Shown here: positions 1-64,000 of the stretch, piece by piece
Layout of the letters: each line of letters opens with the position of its first letter
Numbering within the stretch: position 1 is the stretch's first letter
Source: Lysobacterales bacterium
GTDB taxonomy: Bacteria; Pseudomonadota; Gammaproteobacteria; Xanthomonadales; SZUA-5
DNA: 64,000 bases
NCBI GenBank assembly: GCA_022844165.1
Contig: JALHMH010000015.1
Coordinates: 1 to 64,000 of the forward strand
Direction of reading: 5' to 3'
Position numbers and translations under genes: made by a program
Notes under the pieces: generated by a model
Told to the model about the DNA's origin: nothing
The model's database searches: none
What the model saw: only the letters and a program-made list of their open reading frames with translations

Positions 1-116
1 CAATCCCAAGCCCTTCATCTGGCGCAAGAGCGCCGATGCGATCATCGAAGCGGTAGCTCGTGCGGCAGGGAAATTGATTACTATTTAATGGTAGTTATTT
101 TTGGGACACCACACTA
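1..116 (+). mobile_element. 3' end of an IS630-family insertion sequence (transposase C-terminus 2..88 plus right terminal repeat ending at TA 115-116)
   Basis: Frame 2 reads NPKPFIWRKSADAIIEAVARAAGKLITI*, matching the PKPFxWxKSAD C-terminus typical of IS630 transposases; followed by GGGACACCACAC-TA. Confidence 0.75.
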
Positions 117-340
117 GTGGTAATTACCTTGAACTATTTCCGCGTCTTTCGACCCCATGCAGCGTTGCTTCTCGTCGCCATAGAAGAGCTATGTCGTCCG
201 GCCCGGCGGCGCAGCCGCCGGTCGTTCAAGTCGGCTCGCGGCATGCCGCGAAAGCCACCGACTTTCACCCTCGTCGCGCCTTGCCTGACGCCGAAATCCA
301 TCGGAAATATTGTTCAACTTAATGACGAAACACCACACTA
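115..340. mobile_element. MITE family A, copy 1 (IS630-like ends, left TIR truncated)
   Basis: About 200 bp near-identical to parts of 24117-24420; ends GAAACACCACAC-TA; the TA overlaps the hydrolase stop codon. Confidence 0.75.
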
Positions 341-1180
341 GCCTGTGATGGCCGCTGCCACGGTTTCAGGATCATCCATGTGCAAATGATGACCGCCCGG
401 CAGCCGTAACAGTCGTTCCGGACGTAGCGCCTCGATTCGCTTCTGCGCCAATGGCCCGCTCAAATAAGAGGTTTCCGGTTGCGCCAGGATGATGGTGGTT
501 GGTGCGCGCACGCTGGAAAGCAGTTGCAAGTACTGCGCTTCGGTGGCGCGCATTGGTGTCGGTAAGGTCTGGCGAGGATCGGAACGCCATACGAATCCGC
601 CCGGCACGCGCTTCACAGCGCGTTCGACCAGCGATCGCGCTGCTGCTTCGCTCAAGTCACCCGCGCTCATCCGTGCGCGAACCGCCGCATGGATGTCGCC
701 GTGGACCGTTAGCCGTTTGCCGGCGAGTGCGCGGCGCGCGTCCAGCGCCTTACGCATATCGGTGGCGAGATCCTGCGTGTCTCTGGTTAAAGGGCCCAGT
801 GCTTCGATCAACACCAGACGTTCGATGCGATCGGGGTAGGCAGCAGCCAGCAGCGTGGCAATTGCGCCGCCCATTGAGTGCCCGATCAAGGTGACGCGTG
901 GCCAGCCGAACGCGTCCAGCAGTGAGACCACGTCGTAAATGTAGTCGATAAAGTGGTACCAGGCGCCAGTTGGTCGATGAAAGCTCCGTCCATGGCCCGG
1001 CAAGTCGGGTGCGATACGGTCACCAGGGAGCAACGGCGCCAGGGATGAAAAGCTTGCTGCGTTGTCCAACCAGCCGTGCAGAAGCAGCGTCGGTGCGCCA
1101 CTTTCCTTTCCCCAACGCAGTCCCTCCCAGCGCTGCCCGCTGGCGCTGCGCTTGAAATTTTCGCTCATGCATCGATCCAT
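338..1180 (-). CDS. alpha/beta fold hydrolase
   Basis: HGWLDN, GHSMG nucleophile motif, GGHHLH. Confidence 0.9.
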   Translation of the reverse strand: MDRCMSENFKRSASGQRWEGLRWGKESGAPTLLLHGWLDNAASFSSLAPLLPGDRIAPDLPGHGRSFHRPTGAWYHFIDYIYDVVSLLDAFGWPRVTLIGHSMGGAIATLLAAAYPDRIERLVLIEALGPLTRDTQDLATDMRKALDARRALAGKRLTVHGDIHAAVRARMSAGDLSEAAARSLVERAVKRVPGGFVWRSDPRQTLPTPMRATEAQYLQLLSSVRAPTTIILAQPETSYLSGPLAQKRIEALRPERLLRLPGGHHLHMDDPETVAAAITG

Positions 1181-2244
1181 GGTTGCGCTGCGCGCAGCTT
1201 CGTCGCCAAGCTTGCCGCATCGCTATCGCTCAGTGCCAGCGGCATTCCAGACATCTGTCGGACCATATCGGCCAACGCGTCGGCGTGTGCCTGGCTGGCA
1301 TTGAGCGCGGGGATATAGCGCAAGGCCGAGCCGCCGGCCGCCACGAAAGCATGCGCATTTTCCTCGGCAATCTCCTCCAGCGTCTCCAGACAATCGACCG
1401 CAAAACCGGGGCAAATCACATCGAGCGTTTTGATTCCTGCGGTGGCGAGCTCGATCAACGTTTTATCGGTGTAGGGTTGCAGCCAGACTTCGCGGCCCAC
1501 GCGCGATTGGAAGGTGATGACGACCTCGCTTTCCTCCAGTTCCAGTCGCTCGCGCAACCGACGTGCTGTGGCGTGGCACTGGCAGAAGTATGGATCGCCA
1601 TTTCTCAAGTAGCGCCGTGGTACGCCATGAAAACTCAAGACCAGCTTGTCGCCGCGGCCATGCATGGCCCAATGTGCGCGAACGCTGGCAGCGAGCGCAT
1701 CAAGGTAGCCGGCGTGATCGTGATAGTGGGAAATGAAGTTAAGCCGTGGGACCAGGCGCCAGTGCCGCAGTGCCTTGGCGATCGCATCGAAAACCGAAGC
1801 GGTCGTACTGCCGGAGTACTGTGGATACAGTGGCAGCACAACCAGGTCGCGTACGCCTCGTTGGCGCAGGTCGTCGAGCACATTACTTAAACTCGGTTGG
1901 CCATAGCTCATGGCGAGTTCGACTTGCCAGCCTGGCAGGCGATCCGCGACGGCACAACGCAGCGCCTGCGAATGCAGCAACAAGGGCGAACCTTGAGCGG
2001 TCCAGACTTTTCGGTAAGCGCGCGCCGAACGCGCTGGGCGGATACGCAGGATGACGCCGTGCAAGATCAGCCACCACAACCAGCGCGGTAATTCAATGAC
2101 ACGCGGATCGCTGAGGAACTGCGCCAGATAACGCCGTACCGCACTCGTCGTAGGTGCGTCGGGTGTGCCCAGATTCACCAGCAGCAGTGTCCGGTTGGGT
2201 GGCCGTGCGTGGCCAGTAAGCTCGTTGATGCCCAGGTAGTTCAT
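1165..2244 (-). CDS. hemH: ferrochelatase
   Basis: LLVNLGTP, PLYPQYS, SFHGVP, CPGFAVDCLETLEEI; start placed at MNYLG. Confidence 0.95.
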   Translation of the reverse strand: MNYLGINELTGHARPPNRTLLLVNLGTPDAPTTSAVRRYLAQFLSDPRVIELPRWLWWLILHGVILRIRPARSARAYRKVWTAQGSPLLLHSQALRCAVADRLPGWQVELAMSYGQPSLSNVLDDLRQRGVRDLVVLPLYPQYSGSTTASVFDAIAKALRHWRLVPRLNFISHYHDHAGYLDALAASVRAHWAMHGRGDKLVLSFHGVPRRYLRNGDPYFCQCHATARRLRERLELEESEVVITFQSRVGREVWLQPYTDKTLIELATAGIKTLDVICPGFAVDCLETLEEIAEENAHAFVAAGGSALRYIPALNASQAHADALADMVRQMSGMPLALSDSDAASLATKLRAAQPWIDA

Positions 2245-2352
2245 TGACCGCCTTATGCCACAAACACCCTGGACTTGAGTCAAATTTTCTTCGAATCGGC
2301 TTTGGTAATGCGGTCCTGACGTTGTCGCTCTGTCGATGAACTGTATCTGCGC

Positions 2353-2480
2353 GTATCTACAACGATACGAAGGTATCGTTACTTCCACGATCGGCATGCG
2401 ATCTGAGAATTTACGTATCTATAAGTATCTGATTTTATGAACGAGGCCGAGAGGCACAACTCGCTGGCACGGCCTTTGAT
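2353..2480 (+). promoter_or_regulatory. sigma54-type promoter region of the rtc operon (candidate UAS, IHF site, -24/-12 element)
   Basis: GTATC-N6-GATAC at 2353-2368; IHF-like AATCAGATACTTA on the minus strand at 2422-2434; TGGCACGGCCTTTGAT at 2465-2480 (GG-N10-GA). Confidence 0.6.
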
Positions 2481-2531
2481 AAGCGTACGCTTTGACAATG
2501 CGTGGAAATCAACGCGCCGGGAGACGCAGCC

Positions 2532-2657
2532 ATGTTAGATGCAAAGTTGTACGCGCCGCAGGTGGCGAACTTCGAAGGTGCGCGAGCGTACCGCGTGGAT
2601 GCACGGCAAACGCTGGCGCAACTGGCGATGACCGGTAGCTCAGTGGTAGAGCGATAG
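2532..2657 (+). pseudogene. N-terminal remnant of a TROVE/Ro60 (Rsr-like) gene fused to RNA sequence
   Basis: GGGAGA RBS, then MLDAKLYAPQVANFEGARAYRVDARQTLAQLAMTG-SSVVER*; NxEGAxAY...LAQLAxTG resembles proteobacterial TROVE N-termini. Confidence 0.6.
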
Positions 2658-2682
2658 ACCGACTGTCCAAACACTCGTCGTC
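2632..2682 (+). ncRNA. truncated tRNA-like / YrlA-type Y RNA (5' half only)
   Basis: CCGGTAGCTCAGTGGTAGAGCG is a tRNA D-arm, followed by CACTCGTCG; no T-arm (GGTTCGA) before rtcB. Confidence 0.5.
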
Positions 2683-2703
2683 TGGTCTTTGAGGAGAAGG
2701 AAC

Positions 2704-3921
2704 ATGATGTACAAAGAAATGACCGATCACGGTGGTGTGCCGGTGAAGATGTGGACGCGCGGCGTGCCGGTGGAAGACGAGGCGCAGCGCCAGTTGGCGC
2801 AGCTCTCGCGCCTGCCGATCGTGTGGCCGCATGTGGCGGTGATGCCGGACGTGCATGTCGGCATCGGCGCCACGGTGGGCTCAGTGGTGCCGACGCGCAA
2901 CGCCATCATCCCAGCCGCAGTGGGTGTGGATATCGGCTGCGGCATGATCGCGGCGCGGACTTCGCTTACCGCGGGCGACCTGCCGGATAACCTGGCGGCG
3001 GTGCGCAGTGCGATCGAAAAGGCCGTGCCGCACGGGCGCAGCAGCACGCGCGCCGGGCGCGACAAGGGCGCGTGGAACGAGCCGCCGAAGACCGCGGAGA
3101 AAGCCTGGAGCGGTTTGCAACAGGATTTCAAGCGCTTGTGCGAAATGCATCCACGCTTGAACAAAACCAACAACTTGAACCACCTCGGGACACTCGGGAC
3201 GGGTAATCACTTCGTCGAGTTATGCCTCGACGAAACCGATCAGGTTTGGGTGATGTTGCATTCGGGTTCGCGCGGTGTCGGCAACGCCATCGGAACGCAC
3301 TTTATCGAGTTGGCGCAGGCGGATATGCGTAACCATATCCAGAACTTGCCGCATCGCGATCTGGCGTATTTTCAGGAGGGCTCGCCGCGCTTCGCCGAGT
3401 ATGTATTTGCGGTCGATTGGGCACAGCGTTTCGCGCGGGAAAATCGCGCGATCATGATGTCCAACACGCTGGCGACGTTGTCGAAGGCGATCCCGAAGCC
3501 GTTCAAGCTGACCGAGGAGGCGGTGAACTGTCACCACAACTACGTGCAGCGCGAAACGCACTTCGGCGAGAGTTTGTTCGTGACCCGCAAGGGCGCGGTG
3601 AGCGCGCGGAAGGGGCAGCTCGGCATCATTCCGGGATCGATGGGTGCGAAGAGCTTCATCGTTCGCGGCCTCGGCAACGAGGAAGCCTTGTGTTCGTGTT
3701 CGCACGGCGCTGGGCGCGTAATGAGCCGCACCAAGGCAAAGCAGATGATTACGCTGGACGATCATCGTAAAGCTACGGCGCACGTCGAATGTCGTAAGGA
3801 CGAGGATGTCATCGACGAGTCCCCGGCCGCGTACAAGCCGATCGACCAGGTGATGGCCGCGCAGGCGGATCTCGTTGAGATCGTGCATACGCTGCGGCAA
3901 GTGGTGTGCGTAAAGGGGTGA
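2704..3921 (+). CDS. rtcB: RNA-splicing ligase RtcB
   Basis: MPDVH, VGVDIGCGM, GTLGTGNHF, HSGSRG, SCSHGAGR, C-terminal VKG; GAGGAG RBS. Confidence 0.97.
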   Translation: MMYKEMTDHGGVPVKMWTRGVPVEDEAQRQLAQLSRLPIVWPHVAVMPDVHVGIGATVGSVVPTRNAIIPAAVGVDIGCGMIAARTSLTAGDLPDNLAAVRSAIEKAVPHGRSSTRAGRDKGAWNEPPKTAEKAWSGLQQDFKRLCEMHPRLNKTNNLNHLGTLGTGNHFVELCLDETDQVWVMLHSGSRGVGNAIGTHFIELAQADMRNHIQNLPHRDLAYFQEGSPRFAEYVFAVDWAQRFARENRAIMMSNTLATLSKAIPKPFKLTEEAVNCHHNYVQRETHFGESLFVTRKGAVSARKGQLGIIPGSMGAKSFIVRGLGNEEALCSCSHGAGRVMSRTKAKQMITLDDHRKATAHVECRKDEDVIDESPAAYKPIDQVMAAQADLVEIVHTLRQVVCVKG

Positions 3922-3922
3922 G

Positions 3923-3983
3923 CGAGCGCGCTCGCGCGGCATGCCGCGCGCGCCCGCGAACGCCCGCACATGGATGTGCGGGC
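3923..3983. repeat. GC-rich palindromic (REP-like) hairpin cluster between rtcB and rtcA
   Basis: GCGAGCGCGCTCGC, GCGCGGCATGCCGCGC, GCCCGCA-CATGGATG-TGCGGGC. Confidence 0.5.
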
Positions 3984-4083
3984 CGGCGCCCGGCGTCAGG
4001 ACGACTACTTGAAATGAACCCGCGCCCTCCTCGGAGAGGAGCCGCAGCAAACACCAGTCACTAACGACCAACCACCAACCAAA

Positions 4084-5100
4084 ATGCTCACCATCAACGG
4101 CGCCGCTGGCGAAGGCGGCGGACAGATCTTGCGGACGGCGCTATCGCTCTCGGTGTTGCAACAGAGGCCGATCCGCATCGAGAACATTCGCGCCGGACGG
4201 CCCAAACCGGGGCTGATGCGTCAGCATCTCACCTGCGTGAAAGCCGCGGCCCAAATCTCGGCGGCAGACGTGCAGGGCGACATGCTCGGTTCAACCGCGC
4301 TCGAATTTCATCCGCGTGCGCTCGCGCCGGGCCACCATCACTTCGCGATTGGTACGGCCGGCAGCGCAATGCTGGTGCTGCAAACCGTGCTGCCGCCGTT
4401 GCTGCGCGCAGAGGAGCCGTCACGGATTACGATCGAAGGCGGTACACACAACCCACTGGCGCCATCGGCGACGTTCTTCGAACACGCTTTCCTGCCGCGT
4501 ATTCGCGAAATGGGTGCGCGTGTGACTTTCGCTTGCGAACGCGTCGGCTTGTTTCCGGCGGGCGGCGGTCGTGTCGTGCTCAATGTGCAGCCCAGCGAAC
4601 TGACGCCGTTGACGTTGACCGATCGCGGCGAGCGCATCGTTACGCACGCTGAAGTATTGATTGCCGGCATCGCCGGACACGTCGCGCTGCGCGAACTGAC
4701 GCGTATTGCCGATCGCTTTCGTCTGCGCCGCGAGCAATTGCGCCATACCGATCTCGGACACAGCACCGGGCCCGGCAACGTCATTAGCGTGATCGCACAA
4801 TTCCAGCGCGTCACCGAGGTCATCACCGCCTTCGGCGCGCGCGGCGTCAGCGCCGAGTCGGTGGCGGACGGCGCCTGTGCCGAGCTCGAATCTTATCTGG
4901 CATCGAGCGCGCCGGTTGGCGAACATCTCAGCGATCAGCTTCTGTTACCGCTATGGCTGGCCGGCGGCGGCGAGTTCCGCACCGATGCGATCAGTGGCCA
5001 CCTGGAAACCAACGCTGCGTTGATCAACCAATTCGACGGCCCGCAGGTCGCCTTGGAAAACGGTAGCAACGGTGTGCGGATTTCGCTGCGCGATCGATGA
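4084..5100 (+). CDS. rtcA: RNA 3'-terminal phosphate cyclase
   Basis: GEGGGQILRTAL, RPKPGLMRQHL, GGTHNPLAP, EHLSDQLLLP. Confidence 0.97.
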   Translation: MLTINGAAGEGGGQILRTALSLSVLQQRPIRIENIRAGRPKPGLMRQHLTCVKAAAQISAADVQGDMLGSTALEFHPRALAPGHHHFAIGTAGSAMLVLQTVLPPLLRAEEPSRITIEGGTHNPLAPSATFFEHAFLPRIREMGARVTFACERVGLFPAGGGRVVLNVQPSELTPLTLTDRGERIVTHAEVLIAGIAGHVALRELTRIADRFRLRREQLRHTDLGHSTGPGNVISVIAQFQRVTEVITAFGARGVSAESVADGACAELESYLASSAPVGEHLSDQLLLPLWLAGGGEFRTDAISGHLETNAALINQFDGPQVALENGSNGVRISLRDR

Positions 5101-5922
5101 GCATCGAATCCAAGGACGGCTGGTTCTGTATCGAAGGTACGCCGACGGCCGAATCGCTGCGCGCGCTTGGCGACAAAGGCGCCATTGATCGGCTGTCGAT
5201 TCGTAGTCCCTCTTTGCTGACCGCGAAACTGGCTGAACACCTAAAGCACCTGCGCTCCGTCGATTTGCTTTGGCTGTCCTCGGAGGTCACGCGCACCGCA
5301 ATGCGTCATGTGCTCCGTATCCCGCAACTGCGGGTACTCTATGTGCTTGGTATCAAGCCTCCGGGCAGGCTCGTTGGATTCGCTGAGGCACAGCACCTCA
5401 CCACGGTGCGCGCCGATTGCCATCTTTCCGAGTCTGACGATTACGGAGTGCGAATCGCTGATCGAACTTGGAATCCAGGGAGCTTGCCTGGATGATCGAG
5501 TGATAGCGGCTCTGTTGGGTCTCAAACATCTGCGCTCGCTCGATCTTGAGGGCACTCGGTTTGACGACACGCTCGCCGATCAGCTTAGCGTTTCCACAAC
5601 GTTGGAATCACTCGAAGTCGGCGCTACCAGAATCACCCATGTCGGTCTGCGCTCCCTGCTTCGGATGAAGCAGCTGCGTGCACTCGATCTTTGGGCGACG
5701 GATTTAAGCGAAGCCGACCTGCAGATGCTTCACAAGCTTCCGTCGCTCGAATACGTTTCTGTGGGCGGATACCAGGGCTGCACCCTTCGGGCGGCAAAGA
5801 TCGTCGGCCTGCTCACGTCGCTGCCATCGCTGAACCGTGTTTGGTTGGATGGGATCAAACTTTCTCCAATGCAAAGATCGACGTTGGAGTCGAAGATCCC
5901 CTCGGTTCGTATCTCGTACTGA
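5097..5922 (+). pseudogene. leucine-rich-repeat-like protein split by a frameshift near 5435
   Basis: LxxLxxLxL repeats in two overlapping frames (5097-5495 and 5308-5922); ATGA overlap with the rtcA stop. Confidence 0.65.
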
Positions 5923-6121
5923 ATCAGCGCCGATCGTTCCCTCTCCCTATCTTCCTGTTTGCAGCGAAAGTGTTTGCTCTGATCGGCACGGCTCGACACG
6001 ACGCAAACGCGCGATCAGAGCGCACGCTCGCGTTTAGCGCCCACAAAAGCGCTCAAATTGCCCGCCACGGAATCCCCGGCATCGGCCAGAATCTCAGCAC
6101 GCCATCATCGAGGCACATACA

Positions 6122-7021
6122 ATGTTCACCAGACGAGAGCTACTGGCCGCGACCACCACGGCTGTCCTGTTGCCCGTGCCTGCCGCCGTGGGTGCCACCA
6201 AGGATCGCGCCGACGCCGCCCATCGACTGCGGTCACTGGAGCAGGGTGCGGCACGGCTCGGCGTCTGTTTTCTCGACACGGAAACGGGCGAGAACAGTGG
6301 CAACCGGTTGGACGAACGATTTGCGATGTGCTCCACGTTCAAGCTGGCGATGGTCGCCGCCTGCCTACGAGAGTCGGATCATGGCCGCATCGATCTTTCC
6401 GAAGTGCTTCCATATACCGAATCGGATCTGCTTCCCTGGGCGCCAGTCACACGAGAGCATCTTGACCAAGGCGGCTTGCCGATCGCGGCTCTGGCACAGG
6501 CAGCGCAGGAAATGAGCGACGGGGTTGCAGCCAACCTTCTGGTCAAGCGCCTGGGCGGACCTGCTGCCGTCACCGCGAAATTTCGGGACATGGGCGATAC
6601 AAAGACGCGTCTCGACCGCTACGAGCCGGACCTTGGCCTGGTGCTGTCAGCCGACATGCGCGACACCACCACTCCTATGGCAATGGCCCAACTGGTACGG
6701 CGCATTGCAACAGGCGATCTACTGACACCCGAATCGCGTGATCGCCTGGTGGGCTGGATGGTCAACACGCAAACAGGCGCCCATCGCCTCCGGGCAGGCG
6801 TGCCGACCGGATGGCGAATAGGCAACAAGACTGGGACAGGGCGCACGGAAGGCACGACCAACAAGGTCAACGACCTCGCGCTTGTCTATCCACCGGGCCG
6901 CAGTCCGGTCGTGATTGCCGCCTACTTCGATAGCGGCGAATACACTGCCCAGACCGAGCGGCGCCATGAGGCTGTTCTCGCCGAAGTTGGAAAGATTGCG
7001 GCCGATTGGGCGCTGGCTTAG
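6122..7021 (+). CDS. bla: class A beta-lactamase with Tat signal
   Basis: TRRELL twin-arginine motif; CSTFK, SDG, RLDRYEPDL, KTG. Confidence 0.92.
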   Translation: MFTRRELLAATTTAVLLPVPAAVGATKDRADAAHRLRSLEQGAARLGVCFLDTETGENSGNRLDERFAMCSTFKLAMVAACLRESDHGRIDLSEVLPYTESDLLPWAPVTREHLDQGGLPIAALAQAAQEMSDGVAANLLVKRLGGPAAVTAKFRDMGDTKTRLDRYEPDLGLVLSADMRDTTTPMAMAQLVRRIATGDLLTPESRDRLVGWMVNTQTGAHRLRAGVPTGWRIGNKTGTGRTEGTTNKVNDLALVYPPGRSPVVIAAYFDSGEYTAQTERRHEAVLAEVGKIAADWALA

Positions 7022-7081
7022 CCCCTGAGCCCGGCCACATACTCGTGGCTATGGAGCATGCCTGAGCGCTGCTTTGACTGA

Positions 7082-8293
7082 TCAACCCCGTCCGCGTCGG
7101 GCGCGTTGCGCCTTCAGCCGCTGCGCCGCAACCAGCAATGTGTCCAGCTGCAGCCAATCGGTTCCAGACAAACCAACTTCTCGATCCAGCAGGTTAGGGA
7201 TCACACCGGCCGGCACGCCGCTATTGGAGTTCCACAAGACCGCGATGCCCGTGCCGTTGTCGGGAACCAGCGCTACCATCGCGCGATAACCTTGTACGGC
7301 ACCGGCATGGAAAACGACGCGCGTGCCGGCATAGTTGAAGACTCTCCAGCCGAGCGCATACCCGGCGCCCCACAAACGTTCGCGGCGCCAGCGTGGGCCC
7401 AGTAACTCTCCAGGGGTGTCGATACGCGACGCATGAGCCATTTCGATGACACTGGGAGAGACGACCTCTGGCGCTTCGCCCAACTGCGCGCGCAGCCACT
7501 TCGCCACATCGGCGATGGATGCGTTGACGCCCGCCGCCGCTGGTAACTGGTAGTACGTCGGTTTGGGCTCGACGGGTACCCAGCCGCGCGCGGTATGCAC
7601 ATGCGGGCGCGCCCAGTTCTCGGCGGACAACAAGTCGTCGCGACCGACGCTGGTGTCCTGCATGTCGAGCGGCACCAACACGCGGCGCTTGAGTTCCATT
7701 GTGAACAGGCCGCCGGCAGCGTTGAAAGCGACGTCCGCCGCAACATTGAACAGCACGTTCTGGTAGGCGTAACAGCCGCCGATTGCACAGTCGGGCTTTA
7801 CCGTCGGCAAAGCGTCGATCAGGTCCTGGAGCGCCGCATTGGCTTCCAGCTTCATGTCGAACGTGTGGTGCGGCAAACCGGTCTGATGGCTCAACAGACG
7901 TTCGATCGTCAGGGCCGCGGCATCCGGGTCTTTGAGCGTGAGGCCCGGTACGCGATCAATCACACTGTCGTCGAGGGCGAGGTAGCCCTCTTCGGCGAGC
8001 ATGGCGGTGAGCGTGCCCGCAAACCCCTTCGACACCGACGCCAGCCGAAAAACGGTTCGCGCATCGACGTTGTTGCCACCGGCAGTCTTGGTCACGCCCT
8101 GAGCGATCAATACGTCCGACTCATCGCGCTCGACGTAGGCCACAGCCATTGCCGGAGTCGCGCCGCTGGCGACCACGGCGTTCACCCACTGCAAAATTTC
8201 GCGCTCAATCGGGCGCACCGGTGGTGTACCGATCGAGTCGGCGGCAGCGGAAAACGATAGCGCCGCGAGTGCGAGCAAGGCGAACTGGCGCAA
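7082..8293 (-). CDS. serine hydrolase, beta-lactamase/AmpC-related family
   Basis: Signal peptide; ASVSK, LLSHQTGL, YQN, HAG. Confidence 0.88.
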   Translation of the reverse strand: MRQFALLALAALSFSAAADSIGTPPVRPIEREILQWVNAVVASGATPAMAVAYVERDESDVLIAQGVTKTAGGNNVDARTVFRLASVSKGFAGTLTAMLAEEGYLALDDSVIDRVPGLTLKDPDAAALTIERLLSHQTGLPHHTFDMKLEANAALQDLIDALPTVKPDCAIGGCYAYQNVLFNVAADVAFNAAGGLFTMELKRRVLVPLDMQDTSVGRDDLLSAENWARPHVHTARGWVPVEPKPTYYQLPAAAGVNASIADVAKWLRAQLGEAPEVVSPSVIEMAHASRIDTPGELLGPRWRRERLWGAGYALGWRVFNYAGTRVVFHAGAVQGYRAMVALVPDNGTGIAVLWNSNSGVPAGVIPNLLDREVGLSGTDWLQLDTLLVAAQRLKAQRARRGRG

Positions 8294-8364
8294 CCTGCCT
8301 CCGTGATATTCTCGGTGTAAGCGTAATCGTAGCGTTTTTTCGCCATCTTGTGAGGAGGTCTGCC

Positions 8365-8955
8365 GTGGTCAGTCTGCTGGTGTTTCTTGCAATTGTGGTT
8401 GTATTGGTGCTGTTTCTGATCGGCATTTACAACGGACTGGTGACCGCACGAAATGGATACAAGAACGCGTTCAGTCAGATCGATGTGCAATTGACGCGAC
8501 GCCATGACTTGATCCCGAATCTGGTGGAGATCGCCAAGGGCTACATCAAACACGAGCGCGAGACGCTGGAGGCGGTGATTGCGGCACGCAACACCGCCGT
8601 GAGCGGTCTCAAGGCGGCGAGCAGCAACCCGGGCGATCCGGCCGCGGTGCAACAGTTGGCCGCGGCCGAAAATCAGCTATCGGGTGCGCTTGGTCGGTTA
8701 TTTGCGCTGTCGGAGGCGTATCCGGATCTCAAAGCCAACTCGACGATGATGCAGCTGTCGGAAGAATTGACCAGTACCGAAAACAAGGTTGCCTTCGCGC
8801 GACAGGCCTACAACGACTCGGTGATGGGTTACAACAACAAGCGCGAGGTGTTTCCCAACAATATCGTTGCCGGCATGTTTACGTTCGGCGCGGCATCGTT
8901 GCTGGAACTCGACGATCCGGCGAAACGCGAAGTGCCCAAGGTGAGCTTCACCTGA
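8365..8955 (+). CDS. lemA: LemA family protein
   Basis: YNGLV, SQIDVQLTRRHDLIPNLVE, EAYPDLKAN; GAGGAGG RBS before GTG. Confidence 0.93.
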   Translation: MVSLLVFLAIVVVLVLFLIGIYNGLVTARNGYKNAFSQIDVQLTRRHDLIPNLVEIAKGYIKHERETLEAVIAARNTAVSGLKAASSNPGDPAAVQQLAAAENQLSGALGRLFALSEAYPDLKANSTMMQLSEELTSTENKVAFARQAYNDSVMGYNNKREVFPNNIVAGMFTFGAASLLELDDPAKREVPKVSFT

Positions 8956-8977
8956 GCCCACGCTCTGCCAGACGGCC

Positions 8978-10894
8978 ATGAACTTTTTCGAGCATCAGGC
9001 GCGCGCGCGATCGAATTCGCGGCGTGTGGTGGGCTTGTTTCTGCTCGCCGCGCTGGTGATCGTCGCCGCCATCAATGTGGTAGTGCTGGCTGTTTTTGTC
9101 TTGGGCGAAGCGCCAGAAGACGTTGATGCAATGTTGCTGCCGACGATGTTTGCGGCGACGGCTATCACCGTGGCGATTATTGGCCTGGGTTCGCTTTACA
9201 AGGTGCTTGCGCTGAAGCGGGGTGGTGGCGCGGTTGTGCGCGATCTGGGCGGCACGCTCGTTCCTGAAGATCCAGGCGATTTCCATTTGAAGCGCTTGCG
9301 CAATGTCGTGGAGGAGATGTCGATCGCTTCTGGTGTCCCGGTGCCCGAAATCTATGTGCTCGATCGCGAAGCCGGCATCAACGCGTTCGCCGCCGGGTAC
9401 AGCACCGCGGATGCAGCAATTGCTGTGACTCGGGGCACACTGGATCGCCTGAGTCGCGACGAGTTGCAGGCGGTTGTTGCCCATGAGTTCAGCCACATAT
9501 TGAACGGCGATATGCGCCTCAATGTGCGCCTGATGGGTTTGATATTCGGCCTGTTGGTGCTCGGGATGACCGGTCGTAAAGTGCTGGAAAGTATGCGCCA
9601 CGGTGGTTCGAAGAAGGACGGCGCACCATTGATGGTCATTGCGCTTGCGGTGATGGTGTTTGGCTATCTCGGGGTGTTTCTCGGTCGCATGATCAAGGCC
9701 TATGTGTCGCGCCAGCGCGAATTCCTGGCCGATGCGTCGGCCGTACAATTTACGCGCGTCAACCATGGGCTGACCGGCGCACTGATGAAGATTGGCGCAT
9801 TCGCGGCTGGCTCGAAACTGACGGATGCGGATGGCGAAGAAGTGGCGCACATGCTGTTTGGCGACGGCGTTGGCTACAGCGCGCTCACCGCAACGCATCC
9901 GCCCATCGACGAGCGCATCCGCCGCGTCGATCCGCGTTTCGATCCTCAGTTGCTGACCAAACTGACGGCGTTCGAAACACGCTTTGCGGGCATGGATGAG
10001 GACCACGAGCCGCTCGGCGCGATGGCGCTTCTCTCTGGAAAAATCGAACGCAAGTCCGAAACTGCGGATGCGCCCGGCGCACCTCAGTCGATTGTCGATC
10101 GGGTCGCGACACCGACATTGGCGCATGTCGAATTCGCATCGGACCTCAAGAGCGGCTTGCCGCCAGTATTGATCGCCGCCGCACACCAACGCGAACGCGC
10201 TATCGATGTCGTACTGGCGTTGCTGTTGTCGCGTGAGACCACCCATCGCGCCGCGAGCGAGGCGTTGATTGCCGATCGGCTCGGTTCTACGCGGCGCGAT
10301 GGTGCAATCGGACTGATCGGATTGCTGGAGGATTTGCCGGCGAGTTCCTATATGCCGCTGGCCTTGATCGCGCTGCCGTCCATCAAGCGACGACCAGAAT
10401 CCGAGTTGACCGCGGTCGTCGAATGCCTTGACGCGCTGATTCACGTTGACGGTCGTCTCGATTTGTTCGAGTTCGCCTTGGCGCGTTTGATTCGGCAAGA
10501 CTTGTTCGAGTCCAGGCACCCTGGGCAGTCGCAATCAATGACCAAGCTGCCGCACGTGGAGGCGGATGCTGTGCTGCTACTTCGCATGCTCGCAGCGCAC
10601 GGAGGTTCGGCTGAGCGCGCGCAGCGCGCCTTCGCGGCGGGCCTGTCCGTGCTCTATCCGCGCAGCGCGCACCGATTCGCGGCCCCGCCAGACAATTGGC
10701 CCGAACACCTCGACCGCGCGCTCACGGCGCTTGACGGGTTGATCCCGCCGGCAAAAGAGACCTTGGTGCTGGCCCTGGCGACAACCGCGATGTTCGATGG
10801 TGGGCTGACCATCGAAGAGGCGGAGCTATTGCGACTGGCGTGCGCGGCGCTGCATTGTCCATTGCCGCCGATTGTGCCCATGCGAACCGCTTGA
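8978..10894 (+). CDS. M48 family (HtpX-like) zinc metallopeptidase
   Basis: INAFAAG, HEFSH, SRQREFLADA, THPP. Confidence 0.9.
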   Translation: MNFFEHQARARSNSRRVVGLFLLAALVIVAAINVVVLAVFVLGEAPEDVDAMLLPTMFAATAITVAIIGLGSLYKVLALKRGGGAVVRDLGGTLVPEDPGDFHLKRLRNVVEEMSIASGVPVPEIYVLDREAGINAFAAGYSTADAAIAVTRGTLDRLSRDELQAVVAHEFSHILNGDMRLNVRLMGLIFGLLVLGMTGRKVLESMRHGGSKKDGAPLMVIALAVMVFGYLGVFLGRMIKAYVSRQREFLADASAVQFTRVNHGLTGALMKIGAFAAGSKLTDADGEEVAHMLFGDGVGYSALTATHPPIDERIRRVDPRFDPQLLTKLTAFETRFAGMDEDHEPLGAMALLSGKIERKSETADAPGAPQSIVDRVATPTLAHVEFASDLKSGLPPVLIAAAHQRERAIDVVLALLLSRETTHRAASEALIADRLGSTRRDGAIGLIGLLEDLPASSYMPLALIALPSIKRRPESELTAVVECLDALIHVDGRLDLFEFALARLIRQDLFESRHPGQSQSMTKLPHVEADAVLLLRMLAAHGGSAERAQRAFAAGLSVLYPRSAHRFAAPPDNWPEHLDRALTALDGLIPPAKETLVLALATTAMFDGGLTIEEAELLRLACAALHCPLPPIVPMRTA

Positions 10895-11177
10895 GTTGCG
10901 CGTTGTTGCATAGGTACAACACGCGGCTTCTCGCGCCGGGCCAGACCGAGTCTGCCACCAGAACCTGGTTTTCGGCGAATGAAGCTGGCAATGCTCGTCA
11001 GTCCGAGGCGGATCTTCTATGGAATCAAAGTTTTGCGTTCACCGCGGTGCCCGAGCTGCCCAAAAATTTTCACGACTCGGAATTCTTGGTGTAACCTTGT
11101 CGGAAATTTGGTATTCCACCGAATAGTTGGCAGTTTTTCGATTCGTGTGGCAGGACTTTACCTAGTGGGGGTTAGGC

Positions 11178-12188
11178 ATGGCAAAGAAAGCACTGCTGAT
11201 GGCGATGGTTGTGAGTCTGGCGTTGGCCGCGTGTTCCGACGAGACGCCACCGTCGGCCAACACCCCGGCTCCTGGGGCCTCGATCGCCGCGCCAGCCGCG
11301 GCCACTGAGACGCCGCCGACCGGGCAGGCGCCGGTGACGGTTGCTGAACTGCTGGATTCGGCGCGTCTTGCGATGCGCGAACAGCGCTTGATTCAGCCGG
11401 TCGGCAACAACGCCATTGAGATGTATCTGAAAGTCCTCGAACAGGAGCCAGACAACCGTCAGGCGCAGTTGGCAATTCTGGAGTTGATGCCGCTTGCCCA
11501 AGGCGTTGCCGAACAGATGATCGACAGCCAGCGTTTGGATGAAGCGCAACAAGCAATTGCGCTCCTGAAACGCGCGCAGCCCGACTCGGTGGTGGTGACG
11601 ACGCTTGAGCAACGCATCGTCACAGAGCGCCGAGCGGAAGCGCAGCGCACGCAAGCCGAGGCCGAACAGCTGCGGCTTGCCGAACAACGAAGAGTGCAAG
11701 AGGCCCAGATTGCCCAACAGCAGGCGGCTGCTGCGCCCCCGCCGGCGGAGCCGCGCCCTGCCGCGCAACCGGTAGCGACGACAACCGTTCCACCGGCACG
11801 CGAATCAGCACCTGCACCGGCACCAGCGTCGCCACCAGCGACACCGTCGGCGACACCCGCGGCTCAGCTGGCCTCTGCAGCGCCAGCGCCATCCGTTGCC
11901 GCCAGTACTGCGCCTCAAAGCCGCGACTTCAGTTTGGTACGGCGGGTCGATCCTGACTATCCCTCGCAGGCTCTTCGTACTCGGACCGAGGGATGGGTGG
12001 AGCTGTCTTTTACGATCACGGCGTCGGGTGATGTGGAAGAGGTTTCCGTGGTCAACTCCAACCCGCGCCGCATTTTCGATCGAGAGGCGATTCGCGCTTT
12101 GAGCCAATGGAAATTCAATCCACGCACGGAAGGCGGACGGGCAGTTTCGACCAAAGCACGGCAGCGGCTCGAGTTTTCGCTCGACTAA
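11178..12188 (+). CDS. TonB family protein with lipoprotein signal
   Basis: LALAAC lipobox, Pro/Ala-rich linker, C-terminal PDYP...GWVELSFTI...WKFNP. Confidence 0.85.
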   Translation: MAKKALLMAMVVSLALAACSDETPPSANTPAPGASIAAPAAATETPPTGQAPVTVAELLDSARLAMREQRLIQPVGNNAIEMYLKVLEQEPDNRQAQLAILELMPLAQGVAEQMIDSQRLDEAQQAIALLKRAQPDSVVVTTLEQRIVTERRAEAQRTQAEAEQLRLAEQRRVQEAQIAQQQAAAAPPPAEPRPAAQPVATTTVPPARESAPAPAPASPPATPSATPAAQLASAAPAPSVAASTAPQSRDFSLVRRVDPDYPSQALRTRTEGWVELSFTITASGDVEEVSVVNSNPRRIFDREAIRALSQWKFNPRTEGGRAVSTKARQRLEFSLD

Positions 12189-12201
12189 CGGGCACTTCTA
12201 A

Positions 12202-12353
12202 CACGTTCTTGAGAAACGCACTTCCTGTGCGTTTCTCAAGTCGCGAGTCCGGCACATGTCCGGACTCGCTCTCCATGGATCAAGCACTTACGTGCTCGAC
12301 CCATGTGCGAACCATCCATGGTTCGCGCCCGCAGGCTGTTTCTCAACAGCCTT
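12202..12353. mobile_element. MITE family B, copy 1, flanked by CTAA direct repeats
   Basis: CTAA-CACGTTCTTGAG...CTCAACAGCCTT-CTAA; internal segment shared with 58725-58828 and 63113-63230. Confidence 0.75.
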
Positions 12354-12971
12354 CTAAGGCTCGCCCGTTGTTCGGCGTGCTTTTGCTCGCAAAATCGCGT
12401 CTGCCAGCGTGCTGGCACCTGTCGAGAGTTTGAGTGACTCGCGTTTGGCCGAGATTGTCCGAATTTTCGCAGCAACTCGATCCGCCTCGCGATGGACGTG
12501 TGCCGCATACCGCTGACGCAGTTGCACGATTTCTTCCTGGCCAAAGGCAAGGCGCGGTCCGCCAAGATCTTGAGCGTCTGGCACCATGACGATGCAGTCG
12601 ACGGGACAAGGCGCAACGCATAGCTCGCAGCCTGTGCAATCCGTTGCGATCACGGTGTGCATGCGTTTGTTGGCGCCAACAATGGCATCGACCGGGCATG
12701 CCGGAAGGCACTTGGTACAGCCAATGCAATGTTCTTCCAGAATCCAGGCAACGGTGCGTGGCGCTTCGATTCCGTGCGCTGGATCGAGCGGCAGTGCGGG
12801 CATGCCAGTCAGGGTTGCGAGCGCCGCGATGGTTGCAGAGCCACCCGGTGGGCACTGATTGATGCGCGCCTCGCCGCGGACGATGGCTTCAGCGTAGGGG
12901 CGGCAGCCTTGGTAGCCGCAGCGCGTGCACTGGGTCTGCGGTAGCAGCGCGTCGATCGCATCGACGTTCAT
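12354..12971 (-). CDS. rnfB: RnfB/RsxB-like Fe-S protein
   Basis: [14 protein letters not shown] and two CxxCxxCxxxCP ferredoxin motifs. Confidence 0.88.
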
Positions 12972-13000
12972 CTGTCGCTAGCTCAGAAATCTCAAAATTT

Positions 13001-15079
13001 TCATTTTACGCGCATCCCCGGCTGTGCGCCGTTATCCGGCGCCAGCAGAAACGGGCCGCCGCGGTCGTCTGATGCTGCGAGCACCATGCCTTCGGAGATG
13101 CCGAAGCGCATTTTACGAGGAGCCAGATTGGCGACGATCACCGTGAGGCGTCCGACGAGCGACTCGGTGGGATAGGCACGCTTGATTCCTGCGAAGACCT
13201 GCCGCGTGCCGAGCGAGCCCACATCAAGCGTCAACTTGAGCAGTTTGTCCGCTTCGGCGACCGCGTCTGCCGATACGATTCGAGCAATGCGCAAATCGAT
13301 CGCAGTGAATTGTTCGATGGCGACGGTGTCGGCTGCTGGCGACGATGCGGCGGGCTTTTCAGCAGCTGATTTTTGAGTCACCGCCGGTGGTGCGGGCGCC
13401 GCAGTCATCGTGTCGATCGATGCCGCGATCATGGCGGCGACCGCCTTGGGATCGATGCGCATCGCCAGCGCGCTGAACGCGTTGATGCGATGGCCGGCTG
13501 GCAGTGGCGCATCGACATCCGCAAAGCGCTCAATGGTATCGCCCAAAAAAGACTCGCTGGCAACGATCAGGCGTGGAACGATGGGTTTGAGCCAGGCGCA
13601 CAACAGGCGATAGCCGTTGATTGCCAGCGAACAGATTGCGTGTAGCTCTGTTTCGCGCGACGGGTCTTTGGCCAGCGTCCATGGCGCACTTTCGGCGATC
13701 AGCGCGTTCAGTGAGTCGGCGACGGCCATGGTTTCGCGCAATACGCTGCCGAAATCACGCTGCGCGAACGCCTCCAGACATCGCGATTTGAGCGCGACAG
13801 CCTGTTGTTCGTACCAAGTCGCAGCATCGCCGCTCAGCGCCGCGAGTCGTCCATCGAACTGTCTGCTGATGAAACCCGCGCAGCGACTTGCGATGTTGAC
13901 GAATTTGCCTACCAGATCTGCATTCACGCGCAGCGCAAAATCGTCGAGATTGAGGTCGAGGTCTTCGACGCCGCCGTTCGATTTTCCCGCGTAGTAGTAG
14001 CGCAGATAGTCTGGATTCAAACCGACGTCGAGATACGTACGCGCCTGGATGAAGGTCCCGCGGGACTTGCTCATCTTGGCGCCGTTGACGGTCAGATAAC
14101 CATTGACATGCAATCCGGTGGGAGCTCGGTAGCCGGCGGCGTGTAGCACGGCCGGCCAGAACAGGCCATGGAAGTTGACAATGTCCTTGCCGATAAAATG
14201 ATGTAGCTCGGTGTCGGAATCGGCTTTGAGAAAACGGTCGAAATCCAGGCCCGTGCGGTCGCACAACGCCCGAAAGCTCGCGAGATACCCAATCGGTGCA
14301 TCCAGCCAAACATAGAAGTACTTGCCGGGGGCACCCGGTATTTCAAAGCCGAAGTACGGGGCGTCGCGCGAGATGTCCCATGCGCGCAGGCCGGCATCGA
14401 TCCACTCGCGTAACTTGGCACGCACGCCAGACCGGGTATCGAGCCACGGCGAATCCGGTTGCGGTGTGTCGGCCAGGAAACGTGCCAGGAAGTCCTGGAA
14501 TTGGCCGAGTTCGAAAAAGTAATGTTCCGACTCGCGCAGCTCAGGCGTTGCGCCGGACACAACGCTTTGAGGTTCGATTAAGTCTGTCGGTGCATAGGTG
14601 GCGCCGCAGTTTTCGCAGTTGTCGCCGTACTGGTCCGGCGTCTTGCATTTTGGGCAAATGCCCTTGATATAGCGATCTGGCAAAAACATCGCCTTGACCG
14701 GGTCATAGAACTGCTGCACGCCTTTGCTGGAAATAGCTCCGCGCGCCTTCAGCGCCAGGTAGATGTTCTCCGTGAGCGCGCGATTCTCCTCCGAATGCGT
14801 CGAGTGGTAGTGATCGAATGCGACACCAAAGTCGGCAAAATCGCGTTCATGCGCTGCCTTGAGCGGCGCGACAAATGCCTCTGGCGTGACGCCTTTTTTT
14901 TCTGCCGCGAGCATGATCGGCGTACCATGGGTGTCGTCGGCACACACGAAGTGCACCTCGCGCCCCATCAAGCGTTGCGCGCGAACATAGATGTCGGCCT
15001 GGATATAACCCACCAGATGCCCCAGGTGCAGCGGGCCATTGGCATAGGGCAGGGCGTTGGTCACGAGCTGCGCTTTCAT
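13001..15079 (-). CDS. metG: methionyl-tRNA synthetase
   Basis: [19 protein letters not shown]-terminal tRNA-binding domain. Confidence 0.98.
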
Positions 15080-15146
15080 CTGATCACATCAGTCAGGCAT
15101 GAGAACCCGGCATTATCGGAGATTACGACTGAACAAGGTGCGCGCA

Positions 15147-16235
15147 ATGACCCTGACCGCAGATGACATCCGCGAAATGCTCAAAGACATCATCGATCCA
15201 CATCACGGCGAGAACCTGATCGACAGCGGCGCCGTGCGTGGTGTTGGCGTAGATGGCGATCGTGTTGCTGTCGAAATCGCCCTGGCCTATCCGGCCGAAT
15301 CCTACGTCGACGTGCTGGCGCAGCAAGTGGAAGCGCACCTGCAGGCCGACCCGCGCATCGCGCGCGCCACCGTCGAAGTCGGCTGGCAGGTCCTCACGCA
15401 CAAGGTGCAACAAGGACTGGCACCGTTACCTGAGGTGCGCAACATCATTGCGGTGGCCAGCGGCAAAGGGGGCGTCGGCAAGAGCACGACGGCAGTCAAT
15501 TTAGCGCTCGCGTTGCACGTGGAAGGCGCTCATGTGGGCGTGCTGGATGCCGATATTTATGGCCCAAGCCAGCCACGAATGTTGGGACTTCGCGGCAAAC
15601 CGGACACGCGGGATGGCAAAGTCATCGTGCCCAAGATGGCTTATGGCATTCAGGTAATGTCGATCGGCTTCATGATCGAAGAAGACACGCCGATGATCTG
15701 GCGCGGACCGATGGTCACCCAGGCACTGCAGCAGCTGCTCAACGAGACCGCGTGGGAAGACCTCGATTATCTGATCATCGACCTGCCGCCCGGTACGGGC
15801 GATATCCAGCTGACCTTGTGCCAGCGAGTGCCAGTGTCTGGAGCGGTCATTGTGACGACGCCACAGGACATTGCATTGCTGGATGCACGCAAGGGACTGA
15901 AGATGTTCGAAAAGGTCGCAGTGCCGGTGTTGGGTGTCGTAGAGAACATGAGTACGCACATTTGTTCGAACTGCGGGTTCGAGGAGCCGATCTTCGGCAC
16001 AGGCGGTGGCGAGAGATTGGCCGCTGATTACCATGTGCCATTACTGGGCCGATTGCCACTGGATATTCGCATTCGCGAAGAGGCAGACGGCGGCCATCCC
16101 ACCGTCATCGCCGAACCGCATTCAACGATCGCCGCCACGTATCGTCAGATTGCACGATCCGCCGCCGCGCGCCTGTCCCGGCAGGCCCGCAACAAGCAGA
16201 TCAGCTTCCCGAACATCGTGATTCAGGCGACTTGA
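15147..16235 (+). CDS. apbC: iron-sulfur cluster carrier ApbC/Mrp
   Basis: SGKGGVGKST, DADIYGPS, DLPPGTGD, CxxC. Confidence 0.95.
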   Translation: MTLTADDIREMLKDIIDPHHGENLIDSGAVRGVGVDGDRVAVEIALAYPAESYVDVLAQQVEAHLQADPRIARATVEVGWQVLTHKVQQGLAPLPEVRNIIAVASGKGGVGKSTTAVNLALALHVEGAHVGVLDADIYGPSQPRMLGLRGKPDTRDGKVIVPKMAYGIQVMSIGFMIEEDTPMIWRGPMVTQALQQLLNETAWEDLDYLIIDLPPGTGDIQLTLCQRVPVSGAVIVTTPQDIALLDARKGLKMFEKVAVPVLGVVENMSTHICSNCGFEEPIFGTGGGERLAADYHVPLLGRLPLDIRIREEADGGHPTVIAEPHSTIAATYRQIARSAAARLSRQARNKQISFPNIVIQAT

Positions 16236-16351
16236 GAACATGCGCCTTACGTGCGAATGCGCCGAGCCACCGGGTCAACACTCCCGCGACGTGGGCGCTC
16301 AATTCCGGGCGGTTCGATGGTCGGCGTTGTCTCGGGGTGATCGGCGGTTTT

Positions 16352-16747
16352 GTGCGCCTTAATCAAGTTACCATTCCGGCAATTGATGTCGAGAAATCGA
16401 TCCAGTTCTACTGTGGTTTGGGACTGCGCCTGATCGTTCGGGCGCTGCCGCGCTATGCGCGCTTTGAATTGCCGGAGGGCGATGCGACTTTCTCTCTGCA
16501 CCAGGTCAATGGTCTCGCCGAAGAAACGGGTTTCGTTGTTTACTTCGAATGCGCCGACTTAAACTCGAAAGTCCAAGTTCTTCGGGAACAAGGATTTGTG
16601 TTCTTTCAAGAACCTCAGGATGAACGGTGGCTATGGCGAGAGGCTCGCCTGCGCGATCCTTCAGGCAATGTGGTGTGCCTGTATTGGGCCGGAGAATACC
16701 GGCGTTTTCCGCCCTGGCGTTTGCCGGCGGCACAGAGCGTTGCCTGA
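16352..16747 (+). CDS. VOC/glyoxalase family protein
   Basis: LNQVT...FY, WLWREARLRDPSGN. Confidence 0.85.
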   Translation: MRLNQVTIPAIDVEKSIQFYCGLGLRLIVRALPRYARFELPEGDATFSLHQVNGLAEETGFVVYFECADLNSKVQVLREQGFVFFQEPQDERWLWREARLRDPSGNVVCLYWAGEYRRFPPWRLPAAQSVA

Positions 16748-16752
16748 GATGC

Positions 16753-16986
16753 TTAGCCGATGCGGACGCGGAGGCGTTTGGCGCTGGAAGCGGCGCCGCT
16801 CTGGATGGTCACGCGGGATTTGCTGACGCCATAGTGGCGAGCGCAAAGTTCGATCAGCTCTTCGTTTGCCTCGCCGTCGATGGGTGCGGAAATCAGTGAA
16901 ACGAAGATGCGCCCGTCAGGTTGGATCAGCCAACTGTTCTTTCGTGCCAACGTCTTGACGCGGACGGAGAGGACAACCTCGCTCAT
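16753..16986 (-). CDS. DUF167 (YggU) family protein
   Basis: APIDGEANEELI, SGAASSAK. Confidence 0.8.
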   Translation of the reverse strand: MSEVVLSVRVKTLARKNSWLIQPDGRIFVSLISAPIDGEANEELIELCARHYGVSKSRVTIQSGAASSAKRLRVRIG

Positions 16987-17825
16987 CGCCTCGTCATAAA
17001 GGCAATTCGCTCGAACAAATGGACGTCTTGCTCATTCTTCAGCAAAGCCCCATGCAGCGGCGGGATGATCTTGCGCTGGTTCTTCTCGTGCAGCACTTCG
17101 GTTGGGATATCTTCGGCGAGGAGTAGTTTCAGCCAGTCGAGTAATTCGCTGGTCGACGGCTTTTTCTTGAGGCCAGGCGCTTCCCGGACCAGGAAGAATG
17201 CGGCCAGCGCTTCGCGCAACAAATCTTGTTTGAGCCCCGGGAAATGCACGTCGACGATCGCGCGCAGCCCCGCTTCATCGGGAAAACGGATGTAGTGGAA
17301 AAAGCAGCGGCGCAGGAAGGCGTCGGGCAGTTCTTTCTCATTGTTGCTGGTGATGATGACGATCGGCCTGAAATTCGCGCGCACAGTCTGCTGTGTTTCG
17401 TAAACAAAGAACTCCATTCGATCGAGTTCGCGCAAAAGATCGTTTGGGAATTCGATATCTGCCTTGTCGATCTCATCGATCAGCAGCACGGCACGCTGCT
17501 CGCTGGCGAAGGCTTCCCACAGCTTACCCGGCACGATGTAATTACTGATTTCGCTCGCGCGCGCCTGTCCAAGTTGTGCATCGCGAAGGCGATTCACCGC
17601 GTCGTATTCGTACAAGCCATGTTGAGCTTTGGTTGTGCTCTTGACGTGCCATTCGATCAGTGGTGCGCCGAAGGACTTTGAGACTTCCTGGGCAAGCAGC
17701 GTCTTGCCGGTTCCCGGTTCGCCTTTGATCAATAATGGCCGTTCGAGCGCGACGGCAGCATTGACTGCGAGCGCCAGTTCTTCGGACGCCACATAGCGTT
17801 CGGTACTGCTGAATCGTGCGCTCAT
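16983..17825 (-). CDS. MoxR family AAA+ ATPase
   Basis: GEPGTGKT, LLIDEIDKAD, ELPDAFLRRC. Confidence 0.93.
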   Translation of the reverse strand: MSARFSSTERYVASEELALAVNAAVALERPLLIKGEPGTGKTLLAQEVSKSFGAPLIEWHVKSTTKAQHGLYEYDAVNRLRDAQLGQARASEISNYIVPGKLWEAFASEQRAVLLIDEIDKADIEFPNDLLRELDRMEFFVYETQQTVRANFRPIVIITSNNEKELPDAFLRRCFFHYIRFPDEAGLRAIVDVHFPGLKQDLLREALAAFFLVREAPGLKKKPSTSELLDWLKLLLAEDIPTEVLHEKNQRKIIPPLHGALLKNEQDVHLFERIAFMTRR

Positions 17826-18139
17826 GGGGATCGGTGCGGGAGTGGCATCGGGATGATCTTGTCGCCGCTGATGCCGTCGCGGATCGCTGCGGTGCCGCGT
17901 TCGTCGACCTCTTCGATACGCATGATGCTCTGCATCGGCAAATGCAGTGAGCGCGTCCGCGAAAACTCGTCACGCAGCTTTTCTTCGGTTGGGTCTACCA
18001 GCATGCCGTCACGGGGCGCAAACTCAAGCTCCGAGACGCAAGTGAAGCCCCAAAGATCGCTGGAGCTGACGCGTTTTGCATAGAGCTCGTAAATTTTGCC
18101 GTGGTTCAAGAACACAACTTTGTACAGTTTACGGGACAC
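17822..18139 (-). CDS. DUF1820 family protein
   Basis: YKVVFLNHGKIYELYA, VDPTEEKLRDEF. Confidence 0.8.
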   Translation of the reverse strand: MSRKLYKVVFLNHGKIYELYAKRVSSSDLWGFTCVSELEFAPRDGMLVDPTEEKLRDEFSRTRSLHLPMQSIMRIEEVDERGTAAIRDGISGDKIIPMPLPHRSP

Positions 18140-18231
18140 AAAAGAGAATCCGACGCGTGGGGTGTCGATAGTGACGGAGTTTGGGGTTGCCGGTAAAGCG
18201 TTTGCGTTGTGATTGTTTGACGAGTGTTTCC

Positions 18232-18753
18232 TCAATCCTGGCGGTGCGGCGTCTGGTCTGGCGCGGCGCGATCTTGTCCGATGCCGTAGGCGCCTGCCAT
18301 CAAGGCTGAGACAGGGTGAGTCTCCGTCGACGCTTGTACCAACTCGCGCCCTGCAGCTTCGAGTTTCTCCATCTGTTCGGCCAGCGTGCGGCGCGAACGA
18401 TCGAGCTCGTTGAGCGACTGTTTCAGTTGCGCCAGCGTTGCGATATCTCCGTGGTCACGCAACCATAGCCTGCGTAGCAGCAGGTCCTTGAGCGCTTTTT
18501 GCACCAGCGGTGCCAAATTCAGTGATGACAGCGCGTCGCGCGTCAAGGAACTGGGCAAGGTTGCTACCCATTGTTGCATCGAGACCATGCGATCGCGGCA
18601 AGCGTGCAAATCACGCTCAAGTTCGTCGGCACTATCCATGATGCGCCGCAGCGTGTCTTGTCGCCGACGCAAACCGATGAGCCGCAGCACAAGGTAAAGG
18701 ACGACCAGTCCAGCGAGTGCGAGTGCGGCAAAGAGCGAATAAACGGTCATCAT
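18232..18753 (-). CDS. hypothetical membrane-anchored coiled-coil protein
   Basis: N-terminal TM helix followed by a helical domain. Confidence 0.65.
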   Translation of the reverse strand: MMTVYSLFAALALAGLVVLYLVLRLIGLRRRQDTLRRIMDSADELERDLHACRDRMVSMQQWVATLPSSLTRDALSSLNLAPLVQKALKDLLLRRLWLRDHGDIATLAQLKQSLNELDRSRRTLAEQMEKLEAAGRELVQASTETHPVSALMAGAYGIGQDRAAPDQTPHRQD

Positions 18754-18828
18754 CGATACGGAAGATACGGTGATCGCCGCGCGCCTGCACGATGGCGTCC
18801 GCTCTGGGCAGACGGGGTGGACAGCGCG

Positions 18829-18862
18829 CAAAAAAGAACGGCCCCGTCGGGGGCCGTTCTTG
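18829..18862 (-). terminator. intrinsic terminator after the exbB-like gene
   Basis: AAGAACGGCCCC/GGGGCCGTTCTT stem followed by a T-run on the minus strand. Confidence 0.8.
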
Positions 18863-18880
18863 GTTGGGATGAACAGATGT

Positions 18881-19633
18881 TCAGGCTTTGCCAGGGACCG
18901 GTTTGGCGCCTGGGGCGGCAACACGTACCGTCGGCTGAGGTCCGCCGCCGACACGGGCGCCGGTTGCGAAATAGTCGTGCAGGTCGTGCGAAAACTCGTC
19001 GAACTGCCCCAATGTCACGCGGTTGGCGCGGACAAAAAAGTTGTACGCCAGCACTGAGGGAATCGCAACGCCCAACCCAATGCAGGTCATGATCAACGCT
19101 TCACCGACGGGCGCCGCAACGACATCCAGAGAGGCCTGGCCAGTCGCGCCAATCTTGATCAACGCGTGATAAATGCCCCAAACGGTACCAAAAAGGCCGA
19201 CGAATGGTGCCGTGGAACCGACCGATGCCAGCCACGTGAGGCCGTTCTCCAGCTTGGCGCTTTCGCGACCCACAGCCTGACGCAGTGCGCGGTCGATGAA
19301 CTCGCTACGATTCAGCGCTTCCACCAGGCGACTACCTTCATTGCTGGCGTGATGCTGTGCTGCGCTGGCGCAATCGAGTGCAATCTTCGAAAACGGCTCT
19401 CCGGCTGGCTGCGCTTCCATGGCGCGCTTGGCCTCTTGAGGGTTTGTTGTTTGCCAGAACGTCTCAATGACTTTTCCGGCACGCGAACGAATGCCGTAGT
19501 TACGGATCGAAACGACGACAATGAACCACACGGTGCCGATGAACATCAAAAGCATCACAAAAAAGACGAACTTACCGACGAAGTCGGAAGCTGCCCACAT
19601 GTGTGCTAAACCCATTTGTCCTTCCATGTTCAT
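18881..19633 (-). CDS. exbB: MotA/TolQ/ExbB proton channel protein
   Basis: LASVGSTAPFVGLFGTVWGI, VGEALIMT, AIPSVLAYN. Confidence 0.9.
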   Translation of the reverse strand: MNMEGQMGLAHMWAASDFVGKFVFFVMLLMFIGTVWFIVVVSIRNYGIRSRAGKVIETFWQTTNPQEAKRAMEAQPAGEPFSKIALDCASAAQHHASNEGSRLVEALNRSEFIDRALRQAVGRESAKLENGLTWLASVGSTAPFVGLFGTVWGIYHALIKIGATGQASLDVVAAPVGEALIMTCIGLGVAIPSVLAYNFFVRANRVTLGQFDEFSHDLHDYFATGARVGGGPQPTVRVAAPGAKPVPGKA

Positions 19634-19766
19634 CGACCTCTTGGTTGGCTGTTGATCGCCCGGCGTTTGCCGGATCATTTGTTGTTAGGGGCAAGCCCCC
19701 AGACGCCGTATCCTACACAGGTTTTGCGGCATGCTGCCACAACCTTGTTGACAACCCGGTACGCAA

Positions 19767-20549
19767 ATGTCGGTCGAACACTCTGCAGGTTTAACCACGC
19801 TTAGCGTCAACCTAAACAAGGTGGCGCTGTTGCGAAATTCCCGGGGCGGCGATTCGCCATCCGTTGTTCGCGCGGCTGGAACCGTACTTGGCGCTGGCGC
19901 CGGTGGAATCACGCTGCATCCGCGCCCGGATTTGCGTCACGCGCGCCCGGACGACATCGCTCCGATGCGGGAGCTTTGTCTGGCGCCTGTCGAACTGAAT
20001 CTTGAGGGCAATCCGTTTGCGCCAGCAAACGACCGCTATCCAGGATTCCTGCAACTCGTCGAACAGTATCGGCCAGACCAGGCGACCCTGGTGCCAGATG
20101 CAGATGCCCAGCTCACGTCCGATCATGGCTTCGATCTGGCGCTCGATGCGGCGCGATTGCGGCCGATCGTCGCATCACTGAGGGCTCTGGGGATACGCGT
20201 CAGCTTGTTTGTCGATATGGACGCTGTCGATATCGAGCGCGCTGCAGAGATCGGTGTGGACCGCATCGAGATCTACACCGGCCCATATGCCAGGGCCTAT
20301 TCGTGCGGGGATGCGGCCGCGGCGCTGGATGCCTGCGCGCAAACCGCGAGCGCCGCACGGGCAGTGGGACTCGGCGTGAACGCGGGCCACGATCTGGACT
20401 TGCACAACCTGGGCGCGCTCTTACGCTATTGCGCACCGATCAGTGAGGTTTCGATTGGCCATGCGTTGGTTGGCGATGCGCTGTACCAGGGTCTGGAGGC
20501 GACCGTGCGCGCGTATCTGGGCGTGATCGCGGATGCATATGGACGTTGA
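19767..20549 (+). CDS. pdxJ: pyridoxine 5'-phosphate synthase
   Basis: LSVNLNKVALLRNSR, ITLHPRPD, NAGHDL, EVSIGHAL. Confidence 0.95.
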   Translation: MSVEHSAGLTTLSVNLNKVALLRNSRGGDSPSVVRAAGTVLGAGAGGITLHPRPDLRHARPDDIAPMRELCLAPVELNLEGNPFAPANDRYPGFLQLVEQYRPDQATLVPDADAQLTSDHGFDLALDAARLRPIVASLRALGIRVSLFVDMDAVDIERAAEIGVDRIEIYTGPYARAYSCGDAAAALDACAQTASAARAVGLGVNAGHDLDLHNLGALLRYCAPISEVSIGHALVGDALYQGLEATVRAYLGVIADAYGR

Positions 20550-21792
20550 TCTTGAGCACTACGCCGCGCTCGACGCGCGGCTCGTTGCGCTGGTCAAAGA
20601 CATCAAAGTCCTGAGCACACTCAGTTGGCCCAAACGTGTCCAGGACGAATTTCTCGCCGCTTGGCGGAGGGGTCAGCCTTATCTTCCGGAGATTGCTTAC
20701 AAGCGCTTGGACTTCTACGAGCGGCGGCGCGAACTCACGGCGATCGCGCAAGCCTGCGAACCCAGTCACCCGGTGGGCGACTACCTGCAACGGACGGCGC
20801 ATTCATGGCAGATCGCAACGATGCTGCTGGAAAACCTGGGCACCGCGCGCATCACCGAGTATTCGATCCACCTCTATGGTCGCCCAGGCGATCGGATTGC
20901 AGGATCTGAGGTCAATAATCTCTCTGCGGCCGATCACTTCATCTGTGCGGCAGCGGACGTCATGGGCAATGAAGCCCTGGACGAAGCCGACTACTGCCTG
21001 TCTGCAGAGACTATCGCCGATGAGTTGCGCCATCGCCTCGCGCAGGTGTTCACCGACCACACCATTCGCATTGAAATCGATCCCGACCTGGTGGCCAAAG
21101 CCGCCGCCGGCCCAACGCGTATTCGATTGCGGGCAAGCACCGGATTTTCCGAATACGATCTCTCGCAGCTGTTGGAACACGAGGCTTTTGTCCATTCCTT
21201 GACTTCGCTCAACGGCCGCGCTCAGAAGCATCTGGGCTCGCTTGGCCTCAACAGCCCTCGCATCACTGCAACGCAGGAAGGGCTCGCGGTGTTCGCGGAG
21301 TTGGTTACCGGTTCAATCGACATCTCACGCATGAAGCGCATCTCCTTGCGCATTCAAGCGATTGATATGGCGCTCGGCGGTGCCGATTTCGTCGAGGTGT
21401 TCCGGTTCTTTCGCGAGCACGGACAAAACGAAATCGACAGTTTCACATCGGCAATGCGCGTGTTCCGCGGCGCACCCACATCGGGCGGCGCGGCCTTCAC
21501 CAAGGATACGGTGTACCTGCATGGTCTGCTCGCAGTTCATACGTTTTTCCGTTGGGCGCTGAAGGCCGGGAAGTTGGAACTCGCTCGTCATCTCTTCGCC
21601 GGCAAAATGACGCTGGAAGATGTCGTCGATCTGGAGCCATTCGTCGAACAGGGGTTCATCCAGCCACCTCGCTACCTGCCGCCCTGGATGCGACGGAGCA
21701 ACGGTCTGGCGGGATATCTGTCGTTCTCGCTATTCGTCAATCGCATTCGATTGGACAAAATCGAACGTGATGGTGTGCTCGCGGGTCGCTGA
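20533..21792 (+). CDS. QEGLA-motif protein (DUF1704-type metallopeptidase fold)
   Basis: HEAFVH and TQEGLAVFAE, FTKDTVYL. Confidence 0.9.
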   Translation: MHMDVDLEHYAALDARLVALVKDIKVLSTLSWPKRVQDEFLAAWRRGQPYLPEIAYKRLDFYERRRELTAIAQACEPSHPVGDYLQRTAHSWQIATMLLENLGTARITEYSIHLYGRPGDRIAGSEVNNLSAADHFICAAADVMGNEALDEADYCLSAETIADELRHRLAQVFTDHTIRIEIDPDLVAKAAAGPTRIRLRASTGFSEYDLSQLLEHEAFVHSLTSLNGRAQKHLGSLGLNSPRITATQEGLAVFAELVTGSIDISRMKRISLRIQAIDMALGGADFVEVFRFFREHGQNEIDSFTSAMRVFRGAPTSGGAAFTKDTVYLHGLLAVHTFFRWALKAGKLELARHLFAGKMTLEDVVDLEPFVEQGFIQPPRYLPPWMRRSNGLAGYLSFSLFVNRIRLDKIERDGVLAGR

Positions 21793-21899
21793 TCCTCCGT
21801 TTGAAGTTCGAATTTCTGGGTTCGCGAAAACTGACTTGCACGGAATTACTGCTGCAATCCGTACTGATCGGGGTCAGCCATTTTCCAGCGAGTCCTGCG

Positions 21900-22940
21900 A
21901 TGACCCTGCGATACCTATCGTTCTGCGTTCTCCTGCTTTTCTGCCTGCCTTCGGCCGCGATCGCCGCACTCGCCAACTACGGTCGACTCAGCGGAACGGT
22001 GGTGCGCTCCGGGATAGACGACGACTACACCGGCACGCGCCACTATGAGATTTTTGTGGATGCGCCTGCGCCAGCTGGGAGCTGCGCAACATGGCGTGTC
22101 GATATCAACCTCCAGAACGTCGACCATCGGTTCGTTGTGCTCAATGCTCTGAGAAGCGATTGGTTTGGTGCGTTCCCGACCAATAGCGGATTGGCGACCA
22201 TTCCGTTTGGCAATCTGGCGTCCGAAGGGCGCGGCGCACTCGACTACATGCGCCATCCAGGGCTCCTGGACGCGATTCGCGGCAGACCCTGGTCGACAAA
22301 CCCTCTGTTGCAAGGTGGCGGCACATCGGCATCGGCACCAGCGCTCGACAACTGGTTGCGCGGTGCGCGTCGCGTGCATGCCTTCGGTGAGGTTTTCCCA
22401 CGTTCAGGAAGTTCATCGGGCAATTGTGTGCAACGTGGCGTACACAATGTTCACCAGAATCAGGGCAGCGCACGATCCTCCGCTGGCGTTTGGCAAGATG
22501 GCGGCATCGTTGTCGAGCATGAGCGCTGGTTGCCACTTTTTTCACCGTTCAATTTCCAGTTCCTGGGCTGGACCACCTACATCGAACGTACTGCGCTGAT
22601 GACCAAATTCCGCGACCAGAGCGATTTCGCCGACGGCGACGGTCGATCGCTGACGCCAGGGATGGAAGGTGCAATCTTCTATGGCGGGCAGTGGGTCGGT
22701 CCCTTTGTGGCAGACCAGCTGGTGTTTCGTGCCACAGCCCTGCAACTCAACCGTTACGACCCGCGTTTTCAGATGGTCGTATGGGATGCATACGGGAACG
22801 TACTCGCGGACAGCGATGGGGCGGATGTCGATGGCGTGGTTGAGTTCATTCGCACCTACCGCGCAGGTCCGGTCTGGGTTGAGGTCGATGCCGCCGCTGG
22901 ATCGACCTACGAACTGCGTGCGAACAATGCCTGGGATTGA
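21900..22940 (+). CDS. secreted protein with DUF2278/YukJ-like domain and C-terminal beta domain
   Basis: Signal peptide; LDYMR, GVHNVHQNQG, WQDGG. Confidence 0.7.
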   Translation: MTLRYLSFCVLLLFCLPSAAIAALANYGRLSGTVVRSGIDDDYTGTRHYEIFVDAPAPAGSCATWRVDINLQNVDHRFVVLNALRSDWFGAFPTNSGLATIPFGNLASEGRGALDYMRHPGLLDAIRGRPWSTNPLLQGGGTSASAPALDNWLRGARRVHAFGEVFPRSGSSSGNCVQRGVHNVHQNQGSARSSAGVWQDGGIVVEHERWLPLFSPFNFQFLGWTTYIERTALMTKFRDQSDFADGDGRSLTPGMEGAIFYGGQWVGPFVADQLVFRATALQLNRYDPRFQMVVWDAYGNVLADSDGADVDGVVEFIRTYRAGPVWVEVDAAAGSTYELRANNAWD

Positions 22941-23078
22941 AAACACCAGCGCTGCAACTCGAACGCTGAAGTTTCGTTGTGTGATGTCGACGCAGACGTC
23001 ATGCCGCTGGCGTTTGGGACACAACTGTGAAGCCAGTACAGCTTCGCCAACTTACTCCTTGATCACCGAGGCAGCCCT

Positions 23079-24119
23079 ATGAACAGAATCAACCTGGCCA
23101 GACCGGTCCAAAGTGTTACTCGCAGTTTTCTTGTCACGACATTCGCTCTGGTGAGCCCAGCCTTTGCAGCATGGAATCCAGATGCCGCTGTCTGGGTTGA
23201 GTCCGGATACCGGGCGGCATTGCCTGGTCGGTCTGACATTGGTAATGCCACGGCTCGATCGGCACCTGACGGCGAACATTCTCTGGTCGTTGCGGTCAGC
23301 ACCGACCTAAGCGTACCCGGTGGCGGTTTCGCGACATGCACTGGACTCAACAATGATTGCGATCAGGAGAACATCGTTCGCATGTGGGAGCCGCATGTCT
23401 ACAACGTTAGCGTCAGGATGAGAAACGACCGCATACAAATGATTCCATGGGGCTGGGCTTCAACGTTCCCGCATGGTATGGGATTCGGCGTTGCGTGCGG
23501 TATTTTGCGGACTTGGGACAATTGTGTCGGTTCCTGGGCCGACGACTTCCCGTCGACATTGGTTTTGGGCAAACACGCGCGGGTCCGGTTGTCGAAGGGT
23601 AAGGAGTCTCTCACTGTCACGACCGACACCCACGGCGAAACCGTTCGCTTTTATCACGGAGGTATCACCAGTGATGCAGGCTACTTGCGATTCCGATCGC
23701 CAGCCTGGTGGGCGGCGTGCTCTGTCGATACGCGATGTGCCAACGAGTTTCAGATACCGATGTGGTTGCGCACTGGAAACTGGAAAGACTTCAGTGTCGT
23801 CGATCTCAGCACATTCGCTGGCTGGGACAACAGCCCGACGTTCATTGAGGTCGAATTCGAGCGCGTGGAGTTCCGACTTGAGCCCAGATTCGACCCGGCG
23901 ACGGGCGCCTATGCATGGCTCCCAACGCAAGACCTGGACTATGAGTGTAGTGGCCATTTGTTCGCCAATTTCCCAGCGACTTTTCGCTGGTTCGATTCGA
24001 ACGAGATTGGGCAGAGTCCGCCTGACCTGCCGCTCGGGCCAAACACGGCGGATGCCTTCTGGAAGCATGAATGCCAATACTGGCGCTCGCCGTATCCGTT
24101 TGTTGCCGTTCGATCCTAG
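23079..24119 (+). CDS. hypothetical secreted Cys/Trp-rich protein
   Basis: Signal peptide ending AFA; 346-aa ORF with GAGG RBS. Confidence 0.7.
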   Translation: MNRINLARPVQSVTRSFLVTTFALVSPAFAAWNPDAAVWVESGYRAALPGRSDIGNATARSAPDGEHSLVVAVSTDLSVPGGGFATCTGLNNDCDQENIVRMWEPHVYNVSVRMRNDRIQMIPWGWASTFPHGMGFGVACGILRTWDNCVGSWADDFPSTLVLGKHARVRLSKGKESLTVTTDTHGETVRFYHGGITSDAGYLRFRSPAWWAACSVDTRCANEFQIPMWLRTGNWKDFSVVDLSTFAGWDNSPTFIEVEFERVEFRLEPRFDPATGAYAWLPTQDLDYECSGHLFANFPATFRWFDSNEIGQSPPDLPLGPNTADAFWKHECQYWRSPYPFVAVRS

Positions 24120-24420
24120 TGTGGTGTTCCGCAATGACCTTGAACGATTTCCGCGTCTTTCGACCCCATGCAGTGTTGCTTTTAGCCCGTCGGCGCAGCC
24201 GCCGGTCGTTCGGTCGATCGCGCGGCACGCCGCGCAAGCCGATCGTCCTCACGGTCGCCATAGAAGAGCTATGTCGTCCGGCCCGGCGGCGCAGCCGCCG
24301 GTCGTTCAAGTCGGCTCGCGGCATGCCGCGAAAGCCACCGACTTTCACCCTCGTCGCGCCTTGCCTGACGCCGAAATCCATCGGAAATATTGTTCAACTT
24401 AATCACGGAACACCACACCA
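24117..24420. mobile_element. MITE family A, copy 2 (IS630-like TIRs)
   Basis: TA-GTGTGGTGTTCCG...CGGAACACCACAC; shares sequence with 115-340; extra internal duplicated module. Confidence 0.8.
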
Positions 24421-24421
24421 G

Positions 24422-24466
24422 CAGGCTGCTGAGAAACGCACAGGAAGTGCGTTTCTCAACATCGTG
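24422..24466. mobile_element. MITE family B, minimal copy, flanked by CCAG direct repeats
   Basis: CCAG-CAGGCTGCTGAGAAACGCACAGGAAGTGCGTTTCTCAACATCGTG-CCAG; same hairpin as at 12210-12239. Confidence 0.65.
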
Positions 24467-24468
24467 CC

Positions 24469-24654
24469 AGAGTCCTTGACGGAGGCGGATCTTTTCATTT
24501 GAGTCAGTATCTTAGAAGCGGCTTTGGCTTTTGCAGCCCCTTAGGTTGTGGGGGTGAGGCTCAGCGCTGACACGCCGTACGCCCAGGGGCTGCTCCGCTG
24601 GGCCGGAAATGCTAAGCGCGGGTTGTGGCAAGTGCAGTGTCGAACGAAGCCAGC
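24469..24654. repeat. MITE family C, partial copy
   Basis: Colinear similarity to 33261-33460 (AGAGTCCTTGACGG...GGGCCGGAAATGC...CGAAGCCAGC). Confidence 0.65.
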
Positions 24655-24825
24655 GTACTGGTCAAAACCATCATGGCTCAAAGCCATCCGCAAAATCGAG
24701 AGTTGTGCAGCCATGATCGTATTGGGTCGTCGCCCTTCTTGCCGCTTTTTGTCAATGACGGGCGCCGGTTGGTAGCGGCAACTTTGGCGTATTCTTGACG
24801 CTTTGATGACAAGCCGGATTCCGAC

Positions 24826-26970
24826 ATGCGTACGTTCCTGGTCTTACTGCTGGCGAGCGTCGGCGTTTCTGCCCAAGATTTTTACGACCCTGCCGTTCTG
24901 CGCCAGGTGTCGCTGACTTTCGCAGAGTCGAATTGGGAGGCGCTGTTGCGCGCCAACTACGCATCGGAAACCCTGTTGCGCGGCGATATGGTGATTGATG
25001 GTGTGAGCTATCCCAATGTCGGCGTGCGCATTCGCGGCAACACCTCTTACACAGCTCTACCGGCGAATTCGCAGAAGTTTTCGTTGAAAGTCGAAACCGA
25101 TTTCATCGATCCAGACCAGGACGTGATGGGCTACAACAATTTGAACTTCAACAATGGCTGGCGCGATCCGACGTTCACGCGCGAACTGGTGTTCAACAAC
25201 TTTGTCGCGCAGTACGTTCCAAATCCGCGCGCCAGTCATGTGGTGGTGTCGATCAACGGCCAAAACTGGGGCGTGTACATCAATGTGCAACAACCGAACA
25301 AGGACCTCTTGCGCGAGTGGTTCTCCGACAACGATGGATTACGCATCCGCTGTGCGAATGTTCCTAACGGCCCCGGTTTGATTTTCAACGGCAACACCGC
25401 TGCTGGCTATCCTGTCTACGACATCCAGGAGTCCGGCGGCTTTGCGGATCCGTACCAACCACTGATTGCGGTCGCGAATGCACTGACCAATGAGCCGGCG
25501 GCGACCTGGCAGAACATCGATAACGTGTTCGCACTCGACCCATCAATCTGGGCCGTTGTGCTGGAGAACCTGCTCACCGACGATGATAGCTATGTCAACA
25601 AGGGCTGCGACTTCATGACCTATCGCGATCCAGTCGATGGCCGCATGCATTTATTCCCGCGCGATGCAAACGAGACTTTCTCGGCGCCGGCATGGACCAT
25701 CGATCGCAACTTCACGTTGACCAATCGACCATTCTTGCGTCGCATCAACACGATCCCAGAGCTCAAACAGCGATTCATGGCGCACTACCGGCATGCGCGA
25801 TCGCGCCTGAACTGGACGACGTTCGAGCCGTTGTTCACGGCGCAACGCAATTTGATCGATGCGGCAGTGCAGGCGGACACGAAGAAACTCTATTCGTACA
25901 CCCTGTTCCAGCAGAACTTTACGCAGACCGTGAATATGCCGTTGCCGGGTCTGGCGGGTGGGAACATTGTCGGTTTGCAGCAGTTTGTGGATAGCCGCGC
26001 GGCGACACTCGCCGGCAGCAGCACGGCGGTGTTACAGGAATTGAACGCACAGGGTCCGACGATCGCCAATGCTCAGGCATCGTTGACCAATCCGGCACCG
26101 GTGCAATCGGTGTTCGTCACGGCTGCTGTGGCAGCCAACGGCAATCCGATCGCCAGTGTCTGGCTCTACGTGCGTCCATCTGCGGCTGTCGGCGTATACA
26201 CGCGCCGTGCGATGCTCGACGACGGCCTGAATGGTGATGGCGCTGCTGGCGATGGCGTTTACGGTGCGCCGCTGCTCACGTTGCCAGCCATCAACGGGCA
26301 GCGCGTCGCGTGGTACGTGGGCGCGGTTGCGCAGAACGCCTTTTCCGCTACGTCGTTCTTGCCGATTCGCACCGAACGCAATCCGAACTTCGTGGAGTAT
26401 TTCGCTGGCGATGCCAATGGTCTGAGAATCACCGAGTGGATGTACGCTGGCGCCGCCGGCGAATTTATCGAACTGACGAACCTCTCCGATGCCGCCATCG
26501 ATACAGCCGGTTACAGCATTGATGACAGCAATGCGACGGCCGGTACCTTTCCCATTGGTGCCTTTGGTGTCGTTGCGCCCGGCGAATCGGTGATCATTAC
26601 GGAAGCCGACGCCAGCGCATTCCGCACTGCCTGGAACCTGCCTGCCGGTGTCAAGATCATCGGTGGGCTTGGAAGCGTAGGCTCGGGAGGAAACAACCTC
26701 GGCCGCAACGATCAGATTCACCTGTACAACGGCAGCAATGCGCTGATCGACCGGCTGTTTTTTGGCGACCAGACCTTCAGCGGCACCATTCGCACTCAGA
26801 ACCGAAGCGGTCAAACACAGTGCGCCAATGTCGGCCAGAACAATGTGACGTTGTGGGTGTTGTCGACGGCTGGCGATGTCTTCGGTTCGGTCACTGCGTC
26901 CGGCGGAGATGTTGGCTCGCCCGGTATTTATCTGGCTTCGTGCGGACTGTTCGCGAATGGATTCGAGTAA
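24826..26970 (+). CDS. secreted CotH-kinase family protein with lamin-tail-like domain and LFANGFE C-terminus
   Basis: Signal peptide; VGVRIRGNTS, KFSLK, LNFNN, DPTFTRE; DGLNGDGAAGDGVY; LRITEWMY...EFIELTN. Confidence 0.85.
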   Translation: MRTFLVLLLASVGVSAQDFYDPAVLRQVSLTFAESNWEALLRANYASETLLRGDMVIDGVSYPNVGVRIRGNTSYTALPANSQKFSLKVETDFIDPDQDVMGYNNLNFNNGWRDPTFTRELVFNNFVAQYVPNPRASHVVVSINGQNWGVYINVQQPNKDLLREWFSDNDGLRIRCANVPNGPGLIFNGNTAAGYPVYDIQESGGFADPYQPLIAVANALTNEPAATWQNIDNVFALDPSIWAVVLENLLTDDDSYVNKGCDFMTYRDPVDGRMHLFPRDANETFSAPAWTIDRNFTLTNRPFLRRINTIPELKQRFMAHYRHARSRLNWTTFEPLFTAQRNLIDAAVQADTKKLYSYTLFQQNFTQTVNMPLPGLAGGNIVGLQQFVDSRAATLAGSSTAVLQELNAQGPTIANAQASLTNPAPVQSVFVTAAVAANGNPIASVWLYVRPSAAVGVYTRRAMLDDGLNGDGAAGDGVYGAPLLTLPAINGQRVAWYVGAVAQNAFSATSFLPIRTERNPNFVEYFAGDANGLRITEWMYAGAAGEFIELTNLSDAAIDTAGYSIDDSNATAGTFPIGAFGVVAPGESVIITEADASAFRTAWNLPAGVKIIGGLGSVGSGGNNLGRNDQIHLYNGSNALIDRLFFGDQTFSGTIRTQNRSGQTQCANVGQNNVTLWVLSTAGDVFGSVTASGGDVGSPGIYLASCGLFANGFE

Positions 26971-27147
26971 GTCGGTCGGCGCACACTGCGGTCCTTCGAT
27001 GCGGAGTATCAACAACACAGCGCAAAGACAGCTCAGCGGCGATGCTTCGCTGGCGTTTCGCAAACGTGTTCTTCATCCCCGTTCATCGGTTTGACGTATT
27101 TGCGGGAGATGATTGTTGAAACTGGATTCTTGAAGAGAGCATCTGCC

Positions 27148-27849
27148 ATGACCAAACTGCTGCTGATTGTTGTCTCCACACTGTTCGCTTCGAGCAGTCT
27201 GGCCAGCGTCGAATTGCCCAGCTTGCCTTACGCCTATGATGCGCTCGAGCCGGTGATCGACGCAAAAACCATGGAACTGCACCACGTGCGACATCACGGC
27301 GCGCAGGTGACAGGTTTGAACGCCGAGTACGAAAAGAACCCTTCTCTTGCCAAGTTGTCGTTAGAGGCTCTACTCGGCAGCATCTCTACGCTGCCACCGG
27401 CGGTTCGAAACAATGCTGGCGGCCACTACAACCACTCGTTGTTCTGGACGGTGATGGCGCCGGAAGGTGAAGGTGGTGAGCCTTCTGAATCGCTGCTGGC
27501 GGCTATCCGTCGCGATTTCGGTTCGATGAACTCGCTTCAGACCGCATTCGCGGCAGCCGCGGCAACGCGTTTCGGCTCGGGATGGGCGTGGTTGATCGTC
27601 GATGAAGACGGCAAGCTCAAAGTCACGTCCACGGCCAATCAGGACAACCCGCTGATGGACGTCGTGGAAGACCGGGGCACGCCGGTGTTAGGCCTGGATG
27701 TTTGGGAGCACGCGTATTACCTCAATTACCAGAACCGCCGCAGCGACTACATCGTCGCGTGGTGGAAGATCGTCAATTGGCATGAGGTCAATCGTCGTTT
27801 CGCATCGGCCGTCGGGCAAAAGGGGCAGGATCACGACGCTGCGCATTGA
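27148..27849 (+). CDS. sod: Fe/Mn superoxide dismutase with N-terminal signal peptide
   Basis: [30 protein letters not shown]. Confidence 0.93.
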
Positions 27850-27863
27850 TCGGCAACAATCGG

Positions 27864-28481
27864 CTATTGACCAGCGGCATCGCAGCGCTGGTTGAATTCG
27901 TCGATGGCGTGCGTGCGGCGGCGTTCGAGTCGCTCCTTTTCGCCGGCTGGCGTGAGCGACCAGACCGTGTGCGCAGCAGTGGCAGCCGTTGCGAGCGTCA
28001 GCACATTGCTTTCAAGCTCGCTGATGCGCCCGTCTCGAGCCGCTTCGGCACTCAGCAGCCGCAATCGGTCGGCGTTCATCGGTCCGGTGTTTTCACTGAG
28101 CATGAGGCTGACCGAAAGCAAATCGGAGTGCGGCGCTAAAGCGCGCCGCGCGTCGATCAGCGCATCCACTTCTGTGCATACGTGACGCATGGAGGTCATA
28201 CGGCAAACGCCTTCGTCATGGCAGCGCAGGACTTCGCCGTACGCTTGTTGGCTTTGCGAATAGGCAAACTCAATGGCATCGAGTTGCTGTGGGGACTGAG
28301 CCGATTCCATGGGAGTCGCCGCGGCGTCGAGCAGTGTGCGAGCGTACAAAAGCCGATCGGTTTCGCCATCAATGACTTTCAGCGCCATCGGCGTATCGTC
28401 GTAACTGCAACTGGTCAGGATGGCGATTGACAACAAAGTTGCCAGAGTCCGCTTCTTGCCGCAGTGGTCGTTGTTTGTCAT
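27864..28481 (-). CDS. hypothetical lipoprotein
   Basis: ILTSC lipobox; 205-aa helical ORF. Confidence 0.6.
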   Translation of the reverse strand: MTNNDHCGKKRTLATLLSIAILTSCSYDDTPMALKVIDGETDRLLYARTLLDAAATPMESAQSPQQLDAIEFAYSQSQQAYGEVLRCHDEGVCRMTSMRHVCTEVDALIDARRALAPHSDLLSVSLMLSENTGPMNADRLRLLSAEAARDGRISELESNVLTLATAATAAHTVWSLTPAGEKERLERRRTHAIDEFNQRCDAAGQ

Positions 28482-28643
28482 AGGCGTCCGCCCTTTTGTG
28501 ATGCCCGATGCTCAATCGACAGTGTGCAACCAGGGAGCGCACGTGGCAAGGGCGACGAGGCCGATTCGTTGGACTTTTCGAAGGAGTTGCTGCGTTGGCC
28601 TGGGCAACCCGAACCGCGCATTCTGCCTCGGTCAATTGGCGGG

Positions 28644-29030
28644 TCAGGCGGTGGCCGAAGACGTCGCGACACCCGCCTTGCGCATCGCAACCAGCCGCAG
28701 CAAACAGTAGATAGAACCGGCGATGAGTCCGGTTGCGCAAATCAGCATCGCCCAGATGCCGCGCTGATTGGGCGTTTGAATTTCGTCTGAGGCTGCGAGG
28801 TAAACAGCAAGAATCGATCCCAATCCAGAGGCTGGCGCAGCAACGAGGAACCAATAGGCGTTGATCCGGCTAAACAGCGAGTGGACCAACTGGCGAGCCC
28901 AGCCCTCAGGCATAGCGACATTCGCCGCGTAAAGAAGATCAAAGCCGCCCAGCGCGTCGAACGTCCATCCGAACCCCAGCGCCAATTGCAGCGCCAGGGA
29001 CGCGTAAAGCAGGAATTTGCGAACACGCAT
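28644..29030 (-). CDS. hypothetical membrane protein
   Basis: Three hydrophobic segments; directly follows the GST gene. Confidence 0.55.
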   Translation of the reverse strand: MRVRKFLLYASLALQLALGFGWTFDALGGFDLLYAANVAMPEGWARQLVHSLFSRINAYWFLVAAPASGLGSILAVYLAASDEIQTPNQRGIWAMLICATGLIAGSIYCLLRLVAMRKAGVATSSATA

Positions 29031-29041
29031 GTCCGACGAGA

Positions 29042-29725
29042 TCACTTGGTTCCGAACAAAATGCGGCGCGTCTCTTCGGTCATTTGTGCGGGCGGTGTGT
29101 AAAAGTCGCCGTAGGCGTAAGCGCGCACCGTGGCTGGCCGCTCGCGGATCGCGTCGAACCACCGCTTTAGATGGGGAAAGTTGTCGAGCGCCATCTGCTG
29201 GCGCTTGTGCGGCACGATCCACGGATAACAGGCCATGTCGGCAATGGTGTAGTCGTTGCCGGCAACAAACGCGTGCTGCGACAGCTGTTTGTCGAGAACA
29301 CCGTAAAGGCGCGCTGTCTCTTTCACATAGCGCTCGATCGCATAGGGAATTTTCTCGGGCGCGTAGACGTTGAAGTGATGGTTTTGTCCGAGCATCGGAC
29401 CCAGCCCGGCCATCTGCCAAAAAAGCCACTGCAAAGTGGTGTGCCGGCCGCGCAAATCGGACGGCAAAAACTGCCCGTGTTTCTCCGCCAGATACAGCAG
29501 GATGGCGCCGGACTCGAACAGCGCAAACGGGTCGCCGCCGCCAACAGGCGCAGCGTCGACGATCGCCGGCATCCGGTTGTTCGGCGCGATCTTTAAAAAC
29601 GAGGGATCGAATTGGGCCCCCTGTGTGATATCCACGCGTTCGATGCGAAACGGCACGGCCGCCTCTTCAAGGAACAGGGTGATTTTGTGCGCGTTAGGTG
29701 TGGGCCAGTAGTGGAGGGTGAGCAT
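29042..29725 (-). CDS. glutathione S-transferase (YfcG-like)
   Basis: WPTPNAHK, PNNRMPAI, FESGAIL, YTIADMA. Confidence 0.92.
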   Translation of the reverse strand: MLTLHYWPTPNAHKITLFLEEAAVPFRIERVDITQGAQFDPSFLKIAPNNRMPAIVDAAPVGGGDPFALFESGAILLYLAEKHGQFLPSDLRGRHTTLQWLFWQMAGLGPMLGQNHHFNVYAPEKIPYAIERYVKETARLYGVLDKQLSQHAFVAGNDYTIADMACYPWIVPHKRQQMALDNFPHLKRWFDAIRERPATVRAYAYGDFYTPPAQMTEETRRILFGTK

Positions 29726-29923
29726 GGTGTGAGGTCGATTTGTGGTGGCGCGATGTTCGAGGGTCGCGCTCGCCGACGCAACAGTTGGTGTTCACAGGTC
29801 GATTTGCCTGAGCGTCATCGCTGCGCATCGATGTGCTCCAAAGGTGCAGTGCAGGTGCACTACCCATGCGCATGACGAGCCGGTCGAAAGTCAGCGCCAA
29901 TCCGAGCTTTCGCACTGCAACCT

Positions 29924-29944
29924 AATTGACAACCATTCGCATTA
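29924..29944 (+). promoter_or_regulatory. Fur box upstream of bfd
   Basis: AATTGACAACCATTCGCATTA resembles the Fur consensus; upstream of bfd-bfr. Confidence 0.7.
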
Positions 29945-29982
29945 CGATTAACTTAGCATCATTGTTCCAGACATCTACGGCC

Positions 29983-30168
29983 ATGTACGTCTGTCTTTGC
30001 AATGGTGTGACCGAAGCGGCGGTGAAACGAGCTGCGGCGGCAGGTATCCGCAGTTTGGAGGAGTTGACAGCAGCCACCGGTTGCGGCGCGGGATGTGGTT
30101 GCTGCCGGGAGATGGCGGAACAGTTGCTCGACGAAGCGCACGGTTACGGTTTTGCGCTCGCCGCGTAG
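29983..30168 (+). CDS. bfd: bacterioferritin-associated ferredoxin
   Basis: MYVCLCNGVT...CGAGCGCC. Confidence 0.92.
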   Translation: MYVCLCNGVTEAAVKRAAAAGIRSLEELTAATGCGAGCGCCREMAEQLLDEAHGYGFALAA

Positions 30169-30250
30169 GCAAAGCGCTTTCATTCGCATTTCGACATTGC
30201 GCGCCGAAAGTCTCTAGGATCGGGCCGTTACCGCAACGGAGTGCCGAACC

Positions 30251-30721
30251 ATGAAAGGCGACAAGACTGTCATCCAGCATCTCAATAAGATCCTCGCCAA
30301 CGAGCTGACGGCGATCAACCAGTATTTTTTGCATTCGCGCATGTACCGCAATTGGGGGTACAAAGTGCTGGCCGATCATGAGTACCACGAGTCGATCGAC
30401 GAAATGAAGCATGCCGATCAGCTGATCGAGCGCATCTTGTTTTTGGACGGTCTGCCGAACCTGCAAAAGCTCAACAAACTGATGATCGGCGAAACGCCGG
30501 TCGACGTCATCCGCTGCGATCTGAAACTCGAAGAGATCGCGATTCCAGACTTGAAGGACGCCATCGCGCATTGCGAGAAGGTTGCCGACTACGGCACTCG
30601 GGAATTACTCGAACACATTCTGGAGAGCGAGGAAGAGCACGTCGACTGGCTGGAGACGCAAATGGCGCTGGTCTCGCAGTTGGGCGAGGCACTGTATTTG
30701 CAAAGCAAAGTCGGCAGCTGA
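30251..30721 (+). CDS. bfr: bacterioferritin
   Basis: ELTAINQYFLH, ESIDEMKHAD, EEEHVDWLE. Confidence 0.97.
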   Translation: MKGDKTVIQHLNKILANELTAINQYFLHSRMYRNWGYKVLADHEYHESIDEMKHADQLIERILFLDGLPNLQKLNKLMIGETPVDVIRCDLKLEEIAIPDLKDAIAHCEKVADYGTRELLEHILESEEEHVDWLETQMALVSQLGEALYLQSKVGS

Positions 30722-30857
30722 TCGATTCATCATCGGCGATCAACCGGGGCTGGTTCAATGTGCCGTGCCCGGTTGGTTGACGCGTGGCGGGCATTTTGAG
30801 CGCTGGTCAATAGACGTTGCGGTCGCTCAAGCGATTGGCGACCAACGCACTTGAACT

Positions 30858-31232
30858 TCACATGGTTTCAAAACTGCCGCCGAAAACATCACTTTCGGCC
30901 TCAAAAGACACGACGCCGATTTGATCGCCGCGCATCTCCGTCATGGTCATCACCGATTCGTTTGCAGGCCGATCCTGAAACAGCACAGCAGCCAGACCCA
31001 ACGCGGCAGCAGCGCCCAAAGCCGGACGCCAAAAACGTGATTGCCTCGATGCATTGTGCGCTTGCGTCACCCAGTTTCTCGCGAGCATCTCTGCGCCATC
31101 CTGCAACGCCATGGCCAACTTCAAGTCCCTCGCGACAGCACGGTCGGAGATCGCCGCCGTCAGCCAACGCTGGCGAGTGGCTTCATCCAGTTGAGGCCAG
31201 CGGGTCAGGTCATCGCGATTGAGTAGTGCCAT
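30858..31232 (-). CDS. putative anti-sigma factor
   Basis: Overlaps the end of the ECF sigma gene; single TM segment. Confidence 0.55.
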   Translation of the reverse strand: MALLNRDDLTRWPQLDEATRQRWLTAAISDRAVARDLKLAMALQDGAEMLARNWVTQAHNASRQSRFWRPALGAAAALGLAAVLFQDRPANESVMTMTEMRGDQIGVVSFEAESDVFGGSFETM

Positions 31233-31746
31233 TGTTGACTCCTTCGCGCAGCGCATCCAGGCTGCGATAAACCACGTTTCTTGCCTTTGCCTCGGTCCAT
31301 CGCAGGGCTTGACCAATTTCTGCGGTAGTGAATCCCTGCAAATACAAACCCAGCGCCTGCGCGACTTCGGGTTGCGTCGACACCAGTTCTTGCATCAGCA
31401 CATGCAGATGGGCGCGTTCTTCATGCCCGATCCCATCGAGCGGCTGAACTTCCAGCGCTTCCAATCCAACATGTTCCCGATCTCCACCACGCACCTGACG
31501 CTTGCGGGCTGCATCGATCGCCACACTGACGACCACGCTACGAATAAAGGACGCAGGCTTGTCCCAGTTTCTCTCACGGCTCAATGTTTGCCAAAGACGA
31601 ATACGGATTTCCTGCTCTACCTCTTCCAGGTCTGCCTCAGAAAGGCGACTATCCACAGACTTCAGCGTGGTTCGCACATACCGGCTCCAACGCGCCAAGA
31701 GCGCTTGAAACTCCGCCTCGAATGGTACCTTGCGCTTGAAAAACAT
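31210..31746 (-). CDS. ECF RNA polymerase sigma factor
   Basis: DLEEVEQE...AIDAARK region 2; GFTTAEIG...KARNVVYR region 4. Confidence 0.85.
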   Translation of the reverse strand: MFFKRKVPFEAEFQALLARWSRYVRTTLKSVDSRLSEADLEEVEQEIRIRLWQTLSRERNWDKPASFIRSVVVSVAIDAARKRQVRGGDREHVGLEALEVQPLDGIGHEERAHLHVLMQELVSTQPEVAQALGLYLQGFTTAEIGQALRWTEAKARNVVYRSLDALREGVNNGTTQSR

Positions 31747-32099
31747 CAGCTTGCGCGCACATGCCCAGCGGCGGCGAGCTCATCAATGTAGCGCTGCCAG
31801 TAGTCGCCCTGGTGCTGGCCTAACTCGTACAAGTAGCTGAATGAATAGATACCCGTCTTGTGGCCATCGTCGAATTCGAGCAGTACAGCGTAGTGTCCGA
31901 CCGGATGGATCGCGGCGATATTGACGTTCTCCTTGCCCAATTGCAGAACTCGCTGATCGGGTCCGTGTCCTTTGACCTCCGCCGATGGGCTGAAAACGCG
32001 CAACAGCTCGCAAGGAAGGCGAAACACCTCACCTGTATCGAACGCGACTTCGAGGACACGGGAACGTTGATGGAGCCGAATGTCGGTTGGCTGGCTCAT
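31746..32099 (-). CDS. DUF971 family protein
   Basis: ELLRVFSPSAEVKGHG, VGHYAV, FDDGHKTGIY. Confidence 0.9.
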   Translation of the reverse strand: MSQPTDIRLHQRSRVLEVAFDTGEVFRLPCELLRVFSPSAEVKGHGPDQRVLQLGKENVNIAAIHPVGHYAVLLEFDDGHKTGIYSFSYLYELGQHQGDYWQRYIDELAAAGHVRAS

Positions 32100-33175
32100 G
32101 TGCCGCCCTTGGCATGTACTGGCATTTCGCCGTCAAGCTTCTCGCCGCGATTCCATGCCAATAACAGTGTGTATCCGACCGCGAGAAGCACAGGGCCCAG
32201 GAATACCCCGAGGAAGCCGAAGGCGAGCACACCGCCGATGACGCCCAGAAACACCAACAGGAACGGCATCTGCGAGCCGCGGCTGATCAGATAAGGTTTG
32301 ATGATGTTGTCGATCCCACTAATCACAAAGAATCCCCAGACGGCCATGAATACCGCGGCGGCGTAACGGTCTTGCGACCCAAGCCAGACAACCACGGGTA
32401 CCCAGACGAGCGGAGGCCCCATTGGAATCAGCGACATGAAAAACGTCAGGAGCCCCAAAAACAGTGCGCCAGGTACGCCGACGATCGAAAAGCCCACGCC
32501 CGCCAGCAGGCCTTGCGCCAGCGCTGTGCCGAGAATGCCGTACACCACGCCCTGGATTGTGCCACCCGCGACGTCGATGAACTGTCGCGCGCGCGGACCA
32601 ATCAACCGCGTCAGTGCTTGACGCAATCCGATCGCAAGTTCGTCGCCGCGCCGGAACACAAAAAACGCAATGAACACCGACAAACCCAGCTCGACCGTGC
32701 CGCGCCCGAGCACCGCGCCGCCCTTGATCACGCCATCGCGCACTGGATTCAATGCCGCTTTAGCGGCCTCAAGCAGGCCGGTCTGTGATTCAAGTTCCTG
32801 CCAATAATCGGCGATGGCGACGCCGACCACAGGCAACTGAGCAACCCACGCCGGCGGCGGTGGCAATCCGCGTGCAACCCAGTCTTTCAGCGCCTGCGCC
32901 CAGGCCGAGACGTTCTCGGCCAACGTCAGGCCCACGACGACAAAAGGCAAAACCAGAACGCACGCAACTGCCAGTGTCATGACGACAGCGGTTAACGTGC
33001 GCCTTCCTTGCAGTTTGCTCACCAGCCATTGGTACGCAGGCCAGCTTGCGTAACACAAGATCACTGCCCACATCAGTGCCGACAAGAAGGGCTTGAGTAC
33101 CAGGAAACAGCCCACGGCCAGGAAACTGAGCGCAGCAGCGGCAAACAAGGCTTCAATCAGTCGTTGACGATCCAT
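32096..33175 (-). CDS. AI-2E family transporter
   Basis: Multi-TM; IDNIIKPYLIS, GVIGGVLAFGFLGVFLGP. Confidence 0.92.
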   Translation of the reverse strand: MDRQRLIEALFAAAALSFLAVGCFLVLKPFLSALMWAVILCYASWPAYQWLVSKLQGRRTLTAVVMTLAVACVLVLPFVVVGLTLAENVSAWAQALKDWVARGLPPPPAWVAQLPVVGVAIADYWQELESQTGLLEAAKAALNPVRDGVIKGGAVLGRGTVELGLSVFIAFFVFRRGDELAIGLRQALTRLIGPRARQFIDVAGGTIQGVVYGILGTALAQGLLAGVGFSIVGVPGALFLGLLTFFMSLIPMGPPLVWVPVVVWLGSQDRYAAAVFMAVWGFFVISGIDNIIKPYLISRGSQMPFLLVFLGVIGGVLAFGFLGVFLGPVLLAVGYTLLLAWNRGEKLDGEMPVHAKGGT

Positions 33176-33205
33176 GGGTGTCGTATGCGCAAACCAGAGC
33201 CGAGT

Positions 33206-33494
33206 CTAGCGAGGTTTAGCCTCAGACCGGCGAGCTTTGTTGGCTCACGTCAAGCACGTTAGAGTCCTTGACGGCTCGACAAATGAGTCAAGTTTTCGAC
33301 GAAGCGGATTTGGCTTTTGAAGCCCCCTTGAGTCAAGCGGGGTGAGGATCGGCGCTGACACGCCGCAAGGCGTGTACGCGCCGAACGACCGGCGGCTGTG
33401 CCGTCGGGCCGGAAATGCGGAGCGCGGGGTTGTGGCGAGTACGCTGTCGGACGAAGCCAGCAATGCTCGTCGGTCTGAGGCGAAGCCTCGTTAG
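33206..33494. mobile_element. MITE family C, full copy with long imperfect TIRs
   Basis: CTAGCGAGGTTTAGCCTCAGACCGGCGAGC... is inverted to ...GCTCGTCGGTCTGAGGCGAAGCCTCGTTAG; interior shared with 24469-24654. Confidence 0.65.
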
Positions 33495-33564
33495 TGGGTC
33501 GTTTGCGCAACCATGCCCTGAGGTTGCTCTTGTGTTCACGCAGACAGGCCACACCTTCTGACCC

Positions 33565-34380
33565 ATGAACATCAGACCCCTGCCCGACGCGGCATTCACG
33601 CGTCAAGCACTGGCGCGAGATCGCCGTCGCCTTGAGACCGCCTTTTTTTGGGGGGCGATCAGCATCGCGCTGTTGTGGCTGGTGATGCTTGCCGAGTGGG
33701 CTGCTGGAACACGATTCTCGTTTCTCGGACTGGCCCCGCGCGAACTGACGGGGCTTGTCGGTTTGATCGGCGCTCCGTTGGTGCACGGCTCACTTGAGCA
33801 CCTGATCGCCAATAGCATTCCAACTTTCGTCCTCATCAGCCTCGGTATGTATGCCGTGCCGCTGGCGACTGCGCGCGCAGTGCCGTTGATCTGGATCGTC
33901 AGCGGCGCTTTGGTCTGGCTGTTTGCCCGCGACTCGGTGCATATCGGCGCTTCCGGTGTGACCCACGGTCTGATGAGTTTTCTGTTTGTGCTCGGTGCAG
34001 TCCGGCGCGATCGGATCACCATCGCCGTCGCGCTGATCGTGTTTTTTCTTTATGGCAGCATGGCCTACGGCTTCTTACCCACGAAAGCTGGAATCAGTTT
34101 CGAATATCACGGCGCCGGTCTGGTCGGTGGCGTCATCGCCGCGCTGCTTTGGCGAAATCTCGATCCGCTGCCAGAACAAAAACGCTATGACTGGGAAGAC
34201 GAACCTGAAAACGACGAGGAGTGGAACGACGATCCGCTCGAACCCCCGTCGCCGCAACATGTGCCGGTGCTTTGGGACGGGCCGCGTCGTCCCACGCGCG
34301 GTGCCTTGCTGCAATTTCCGTCGCGACGCCGAGTCGAGTTTGCCGATGACGAAGATGGTCGAATCGAGCCGGAGCGCTGA
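33565..34380 (+). CDS. rhomboid family intramembrane serine protease
   Basis: HLIAN, HIGASG, ISFEYHGAG. Confidence 0.9.
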   Translation: MNIRPLPDAAFTRQALARDRRRLETAFFWGAISIALLWLVMLAEWAAGTRFSFLGLAPRELTGLVGLIGAPLVHGSLEHLIANSIPTFVLISLGMYAVPLATARAVPLIWIVSGALVWLFARDSVHIGASGVTHGLMSFLFVLGAVRRDRITIAVALIVFFLYGSMAYGFLPTKAGISFEYHGAGLVGGVIAALLWRNLDPLPEQKRYDWEDEPENDEEWNDDPLEPPSPQHVPVLWDGPRRPTRGALLQFPSRRRVEFADDEDGRIEPER

Positions 34381-34424
34381 TTGAGGCTCAAACCCCATTG
34401 TTGGCGACAGCCAGGTTCCCTCCA

Positions 34425-34770
34425 CCCGGGCCAGGCGATAAGCCGGGTTCTGTCGCGAACGATCATTCCTCTGGAGCTGGCGTCGCCGCCAGTCTCAAGC
34501 AGCTTACCCGGGGAAGACGCGGGCCGCGCCATACTCCCCCTATTTAGCCTTGCTGCCGATGGGGTTTGCCGTGCCGTCCGTGTTGCCACGTCCGCGGTGC
34601 GCTCTTACCGCACCGTTTCACCCTTGCCCGCGCTCCTTTCGAAGCCGTTGGCGGTTTGTTTTCTGTTGCACTTTCCGTGAGCTCTCGCTCCCCAGGCGTT
34701 ACCTGGCATCGTGCCCTGTGCAGCCCGGACTTTCCTCGGTGTTACCACCGCGATCGTTTGCCCGGCGCCG
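34425..34770 (-). ncRNA. rnpB: RNase P RNA (class A)
   Basis: GAGGAAAGTCCGGG, AAGTGCAACAGAA, GACAGAACCCGGCTTA; ends approximate. Confidence 0.95.
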
Positions 34771-34961
34771 GATGGAGGGATCCGGAGTCTACTCTCTTTG
34801 GCAACCGTGGTTTGATCGCCTGGGCTTGTGGCCACGGGATCGGCCATAAGTCGGTTCATTGGCTTGCAGCATTTTGACGTCCTCCCTTTTTGCCAACTGC
34901 CTCGTCGCGCACAGTATCGGGGTTACGTAGACTCGGCGCCCAACCTCCAAGGGCGTTATCA

Positions 34962-35816
34962 ATGTCCCATCGAACGATGATCGCGGTCTGGGTCGCGTGC
35001 AGTTCCTTCTGCTCGTCGGAAGCAGGCGCACAATCGCTGAGCAGCCCCGAGAGCCTGCAATTCGATAGCGCCAATCAGCGCTATCTCATCAGCAATCGCG
35101 GTGCCGGGAACATCCTGGCGCGCAGCACAGAAGGCACACTGACGGTGTTCACCGATGACCCTTCGAGCCCCGCAGGCATGGAGATCATGCAAGGCGCGGT
35201 GTACGTTGCCGATGGCGCCCGTGTGCGCGGATATCGACTGAGCGATGCCGTGCGTGTGCTCGATTTTCCGATCCCCGGGGCAGGTTTCCTCAATGGTCTG
35301 GCGTCGAATGGCAACGGTATCTTGTGGGTGACCGATTTCAGCCAACGCCGCTTGCACGCGCTGGATGTTTCGAACTTGAGCGCGCCGGTTTTGAACACGC
35401 TGCTGACCGACACCGTCTTCACGCCCAATGGCGTGGTTTGGGATGGCGCAGAAAATCGTCTGTTGTTGGTCAGCTGGGGCGCCAACGCGCGAATCGCCGA
35501 ATACCGTTTCGCCGATCAGATGCTCAACACAATCGTGACCACAACGCTCGGCAACTTCGATGGCATCGTGCTCGGCTGCGACAACGCTGTCTACGTTTCG
35601 AGCTGGTCCCCCAGCGGCACGATACGCAGGCTGGCATCGCCTTTGACCGTTGCCTCGCCAGCCCTGGACTTTGTCATGGGTCTGAGCAACCCTGCCGATA
35701 TTGCCTTCAGCCCGGAGCGTAGCGAGATCGCAAGCCCGAACGCGGGCAACAACTCCGTCAGTTTTCATCCCATCGTGTGCCCAACCGAGCCACTGTTTGC
35801 GAACGGTTTCGAGTAA
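34962..35816 (+). CDS. secreted SMP-30/gluconolactonase-like beta-propeller with LFANGFE C-terminus
   Basis: Signal peptide; SSPES, FLNGLA, PNGV, FDGI, PADI blade motifs. Confidence 0.8.
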   Translation: MSHRTMIAVWVACSSFCSSEAGAQSLSSPESLQFDSANQRYLISNRGAGNILARSTEGTLTVFTDDPSSPAGMEIMQGAVYVADGARVRGYRLSDAVRVLDFPIPGAGFLNGLASNGNGILWVTDFSQRRLHALDVSNLSAPVLNTLLTDTVFTPNGVVWDGAENRLLLVSWGANARIAEYRFADQMLNTIVTTTLGNFDGIVLGCDNAVYVSSWSPSGTIRRLASPLTVASPALDFVMGLSNPADIAFSPERSEIASPNAGNNSVSFHPIVCPTEPLFANGFE

Positions 35817-35862
35817 CTTCCGGCCTCGCGAGGCATACCTCTGAATCATGCCCGTCAACGGG

Positions 35863-36132
35863 TCAGGGTTCATCTCGATAGTTGACGAACAACGTAGGAA
35901 GAGAGGTTGACACAGAGGGAGGCACCACAACGACGCCGAATACGTGTCCGAGAACCGAACCGCTGAAATCGCAGGAAGAAGTCGATCGAAACGCTGGAAC
36001 GACGCAGAAGCACGACCGAGGAAGTAACGCGGGACCCGGATCTCGATCATCGAGACGGGGCGGTGTTGACCCAAGTCCAAGTAGTAGGATCAAAAACTAG
36101 AAGCAGATCAGGTGTTGACAGGAGGCGTCCAT
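35863..36132 (-). pseudogene. possible decayed small secreted gene with an in-frame TAG
   Basis: GAGGAC RBS, then MDASCQHLICF*FLILLLGLGS... in one frame. Confidence 0.3.
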
Positions 36133-36351
36133 ACGTGTCCTCGTTATGTTGTTCACCGACTAGGCGCACCTAGAGATTTTCGATGGATGAACTGCAATGA
36201 GTCCCGAATTAAGCGCTTTTTACAAACAGCTTCGGATATACCGTAAAATCAAATTCGCAGCCGTTATCGCGACGGATCGCCCTGTCGAGAAAAAACATCA
36301 TGGACCAAAGCGCAGCCTGCCCGCCTTGATTCCGTAACATCTTTGGCGCAT

Positions 36352-36828
36352 TTAGTCTATTAGCTGCACATCGGCCAAGGAAAGCGCTGAAATAATACGC
36401 TCGGCTTTAGTGCGACAATTGGAGTTGCACGTCTTCGAGAGCGAACTCAATGCCCTTATTATCCGAAGCTTGACTCCGCGCAGCTGTTCCACTTCCGATT
36501 CTGAATCTGTGGTTAAAAGCAACGCTCCCGCGTCGCTTACCCATGCATCAAAGTCACTCTCGTGCCTTTCGAACCAGACAAGCATCATCTCCGGCCGGCA
36601 TTCTAGCGCTCGACCAAGGTGATCTGATACCTCAAAGCCAAGCGCACCATCTCTAATCAACCAAAGACTACCAATCGTATGAATGACTGGAATCGCGTCA
36701 CTTTCTCTTTCGCCGCAAAGTAGTTTTTCTGCATTGGTGTCCAGCCACAATAAACTCTCCGATGCGAAATCGCGCGACCAAGCGGTTGATTGAAGAAAGA
36801 AACTAACGGCAATCAAAAGCCTACTCAC
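36352..36828 (-). CDS. putative periplasmic immunity protein
   Basis: Signal peptide, AT-rich, GTGA overlap with the toxin stop codon. Confidence 0.6.
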   Translation of the reverse strand: MSRLLIAVSFFLQSTAWSRDFASESLLWLDTNAEKLLCGERESDAIPVIHTIGSLWLIRDGALGFEVSDHLGRALECRPEMMLVWFERHESDFDAWVSDAGALLLTTDSESEVEQLRGVKLRIIRALSSLSKTCNSNCRTKAERIISALSLADVQLID

Positions 36829-37820
36829 TCAAACCCTCCATCGAAACGCTCTGATATAATAATCCTTGCAGTCATTTGCTGCCGAATGGAATTATATAAG
36901 GCTTTGGTTGCTGCACGACTGTTATAAACTCTGTTGGAGCGATATTCGCTTCCAGGCATTAAGCAACCAAGTGTATGCGCCGGTGTATTCCCAGAATGAA
37001 TGAGGATTTTCGACCTGCCGGGCACTCGTTGCAATTCAAATGCCGACGGATACGCGCGGCTTGAGTACGGCATGAGCTCATATGATCCGGGCATTATTCT
37101 TAGGTCACTACCTTCGATTGTAGAACTTGGTCCAGCGGGCTCCAAAACAAATGCGCTGTTGAAGTTTCCGTAAAGATCTTCCCAATATATTTCGCTGATC
37201 GTAGCTTCGTTCGTTGTGAGAAATCTAAATAATTTTATCTCAAGTTCGGTTGGCAAGAAATCTTCGACTGCGTCGGAGCCATACGGATCCGGAGGAGGAG
37301 CACCTGGCCCATTCGCCGGTCGATGCCATTCATCATTAAACGCCCTAGAAAACGCCGCCGTGACTGCCCCATTGGCGAACTTCCCACCGCTCGCCGCGCT
37401 GACCGATCCGCCTACGAGAGCGGCGGCGATGACTCGGCTGGGGCTGAATCTGCGGTTCGCCGCGTCCAGCGTGTCGATTTTTCCTGAGAACGCTTGTGTC
37501 ACGCCTGCGGACAGGAAGCCATGGCCAAATTTTCCGCCCTGCAAAGTCTGCATCACGCCACCCGCAATGCCATGCGCAGCCACTTTGGCCGCGAACAAGC
37601 CGGGACTCAGGTCCGTGCGCTATAGCGCGACCCACAAGAGCGACGTGTCCCGTTGGTCGCGCCATGCGACGCTGTTGTCTGGAATGCTGCGGTGAAGTCG
37701 CCCACTGGATGGGCTGCCTTCCTGCTGTGGGGGGCGCGATAACTTCGACAGTCGATGGTGAATCTGGCGGGCTGACCCGCAACGGCTTTGACATAGTTTC
37801 TCCGATCAAAGCCGCTCTGA
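36825..37820 (-). pseudogene. orphan Rhs-type C-terminal toxin module (DUF5675/LD-transpeptidase-like tip), frameshifted upstream of 37598
   Basis: GGKFGHGFLSAG...GGKFANGAVTAAFSRAFNDE pre-toxin linker; tip RIMPGSY...VPGRSKILIHSGN...TLGC; no Rhs core present. Confidence 0.7.
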
Positions 37821-37928
37821 AATGAGAGATAACTCAAAGTATAACTGGCAGGTCGCATTGATTTGAAGATGCACGCACCCTGGACCGACCAGGGCGCGCG
37901 GTGTCTTTTGGCCTGGATGACCGTTCGA

Positions 37929-40900
37929 TCATTCAAATCCGTTCGCGAACAGTCCATCGTCTGCGCCCGCCGCGATCACGCACCATTGATTAACGGTGCC
38001 GCTGTCGCCGGTGGCATCGTCAATGACGGTCAGACGGAAGTCGCCGGCGGGCAGGCCATTGAATCGTGCCAGATCGTCTTGCGGACGCAATTCGCCGTTG
38101 ATGGCTGGTGCGGTGGTGCGACAGGCGACGATTGCGCTGTCATCGTCGTTGAAGGTGCCGTTGACATCATCGCCGGTGCAATTGTTTTGTTTGGTGTACA
38201 GCCGTGCTTCTACGCCGCTGGCGACGTGCGTGAGACGGAATGCCAACTGTCCAGCGCTGGTGTGTGCGGTATTAATGCTGACATCCAGATCGCCGATCAG
38301 CGAGCCAGGTACGGTCAGTGTCTGCGTGGCACCGCTGGCGTTGCCATCGGGAATCGGCAGGGCGCTCTGCGAACAAATGGCGGCGGCCGTTGTGAAGCTG
38401 CGCATGGTGCTGGCGGCAGACTCGCCGCAGGCGTTGATTGCGGTCACGCGCCAAAAGCGGGTGACGGCCGGCGCCAGTTGTGGCAAGCGGAACTGCGTCG
38501 CGATGGTCTCGAAGCTCTGAGTGTTCGGTCCGGCTGCAAAAGCACTGCTGTCGGATACGTCCACGCGATAACGCAACGCGCCCGTCGCGGCCTGCCAGGA
38601 CAGCTGTGGCGCGCGTTTGACGCCTGTCTGACTATCGCCCGGGCTGCCCAGCAATGGCGCAGCTGAGGTGCTGCTCGATACCCATAGTGGCAGCGCCAGT
38701 TCGTCGTCCGTACCGCCGCTCACGTCAGCGCGAACAGTGGTTGGATACGCACCGGGGACCAGTCCTGCCTGCGGTGTCAATGTCAGCGTGCTGCTGCCGG
38801 TGTTGATCGAGGCGGGCGCAAAGGCCACGCCGAGGCCGCTCGGTGCGCCGTCCAAACTGAGCGCAGCGTTGCCGGCAAAACCGGCGAAACTGCCGAAACT
38901 CAGGTTGGTCTGCGTCGGCGTTGCGCCGCAGACATTGATCGTTGTTGCCGGGGAAGTGATCGCCACACCCGCCTCGCGACAGTTGGTGCACACCAATGCG
39001 TAATCTTGCGCGGGTGTTCCGGGCGTGCCGTTGCCCGCGAGTGCATCGGCGTTGATCGCCGCGGCCGTCAATGTGATCGTTGTGGCGCCGCCGGCGGGCG
39101 CTGCCAGATAGACATTTTCAATGTTGTTCAGCCGATCGAAGCTGCCGCCGGTTACCGACGTGCCGTTGTTGAAGACGTTGCCAAAGTACGTCTGGCCACC
39201 GTTCACCACGGTCAGGTCCAGATCGTTCACGAGGGCCGGATTGGCCTGCACCGCGCCAGGCGCATCGGTCCACACCAGCGAGATCTTCATGGGTCTGCCG
39301 GGATCGACCAACCCGACCGTAAAGCTTCGCGTTTGTCCGGTGGCTGTGAGTACATCGTCCTGATCGCGATACACGCCGCGCAAGCTCGGATCGAAGGTGT
39401 ACTTCAGGTCGACCTGACCCCAGCCCTCGTCGTTATTCGGTATCGGTCGCGAGCCGTCGTTGGCGTTTGGTGTGCCGGTGCCGGCCAGATCGTAGGCACC
39501 ATTGATCAGTACCGCTTTGGTCATGGCTGGAGACGGAACGGCACCGGCGAATTTTTTGGCCCACCATTCGTGCACCAGAGCTGCCGCGCCGGAGACCATG
39601 GGCGTGGACATGCTGGTGCCGGAGCACAGCGAGAACAGGCCGTTGGTGCCGGCGATTGCCGTTCCGCATTGGCCACCTTCAGCGCGACGTGTTGAACCGG
39701 TATTGCCGCCAACGCCAGTGATCGTGGGGAGGGTCCGACCATCTTCTGCGGGTCCTCGCGACGACGAGGAACTGATGTTGCTGGAGCTGGCGGGGTTGGT
39801 GCGCCCGACTAACGAATTGGCTACGGAGATGATGTTTTTCGCCACGTGGGGGCCGGTGAGGGTCGATACGCCGGGTCCAGCGTTTCCAGCTGAAAACAAG
39901 ATCGAAAAAGCTTGGTTACCGGTGGTGTTGAAATCGCCGTCGCGAACCAGAGTGTCGTATTCACGCTCGCTGGCAAGGTAACGCACTTGCGGCGAACTGC
40001 CCGAGTTGTTCCAGGAATTATTTGATCCGCGCGAACCCGCCGCCAATGGAATGCGCGTGCGCTCGGGGTTGGGCATGCCACCGCAACCCACCGATCGAAC
40101 CGCAAAGAGCCCCGCCGCCGGAGCGACGCCTTGACCATATCGGTAACCGTTGGCATCGGTTTCCGCCGCGGGCCCGGAGAAGTCTCCAGTACCGCGACCC
40201 GCCAGCGATCCCGAGACATGCGAGCCATGCCCACCGCTGTCGTCGCCCGGCAACGGGGCCGTGGGGCAGCCTGGGCCGTCGTGACCGCCCACCCGCGCCA
40301 CCCCCAAATCCGGATGCTCCCAATCGGTACCAGAATCGACCACCGCCCAGGTGATGCCTGCGCCGCTCAAGCCCAGATCCCACGGCACGCCGATGGTCTT
40401 CAGGAAATCAAGATATCCCGGTGCGTTGCCGATTCCGCTGGGCGAGAAGTTGCGCGCGAAGACCTGGTTGGCCATTTCATCGTCGGGCTGCGCCTCCGAT
40501 TCGCGACCAACCCAAACCAACTCCGGGAGCTGTGAAACAGCCGCTAGAGCGCCGGCGTCGATGCGACCTGACGCGCGATAGAAGCGGGCGTCCGGCTGGG
40601 CTGGGTAAAACTGTTTGAGTGACACGCCGCGCGCGGCTAGCGTGCCCTGCAGCGTTGTCGGTGAGCCAGAGTTGAACAACAGAAAGCTTGCGTCTTCAAT
40701 CGGCCCATTGCTGCTGCGCAAGTTCGGATCGATTCGCAGGTCGCCGCCGAAGGCTGCTGCGCCGCGAATCATCGGTTGACCGTCCAGCGCAGCGATGGAT
40801 GCCCCGTCGGCCCAGACGAGATAGGCGTTGTGCGGATAGTACTGAAGCGGCAATACCTCGGCAGATTCCAGGGCCTGCGTCCAGGCGGCGCGCGCCGGGC

Positions 40901-41216
40901 CATCGAATTGCACCAGAAACAACCCTTGTGCGGCGGATTTGTCAGCGAGGCGCGGTGCGGTCATGGGCACTTGAACAGAACCAACTCGCACATCGTCGCC
41001 AGCGATCTCGACAATGATCCCGCGACTACGAAGTTTGGCGATCGCGGCTGGTTCCAGCCGCGCCCAGGAAAAGCCTCCGTGGTCTTCGACTCGTTCGACG
41101 TACTCGCCCAGCGTGGCGATCGTTTCGGGTGAGGCATGGACACGCACGGCGATCGGGTCGGCAAGAGCGGCTTGCGCAAGAATGGCGCCGAGCGAAATGA
41201 CGGTGAGACGATTCAT
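37929..41216 (-). CDS. S8 subtilisin-like serine protease with P-domain and LFANGFE C-terminus
   Basis: VVDSG, HGSHVSG, FSAGN, GTSMSTP; fibronectin-like and proprotein-convertase P domains. Confidence 0.92.
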   Translation of the reverse strand: MNRLTVISLGAILAQAALADPIAVRVHASPETIATLGEYVERVEDHGGFSWARLEPAAIAKLRSRGIIVEIAGDDVRVGSVQVPMTAPRLADKSAAQGLFLVQFDGPARAAWTQALESAEVLPLQYYPHNAYLVWADGASIAALDGQPMIRGAAAFGGDLRIDPNLRSSNGPIEDASFLLFNSGSPTTLQGTLAARGVSLKQFYPAQPDARFYRASGRIDAGALAAVSQLPELVWVGRESEAQPDDEMANQVFARNFSPSGIGNAPGYLDFLKTIGVPWDLGLSGAGITWAVVDSGTDWEHPDLGVARVGGHDGPGCPTAPLPGDDSGGHGSHVSGSLAGRGTGDFSGPAAETDANGYRYGQGVAPAAGLFAVRSVGCGGMPNPERTRIPLAAGSRGSNNSWNNSGSSPQVRYLASEREYDTLVRDGDFNTTGNQAFSILFSAGNAGPGVSTLTGPHVAKNIISVANSLVGRTNPASSSNISSSSSRGPAEDGRTLPTITGVGGNTGSTRRAEGGQCGTAIAGTNGLFSLCSGTSMSTPMVSGAAALVHEWWAKKFAGAVPSPAMTKAVLINGAYDLAGTGTPNANDGSRPIPNNDEGWGQVDLKYTFDPSLRGVYRDQDDVLTATGQTRSFTVGLVDPGRPMKISLVWTDAPGAVQANPALVNDLDLTVVNGGQTYFGNVFNNGTSVTGGSFDRLNNIENVYLAAPAGGATTITLTAAAINADALAGNGTPGTPAQDYALVCTNCREAGVAITSPATTINVCGATPTQTNLSFGSFAGFAGNAALSLDGAPSGLGVAFAPASINTGSSTLTLTPQAGLVPGAYPTTVRADVSGGTDDELALPLWVSSSTSAAPLLGSPGDSQTGVKRAPQLSWQAATGALRYRVDVSDSSAFAAGPNTQSFETIATQFRLPQLAPAVTRFWRVTAINACGESAASTMRSFTTAAAICSQSALPIPDGNASGATQTLTVPGSLIGDLDVSINTAHTSAGQLAFRLTHVASGVEARLYTKQNNCTGDDVNGTFNDDDSAIVACRTTAPAINGELRPQDDLARFNGLPAGDFRLTVIDDATGDSGTVNQWCVIAAGADDGLFANGFE

Positions 41217-41368
41217 TGGAGTTTCCCTGGGAACGGTCGAAACAAGAGAGTGCTCGCGGCGTCGAAGTTGCGCCAGGAACTTCTTTGGCTGGGCGCGAGC
41301 GACCGGTAGAGTGCCAGGGGCAGCCATCGGACGGCAAGTGCCGTTGCAGCAAGCTCGCTTACGCAGCG

Positions 41369-42160
41369 CTAACTTGTGCCCCGCTGCAAAATCAGTTCCA
41401 GAACGAACTTGCTACCGAAGAACGCCAGCAGCAGGACGGCCATGCCGGAGAGCGTGAATCGCACCGCCGTGCGTCCGCGCCAGCCGAAACGCCAGTGGCC
41501 GAGGATCAGGGCGCCAAACACGAGCCAGGCGATGATCGTGAGCACGGTTTTGTGCACCAGCTGCTGTGCCATCCAGTCGTCAATGAACAGCGCGCCGCTC
41601 AAAATCGTCAACGTCAGCAGCGCAAAGCCCGCGACAATCATCTGAAACAGCAAATTCTCCATCGCGATCAGCGGCGGCAGCGCGCGCAGCGCAGGGCCGA
41701 AGCGCTTCTTGCGCAGACTATGTTCTTGCCACGCAACGATGATGGCCTGCAGTGCCGCAATACTCAGCAACGCGTAAGCCGACAGCGCGATGGCCACGTG
41801 CAGTCGGATTTGCCAGCCGTTTTCGTGATCGTGCGGCGCGCCTGGCAGCCAGGCACCGGCCGGTGCAGCCAGCAAAGCGATCGGCCAGACTGCGACCAAT
41901 AGCGGCCGCGTGCGTTCCCGCAACCCGGCAACCGTCATTGTTGCGGCCATCACAAAAGCGACCAGCGACAGCATTCGAAAGAAGCCAGTGCCGTCGGGTG
42001 CACCGATGGGGCCGAATAACAACAGCCCATGGAGCACGCCGGCAGCGGTTCCGAAATAAAGTGCAGCCAGCGACGATTCGCCGCGCAGACCGCTGCGGAT
42101 CAGCAGTGCGGTGCCGAAGGCGTAACCGGCAATCAGGGCGAGAGTCAAGGCCAGGAGCAT
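41369..42160 (-). CDS. cytochrome c assembly family inner membrane protein (YpjD/CcsA-like)
   Basis: LPPLIAMENLLF, HKTVL, FGWRG, AFFGSKFVLE. Confidence 0.88.
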   Translation of the reverse strand: MLLALTLALIAGYAFGTALLIRSGLRGESSLAALYFGTAAGVLHGLLLFGPIGAPDGTGFFRMLSLVAFVMAATMTVAGLRERTRPLLVAVWPIALLAAPAGAWLPGAPHDHENGWQIRLHVAIALSAYALLSIAALQAIIVAWQEHSLRKKRFGPALRALPPLIAMENLLFQMIVAGFALLTLTILSGALFIDDWMAQQLVHKTVLTIIAWLVFGALILGHWRFGWRGRTAVRFTLSGMAVLLLAFFGSKFVLELILQRGTS

Positions 42161-42331
42161 GCCGGGATAATAGGCGGCGAAGGCAACCCAGCGCGATGCC
42201 AATTTGCGGTGATCCATGGCATCGCCCTGGAGCAGAAGTACGGCTGCCGGCGCCGACTGCGATCATGCAAACCGCTCAATCTGTGCGCGATTGGCGGCGC
42301 AACAGCACGTTCGACGGCTATTCTTCGCGCT

Positions 42332-43210
42332 ATGTACACCCAATGCCCAAGCTGTATTACTGTCTACAAACTTCAGGCCGAGTCGCTGGCGCGGGCGCGA
42401 GGGCGATTCCGTTGCGGGCACTGCGGCGAGGTGTTCGACGGGCTCGAGCGTCTGGTCGAACGCTTGCCGGAGGAGGGTTTTATCGATCTGCCGGAAGAGT
42501 TGGCCAGCGCCACGCCTGTCGTGCTTGCAGTGCCGGCGATGCGCCCAACGCGACAGCCCGCCCTGGATTTGCGCGCCTCCGAGCCGGAGACGCGCCATGC
42601 GCCAAAGTGGAGTAGCGACTGGACAGAAGCGGTGCGCGAGGCAAGGCCGCCGTCCAGACCGACTCCGCAGGCGCATCGCCCGGAGCGTCACGAAGCGGCG
42701 CCGAGTCGTCGCGGTTGGTGGCTTGGAAGCGCCGCGTTGACTTTGGCATTGGGTGGGCAGATTGCTTTTGCCGAACGCGAGTTTTTGCTACAGGATCCGC
42801 GAACGCGGCCGATGCTCGATCGCGTTTGTGCGGCAGTGGGTTGTTTGTTGCCGATGCGCGAGTCGCTCGCCGATGTTCGACTGGTGTCGCGCGAAGTGCG
42901 GCCACACCCGGACGCGCCGAAAGCGCTGTTGATCAGCGCCAGCATGGTCAACGACGCAGCTTTCACGCAGGCATTCCCGATCGTCGAAGTCACTTTGTCC
43001 GATCTGTCCAATCGGCCCATCGCACAGCGTCGTTTTATGCCGATGGAGTACCTGGCTGAAGATGCCAGCATGAATCGCGGGTTCCCGCCTGGTTCGACGA
43101 CACCCCTGGTGTTTGAGGTGGCCGATCCGGGGCAGTCGGCAGTCGCTTTCGAGTTTCGTTTCCTCTCCGAGCGCCCGGTCCCGGCGCGGGTGCTTTTGTC
43201 GTGGCCATGA
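42332..43210 (+). CDS. zinc-ribbon (MJ0042-type) and DUF3426 domain protein
   Basis: MYTQCPSC...FRCGHC; TM segment; C-terminal RRFMPMEYL. Confidence 0.85.
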   Translation: MYTQCPSCITVYKLQAESLARARGRFRCGHCGEVFDGLERLVERLPEEGFIDLPEELASATPVVLAVPAMRPTRQPALDLRASEPETRHAPKWSSDWTEAVREARPPSRPTPQAHRPERHEAAPSRRGWWLGSAALTLALGGQIAFAEREFLLQDPRTRPMLDRVCAAVGCLLPMRESLADVRLVSREVRPHPDAPKALLISASMVNDAAFTQAFPIVEVTLSDLSNRPIAQRRFMPMEYLAEDASMNRGFPPGSTTPLVFEVADPGQSAVAFEFRFLSERPVPARVLLSWP

Positions 43211-43300
43211 CAGTTGTCAGGTGCGCAAGCTGACGCAGCGCACTCTTCGCTAGAACAAGCGCCGGGCAAGCTGTCCGCAGGCGCCAGAGACGGTCGAAAA

Positions 43301-44395
43301 ATGGAAGCAGCTGCAATCACTTCGAGAGATATGAAACTCTGGCGCAAAGCCAATCTGGTCTATCTGGTCTTCGCGTTTCTGCCGCTGGCGCTGAGCCCGT
43401 CGCTTCGAGATTCGGCCCTGGCGTGGTCGGCGACGCTGATTGCGATTGTGTTGTTTCTGCCGCTTTACTGGGTGAGCTACACCCAGCCTGCGCCGCGGCA
43501 GTTGCTCGTGTGTGGCGGCATTGCGCTGATCGGTCTTGCGCTGACGCCATTCAACTACGGTGGCAATACCATTTTGATTTACGCCATGGCCGCAGCGGGT
43601 TACGGTCAGCCTGCGAAGCGTGCCGTCGCGATCGGTATCGCGATCGTGCTCGCCTACGCAGCGGTGTTGCAGTTCTCCGGTCAGCAGCTGTTTCCGACAC
43701 TGATGCTGGTACTGATCGGCGGTTCGGTCCTGATGGGTGCCATCCTGGGCACTGCGCAAGAGCGCCGCAATGCCGAACTGAAGCTGACCCAAGAGGAGGT
43801 CAAACGTCTGGCGAGCATGGCCGAGCGAGAACGCATCGGTCGCGATTTGCACGATCTGTTGGGACACACGCTGAGTTTGATCGCAATCAAGAGCGAGCTG
43901 GCAGGAAAACTGATGTCCCGCGACCATGCCAGTGCAGCCGCGCAAATTGCCGACATTGAGACGATCGCACGCAAAGCACTGGGCGAAGTGCGCGAAGCGG
44001 TGAGCGGCATTCGCGCCACCGGTTTTGCCGCCGAGCTGGCGGCGGCACGACTGAGTCTGCTGAGCGCTGGTGTGTCACTGGATACGAAAATCGACCAGAT
44101 GCCGGCGCTGGCCAGCGAAATCGAATCGGCGCTCGCGATGAGTCTGCGCGAGGCGGTGACCAACGTGGTGCGGCACGCGGCCGCAGGTCGTGTCGAAGTT
44201 GAAATCGAATCCTCACCGCGTGCGTTGTTGTTGTCGATTAGCGATGATGGTCGTGGGGCAGCCATTGCACCGGGTAACGGATTGACAGGCATGCGCGAAC
44301 GGCTGGAGAAACTCGGTGGGCAATTAAGCGTCGATAGCGTCATCGGCGCTGGCACCCGATTGCGCATCTGGCTGCCGACAGCGGCCACAGCATGA
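43301..44395 (+). CDS. DesK-like sensor histidine kinase
   Basis: ERERIGRDLHDLLGH, REAVTNVVRH, DDGRG, GNGLTGM. Confidence 0.93.
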   Translation: MEAAAITSRDMKLWRKANLVYLVFAFLPLALSPSLRDSALAWSATLIAIVLFLPLYWVSYTQPAPRQLLVCGGIALIGLALTPFNYGGNTILIYAMAAAGYGQPAKRAVAIGIAIVLAYAAVLQFSGQQLFPTLMLVLIGGSVLMGAILGTAQERRNAELKLTQEEVKRLASMAERERIGRDLHDLLGHTLSLIAIKSELAGKLMSRDHASAAAQIADIETIARKALGEVREAVSGIRATGFAAELAAARLSLLSAGVSLDTKIDQMPALASEIESALAMSLREAVTNVVRHAAAGRVEVEIESSPRALLLSISDDGRGAAIAPGNGLTGMRERLEKLGGQLSVDSVIGAGTRLRIWLPTAATA

Positions 44396-44997
44396 TGCGC
44401 ATTGTGCTCGCCGAGGATCAGGCGATGGTGCGCGGCGCGCTGGCGGCGTTGTTGACGTTGGAAGACGACATCGAGGTTGTCGCGCAGGCCGCCGATGGCC
44501 TTGAGGCTGAGCGTTTGGTGATGGAGCTCAAACCCGATCTGCTGGTGACCGATATCGAAATGCCTGGTCAATCCGGGCTTGATCTGGCGCGGCGACTGCG
44601 CGAATCCGGCAATACGACCCGTGTGGTGATCGTTACGACATTTGCGCGTGCGGGTTATCTGCGCCGTGCGCTCGACGCGGGCGTGCGCGGATATTTGCTG
44701 AAAGACGCGCCATCGAGCCGGCTGGCCGAGGCTTTGCGCGATGTCCATAAGGGCGGACGCGCGATCGCGCCGGAACTGGCGCAGGACGCGTGGCGCGAGG
44801 ACGCCGATCCGCTGACCGATCGTGAGCGCGACGTCCTGCGATTGGCGGGCGAGGGCTTGAGTTCGTCGGAAATCGGCGAGCGTTTGCATCTGTCCGCGGG
44901 AACCGTGCGCAATTATTTGAGCGAAGCGATCAGCAAGTTGAACGCGAGCAATCGCATCGAAGCGCATCGCCTCGCGCGGCAGCGTGGATGGCTTTAG
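44392..44997 (+). CDS. DesR/NarL-family response regulator
   Basis: AEDQ, DIEMP, LLKD, LuxR HTH GTVRNY. Confidence 0.95.
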   Translation: MMRIVLAEDQAMVRGALAALLTLEDDIEVVAQAADGLEAERLVMELKPDLLVTDIEMPGQSGLDLARRLRESGNTTRVVIVTTFARAGYLRRALDAGVRGYLLKDAPSSRLAEALRDVHKGGRAIAPELAQDAWREDADPLTDRERDVLRLAGEGLSSSEIGERLHLSAGTVRNYLSEAISKLNASNRIEAHRLARQRGWL

Positions 44998-45002
44998 AGC
45001 TC

Positions 45003-45404
45003 ATGTCGGGTATTCGCGATTTGCCAACGCTGTTGCGCTCGATGTCGCCGAAACACAACGCCGGCGCCTATGTATTCGCGTCTGTCGCGGCCCTTCCGCC
45101 TCAGGCCATTGCATCCATGCGCGAAGCGGAGGGCCTCTCGGTGGTGCTGCCCGAGGCGGTAGCGAATGCACTTGGCATCGAATCGGGAATGCGCTGCGCC
45201 TGGATTACCTTGACCGTAAATTCGGCGCTTGAAGCTGTGGGCCTGACGGCAGCCGTGGCGTCAGCGCTCGCTGCTGCCGGCATTGCGTGCAACGTCATTG
45301 CAGCCATTCACCACGATCACCTTTTTGTGCCGTTCGAAGAGGCCGATCGAGCCCTGCGAATACTGCAAGATCTGAGCACCGCGTCGAATAGCCCTGACGC
45401 CTGA
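45003..45404 (+). CDS. ACT domain-containing protein
   Basis: REAEGLS, SALEAVGLTAAVA, CNVIAAIHHDHLFV. Confidence 0.85.
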   Translation: MSGIRDLPTLLRSMSPKHNAGAYVFASVAALPPQAIASMREAEGLSVVLPEAVANALGIESGMRCAWITLTVNSALEAVGLTAAVASALAAAGIACNVIAAIHHDHLFVPFEEADRALRILQDLSTASNSPDA

Positions 45405-45527
45405 GCATGGCCCGGTCATGCAGATCGCTGCGAGCCGACGACATGCGAAGATTCGGCGAATTTCTGTCACGCGATAGACAAACCTCTGCAAGACTCCCAA
45501 CGTCTCGAAGTATCCAGGAGGACGATC

Positions 45528-47468
45528 ATGACTTTGCGTCTATGGCGACGGCTGATGGCAGGTTGCGTTCTACTTCTTTCGCCAACGACGTTGATCGCGG
45601 CGGACCTGACAGCGATGACGCCAGGAGGTACTGAGTTCTTGCATCCGGCCGGCTGGCGACTCGAGCCATCGGAAGACATCGCGATACTGACCGCGCCTGA
45701 GGACAACGCGCGAATGGCAATCGCGCAGGTTGAAGCAGAGTCGGCCGATGCAGCGGTCGCCGTGGCGTGGGCGTTGTTGGGTGTGTCGCATACGCTGGAC
45801 GAAGCGACCGATCGTGACGCGCGATTCGGTTGGACAGTGATGCGTGCCTACCGGTATCGGTCGAAGGGCGAGTCGGATCGGTTTGTCCAGGCACTCGCCA
45901 TGCGCCAAGATGCGCATTGGTCGGTGCTGCTGCTGGATATCGCAGCGGCAACGATGAGTCGACGCGAGAAGCAGGTGACGCGATTCATCCAGAGCGTTCG
46001 CGCACCTGGCTACCAGCCGCCGACGTTACGCGACCGCAAGCACAGAGTTCTGTCGAAAGCCGATGTCGCGTCATTGGTCAGTTTCCTCGACGCTGCGCGC
46101 GAGACCTTCGGCATTCCCGGCATTGGTCTTGGGATCGTGCAAAACGACAAAGTGCTGTTCGCGGGCGGTTTGGGCGTCAGGCGCATCGGCCGGCCCGAAA
46201 AAGTCGATGCGCGTACGCTGTTCCTGACCGCGTCGATGACCAAACCACTGACTTCGCTGCTGCTCGCCAAACTGGTCGACGGCGGCAAACTGAACTGGGC
46301 GACACCTGCCCAACAGGTGTTGCCTGCTTTCCGTGTCGGCGATGCGCAGTTGTCCGAAAAAATCGAAATTCGCCATCTACTGTGTTCTTGCACCGGCATT
46401 CCGTCTAAAGATATGGACTGGATCTTTGCTGGCGACACGATGGACGCCAATGACGTGCTGCGCATCTTGGGCGAGATCAAACCGGTCGCAGGTCATGGCG
46501 AGTTGTACCAGTATTCGAATCTGATGGCCGCCGCAGGGGGCATCGTCGGTGGCCACGCCGCCGATCCGAAGCAGCCGCTGGACGACGCTTACGATGTGGC
46601 GATGCAGCGTCTGGTCTTCGATCCGCTCGGCATGCGTGCCACCACTTTCGACGCAAAGAAAGCGCAGCGTGGCAATCATGCTCGGCCGCATGGCACGACG
46701 ATCGACGGTGAAACCACCGAAGCAGCGATGGGTTTCAATGAAGCTGGTCACGCGATGCGCGCCGATGGCGGCGCGTGGAGCAACGTTGAGGACTTGCTCA
46801 AGTATTTGCGCATGGAGCTGGCGAGTGGTCGGCTGCCGGGGGGCAAACGCTATATCGCCAAAGTCCAACTGGATGAACGGTTGAAGCCGCAAGTTGCGAG
46901 AGGCGGTCCCGAGCAGTGGTACACAATGGGTCTAAAGACGGATCGTCAGTTGGGCATTCTGCAAGTGCTTCACGGCGGCAGCATGGCCGGCTACCAGGGC
47001 GAAGTCTTTTGGCTGCCCGAATACAATGCTGGATTCGTGCTGTTGATCAATGCCGATGCTGGGGGCCTGCTGCGTTCGCCGTTCGCGCGGCGCTTTGTTG
47101 AGATGCTCTTCGATACGGATCTTGGTGCGCGCAAGGAAATGGCGGACTTGCCGCAGATCATCGAGCGAGAGCGCGCGGAGTATCGCAAGGAGATGATTGT
47201 CCCGCTCGCGGCTATGGTCAGCGCCAATCTCGCGGAGCGTTATCGCCATCCAGAGCTGGGCGACATCGTAGTGGTAAGGCGCGGCGTCGCAACGGAGCTG
47301 AATTTTGGCGGATGGTCGTCCGCTGTGGCGTCAGTCACCGATGGCGAGCGTGTTTTTGTCGAGACGATTTCGCCGGGCGTATCGGGCTACCGTTTCGAAG
47401 TTCGCCGTCGCCAGCTGGTTCTGGACGACGGCGAACGCGAATACATCTTTGCTGCCGAGGAAAAGTAG
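45528..47468 (+). CDS. secreted serine hydrolase (beta-lactamase-related)
   Basis: ASMTK, YSN, HGG. Confidence 0.85.
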   Translation: MTLRLWRRLMAGCVLLLSPTTLIAADLTAMTPGGTEFLHPAGWRLEPSEDIAILTAPEDNARMAIAQVEAESADAAVAVAWALLGVSHTLDEATDRDARFGWTVMRAYRYRSKGESDRFVQALAMRQDAHWSVLLLDIAAATMSRREKQVTRFIQSVRAPGYQPPTLRDRKHRVLSKADVASLVSFLDAARETFGIPGIGLGIVQNDKVLFAGGLGVRRIGRPEKVDARTLFLTASMTKPLTSLLLAKLVDGGKLNWATPAQQVLPAFRVGDAQLSEKIEIRHLLCSCTGIPSKDMDWIFAGDTMDANDVLRILGEIKPVAGHGELYQYSNLMAAAGGIVGGHAADPKQPLDDAYDVAMQRLVFDPLGMRATTFDAKKAQRGNHARPHGTTIDGETTEAAMGFNEAGHAMRADGGAWSNVEDLLKYLRMELASGRLPGGKRYIAKVQLDERLKPQVARGGPEQWYTMGLKTDRQLGILQVLHGGSMAGYQGEVFWLPEYNAGFVLLINADAGGLLRSPFARRFVEMLFDTDLGARKEMADLPQIIERERAEYRKEMIVPLAAMVSANLAERYRHPELGDIVVVRRGVATELNFGGWSSAVASVTDGERVFVETISPGVSGYRFEVRRRQLVLDDGEREYIFAAEEK

Positions 47469-47512
47469 CAGTGGCTCGCCGCAAACTGCTCGAGCGGCGA
47501 GCGCAACCTCCA

Positions 47513-49294
47513 CTACGGCGCGCTGATCGTGCAACCCGTGCGCGGCACAAGGTTGACCACGCGACGCGGCTCGCTGACAAAGCTGCCGATGCGATAGCCG
47601 ATCAGAGCCTCAGAGCAACTCAGGAACCGCACCGTTAGCGTGCCCACATCGCGAGTGACCGTCGGCGACGGTTGCCCGAAGGCGCCGCCCGTGCTTTCGT
47701 ACACACTCAACACCGCTTCGCGATTGTCGAAGCCGCCCGGCTGAGCGCACACCGAGGAACCAACTTCGGAGCGGCAACTATCCAGTGTGTACCACAGGTG
47801 GCGACCCGTGCCATCAGCGGCATAGGTGTACCAGGCGCCGACCAGACGGTTTTGACCCGGAATGGCGTGGAAGCTCCAGCCCTGACCGTTAATCGCCGGA
47901 TTAAACCAAAGACCGTCTGCGCTGGTATTGACGTTTGCTTCCAGAGGCACATCGCCGACGGGAACGGCCACGATGCCGAGCGGCTGGTTGATGCCATCGC
48001 CCACGGCGTACGCCGTCGCAATCGCCCCAGCCGGCAGATTCAGGGGCGCCAGGTCGATCAGATTGGCGGCGCCGTCAGGCGTTGCCACTTTAACATCGAG
48101 CGTGCCCACGGGGAGCTCCAGATAGCCGCTGGCCGCGCCGAATGGAACGTTCGAGAGCCCGGCCACGACATCGCCGCCGTCCGTGCGAATCGATACGGCC
48201 GTGCCCTGCGGCGTGTTGGCGAACGGGGCGGTGTGCGCGATTCGCAGCGCATACGTTCCCGCCGGCGGTGTGGTGGTGCGGTCTTCAAAACGCTGCAGCG
48301 CGAGTGGCTGCAGTGACCCATTGCCGACAGCGGCAAGGGTGTAGCTACGGTTGCCGTCCAGCTCGACAGTTCCGCTGATGGCTGCCGACGTCGACCCCTG
48401 CGGGAATACCTGAATGGCATAAGCGCCCTGTGTCAACGTGAGCTCCGGCGAAAACTGCCGGAATCGAAAATTGTTCAATATCTCATTGCCGTTCACAGTG
48501 ACCCGAACGGCTGTGCCGGCGAGGGTTTGAGCAAAGGGTGCAAAGTGAGCAACGCGGACTTTGACCGGACCGATTGCGAATGTGGGTAGGGGATTGCTCG
48601 GCGCGGCGCCAGTGGTAATGGCGGTGATACCAGTCGAGTAGCCATTGGCGCCGCCGGTTGCCACCAGCGTGAAAATGCGGCCTGCCGGTAACGACACGGG
48701 CTTGGGATCGATCAAGGTGGTGTTGCCATCGGGTGTGGCGATTCTCAGATCGTAGCTGGCCGCGGGCAACGTCAGATAGCCGCTGGCGCCACGGAATGGG
48801 ACACGGGCGAGGCCGCCGACCACGCCACCTGCGTTATCGCGCACAGAAACTTCGGTCGCCGCCAGTGTGTTGGCAAAGGGCGCCGCATGCACCACGCGGA
48901 CTTTGACCTGGCCGGCTGGCGGTGCGGCGTTATCGTCGGTCAGTGGCAGCAGGGCCAATGGCTGGTTGCCACCGTCGCCCACGGCAAGCACGGTGTAGTC
49001 GGTATTGTTGGCAAGATCTACCGAAGCACTGATCGCGACCGTCGTCGTGCCAGAAGGTAGAACTTCAATGGTGTAACGGCCGGCTGGGCCCAGCGTGAGG
49101 TAGTCCGTGAATTGTCCGAACACGACATTCTGCAGCGCGACCGCGCCGTTGACGCGGATGCTGACGCTGGTGCCCTGCAACGTGGGGGCGAAGGGCGCGA
49201 AGTGGCCCACTGTTACGCGGGCGTTTGCGAGCACATCGGTGCTTACGGTGGCCAGCGCGATCAATGCGCCAGCTGTCCATCGTTGATAGTTCAT
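47513..49294 (-). CDS. secreted DUF4397-repeat protein with extra C-terminal domain
   Basis: Four VRVxHxAPFA modules; C-terminal GLWFNP...GQGW...WYTY domain. Confidence 0.8.
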   Translation of the reverse strand: MNYQRWTAGALIALATVSTDVLANARVTVGHFAPFAPTLQGTSVSIRVNGAVALQNVVFGQFTDYLTLGPAGRYTIEVLPSGTTTVAISASVDLANNTDYTVLAVGDGGNQPLALLPLTDDNAAPPAGQVKVRVVHAAPFANTLAATEVSVRDNAGGVVGGLARVPFRGASGYLTLPAASYDLRIATPDGNTTLIDPKPVSLPAGRIFTLVATGGANGYSTGITAITTGAAPSNPLPTFAIGPVKVRVAHFAPFAQTLAGTAVRVTVNGNEILNNFRFRQFSPELTLTQGAYAIQVFPQGSTSAAISGTVELDGNRSYTLAAVGNGSLQPLALQRFEDRTTTPPAGTYALRIAHTAPFANTPQGTAVSIRTDGGDVVAGLSNVPFGAASGYLELPVGTLDVKVATPDGAANLIDLAPLNLPAGAIATAYAVGDGINQPLGIVAVPVGDVPLEANVNTSADGLWFNPAINGQGWSFHAIPGQNRLVGAWYTYAADGTGRHLWYTLDSCRSEVGSSVCAQPGGFDNREAVLSVYESTGGAFGQPSPTVTRDVGTLTVRFLSCSEALIGYRIGSFVSEPRRVVNLVPRTGCTISAP

Positions 49295-49593
49295 GGTCGT
49301 CTCTTCTTGTCATGTGGGGGTCACGATCCTGCTGGTTAGCAGAACTGGTTCGGGCGAAAACCAGACTGGCTAATCCTCAGGCGCTCGTGCAGCGCAGGCC
49401 GGCGTTGGTTCCAACCTGTGACGAAGCATGAAGAGTCGGGCATCAAAGCCCGATGCAATTGAGATCAATTGCGTGTGGGGTTTTCGTGCCGCAGGTGTCG
49501 AAGACAGGTTTGCGTTCTGTGAATCTGTACAGCGCCATCAGTCGCGCGCGTTGCAGAATCGAACAGCGCGTTTCGAATACGCACGAGACGCGG

Positions 49594-50109
49594 CTATCGC
49601 AGCTCCCGTGCTCGCTCGTACTCGGGTTCGGTGGCATCGGCGCTGGTGTCGATCCAAAACTGGCAGTGCCGAATCTGCACGGCAAAACGTCCATGGTAGG
49701 TTTGATCCGGGGCACCTGGAGTGATCACGCGCAGACGGTAGAAGCCCGCGTCGCTGCGCATATTTCCTGTGGCGATCGATACGGTGCGCTTGAAATCGAG
49801 ATCGGCACGCGCGCCTGAGCTGGCATCGCCCATTCCCAGCGTTGCAAACAACTCAGCGAAATGTGCGCCGATGGCCTTGCGGCCTTCGCGCAGTATCGGG
49901 TCGGCGCCGGAGTAAAGCTCCTGATAAATCGCATCCGCCGTATACGCACGAGCGGCCGCTTGTGCATCAGCAGTGCGGTAGGCATCGCGCAGGACCAGGT
50001 ACGGATCGCTGCTGCAGGCTTCGTTGAGTGAAACGGGCGATGCGTCGGTCGAGGTTGTAAAAGCGGTCGCAAGAACAATAATGCAGACTGCCGTTGCCCT
50101 GAGGTTCAT
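49594..50109 (-). CDS. secreted NTF2/SnoaL-like protein
   Basis: AYRTADA...YTADA, GRKAI...F. Confidence 0.6.
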   Translation of the reverse strand: MNLRATAVCIIVLATAFTTSTDASPVSLNEACSSDPYLVLRDAYRTADAQAAARAYTADAIYQELYSGADPILREGRKAIGAHFAELFATLGMGDASSGARADLDFKRTVSIATGNMRSDAGFYRLRVITPGAPDQTYHGRFAVQIRHCQFWIDTSADATEPEYERARELR

Positions 50110-50178
50110 GGCGTGGGGTGTCGGTTCGGAGGGGCCATATGATCTGCATGATGTGTGCCAGCCCAAGCTTGAGCGGTT

Positions 50179-50616
50179 TCAATGTGGCTGCGCCAACAAA
50201 CGCCAACCCCAGGCGGTGCCAAGGATGGCCAGGAGCACGAACGCCGTCGCGAGAGCGAACCCGATTCGACTCATTCGGGCAGCCTCTGAGCCGCGCACAA
50301 CGGGCATATCGTGCATCAGGCGAGCGCCGCTGTGCGGATAGCGTTGCTCCCGGTGCACGCGCCAGGACGAGTAGCCAATCGATACGCCCGCAGCGGCGCC
50401 GACCAGGCCCAACAGGCACAAAGCCAGGCGCACCAGGGAGTAGAAGCGCTCCATGGCGGTGTCCAGTTTGCCCGATTCAATCCCGAAACGAATCGCAGCC
50501 AGCTCCCACTGCAGATACAGCAGCGCTACGACAGCCAAAGCACAAGTACCGGCGGCAATCCAAAGCAGGCGTCCCTTTTGGCGAGGATCTGCGCGATGGA
50601 TTTCGCCGGCGTCCAT
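50179..50616 (-). CDS. hypothetical membrane protein
   Basis: Three TM segments; TGATG coupling to the nitrilase gene. Confidence 0.65.
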   Translation of the reverse strand: MDAGEIHRADPRQKGRLLWIAAGTCALAVVALLYLQWELAAIRFGIESGKLDTAMERFYSLVRLALCLLGLVGAAAGVSIGYSSWRVHREQRYPHSGARLMHDMPVVRGSEAARMSRIGFALATAFVLLAILGTAWGWRLLAQPH

Positions 50617-51632
50617 CAAATCAAGCCCCGTTGCGCCAGAACTTCAAGGACGCGCTTTTGCGTCTCCAGAAAATGTGCACGTGTGGGTGAACTGGTGGCT
50701 AACGTGTTTTTCGGGTGGACGACGCCCGAGTAGGTAGGTGCGAATAACTCAAGTCGCTGGCGTGCGAGGAAATTGCCCATGCCAGGTCGGCGCCGCCACG
50801 CACGTTGGGCATCCACGTCGATCATTCCGTTCGCCACCATCGACTCACCTGTTGCGGCTTCGGCCAGCGCCATGCCTTTGTAATCGATGAGCGTCGACAT
50901 CCCGTCCGTTGACTCTGCCGGAATGGGCGTGCCTTCGATGCCCGCTGAGTTGGCCGATATGACGTAAGCCATGTTCTCCAGTGCGCGCGCGCGTTTGGCG
51001 ATGTGTTTTTGCGTCAGCTGCGGGCTGCTCACTTCGCTGGTCGAGTGCACAAAGATTTCGGCACCACGCAAGGCATGTGCGCGAGCGATTTCCGGGTACA
51101 AGATCTCTTCCGAGGCGATCGCCGCGAGTTTCCCGATCGGTGTTGCGGCCACGGGGAAAATGCCGTCCCAGCCATAGCAGTCCAGGTACGCATCAAGCAC
51201 ATCGTGCGGCGTCGGTGCGAACATGGAGACCAGTCGCCGATAGCGCAGCACCAATTCGCCGCTGGGTGCGATCACAAAGCTCGTCTGAAAGTACAACGCG
51301 GGGAAATGATGGTCGAGCTCGTACGCGTTACCGGCGATATACAACTGCTCGGTCGTGGCGCATTCGGCCATCAGATCGTACAGCGGGTCGTCCATGGCCA
51401 GGCACGCCAAGGTTTGCCAATGTTCGATCGACTCACCTTGCGGGAAACTGGTCAAGAAATACTCGGGCAGAACCACGAGCTTCAGATCGGGTCCGATGAA
51501 GCGTTTGCTGGCTGCGATCTGCGCGACGACTCGCGTTGCCGTATCGCGCATGCGCAGACGCGCCGCATCAATGGCCATACCGTTAACCGCGAAACAGCGC
51601 GTCTGCAGCGCAAGAGCGAAAAAGCGGTTCAT
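50616..51632 (-). CDS. nitrilase-superfamily (carbon-nitrogen hydrolase) protein with atypical triad
   Basis: LVVLPEY, YPEIAR, RARALENMAYVISAN. Confidence 0.85.
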   Translation of the reverse strand: MNRFFALALQTRCFAVNGMAIDAARLRMRDTATRVVAQIAASKRFIGPDLKLVVLPEYFLTSFPQGESIEHWQTLACLAMDDPLYDLMAECATTEQLYIAGNAYELDHHFPALYFQTSFVIAPSGELVLRYRRLVSMFAPTPHDVLDAYLDCYGWDGIFPVAATPIGKLAAIASEEILYPEIARAHALRGAEIFVHSTSEVSSPQLTQKHIAKRARALENMAYVISANSAGIEGTPIPAESTDGMSTLIDYKGMALAEAATGESMVANGMIDVDAQRAWRRRPGMGNFLARQRLELFAPTYSGVVHPKNTLATSSPTRAHFLETQKRVLEVLAQRGLI

Positions 51633-51636
51633 CGGT

Positions 51637-52392
51637 TTATCCAAAGTCGGCAGGTTGTTTGGTGACGAAGGCCGCGGCGCCAGCCGCAAACTCTTTGCCA
51701 CCGAAAGCCGCGATCGCTAAGTCATCGAGGGTCGGATCGGTGGCGACCGCGGACACAGCACGCAGCGTTCGCTTGATATTTGTCAGCGCCTCGGATGGTC
51801 CCGTAGCCAACTGCTGCGCCAGCGTCGACAATTGCCCTTCCAGATTCGCGGGCGCGCAGCGGCGCTGCACAAGGCCCATACGGAGCGCGTCGTCTGCATC
51901 CAATTCGCGTGAGGTCAACAGCATGTCGCTGGCGTGCGCAAGACCGATCGCAGCGACCAGTCGGTGCGTGTCAGCGGGGCTGTAGATCAATCCGAGGCGA
52001 ATGGGCGTCACCGCAAAACGGGCGGTGTCGTCCGCAATGCGCAGATCGCACGCCGTTGCCAGCCCGACACCGCCGCCATAACAGGCGCCGCGGATGGCAG
52101 CAATGGTGGGAATCGGAGCCTCGAACAAAACACGTTGCGCGCGCTGCACACAAGCGTGGTTATCCGACATCCATTGTGGGTCGTCGATATGCGCTCGTAG
52201 CTCGTGCACATCGGCGCCGGCACAAAAGTGTGCGCCGCCTTCGATGGACACCACGCGCGCCCCGGCGTTGGTCAGGATGGTATCGGTCAACGCCTGCCAG
52301 GATTCGTGGTCGAGCGCATTGCGTTGCGCCGGACGATCAATCGTGATGCGCAGCCAACGTCCGCCCAGTTCGTGCCGAACAATGAGGCTCAC
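51637..52392 (-). CDS. enoyl-CoA hydratase/isomerase family protein
   Basis: RNAL, FCAGAD, CYGGGVGLATACDLR. Confidence 0.88.
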   Translation of the reverse strand: MSLIVRHELGGRWLRITIDRPAQRNALDHESWQALTDTILTNAGARVVSIEGGAHFCAGADVHELRAHIDDPQWMSDNHACVQRAQRVLFEAPIPTIAAIRGACYGGGVGLATACDLRIADDTARFAVTPIRLGLIYSPADTHRLVAAIGLAHASDMLLTSRELDADDALRMGLVQRRCAPANLEGQLSTLAQQLATGPSEALTNIKRTLRAVSAVATDPTLDDLAIAAFGGKEFAAGAAAFVTKQPADFG

Positions 52393-52688
52393 CAGTTGCG
52401 CCCTCCCACCCAGGTGCCTGCCGCCGCGCGGTAGCCATGGACGTCGATACGTCGCCAGACATTGGCACGAGTGTAAGGATCGGCTGCGATCCACGCGCGT
52501 GCTGCCGGCAAAGACTCGGCCTCAATCACAAACATCGACCCGATCATCGCGCCAGCATCGTTCAACCACGGCCCCGCAATCCGAATAATCGCCATCTGCG
52601 TCTCAATGAATGCGAGGTGCTCGGCGAGATGTAATGCGCGCAATTGCGCGCCTTCGCTGCTATCGATTGCCCAGATCACTGCCAGCAT
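52389..52688 (-). CDS. YciI family protein
   Basis: R..HL..H, AGP, GSMF, DPY. Confidence 0.85.
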   Translation of the reverse strand: MLAVIWAIDSSEGAQLRALHLAEHLAFIETQMAIIRIAGPWLNDAGAMIGSMFVIEAESLPAARAWIAADPYTRANVWRRIDVHGYRAAAGTWVGGRNW

Positions 52689-52895
52689 GGTCCGTCCGCG
52701 CCGATGTGTCCCGCGCATGCTACCGCGTTGGCGTCGAGCGCATTTCGAGCAAGGATCACGCGAACCGCCGCGAAGCAGTCTTTTGCTGAGTCGCCTGAAC
52801 AACGTCCGTCGGTGGTTCGGCCCCCGGTTGACGAATGAAATACGCTAAGGCTTAATTGCGGGCTCGGCGCGTTGTTCCTCCCGCCGAGCCACTTC

Positions 52896-52971
52896 GGCCA
52901 GGTAGCTCAGTTGGTAGAGCAGGGGACTGAAAATCCCCGTGTCGGCGGTTCGATTCCGTCCCTGGCCACCA
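52896..52971 (+). tRNA. tRNA-Phe (GAA)
   Basis: Full cloverleaf GGCCAGG...CTGAAAA...GGTTCGATTCC...CCTGGCCACCA. Confidence 0.98.
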
Positions 52972-53275
52972 TCTCGATCAAGCGCTTAGATCACGTTTCG
53001 GGAATGTTCTACTTCGCCGGCTCCGATCTGGTGCCCGTTGGTTGGCTGGCTTGATCCGTTTTCTCATTGAAGAGAACCGATGGGCCCGCGTTGGTGCAAG
53101 TCGGGACGAGCCCGTCCGCGCTCCTGCTCCCAGCGACTTTTGACGAGAACGCTTATCGAGCTGTACTTCCGACGTTCGAAGCAGGGCTTGCGTTTTTCGT
53201 CACGAACGGACATCGACGGCAACGCGTGCTACGTCTGCGGACACGGTGAGCTCGACGCTGAGGCACTGCATGACT

Positions 53276-54556
53276 CTACTGCCGCTCCAAAATCATCGCC
53301 ACGCCCATACCGCCCGCGGCGCAGGCGGTGATCAACGCGCGGCCGTGGCCTCGTTCGGCGAGCTGCTGCGCGGCTCCAATGAGCATTCGACCGCCGGTTG
53401 CGGCGAAGGGATGACCTAAGGCGAGGCTGCCGCCAGCGAGGTTGATTTTGTCGACATCGATATGGCCTAAGGTGGCCGTGAGCCCGAGTCTGTCGCGACA
53501 GAACTTGACCGATTCTGCCGCGGCGATGGTCGACAGCACCTGCGCTGCAAAAGCCTCGTGGATTTCGATGATGTCGAAATCGGCGAGCGTAAGCCGGGTC
53601 CTGGTCAAGAGGCGGGAGATGGCCACTACGGGCGCAATCAACAGTCCCTCGCCTCCGACAAAATCCACCGCCGCAACTTCCGCATCAATCAGCGCAGCCA
53701 GCGGTGTATGGCCGTGCGCTGATGCCCAGTTCGCGGTGGCCAGTAGCACTGCGCTGGCGCCGTCGGTCAATGGCGTGGAGTTGCCGGCCGTCAGCGTACC
53801 TTGTCCTGACATTTTATCGAAGGCAGGTTTCAGGCTGGCGAGCTTTTCGAGTGTCGTGTCCGGCCGCAAAATCGTGTCGCGGCGGATTCCGCCGAACGTG
53901 AGTAACGAAGCGTCGTAGAAGCCGCGGTCATAGGCTGCCGCGGCACGTTGATGACTCAGCAGCGCCAGGCGATCCTGATCGGCGCGAGAGATCGCCCAGG
54001 TCTTGGCCATCATCTCGCAGTGCTCGCCCATGCTCTTGCCGGTGCGCGGTTCGCTCACCTGCGGCGCGCTGGGTTTGAGTTCCTTGAACACAAATCCCTT
54101 GAATGCGGCAAGACGTTCGCCGAAGGTCCTGGCTCTGCTGGCGGCGAGCAGCCGCGCATTCAAAGTGCGATTGAGTACCAGCGGTACTTCGCTCGATGAG
54201 TCACTGCCGCCACCGATGCCGACCTCGATCTGTCCCAGGGCGATTTTGTTGGCGACTGCGATCGCCGCTTCGAAACCGGTGCCACAGGCACGCTGCAGCG
54301 TAAGTCCAGGCGTGGTTGCGGCAAGGCCTGTGCCCAAGACGATTTCGCGTGCCAGATTGAAGTCGCGCGAGTGCTTCAAGACAGCGCCGAACGCGACATC
54401 GCCGAGCTCCTGAGCTTGCAACTGGAAGCGCTCTACCAACTTAGCGACGACTTCGGTGCCAAGTGCGAGATTTCCGAGCTCAGCAAACGCCGTGTTCTGG
54501 CGGCAGAAGGGCGTGCGCACGCCGCCGAGAATGTGCGCCAAGGGTTTGCGGTTCAT
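53276..54556 (-). CDS. acetyl-CoA C-acyltransferase (thiolase, FadI-like)
   Basis: RTPF, QRACGTG, EIHEAFAAQ, GHPFAATG, CAAGG. Confidence 0.92.
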   Translation of the reverse strand: MNRKPLAHILGGVRTPFCRQNTAFAELGNLALGTEVVAKLVERFQLQAQELGDVAFGAVLKHSRDFNLAREIVLGTGLAATTPGLTLQRACGTGFEAAIAVANKIALGQIEVGIGGGSDSSSEVPLVLNRTLNARLLAASRARTFGERLAAFKGFVFKELKPSAPQVSEPRTGKSMGEHCEMMAKTWAISRADQDRLALLSHQRAAAAYDRGFYDASLLTFGGIRRDTILRPDTTLEKLASLKPAFDKMSGQGTLTAGNSTPLTDGASAVLLATANWASAHGHTPLAALIDAEVAAVDFVGGEGLLIAPVVAISRLLTRTRLTLADFDIIEIHEAFAAQVLSTIAAAESVKFCRDRLGLTATLGHIDVDKINLAGGSLALGHPFAATGGRMLIGAAQQLAERGHGRALITACAAGGMGVAMILERQ

Positions 54557-54651
54557 CCGTTGTCTCCGTTCGGAGATTGGGATGTTACGCCGGTCAGAGG
54601 CCAGGGTCTTGGACCGGACCGCAGTCGCCCAGCGAGATCGATAACATCGAT

Positions 54652-54742
54652 TTGCCCCAACGGGGCAACGCATACCAGCCCAGGGTGCAACCCTGGGGTA
54701 TCAATGCGAATGCGAATGCGGTCTGAGGGAACGCCGCATAGG
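54652..54742. repeat. REP-like palindromic element
   Basis: TTGCCCC-AAC-GGGGCAA and CCCAGGGTGCAACCCTGGG hairpins. Confidence 0.55.
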
Positions 54743-54745
54743 TAC

Positions 54746-56074
54746 TTATAAAATGTAGCGGCTCAAATCCTCGTTCTTGACCAGCTCGGCGAGGTGCTCA
54801 TCGACAAAGCGACTATCGATGGTCACCTCGTCGCCGCTGCGATCGGAGGCGTCGAACGACAGCGACTCGAGGAGTTTCTCCAGCACGGTGTGCAACCGCC
54901 TGGCGCCGATATTTTCCATGCGCTCATTGACGTGTGCCGCGATTTCCGCCAGACGGCGCACGCCATCGCCGGTGAATTCGATACGCAAACCCTCGGTGCC
55001 CATGAGCGCAACGTATTGCCGCGTTAAGGCATTCGACGGCTCGCACAGGATGCGTTCGAAGTCGTCAACATTAAGCGCCTGCAACTCGACTCGGATCGGG
55101 AACCGGCCCTGCAATTCCGGGATGAGATCCGACGGTTTGGCCAAATGGAAAGCACCCGAGGCAATGAACAGGATGTGGTCGGTCTTGACGGTGCCGTACT
55201 TGGTAGAAACGGTCGACCCTTCGACCAGCGGCAGCAAGTCGCGTTGCACGCCTTCGCGCGAGACATCCGCGCCGCCATATTCGCCGCGGCGGCAGACCTT
55301 GTCGATTTCGTCGATGAACACGATGCCGTTCTGTTCCACGTTGTAGATTGCCGCGGATTTGATCTCGTCCTCGTTGATCAGCTTGGCGGCCTCATCGTCG
55401 ATCAGCAGCGCACGCGCTTTGCCGATCGGCAGCTTGCGCTTCGTGCTGCGTTGGCTCGCCAGATTTTGGAATAGACCTTTCAACTGGCTGGTCATTTCTT
55501 CCATACCCGGTGGCGCCGCAATCTCGATGCCGAGCGATTGCGCCAGATCGATCTCGATTTCCCGCTCGTCGAGCGCGCCGGCGCGCAATCGCTCCCGCAG
55601 CTTTGCCCGAGTTTCATTGTCGCGGTCCACCGAGTCGGACGGATTGTGATCGAAGCTCAGTCCCTGGCGCCGCGGCACGAGCGCATCCAGGATGCGTTCC
55701 TCGGCGCGTTCTTCGGCTGTGGATTTGACCTTCTCGACCGCCAGTTCGCGTGCCAACTTGACCGCCGCATCGGCGAGATCGCGAATGATGGTTTCGACAT
55801 CTTTGCCGACGTAACCAACTTCGGTGAACTTCGTTGCTTCAACCTTGACGAACGGTGCGTTCGCGAGCGCCGCCAACCGGCGTGCGATTTCCGTCTTGCC
55901 AACACCGGTGGGGCCGATCATCAGAATGTTCTTGGGCATCACCTCGTTGCGCAGCGCGGGATCGAGCTGCATGCGTCGCCAGCGGTTACGCAAAGCGATC
56001 GCGACAGCGCGCTTGGCAGCGGACTGGCCGATGATGTACTGATCTAAAGCGGCGACAATGGATTTCGGGGTCAT
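54746..56074 (-). CDS. hslU: ATP-dependent protease ATPase subunit
   Basis: [30 protein letters not shown]. Confidence 0.98.
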
Positions 56075-56174
56075 TTTCGATGGCCGTTTTGCGCGTGGCA
56101 GGTTGTGGGTAGCGAGCTTTGGTCGTGTGGCCCGGTGCTGACCGCCATCCAGGCAACGAAGACCAAACCCGGTC

Positions 56175-56711
56175 CTACAACTCCTCCAACGTCAAGTTGT
56201 GATTGGTGTAAATGCAGATGTCGGCCGCAATGTTGAGTGCACGTTCGACAATCTCGCGCGGGCCAAGCTCCGTGTTTTCCAGCAGCGCTTTCGCCGCCGC
56301 CTGCGCATAATTGCCGCCGGAACCGATCGCGATCAGCCCTTGCTCGGGCTCCAGAACATCGCCGTTGCCGGTGATGAGCAGCGATGTTTCGCTGTCGGCA
56401 ACCGCCAGCAGCGCTTCGAGGCGCATCAGTCGCCGCTCGGTGCGCCAGTCTTTGGCCAGTTCGACAGCAGCGCGCGTTAGGTTGCCGCCATGTTTTTCGA
56501 GTTTTGCGTCGAACAATTCGAACAATGTAAATGCGTCCGCCGTCGCGCCTGCGAAACCGGACAGCACGTTGCCTTTGCCCAATCTGCGGACTTTGCGCGC
56601 ATTGCCCTTAACAACGGTATTGCCGAGCGACACCTGGCCGTCGCCGCCCATCACAACGCGGTTGCCGCGGCGCACGGAGAGTATGGTCGTGCCGTGAAAA
56701 GATTCGCTCAT
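56175..56711 (-). CDS. hslV: ATP-dependent protease peptidase subunit
   Basis: [28 protein letters not shown]. Confidence 0.98.
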
Positions 56712-56818
56712 TGGAATCAACGTGACTCAGGAAGCCCAGTTGTGGGGGCGGTCCATCAAGAAATCAAATGGCTGGATCGTGAGAACCGAGGCAACTCAAG
56801 CCGCGTTCGTTCACCTGA

Positions 56819-56961
56819 GAGCGGTTTGAATAACCTACTGCGCGGGCCGATGGCTGCGTTGGACGGTGCTCGCTTCCTTGCCTATCGACTTGATATGTCT
56901 GCGTCGCTCCGCGCCGTCTGCCTTGCCCTCGGCCCGCTCACTACGGTTATTCAAACCGCTC
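56819..56961. mobile_element. MITE family D with perfect 17-bp TIRs and CTGA target duplication
   Basis: CTGA-GAGCGGTTTGAATAACC...GGTTATTCAAACCGCTC-CTGA. Confidence 0.85.
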
Positions 56962-56972
56962 CTGAGATTGTC

Positions 56973-58052
56973 TTAGCGAAATTCGATCACCTCGACTCCA
57001 TAACCGGCAAGCCCAAAATAGGGGCGCGCTGTGCCCAATACGATGATCTTCCGAGCGCCCAAATCGGCCAGAATCTGCGCGCCGATGCCGGTGGTGCGCC
57101 AGGGTTGCGCCGGCGTCGACTCGGGCGGCTCGCCCAACAAGCGACGCAACTGCGACGATGGGTCTGATCGGTCCCCAAGCACAATGACCACGCCGCTTGG
57201 CGCCTGCGCGATGGTAGTCATCGCATCGCGCAGCGATAGCCCGAAATCGCCGCGCTCGATTCCGAGCAGGTCGCTCCAAATATTCTTGTTGTGGACACGC
57301 ACCAGAGTCGGGCTGTCCGAGTCGATGACACCTTGAATCAACGCGTGGTGTAACTCATGGGTCAGAGTGTCTCGGTACACGATTAACGAGAACTCGCCGA
57401 CTGCTGTCCGGACCAATTGCTCCGCGACTCTTTCGACCGTTTTTTCGTTGCCCAGGCGATAGCGAATCAGGTCTGCGATGCTGCCGATCTTGAGTCCGTG
57501 TTGGGCTGCGAAGAGTTCCAATTGTGGGCGCCGCGCCATGTGGCCGTCGTCGCTCATGATTTCGACCAGTACGCCGGCAGGTTCATGTCCGGCCAAACAA
57601 GCGAGGTCGACGGCTGCTTCGGTATGCCCAGCACGCGCCAGTACACCACCAGGTTGCGCGGCCAGCGGGAAAACGTGGCCCGGTTGCACCAGGTCGTCCG
57701 CGCGAGCCTGCGCAGCGACCGCGGTGCGGATCGTATGCGCCCGGTCGTAGGCCGAGATGCCGGTGGTGACGCCGCTGGCGGCTTCGATAGAAACGGTAAA
57801 GGCGGTGCCCATTCGTGTGCCGTTGCGCGCCGTCATCGGTCCGAGTTGCAGGCGTTTGCAGCGCTCCTGCGTCAGCGCAAGGCAGATCAGGCCGCGCGCG
57901 TGGCGTGCCATGAAGTTGATGTCGTCAGGCCGCACGCAGCTGGCGGCCATGATCAAATCGCCTTCGTTCTCCCGGTCCTCATCATCGAGGACCACCACCA
58001 TCTTGCCAGCGCGGAGATCGTCGAGAAGCTCGGGAATGGTATTGAAAGACAT
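56973..58052 (-). CDS. ribB: 3,4-dihydroxy-2-butanone-4-phosphate synthase with degenerate GTP cyclohydrolase II domain
   Basis: DDEDRENEGD, TTGISAYDR, RAGHTEA; C-terminal domain lacks the Zn-binding cysteines. Confidence 0.93.
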   Translation of the reverse strand: MSFNTIPELLDDLRAGKMVVVLDDEDRENEGDLIMAASCVRPDDINFMARHARGLICLALTQERCKRLQLGPMTARNGTRMGTAFTVSIEAASGVTTGISAYDRAHTIRTAVAAQARADDLVQPGHVFPLAAQPGGVLARAGHTEAAVDLACLAGHEPAGVLVEIMSDDGHMARRPQLELFAAQHGLKIGSIADLIRYRLGNEKTVERVAEQLVRTAVGEFSLIVYRDTLTHELHHALIQGVIDSDSPTLVRVHNKNIWSDLLGIERGDFGLSLRDAMTTIAQAPSGVVIVLGDRSDPSSQLRRLLGEPPESTPAQPWRTTGIGAQILADLGARKIIVLGTARPYFGLAGYGVEVIEFR

Positions 58053-58247
58053 GCGGTATGGTCGATGAGAACCGTCGCGCAGTCTAACGGCTGCTCGCCG
58101 TGCATGCGTCGACTTGTCGCGATACGCGTTGGTTCTCGATTCCACCGTCGCACCTGTTCAAGCGGGCGTTGGCGTCGGTTGGAAATGCGGTGATACACGT
58201 TGTCCGGATTATCTCGTCGCGCATGTTCGAGCGTGCGTCAGCGAAAA

Positions 58248-58709
58248 TCACTGATTCTCGATGGGTTTGGCATTGCGCTGCAGGTCGCGCGTTGCGCGCC
58301 TGGCGTTTCGTGCCCGGTCTTCCCGTTGACCAACCGTCAGGCACAGCTCTCGCGGCAGGCGGCTGCCGATCGGTGCCTCTTTGGTGCAGACGATCCGGTT
58401 CTTATTTCTGATTCGTAAATGTTCGTCCAACTGCGCTCGCGCATTGTCAAGAACTTCGCGATCGGCTGCGCTGAGATCGGCAAGGCTCGAGCTGCGTTTG
58501 GCAATGTTGGCAATCGCGCGCGCAGCTTCCGTCGCGCGTTCGCGGCTGAATTTCGACAGTTTGCCGTACTGGCCGGCGCGCGCCAGCTGCATCGCCAATT
58601 CGGTCTCGCTGGCGATCTCGGCCAACTCCAGCTGGCGATCGGTTTCTGTGATAGCCACCGCGTTGCCGAACATCATCAACATAACCACCCAAAGTGCAAT
58701 GCGCTGCAT
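58248..58709 (-). CDS. hypothetical secreted protein
   Basis: Signal peptide; VCTKEAPIGSRLPRELC motif. Confidence 0.7.
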   Translation of the reverse strand: MQRIALWVVMLMMFGNAVAITETDRQLELAEIASETELAMQLARAGQYGKLSKFSRERATEAARAIANIAKRSSSLADLSAADREVLDNARAQLDEHLRIRNKNRIVCTKEAPIGSRLPRELCLTVGQREDRARNARRATRDLQRNAKPIENQ

Positions 58710-58724
58710 ATCACCGGCCCCTAT

Positions 58725-58828
58725 CACGTTGTTGAGGACTCGCTCTCCATGGATCAAGCACTTACGTGCTCGACCCAATTGCGAATCATCCTATGGTTCG
58801 CGCCCGCAGGCCGTTTCTCAACAGCCTG
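58725..58828. mobile_element. MITE family B copy, flanked by CTAT direct repeats
   Basis: CTAT-CACGTTGTTGAG...CTCAACAGCCTG-CTAT; near-identical to 12263-12352. Confidence 0.78.
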
Positions 58829-58947
58829 CTATGCGCTGACAATCCATTCCCAAGGCCAAGAGATAATCACAGGGTGGCACAGCTGGCAAATTAAAATTCG
58901 AAAAGGCACGAAGCGGGCGGTGCTGTTGGGTGATCGGCGTCGATCGT

Positions 58948-59520
58948 TCAGGTCAGACGTGCGAGCGGCGCGATACGGCAAAGAACAACTTCGCCGCCGC
59001 CGTCCAGCACGGCCCGGCCGCCTGAGCCGTCGCCGCTCAGAAGCAAGGCATGCTGTGCACCAAGCCACTGGCTGCGTTCGCCTGCGCGCAGCGTCGCTTC
59101 GCCGCTGACCAGATACACGAGCCAGCTCACGTCGATTTCATTGAACAGCACCATGGCGCCGACGAGTGGCCGCGGCAGCAATTTGGCATCGATGAGGTGT
59201 GGGTCGTAGATCAAGTTGAAAACCGAGCACGGGAAATCCCCTTGCGCGTTGCATGGTGTATCGCTTGGGATCGTCTGCGCGCTCAGGCGCGGCGCGATGT
59301 CAATGCGGCGCTCATCGACGTCCAATGTGAGCGGTCCGCCGTCGAGCAATGCGATCAGCCGAGTCTTGCCAGGGAAAGCGGTGAAATCGCCCGCCGCATC
59401 GATGCGTGCGACGCTTGCTCGCCACTGCCAGGGATCGCCACCGCGGGCGATTTCGCGGGTTGCGCCATGTGACCAGGGGGACACACGCTGCGATTGTGGT
59501 TCGATACAGGTCAACTTCAC
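58948..59520 (-). CDS. HutD/Ves family protein
   Basis: PWSHGATREIA, WRASVARI, FTAFPGKTR, FNLI. Confidence 0.85.
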   Translation of the reverse strand: MKLTCIEPQSQRVSPWSHGATREIARGGDPWQWRASVARIDAAGDFTAFPGKTRLIALLDGGPLTLDVDERRIDIAPRLSAQTIPSDTPCNAQGDFPCSVFNLIYDPHLIDAKLLPRPLVGAMVLFNEIDVSWLVYLVSGEATLRAGERSQWLGAQHALLLSGDGSGGRAVLDGGGEVVLCRIAPLARLT

Positions 59521-60005
59521 TTCTTGGCCCTGGAAATCATTGTCGTTCTAATGCCTTCCGCAAAGTCCACAAAACACTGATCGAACTGATAGGAGAGAAG
59601 CGGCCACTCACGAGAGAAGTGGGGATTCTTAAAGCAGTCTTCCAAATATCCAACCCATCCCTGCCACTGAACCTTTCGAAAACCAGATCGTGTATCGCGA
59701 TAAAGCAAGAAAGCTCGTTCGTGCAGACTCAATAGCAGGCAGAAAAGTAGCTGCATTCGTTTCCGCCGTTCGCCGCTGAGCGGTTCCGTTACGTCGCTGC
59801 CATTCCCGAACGCGGGCAAGTCCGGATTTTCCAGACAAGTCCTGAGATAAGCGTCATAACAATCACCCAGCGTAGAATACGTGCGACTTTCACGATCTTT
59901 AATCTCGCGAAATTTGCCATAGACGAAGACGCCGATGCCAACTGGCACGCCCAGAAGTTGAATCCAGAGGATCAACAGTTCGATAAGTTCTTTCGACAAG
60001 ATCAT
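59517..60005 (-). CDS. hypothetical membrane-anchored protein
   Basis: N-terminal TM segment, AT-rich, packed between the SET and hutD genes. Confidence 0.65.
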   Translation of the reverse strand: MILSKELIELLILWIQLLGVPVGIGVFVYGKFREIKDRESRTYSTLGDCYDAYLRTCLENPDLPAFGNGSDVTEPLSGERRKRMQLLFCLLLSLHERAFLLYRDTRSGFRKVQWQGWVGYLEDCFKNPHFSREWPLLSYQFDQCFVDFAEGIRTTMISRAKK

Positions 60006-60007
60006 TC

Positions 60008-60385
60008 CTAGATAAAGTCCAGATGCGAGCAGTCTGCCATGAACTCTCGATAGTCTGAAGTGAGTTCCGTATTTTCCGGAATGCGTTCCCTGGCGAATCC
60101 CAAGCCCTCTCTTGTAAAATCCGTATTGGGCGATCGAGAGTGGTTAATGAACCTGCCCGCTGTGGATTCGTAATAAATCGGCCCGTCAATGACTGACCGC
60201 CAGGCATGTATTTCAAGTTCGTTGCGAACGTCGAATGGTATCGTGTTCCATTCTTCCTCTGTGAAAATCAGGTCGAAGCGCTCGTCAAAGCGCCATATGA
60301 GTTGGCCCTTTTCAATATTCGTTCTGGTAAAGACACCTACGCCGGAAATTGGGCTTGGGGCCACGAAGACTGGAATTATAAACAC
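60008..60385 (-). CDS. SET domain-containing protein (putative lysine methyltransferase)
   Basis: SPISGVGVF, RFINHSRSPN, ELTSDY. Confidence 0.88.
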   Translation of the reverse strand: MFIIPVFVAPSPISGVGVFTRTNIEKGQLIWRFDERFDLIFTEEEWNTIPFDVRNELEIHAWRSVIDGPIYYESTAGRFINHSRSPNTDFTREGLGFARERIPENTELTSDYREFMADCSHLDFI

Positions 60386-60646
60386 GACAACCTCTGCGTA
60401 TTAAAATGACAATGAGTTCCAAGAACTGTGTTTGGGCACCTTGTACCTATCTCCGATCAAACGAACGGACGACAGGACAACACGCTGCATCCGGAGCGAA
60501 TCATGGCCAAGTATGACAGCGGAGCGCGCGGGTTGAAGCCTTCAACGAGCAGTCGCCTGCCGCTCTTTTGCTCGGCGGCTCGGGTCGGCATACTCCGACA
60601 GCTGGCCGGCGAGCTGCCGCAGCGCCGCAGGCATAGGAACCTCCGC

Positions 60647-61477
60647 ATGAGCGATTCAAAGCCAGTATTCGTAGAAGTTGCGCCGAATGCCTTCGTTTTT
60701 CGCGAGGGCGACGTCGGAACCGATATGTACATCATCGAAACCGGTACTGTCGAGGTGCTCCGCGAAGCGCGCGGCGGCGATCCGATCGCGGTGCTTGGCG
60801 CCGGGGACTTTTTCGGCGAGATGGCCATCTTGGAAGACCAGCCGCGGTTCGCGGCTGTGCGCGCAACCTCTGCGGCGCGACTGTTGAAGGTCGATCGTGC
60901 CGCTTTCGCTGGCATGCTGCGCGACAACTTCGAGATTGCCGTGCGCATCATGCGCAAGCTGGTGGCGCGGTTGCGCCGAACGGAAGAGCAGTTGCAACAA
61001 GCGCAAAATGAGCTGGATTTGTTGCGCCGCGGCGGGCCAGACAAGGCTGCGCCAGTGAAGCCGAGTCGCGATACAGTCAAGTCTGATGTCGCTAAACTAT
61101 CGCCGACGCCCAGCAAACGCATTACCCCAATCGATCCGAACACGATCGGCAAACCCATCAAATTGGTTCATGCTCCAAGCGGCAGCGAGTTTGCGCTCGC
61201 GACGGGCAGGCAAGAGATGCTGATTGGTCGACCAGACCCGGTCACCGGATTGTTGCCAGAAATCAACCTTGGACCGTTGGACACTCAGCGCAGTCTGTCG
61301 CGGCGGCACGCTAAAATCATCAACGAAGCGGGCATATTTTTTCTGCGCGAAGAAGTCGGTACGACGAACGGTACTTTCGTCAACAACGAGCGTATTGCGA
61401 CCGGGCAAGCGCGTCCTTTGGCACCAGGCGATCAGTTGCGCTTCGGTTCCGTCGAATTAGTCGTACAAGCGATTTGA
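60647..61477 (+). CDS. cyclic-nucleotide-binding domain plus FHA domain protein
   Basis: FREGD, GDFFGEMA...PRFA; IGR...SRRHA...TNGTFVN. Confidence 0.88.
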   Translation: MSDSKPVFVEVAPNAFVFREGDVGTDMYIIETGTVEVLREARGGDPIAVLGAGDFFGEMAILEDQPRFAAVRATSAARLLKVDRAAFAGMLRDNFEIAVRIMRKLVARLRRTEEQLQQAQNELDLLRRGGPDKAAPVKPSRDTVKSDVAKLSPTPSKRITPIDPNTIGKPIKLVHAPSGSEFALATGRQEMLIGRPDPVTGLLPEINLGPLDTQRSLSRRHAKIINEAGIFFLREEVGTTNGTFVNNERIATGQARPLAPGDQLRFGSVELVVQAI

Positions 61478-61488
61478 GGAGGATGGAA

Positions 61489-62508
61489 ATGGCGCTGGAT
61501 CTCGATAAACTCGATCTGTCGGCAGTCGATTCACTAGTGACGCTCAAAGCCGAACAGGATCAGTTGGGCGAGCGCCTGAAAGCCATGGCGGCACGACGCG
61601 AGCAGGTATCGGCCGCTGTGTTTGCCCGCGTGCATGACGACTATCGGCAGCGCTTCGATGAGCTGGCGCAGCAGGCCACGCCTCTGAAGGTTGCCGCCGG
61701 CGTTGTCTATCGGGCATTGAAGGAAGAGCTTGAAAGCCTCGAAGCCGCCGTTGCGACAGCGGCGACGGATCGCGAAGAAATCGAGTTCCGCCACAGCCTT
61801 GGCGAATTCGACGCAGCGGGACTCAAAGAGCGGTTGGCGGTTGTCGAGAAGCGTTTGGGCGCGCAAGGCACCCGGCGCGAAGCTGCGATGGCTCTCAAAG
61901 CCCGCTTTCTGGCGGTCGTCAGCAGCGAAGCAGAACTCGATTGCGACGATGGCGACACGGCTCGCCTGACCGCGATGGCCGCGCCCGATGGTCATTCGGC
62001 GACGGTCATTGCAGTGCCGGTTGCGGCGCCTCAAGGCGACTACTCGGCGACCATTGTTGCGGCGCCCGTTGTTGCTCCGCCGCCGCCTCCTGCGGCGGTG
62101 GCAACGATGCCGAGCGTTACCCTGGCAGCCGGCGCACCCCCGGCGCAGACGCTGGCGTCTTCGGCGGCTGCTGGCAAGCCCCTTAAAGCACGCAATCCGG
62201 ATGCAACCGTGGTGTTCCGTCAGGGCCGGCTGGAGCCGCGCAACGGCGATGCTGGTTCAGTTGTGCAGACCTTGGGTCTAAAGCCAGTTAGCATCGGCGC
62301 GGATGGCGCTTGCGATGTACAGTTGGCCGTTGCTGGCGTCAGCAAAAAGCACGTTGAGATCAGCATGACGCGCGCCGGTTTTCAAGTGCGCGATGTAGCG
62401 GGTTCCAAGATTGTGAAAGTCAACGGTGAGACGATCAGCGAGAAGGTACTCGTTGACGGCGACACTCTCAGCGTGGGTTCCGCACAGTTCGGCTTCCGCT
62501 TGATGTAG
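61489..62508 (+). CDS. coiled-coil protein with C-terminal degenerate FHA domain
   Basis: Helical N-terminus, Pro/Ala linker, IGAD...VSKKH...VNG...LVDGD. Confidence 0.78.
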   Translation: MALDLDKLDLSAVDSLVTLKAEQDQLGERLKAMAARREQVSAAVFARVHDDYRQRFDELAQQATPLKVAAGVVYRALKEELESLEAAVATAATDREEIEFRHSLGEFDAAGLKERLAVVEKRLGAQGTRREAAMALKARFLAVVSSEAELDCDDGDTARLTAMAAPDGHSATVIAVPVAAPQGDYSATIVAAPVVAPPPPPAAVATMPSVTLAAGAPPAQTLASSAAAGKPLKARNPDATVVFRQGRLEPRNGDAGSVVQTLGLKPVSIGADGACDVQLAVAGVSKKHVEISMTRAGFQVRDVAGSKIVKVNGETISEKVLVDGDTLSVGSAQFGFRLM

Positions 62509-62543
62509 CGTTGCGGCCTGGAATTCGATCCTCAGAGGACATC

Positions 62544-63086
62544 ATGGCGCTTGAGATAGGCAACGAAACGATCAGCGACTTTAGAGTGTTGCGGTTGAAG
62601 GGCCGACTCGATACCGAGACCAGTGCTGACTTCGAATTGGCCGCGCATGATCTTACCGAGGCTGGCGACAAGCGCTTTATCGTGGATCTGTCGGAGATCA
62701 GCTACGTCAGTTCCGCCGGATTGCGCGTGCTGTTGGCGCTCGCGAAACAGACGGACGACACCTCAGGTGGTGTGTTGCGGTTATCTGGAATGAGCAGCAC
62801 GGTCAGGCAAGTATTTGATCTTTCGGGTTTTTCGAAACTCTTTCACATCGCTCCCGATCTGGATGCGGCGCTTCGCGGCGATGTTGCGGCGGCCACACCG
62901 TCGTCGCCGTCAGCAAAGGTCTCACGCACCGCAGCCGACTTGCTCGGCGCCAGCGGCGGCGGTCCATCCAGACCCGCGCCGCGGTCGGCCGACGTAGGCC
63001 GCCAGGCAGGTAGTCTGCTAGGGGCGCCTGCTGCTCCAAAGCGCAGCCTGTGGGCGCGAATTTTGGGTTGGTTCAAGGGCCAGTAG
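62544..63086 (+). CDS. STAS-domain anti-sigma-factor antagonist
   Basis: LKGRLD, VDLSEISYVSSAGLRVLL, VFDLSGF. Confidence 0.88.
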   Translation: MALEIGNETISDFRVLRLKGRLDTETSADFELAAHDLTEAGDKRFIVDLSEISYVSSAGLRVLLALAKQTDDTSGGVLRLSGMSSTVRQVFDLSGFSKLFHIAPDLDAALRGDVAAATPSSPSAKVSRTAADLLGASGGGPSRPAPRSADVGRQAGSLLGAPAAPKRSLWARILGWFKGQ

Positions 63087-63112
63087 CCCGGATCTTTTTG
63101 ACTATCGACCAG

Positions 63113-63230
63113 CAGGCAGTTGAGACGCTGCCTGCTGGTGCGAAGCAGGGATGGTTCGCTCATGGATCGAGCACGCATGTGGTTGATCCATAGAGAGAGC
63201 GAGTACCGACACGCGTTTTTCAACAACTTT
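63113..63230. mobile_element. MITE family B, diverged inverted copy (CCAG/TCAG flanks)
   Basis: Reverse complement resembles 58725-58828. Confidence 0.65.
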
Positions 63231-63243
63231 TCAGGAGAAGTTT

Positions 63244-63723
63244 ATGGCGATTCAAGTCGGCGACCGTTTGCCCTCAGGCACGCTTGCTTATCTCAAAGAC
63301 GGCGTGCAACACATCAGCACCGATGACTTGTTTGCCGGCAAGATGGTCGTGATGTTCGCCGTCCCCGGAGCTTTCACGCCCACTTGTTCGGCCCGGCATT
63401 TGCCCGGCTATGTCGACAAACTGGAGGAACTCAAAGCCAAGGGCGTCGATTCAATCGTATGCCTCTCGGTCAACGATGCCTTCGTGATGGATGCGTGGCG
63501 CAAGAGTCAGTCTATTCCTGACGATGTGCAAATGTTTGCGGATGGCAATGCTGTTTACGCCAAGGCGCTGGGCCTGGAGCTCGATGCCAGTAAATTTGGC
63601 ATGGGTACTCGTAGCCAGCGCTTTGCGCTGGTCGCTAAAGATGGCGTTGTGACGCAAATGTTCGTTGAGGCGCCGGGCGAGTTCAAGGTGTCGAGCGCCG
63701 AGCATGTATTGAGCGCACTCTAA
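63244..63723 (+). CDS. peroxiredoxin (Prx5-like)
   Basis: VPGAFTPTCS, SVNDAFVM, RSQRFA. Confidence 0.93.
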   Translation: MAIQVGDRLPSGTLAYLKDGVQHISTDDLFAGKMVVMFAVPGAFTPTCSARHLPGYVDKLEELKAKGVDSIVCLSVNDAFVMDAWRKSQSIPDDVQMFADGNAVYAKALGLELDASKFGMGTRSQRFALVAKDGVVTQMFVEAPGEFKVSSAEHVLSAL

Positions 63724-63726
63724 CCC

Positions 63727-64000
63727 ATGCACGCGGTCGCGCTGAAGCGATTTCCGGTGGGCGTGCCGTGTGCGGAAGATTTTGTCATTGTCGCAAACGA
63801 TGTGCCGTCCGGCGACGCAGGTGCGCGGCTCCGTGTGCGTTACTTGTCGCTCGATCCTTACCTGCGTGGCGTCATGAGTGGTCGCCACATGGGTCACTCC
63901 ATGGCGCTCGGCGATGTCGTGCCGGGTGGTGGCGTTGCGGAAGTGATCGACTCGACAACGCCAGAGTTCGTTCGAGGTGAGTTTGTACAAGGCGAGACGG
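63727..64000 (+). CDS. NADP-dependent oxidoreductase (CurA/PTGR-like), partial
   Basis: MHAVALKRFPVGVP...YLSLDPYLRG; runs off the window end. Confidence 0.8.
   Translation, partial: MHAVALKRFPVGVPCAEDFVIVANDVPSGDAGARLRVRYLSLDPYLRGVMSGRHMGHSMALGDVVPGGGVAEVIDSTTPEFVRGEFVQGET

Follow-up and report, generated by a model that had tools for sequence, protein, structure and literature searches.

The window, i.e., the whole stretch of 64,000 nt of DNA that was analyzed, contains three open reading frames (ORFs) that end in the same seven residues (Table 1). A search of this 64-kb window with a degenerate pattern for L-F-A-N-G-F-E followed by a stop codon returned exactly three matches, whereas 100 dinucleotide-preserving shuffles of the window returned none. 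The first protein matches the Pfam models CotH (1.8e-23) and LTD (9.9e-14), and its residues 462-481 match the NCBIfam model choice_anch_X (NF041940) at 27.2 bits, above the cut-off of 25. The second gives weak matches alone, to SGL (E 0.0047) and ScyE_fam (E 0.001), both under the cut-off, and the third matches Peptidase_S8 in Pfam (3.7e-27). The open frame of the second begins upstream of the ATG in Table 1, at TTG 34890. The original prediction, which placed LFANGFE-stop at these positions on three proteins with no common domain, was borne out, as was its claim that all three carry N-terminal signal peptides, their N-termini being signal-peptide-like by a heuristic. The tag codons differ among the three ORFs as it had reported, which points to conservation at the level of the peptide. 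Two of its further observations hold within the window and do not extend to the genome: a Cys lies 2, 5, or 10 residues upstream of the tag in the window proteins, but a Cys within 12 residues of the tag occurs in only 16 of the genome's 58 tagged ORFs, and the exact C-terminal position of the three window tags is not strictly kept elsewhere.

Table 1. Open reading frames of the window that end in the LFANGFE tail
Feature	ORF coordinates	Strand	C-terminal end	Tail codons	Match of tail plus stop
CotH kinase-like + lamin-tail-domain exoprotein, 714 aa	24826..26970	+	...ASCGLFANGFE-stop	26947-26967	26947-26970
Small exported beta-propeller-like protein, 284 aa from ATG 34962	34962..35816	+	...IVCPTEPLFANGFE-stop	35793-35813	35793-35816
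Large S8 subtilase, 1095 aa from ATG 41216	37929..41216	-	...AAGADDGLFANGFE-stop	37932-37952	37929-37952

The three window tails are a local sample of a nine-residue end-tag that is conserved genome-wide. When ORF ends were searched for [ILVMFA][FL]x[DNS]GFE, 58 tagged ORFs were found in the whole genome, in which GFE is the commonest C-terminal tripeptide (65 occurrences, the runner-up being RRR with 40), and reversed-pattern controls gave 0-1 matches per genome. Together with the shuffled windows, these counts exclude chance. Non-terminal copies of the motif comprise 8 at 1-4 residues from the end, 2 right behind the signal peptide, and about 9 internal ones, and between 1 and 7 extra residues after the tail are tolerated, 7 being the longest extension seen. 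An enrichment of signal peptides among tagged proteins, the check proposed with the original prediction, was found by the heuristic (37/49 tagged vs. 692/3469 untagged ORFs, odds ratio 12). The Pfam families among the carriers include FG-GAP, Sortilin/BNR, beta-helix, M12B, S8, endonuclease I, esterase, DUF5122, LVIVD, Calx-beta, and CotH, and 24 of 55 carriers have no Pfam match at E ≤ 1e-5. The carriers are unrelated Sec-exported proteins, mostly large degradative or adhesive ones. A reader candidate was also sought in the gene neighborhoods of 49 tagged genes, where no non-regulatory neighbor recurs; the only recurrent neighbors are pairs of an ECF sigma factor and a Ser/Thr kinase (13 of 44 kinase paralogues lie at most three genes from a tagged gene), which appear regulatory and were set aside as pointers to a reader.

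LFANGFE is the form taken locally by a short linear motif of nine residues, D-x-[LVIM]-[FL]-x-[DNS]-G-F-E, which lies at the C-terminus or a few residues from it in about 60 Sec-exported proteins per genome of this gammaproteobacterial order. The tail recurs throughout the order, in agreement with the similar termini that the original prediction mentioned for related Lysobacterales, and cultured carriers include Tahibacter sp. UC22_41 and Pseudofulvimonas gallinarii DSM 21944. Within the class it is enriched in this order only, 149 other families of that class having 0-2 pattern matches each. The GFE tail is absent from the catalogues and literature searched: no NCBIfam model touches GFE tails even at E ≤ 10, no Pfam model covers them, and literature searches by motif letters, sorting signals, and type II secretion (T2SS) found nothing. 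A study of a T2SS subtilase (10.1101/2024.05.07.592856) is silent on such tails in its available portion. Putative sorting motifs of 11 positions are already catalogued, as in sort_motif_YLP (NF050076), which is a different motif and whose best match in this genome, at an unrelated place, scores 13.2 bits vs. a 15-bit cut-off.

One formal likeness is to the tripartite sorting signals, i.e., LPXTG/sortase, PEP-CTERM/exosortase, GlyGly-CTERM/rhombosortase, and MYXO-CTERM/myxosortase, which likewise combine a short C-terminal signature with dozens of unrelated Sec-exported proteins and a lineage-restricted distribution. In the 58 tagged ORFs the signature lies near the C-terminus, across diverse Pfam families and with signal-peptide enrichment, as it does in these systems. 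The GFE tail also occurs on a "choice-of-anchor" family, choice_anch_X, and a longer form of it on a choice_anch_J/M36-like carrier; of six CotH orthologues scanned with NF041940, five match at 33-35 bits and one (P0009) scores 24.7, just below the cut-off of 25. However, since the stop codon follows GFE directly, the tail has neither a transmembrane helix nor a basic cluster behind it, and unlike the tripartite signals it tolerates short extensions and, rarely, an N-terminal placement.

The CotH protein provides the most detailed view of the tail. Among its orthologues (n=88), G712 and F713 are kept in 88/88 and F709 in 83/88, and the preceding linker is variable. An AF2 model of the window protein has a mean pLDDT of 87.6, with residues 708-714 below 50 and devoid of secondary structure; in this sole modelled protein, the tail was thus not seen as an integral strand of its domain. 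The tail is conserved yet predicted to be unstructured, which is linear-motif-like. In Phycisphaerae-type CotH orthologues, which belong to another phylum and are 58-63% identical to the window protein, the model dockerin_GC (NF041540) matches at 708-761 (1.1e-13) in the very place of the tail; in position, the tail and this curated GC-type docking domain are interchangeable among orthologues. The likeness is one of position (708-761 vs. 708-714), as the GC-type dockerin is a 55-67-residue repeat module that ends in GC and does not resemble the tail in sequence; nor does the window CotH protein match the NF041540 model.

This replacement argues for a post-secretion docking or retention tag, which would hold exoenzymes and adhesins in a dockerin-like manner through non-covalent binding to a candidate surface receptor or to the outer-membrane surface. 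The conserved and unstructured character of the tail agrees with such a role, and the persistence of the motif right after the signal peptide in two proteins and ahead of C-terminal extensions is more in keeping with a ligand than with a site of cleavage; genomes of family f8, described below, have tails without detectable GspC. However, a dock that stands alone would be very short at nine residues, and the search for a receptor gave no candidate, the neighborhoods of the 49 tagged genes again offering no repeated non-regulatory gene, and the strong co-occurrence of the tail with GspC would then merely reflect the export route. We regard docking as a rather unlikely function of the tail.

The tail could instead be passive and have no dedicated reader: a cap shielding the C-terminus from tail-specific proteases of the periplasm, an aid to folding, or what remains of the first strand of a jelly-roll module since lost. 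Such a reading is consistent with the lack of any proven machinery. A longer form of the tail, of 14-20 residues (...FADGFEWGSTRFW, ...FNDGFEAGNTTAWSATVP), was found in Thermoanaerobaculia, and we take it to resemble the strands with which CBM-type jelly rolls begin; one internal copy of the motif stands ahead of a Reelin-B-like jelly roll. The near-invariance of the Gly and both Phe residues across unrelated folds and in 88 orthologues with a variable linker is nevertheless stronger than a passive cap needs, the dockerin replacement points to an interaction function, and it is implausible that about 60 proteins were independently truncated at one and the same residue. A tail without a reader is improbable. 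The longer form also accounts for apparent matches in Acidobacteria, where an exact tail was ruled out in that the matches end in TGG with no stop.

Candidate readers were searched for across 199 genomes of the order, in which a genome was called tail-bearing with at least two tail matches (114 genomes, leaving 85 others), and the families C13, C25, and T2SSC were profiled. A C13 asparaginyl endopeptidase, an idea that came from the [DNS]-G site, was rejected as the reader: C13 was found in 54/114 tail-bearing genomes vs. 36/85 others (tails only 60, neither 49), and by family it is present in 0/7 genomes of f3 and 2/27 of f10 though these are tail-rich, and in 27/27 of f12 though this family is tail-poor. 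C25 (PF01364) is enriched, occurring in 72/114 tail-bearing genomes vs. 10/85 others, with 75 genomes having neither; a PorU-like C25 peptidase was nonetheless rejected as an obligate reader, as 42 of the 114 tail-bearing genomes are without a match, including G136 (21 tails, 100% complete) and G037 (27 tails). Both peptidase families track the tails worse than T2SSC does, and a dedicated membrane enzyme for the tail was not identified among the three families profiled.

These distributions weigh on a sortase-like cleavage or transpeptidation signal, in which cleavage at [DNS]-G by a C25 or asparaginyl-endopeptidase-type enzyme would be coupled to attachment of the protein to a glycan or lipid of the surface. 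The invariant small polar residue and Gly of the tail presumably resemble transpeptidase sites, and this genome encodes two large PorU-like C25 proteins, one adjoining surface-glycan genes, which together with the enrichment of C25 would suit such an enzyme. However, beyond the tail-bearing genomes without C25 and the lack of association with C13, the substrate has no membrane anchor to hold it, and copies at the mature N-terminus would make no sense for C-terminal transpeptidation. Cleavage of this kind is very improbable. Type IX secretion (T9SS), with its C-terminal domain (CTD) and PorU, offers a related comparison, as it too uses a helix-free C-terminal signal on many exoproteins, and PorU-like C25 genes are present here and enriched among carriers. 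A T9SS CTD folds into a domain of about 70-100 residues, whereas the GFE tail consists of 7-9 unstructured residues and occurs in 42 of the 114 tail-bearing genomes with no C25 match.

The preferred reading, that the tail serves as a tag recognized once the protein has been exported by Sec, is likely to be correct, and the third family profiled suggests what might read it. T2SSC was found in 106/114 tail-bearing genomes vs. 21/85 others (tails only 8, neither 64; related genomes in this set are not independent), so the proposal to profile tag-rich genomes for co-occurring families yielded a candidate, with exceptions in both directions. This genome (G000) has a single T2SSC match (3.1e-19), a 305-aa GspC that adjoins a secretin. 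Sequence models for its PDZ domain (residues about 196-305) reach 1e-4 to 5e-4, below cut-offs, and with AF2 and Foldseek the best matches are 2i4s, 5hj1, and 2i6v (EpsC/PulC PDZ), with the HR part matching 3oss_C; the protein is thus modelled as an HR domain plus a PDZ fold.

The association can be followed within families. In family f2, G136 is the sole tail-bearing genome of 28 and also the sole one with a full-length T2SSC. In family f12, the 7 genomes with at least two tails are exactly the 7 with T2SSC; since the same 7 alone also hold a C25 peptidase, one retained ancestral clade could explain this match. Six f8 genomes have tails without T2SSC, among them G132 with 11 pattern matches, of which 6 ORFs were read and carry real ...GFE-stop tails, and G029 with 6 pattern matches. 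A search of G132 and G029 for GspC with an HMM built from 21 GspC sequences gave DegP-like PDZ matches only, and T2SSL had no match in G029 and G193. Conversely, GspC is present in 28/28 genomes of family f7, yet 17/28 have 0-1 tails, and E. coli and Caulobacter, two of the named control genomes, likewise have matches to the T2SSC model. GspC is not sufficient for tails.

Selection of cargo by the PDZ domain of GspC has precedents in EpsC-VesB of Vibrio cholerae and OutC-PelI of Dickeya, and the present genome resembles them in encoding a GspC with HR and (predicted) PDZ domains, whose presence tracks the tail across the order. According to PMC12369372, just part of the T2SS cargo (VesB) depends on the PDZ domain of EpsC, and the signal is transferable to a different protein; the known PDZ-dependent T2SS signals are described there as folded Ig/Fn3 features, and the field is said to hold that no linear T2SS signal exists. 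The GFE tail differs in being linear rather than a folded feature and in its exceptions in both directions, and its binding to PDZ is only putative. Against PDZ binding, canonical PDZ ligands require a free C-terminus and a hydrophobic last residue, whereas the last residue here is Glu, extensions of 1-7 residues are frequent, and 2 copies lie at a mature N-terminus.

In the proposed mechanism, exported proteins would carry an unstructured C-terminal tail past the Sec step, and the GspC PDZ domain would then recruit the tail-bearing cargo into type II secretion. The tail is probably an address label, and the address may be one branch of the type II secretion machinery. That it recruits cargo to the GspC PDZ domain, as the co-occurrence hints, we consider a tentative possibility; the fuller version, in which the tail is a linear, transplantable T2SS signal and its reader is the PDZ domain in a dedicated GspC-GspD gate standing beside an Xps-type gate on one platform, is somewhat doubtful. 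The original prediction of a post-Sec tag for outer-membrane export or surface anchoring agrees with the unrelated exported carriers, the peptide-level conservation, and the position of the tail at a dock site; its export option fits GspC, an outer-membrane export component, by way of co-occurrence, which makes GspC a candidate for the reader it postulated.

The discovery of new envelope machinery has repeatedly started from C-terminal sorting tags, and the GFE tail is unusually short, has no membrane anchor, and marks about 60 exoproteins per genome in most families of an environmentally common order. If the GspC-PDZ link is true, a nine-residue peptide becomes a direct test of how T2SS cargo is chosen, and biotechnology would gain a simple secretion tag in the tail; a linear signal read by PDZ would be the first for a system thought to recognize only folded features. 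If the link is false, the tail remains a predictor of the secreted or surface proteome and points to another reader.

Two minor observations concern family f7, in which no CotH orthologue was found in 5 genomes. Its tail-poor lineage has a shorter hairpin in the GspC PDZ domain. Since the 13 short-loop GspCs form one clade, the short hairpin represents a single evolutionary event, and it was downgraded as independent support.

Three open reading frames (ORFs) in the window end in LFANGFE followed by a stop codon; a degenerate DNA pattern for this ending matched three times in the window and never in 100 shuffles. Searches of the whole proteins against NCBIfam and Pfam found no common domain among the three carriers, bearing out the original observation that one heptapeptide closes otherwise unrelated proteins. 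Five of the seven tag codon positions vary among the three copies, and conservation therefore acts on the peptide rather than on the DNA, as had been proposed. Between two of the tagged genes lies a gene for a DUF5675 protein (257 aa, 4.3e-19), which lacks a signal-peptide-like N-terminus and resembles a polymorphic toxin's C-terminal portion; its end, ...ERFDGGFE, is probably a chance resemblance to the tail.

Coordinates of the features discussed, in the window or on other contigs (C) of the same genome
Feature	Location	Strand	Remarks
CotH + lamin-tail-domain protein	window 24826-26970	+	ends LFANGFE; tag 26947-26970
Small beta-propeller-like protein	window 34962-35816	+	sub-threshold domain matches only; tag 35793-35816
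DUF5675 protein	window 36825-37598	-	
S8 subtilase	window 37929-41216	-	ends LFANGFE; tag 37929-37952
LPMO10-FN3-GH18 chitinolytic fusion protein	C41:24767-27226	-	complete LLFANGFE in linker, directly after LPMO domain
Large C25 protein	C10:104884-109887	+	one of the two adjoins surface-sugar genes
Large C25 protein	C11:11026-15078	-	
Orphan gspC(PDZ)-gspD pair	C16:22858-25919		
Complete Xps-like cluster	C3:210375-221733		gspE-M, GspC-type gene, own secretin
Putative sigma factor/kinase pairs	C3, C8, C9, C32, C45, C47, C55; e.g. C8:27155-30406, C32:8418-11794, C47:26223-29279		names from sequence reading

The window covers positions 1-64000 of contig C15. In the whole genome (4.68 Mb, 59 contigs), 47 stop-to-stop ORFs (all six frames, minimum 80 aa) end in [ILVMF]F..GF[ED] and 58 in [ILVMFA][FL]x[DNS]GFE, and GFE is the most frequent C-terminal tripeptide among ORFs of at least 150 aa (65 ORFs, followed by RRR with 40). 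The consensus of the 58 is D(30)-x-[L31 V17 I6 M4]-[F47 L11]-[A34 R9]-[N37 D13 S8]-G58-F58-E58; a cysteine near the tag, initially taken for a shared feature, occurs in 16 of them and is not general. The expected enrichment of signal peptides was found: using a home-made heuristic on a crude gene set, 37/49 tagged proteins were positive vs. 692/3469 others (odds ratio 12, Fisher p 1.7e-16); among the 12 tagged negatives, several have a visible signal peptide behind a wrongly chosen start. A looser heuristic gave 45/50 vs. 998/2471. Among the 55 carriers outside the window, Pfam families include FG-GAP, Sortilin/BNR, right-handed beta-helix/NosD, reprolysin-type M12B, S8, endonuclease I, BD-FAE esterase, DUF5122, LVIVD, Calx-beta and several Ig-like domains, while 24 have no Pfam match at E <= 1e-5. 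Unrelated exported proteins thus share a conserved peptide at or near the C-terminus that is predicted to be unstructured; it probably serves as a recognition tag that is read once Sec has exported the protein.

The strict motif also occurs in 19 copies away from the terminus. Eight lie 1-4 residues before the end (GFES, GFEG, GFESP, GFEGP, GFEGN, GFEIP, GFEEPR, GFESLR), two immediately follow a signal peptide, and some nine sit inside the protein, among them two upstream of a roughly 215-aa jelly-roll-like extension and another, probably there by chance, within an RHS protein. The arrangement of the LPMO10-FN3-GH18 protein would fit a fusion between a tail-bearing LPMO gene and a downstream chitinase gene.

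The C-termini of the best 120 homologues of the window CotH protein (58-100% identity) were inspected, and 88 carry the motif at most seven residues from the end: 23 stop exactly at ...GFE, 40 run on for 1-7 residues past GFE (frequently as GFE-x-P), and the remaining variants have GFD or GFDP ends or Y or H replacing the first F. A free carboxylate on the tail Glu cannot be essential. A sortase-like cleavage site is an unlikely reading of the tail. Most other homologues, several with Phycisphaerae in their source names, are longer and end in double DxNGDG-type repeats closing in GC; among six of these scanned, the NCBIfam 'GC-type dockerin' model NF041540 matched two above cut-off (P0073 and P0007, residues 708-761/763) and a third, P0016, under it. 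Tail and docking domain are interchangeable in position, and the tail itself might be a surface dock acting after secretion, although we consider this rather doubtful. In an alignment of the 88 sequences, C706, G712 and F713 are identical throughout, F709 is kept in 83, and 701-705 and 707 vary; a passive cap or vestige is an unlikely reading of such a tail. AlphaFold2 with this alignment (mean pLDDT 87.6, pTM 0.83) placed residues 708-714 below pLDDT 50 and without secondary structure, which, together with the conservation, suggests a free peptide in this one modelled protein rather than the integral domain strand that would have spoken against a tag.

A DNA pattern, F-x-[DN]-G-F-E-T-R-R, which also admits TGG and misses L and S variants, was present in 36/39 relatives and 125/199 genomes of the order (each at least 90% complete), with 0-2 matches per genome for the reversed pattern. 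All genomes of families f1 (13/13), f3 (7/7), f4 (27/27), f5 (2/2), f6 (2/2), f9 (10/10) and f10 (27/27) were positive, with up to 76 matches each; pattern-poor families were f2 (1/28), f7 (13/28, 0-5 each), f8 (14/27, mostly 1-4) and f12 (8/27). No genome among 149 other families of the class, one genome each, had more than two matches. Among the named genomes listed as matching one high-GC codon version were Dokdonella, Tahibacter, Aquimonas, Chiayiivirga, Rudaea, Pseudolysobacter, Ahniella/Ahniellaceae, Pseudofulvimonas gallinarii, Pseudomarimonas and many Lysobacterales MAGs. Thermoanaerobaculia matches were ruled out as the same terminal tail, since the pattern there ends in TGG, not a stop; they belong to a longer tail of 14-20 residues, FxDGFE-[WA]-G-x-[ST]-x-x-W... 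(loci L202, L203, L204, L205, L206; genomes G210, G212, G213), ending ...LIFADGFEWGSTRFW-stop, ...LFADGFEWDGSLLFWSEVVP-stop or ...IFNDGFEAGNTTAWSATVP-stop, with one copy immediately behind a signal peptide. These long forms matched no NCBIfam model, and no NCBIfam or Pfam model covers the short tail (whole proteins; last 30 residues of 7 carriers, E <= 10); ultrashort NCBIfam models do exist (NF050076, 11 positions). A full-text literature search by motif letters, sorting-signal and T2SS topics found nothing on the tail.

Candidate readers were profiled over the 199 genomes (at least two tail matches with the family/tails without it/family without tails/neither). Peptidase family C13 showed no association (54/60/36/49) and was rejected. 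The PorU-like C25 family was enriched (72/42/10/75), but the tail-bearing genomes in which it was not found include G136 (21 tails, 100% complete) and G037 (27 tails). The window genome encodes two very large exported proteins (1667 and 1350 aa) with a C-terminal PorU/gingipain-type C25 domain. T2SSC, the model for the HR domain of the type II secretion component GspC, gave 106/8/21/64, counts in which kin are not independent and the seven T2SSC-bearing f12 genomes are also the sole C25 holders of that family. These seven of 27 are exactly the f12 genomes with at least two tails, and in f2 G136 is both the only tail-bearing genome and the only one with full-length T2SSC, two others having partial matches and no tails.

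The best-supported candidate for a specific reader, proposed tentatively and less likely than not to be right, would be the PDZ domain of GspC in a second C-D gate of the type II system. Ligands of PDZ domains include peptides at a terminus and beta-finger turns; the D/N-G of the tail would form such a turn. The window genome has two GspC/secretin gate modules: the 305-aa GspC on C16, immediately upstream of its secretin, comprises a TM helix, HR domain and C-terminal PDZ fold (best PDB matches EpsC PDZ, 2i4s and 2i6v, and PulC PDZ, 5hj1; HR part 3oss_C), and this pair is separate from the C3 cluster, whose GspC-type gene has a helical C-terminus and no Pfam match. PMC11981180 describes a similar helix replacing the PDZ fold in XpsC of Xanthomonas. 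The gspC-D-E-F genes are contiguous in G136 and G028.

Eight tail-bearing genomes lack T2SSC: G030, G149 (90% complete) and six of f8. As G030 has a strong T2SSL match and 260 contigs, its gspC may sit in an assembly gap. A 21-sequence GspC profile found only DegP-like PDZ matches in the f8 genomes G132, G029, G094 and G193; T2SSL was just above the family cut-off in G094 (1.1e-7), below it in G132, and without a match in G029 or G193, and six G132 ORFs inspected have real ...GFE-stop ends. All 28 f7 genomes have GspC, yet just 0-5 tails each; in f7 short-loop PDZ domains the hairpin before strand 232-240 is shorter by 4-6 residues, a single event because the 13 short-loop sequences all fall into one clade. 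Elsewhere, GspC-PDZ systems often occur without tails, and among the named control genomes the T2SSC model also matches those of E. coli and Caulobacter.

Judged by sequence, some tagged exoprotein genes adjoin a pair of genes, one for a putative ECF-type sigma factor of about 190 aa, the other for a large putative Ser/Thr kinase of about 800-980 aa; the window genome has 44 kinase paralogues, 13 of them within three genes of a tagged gene.
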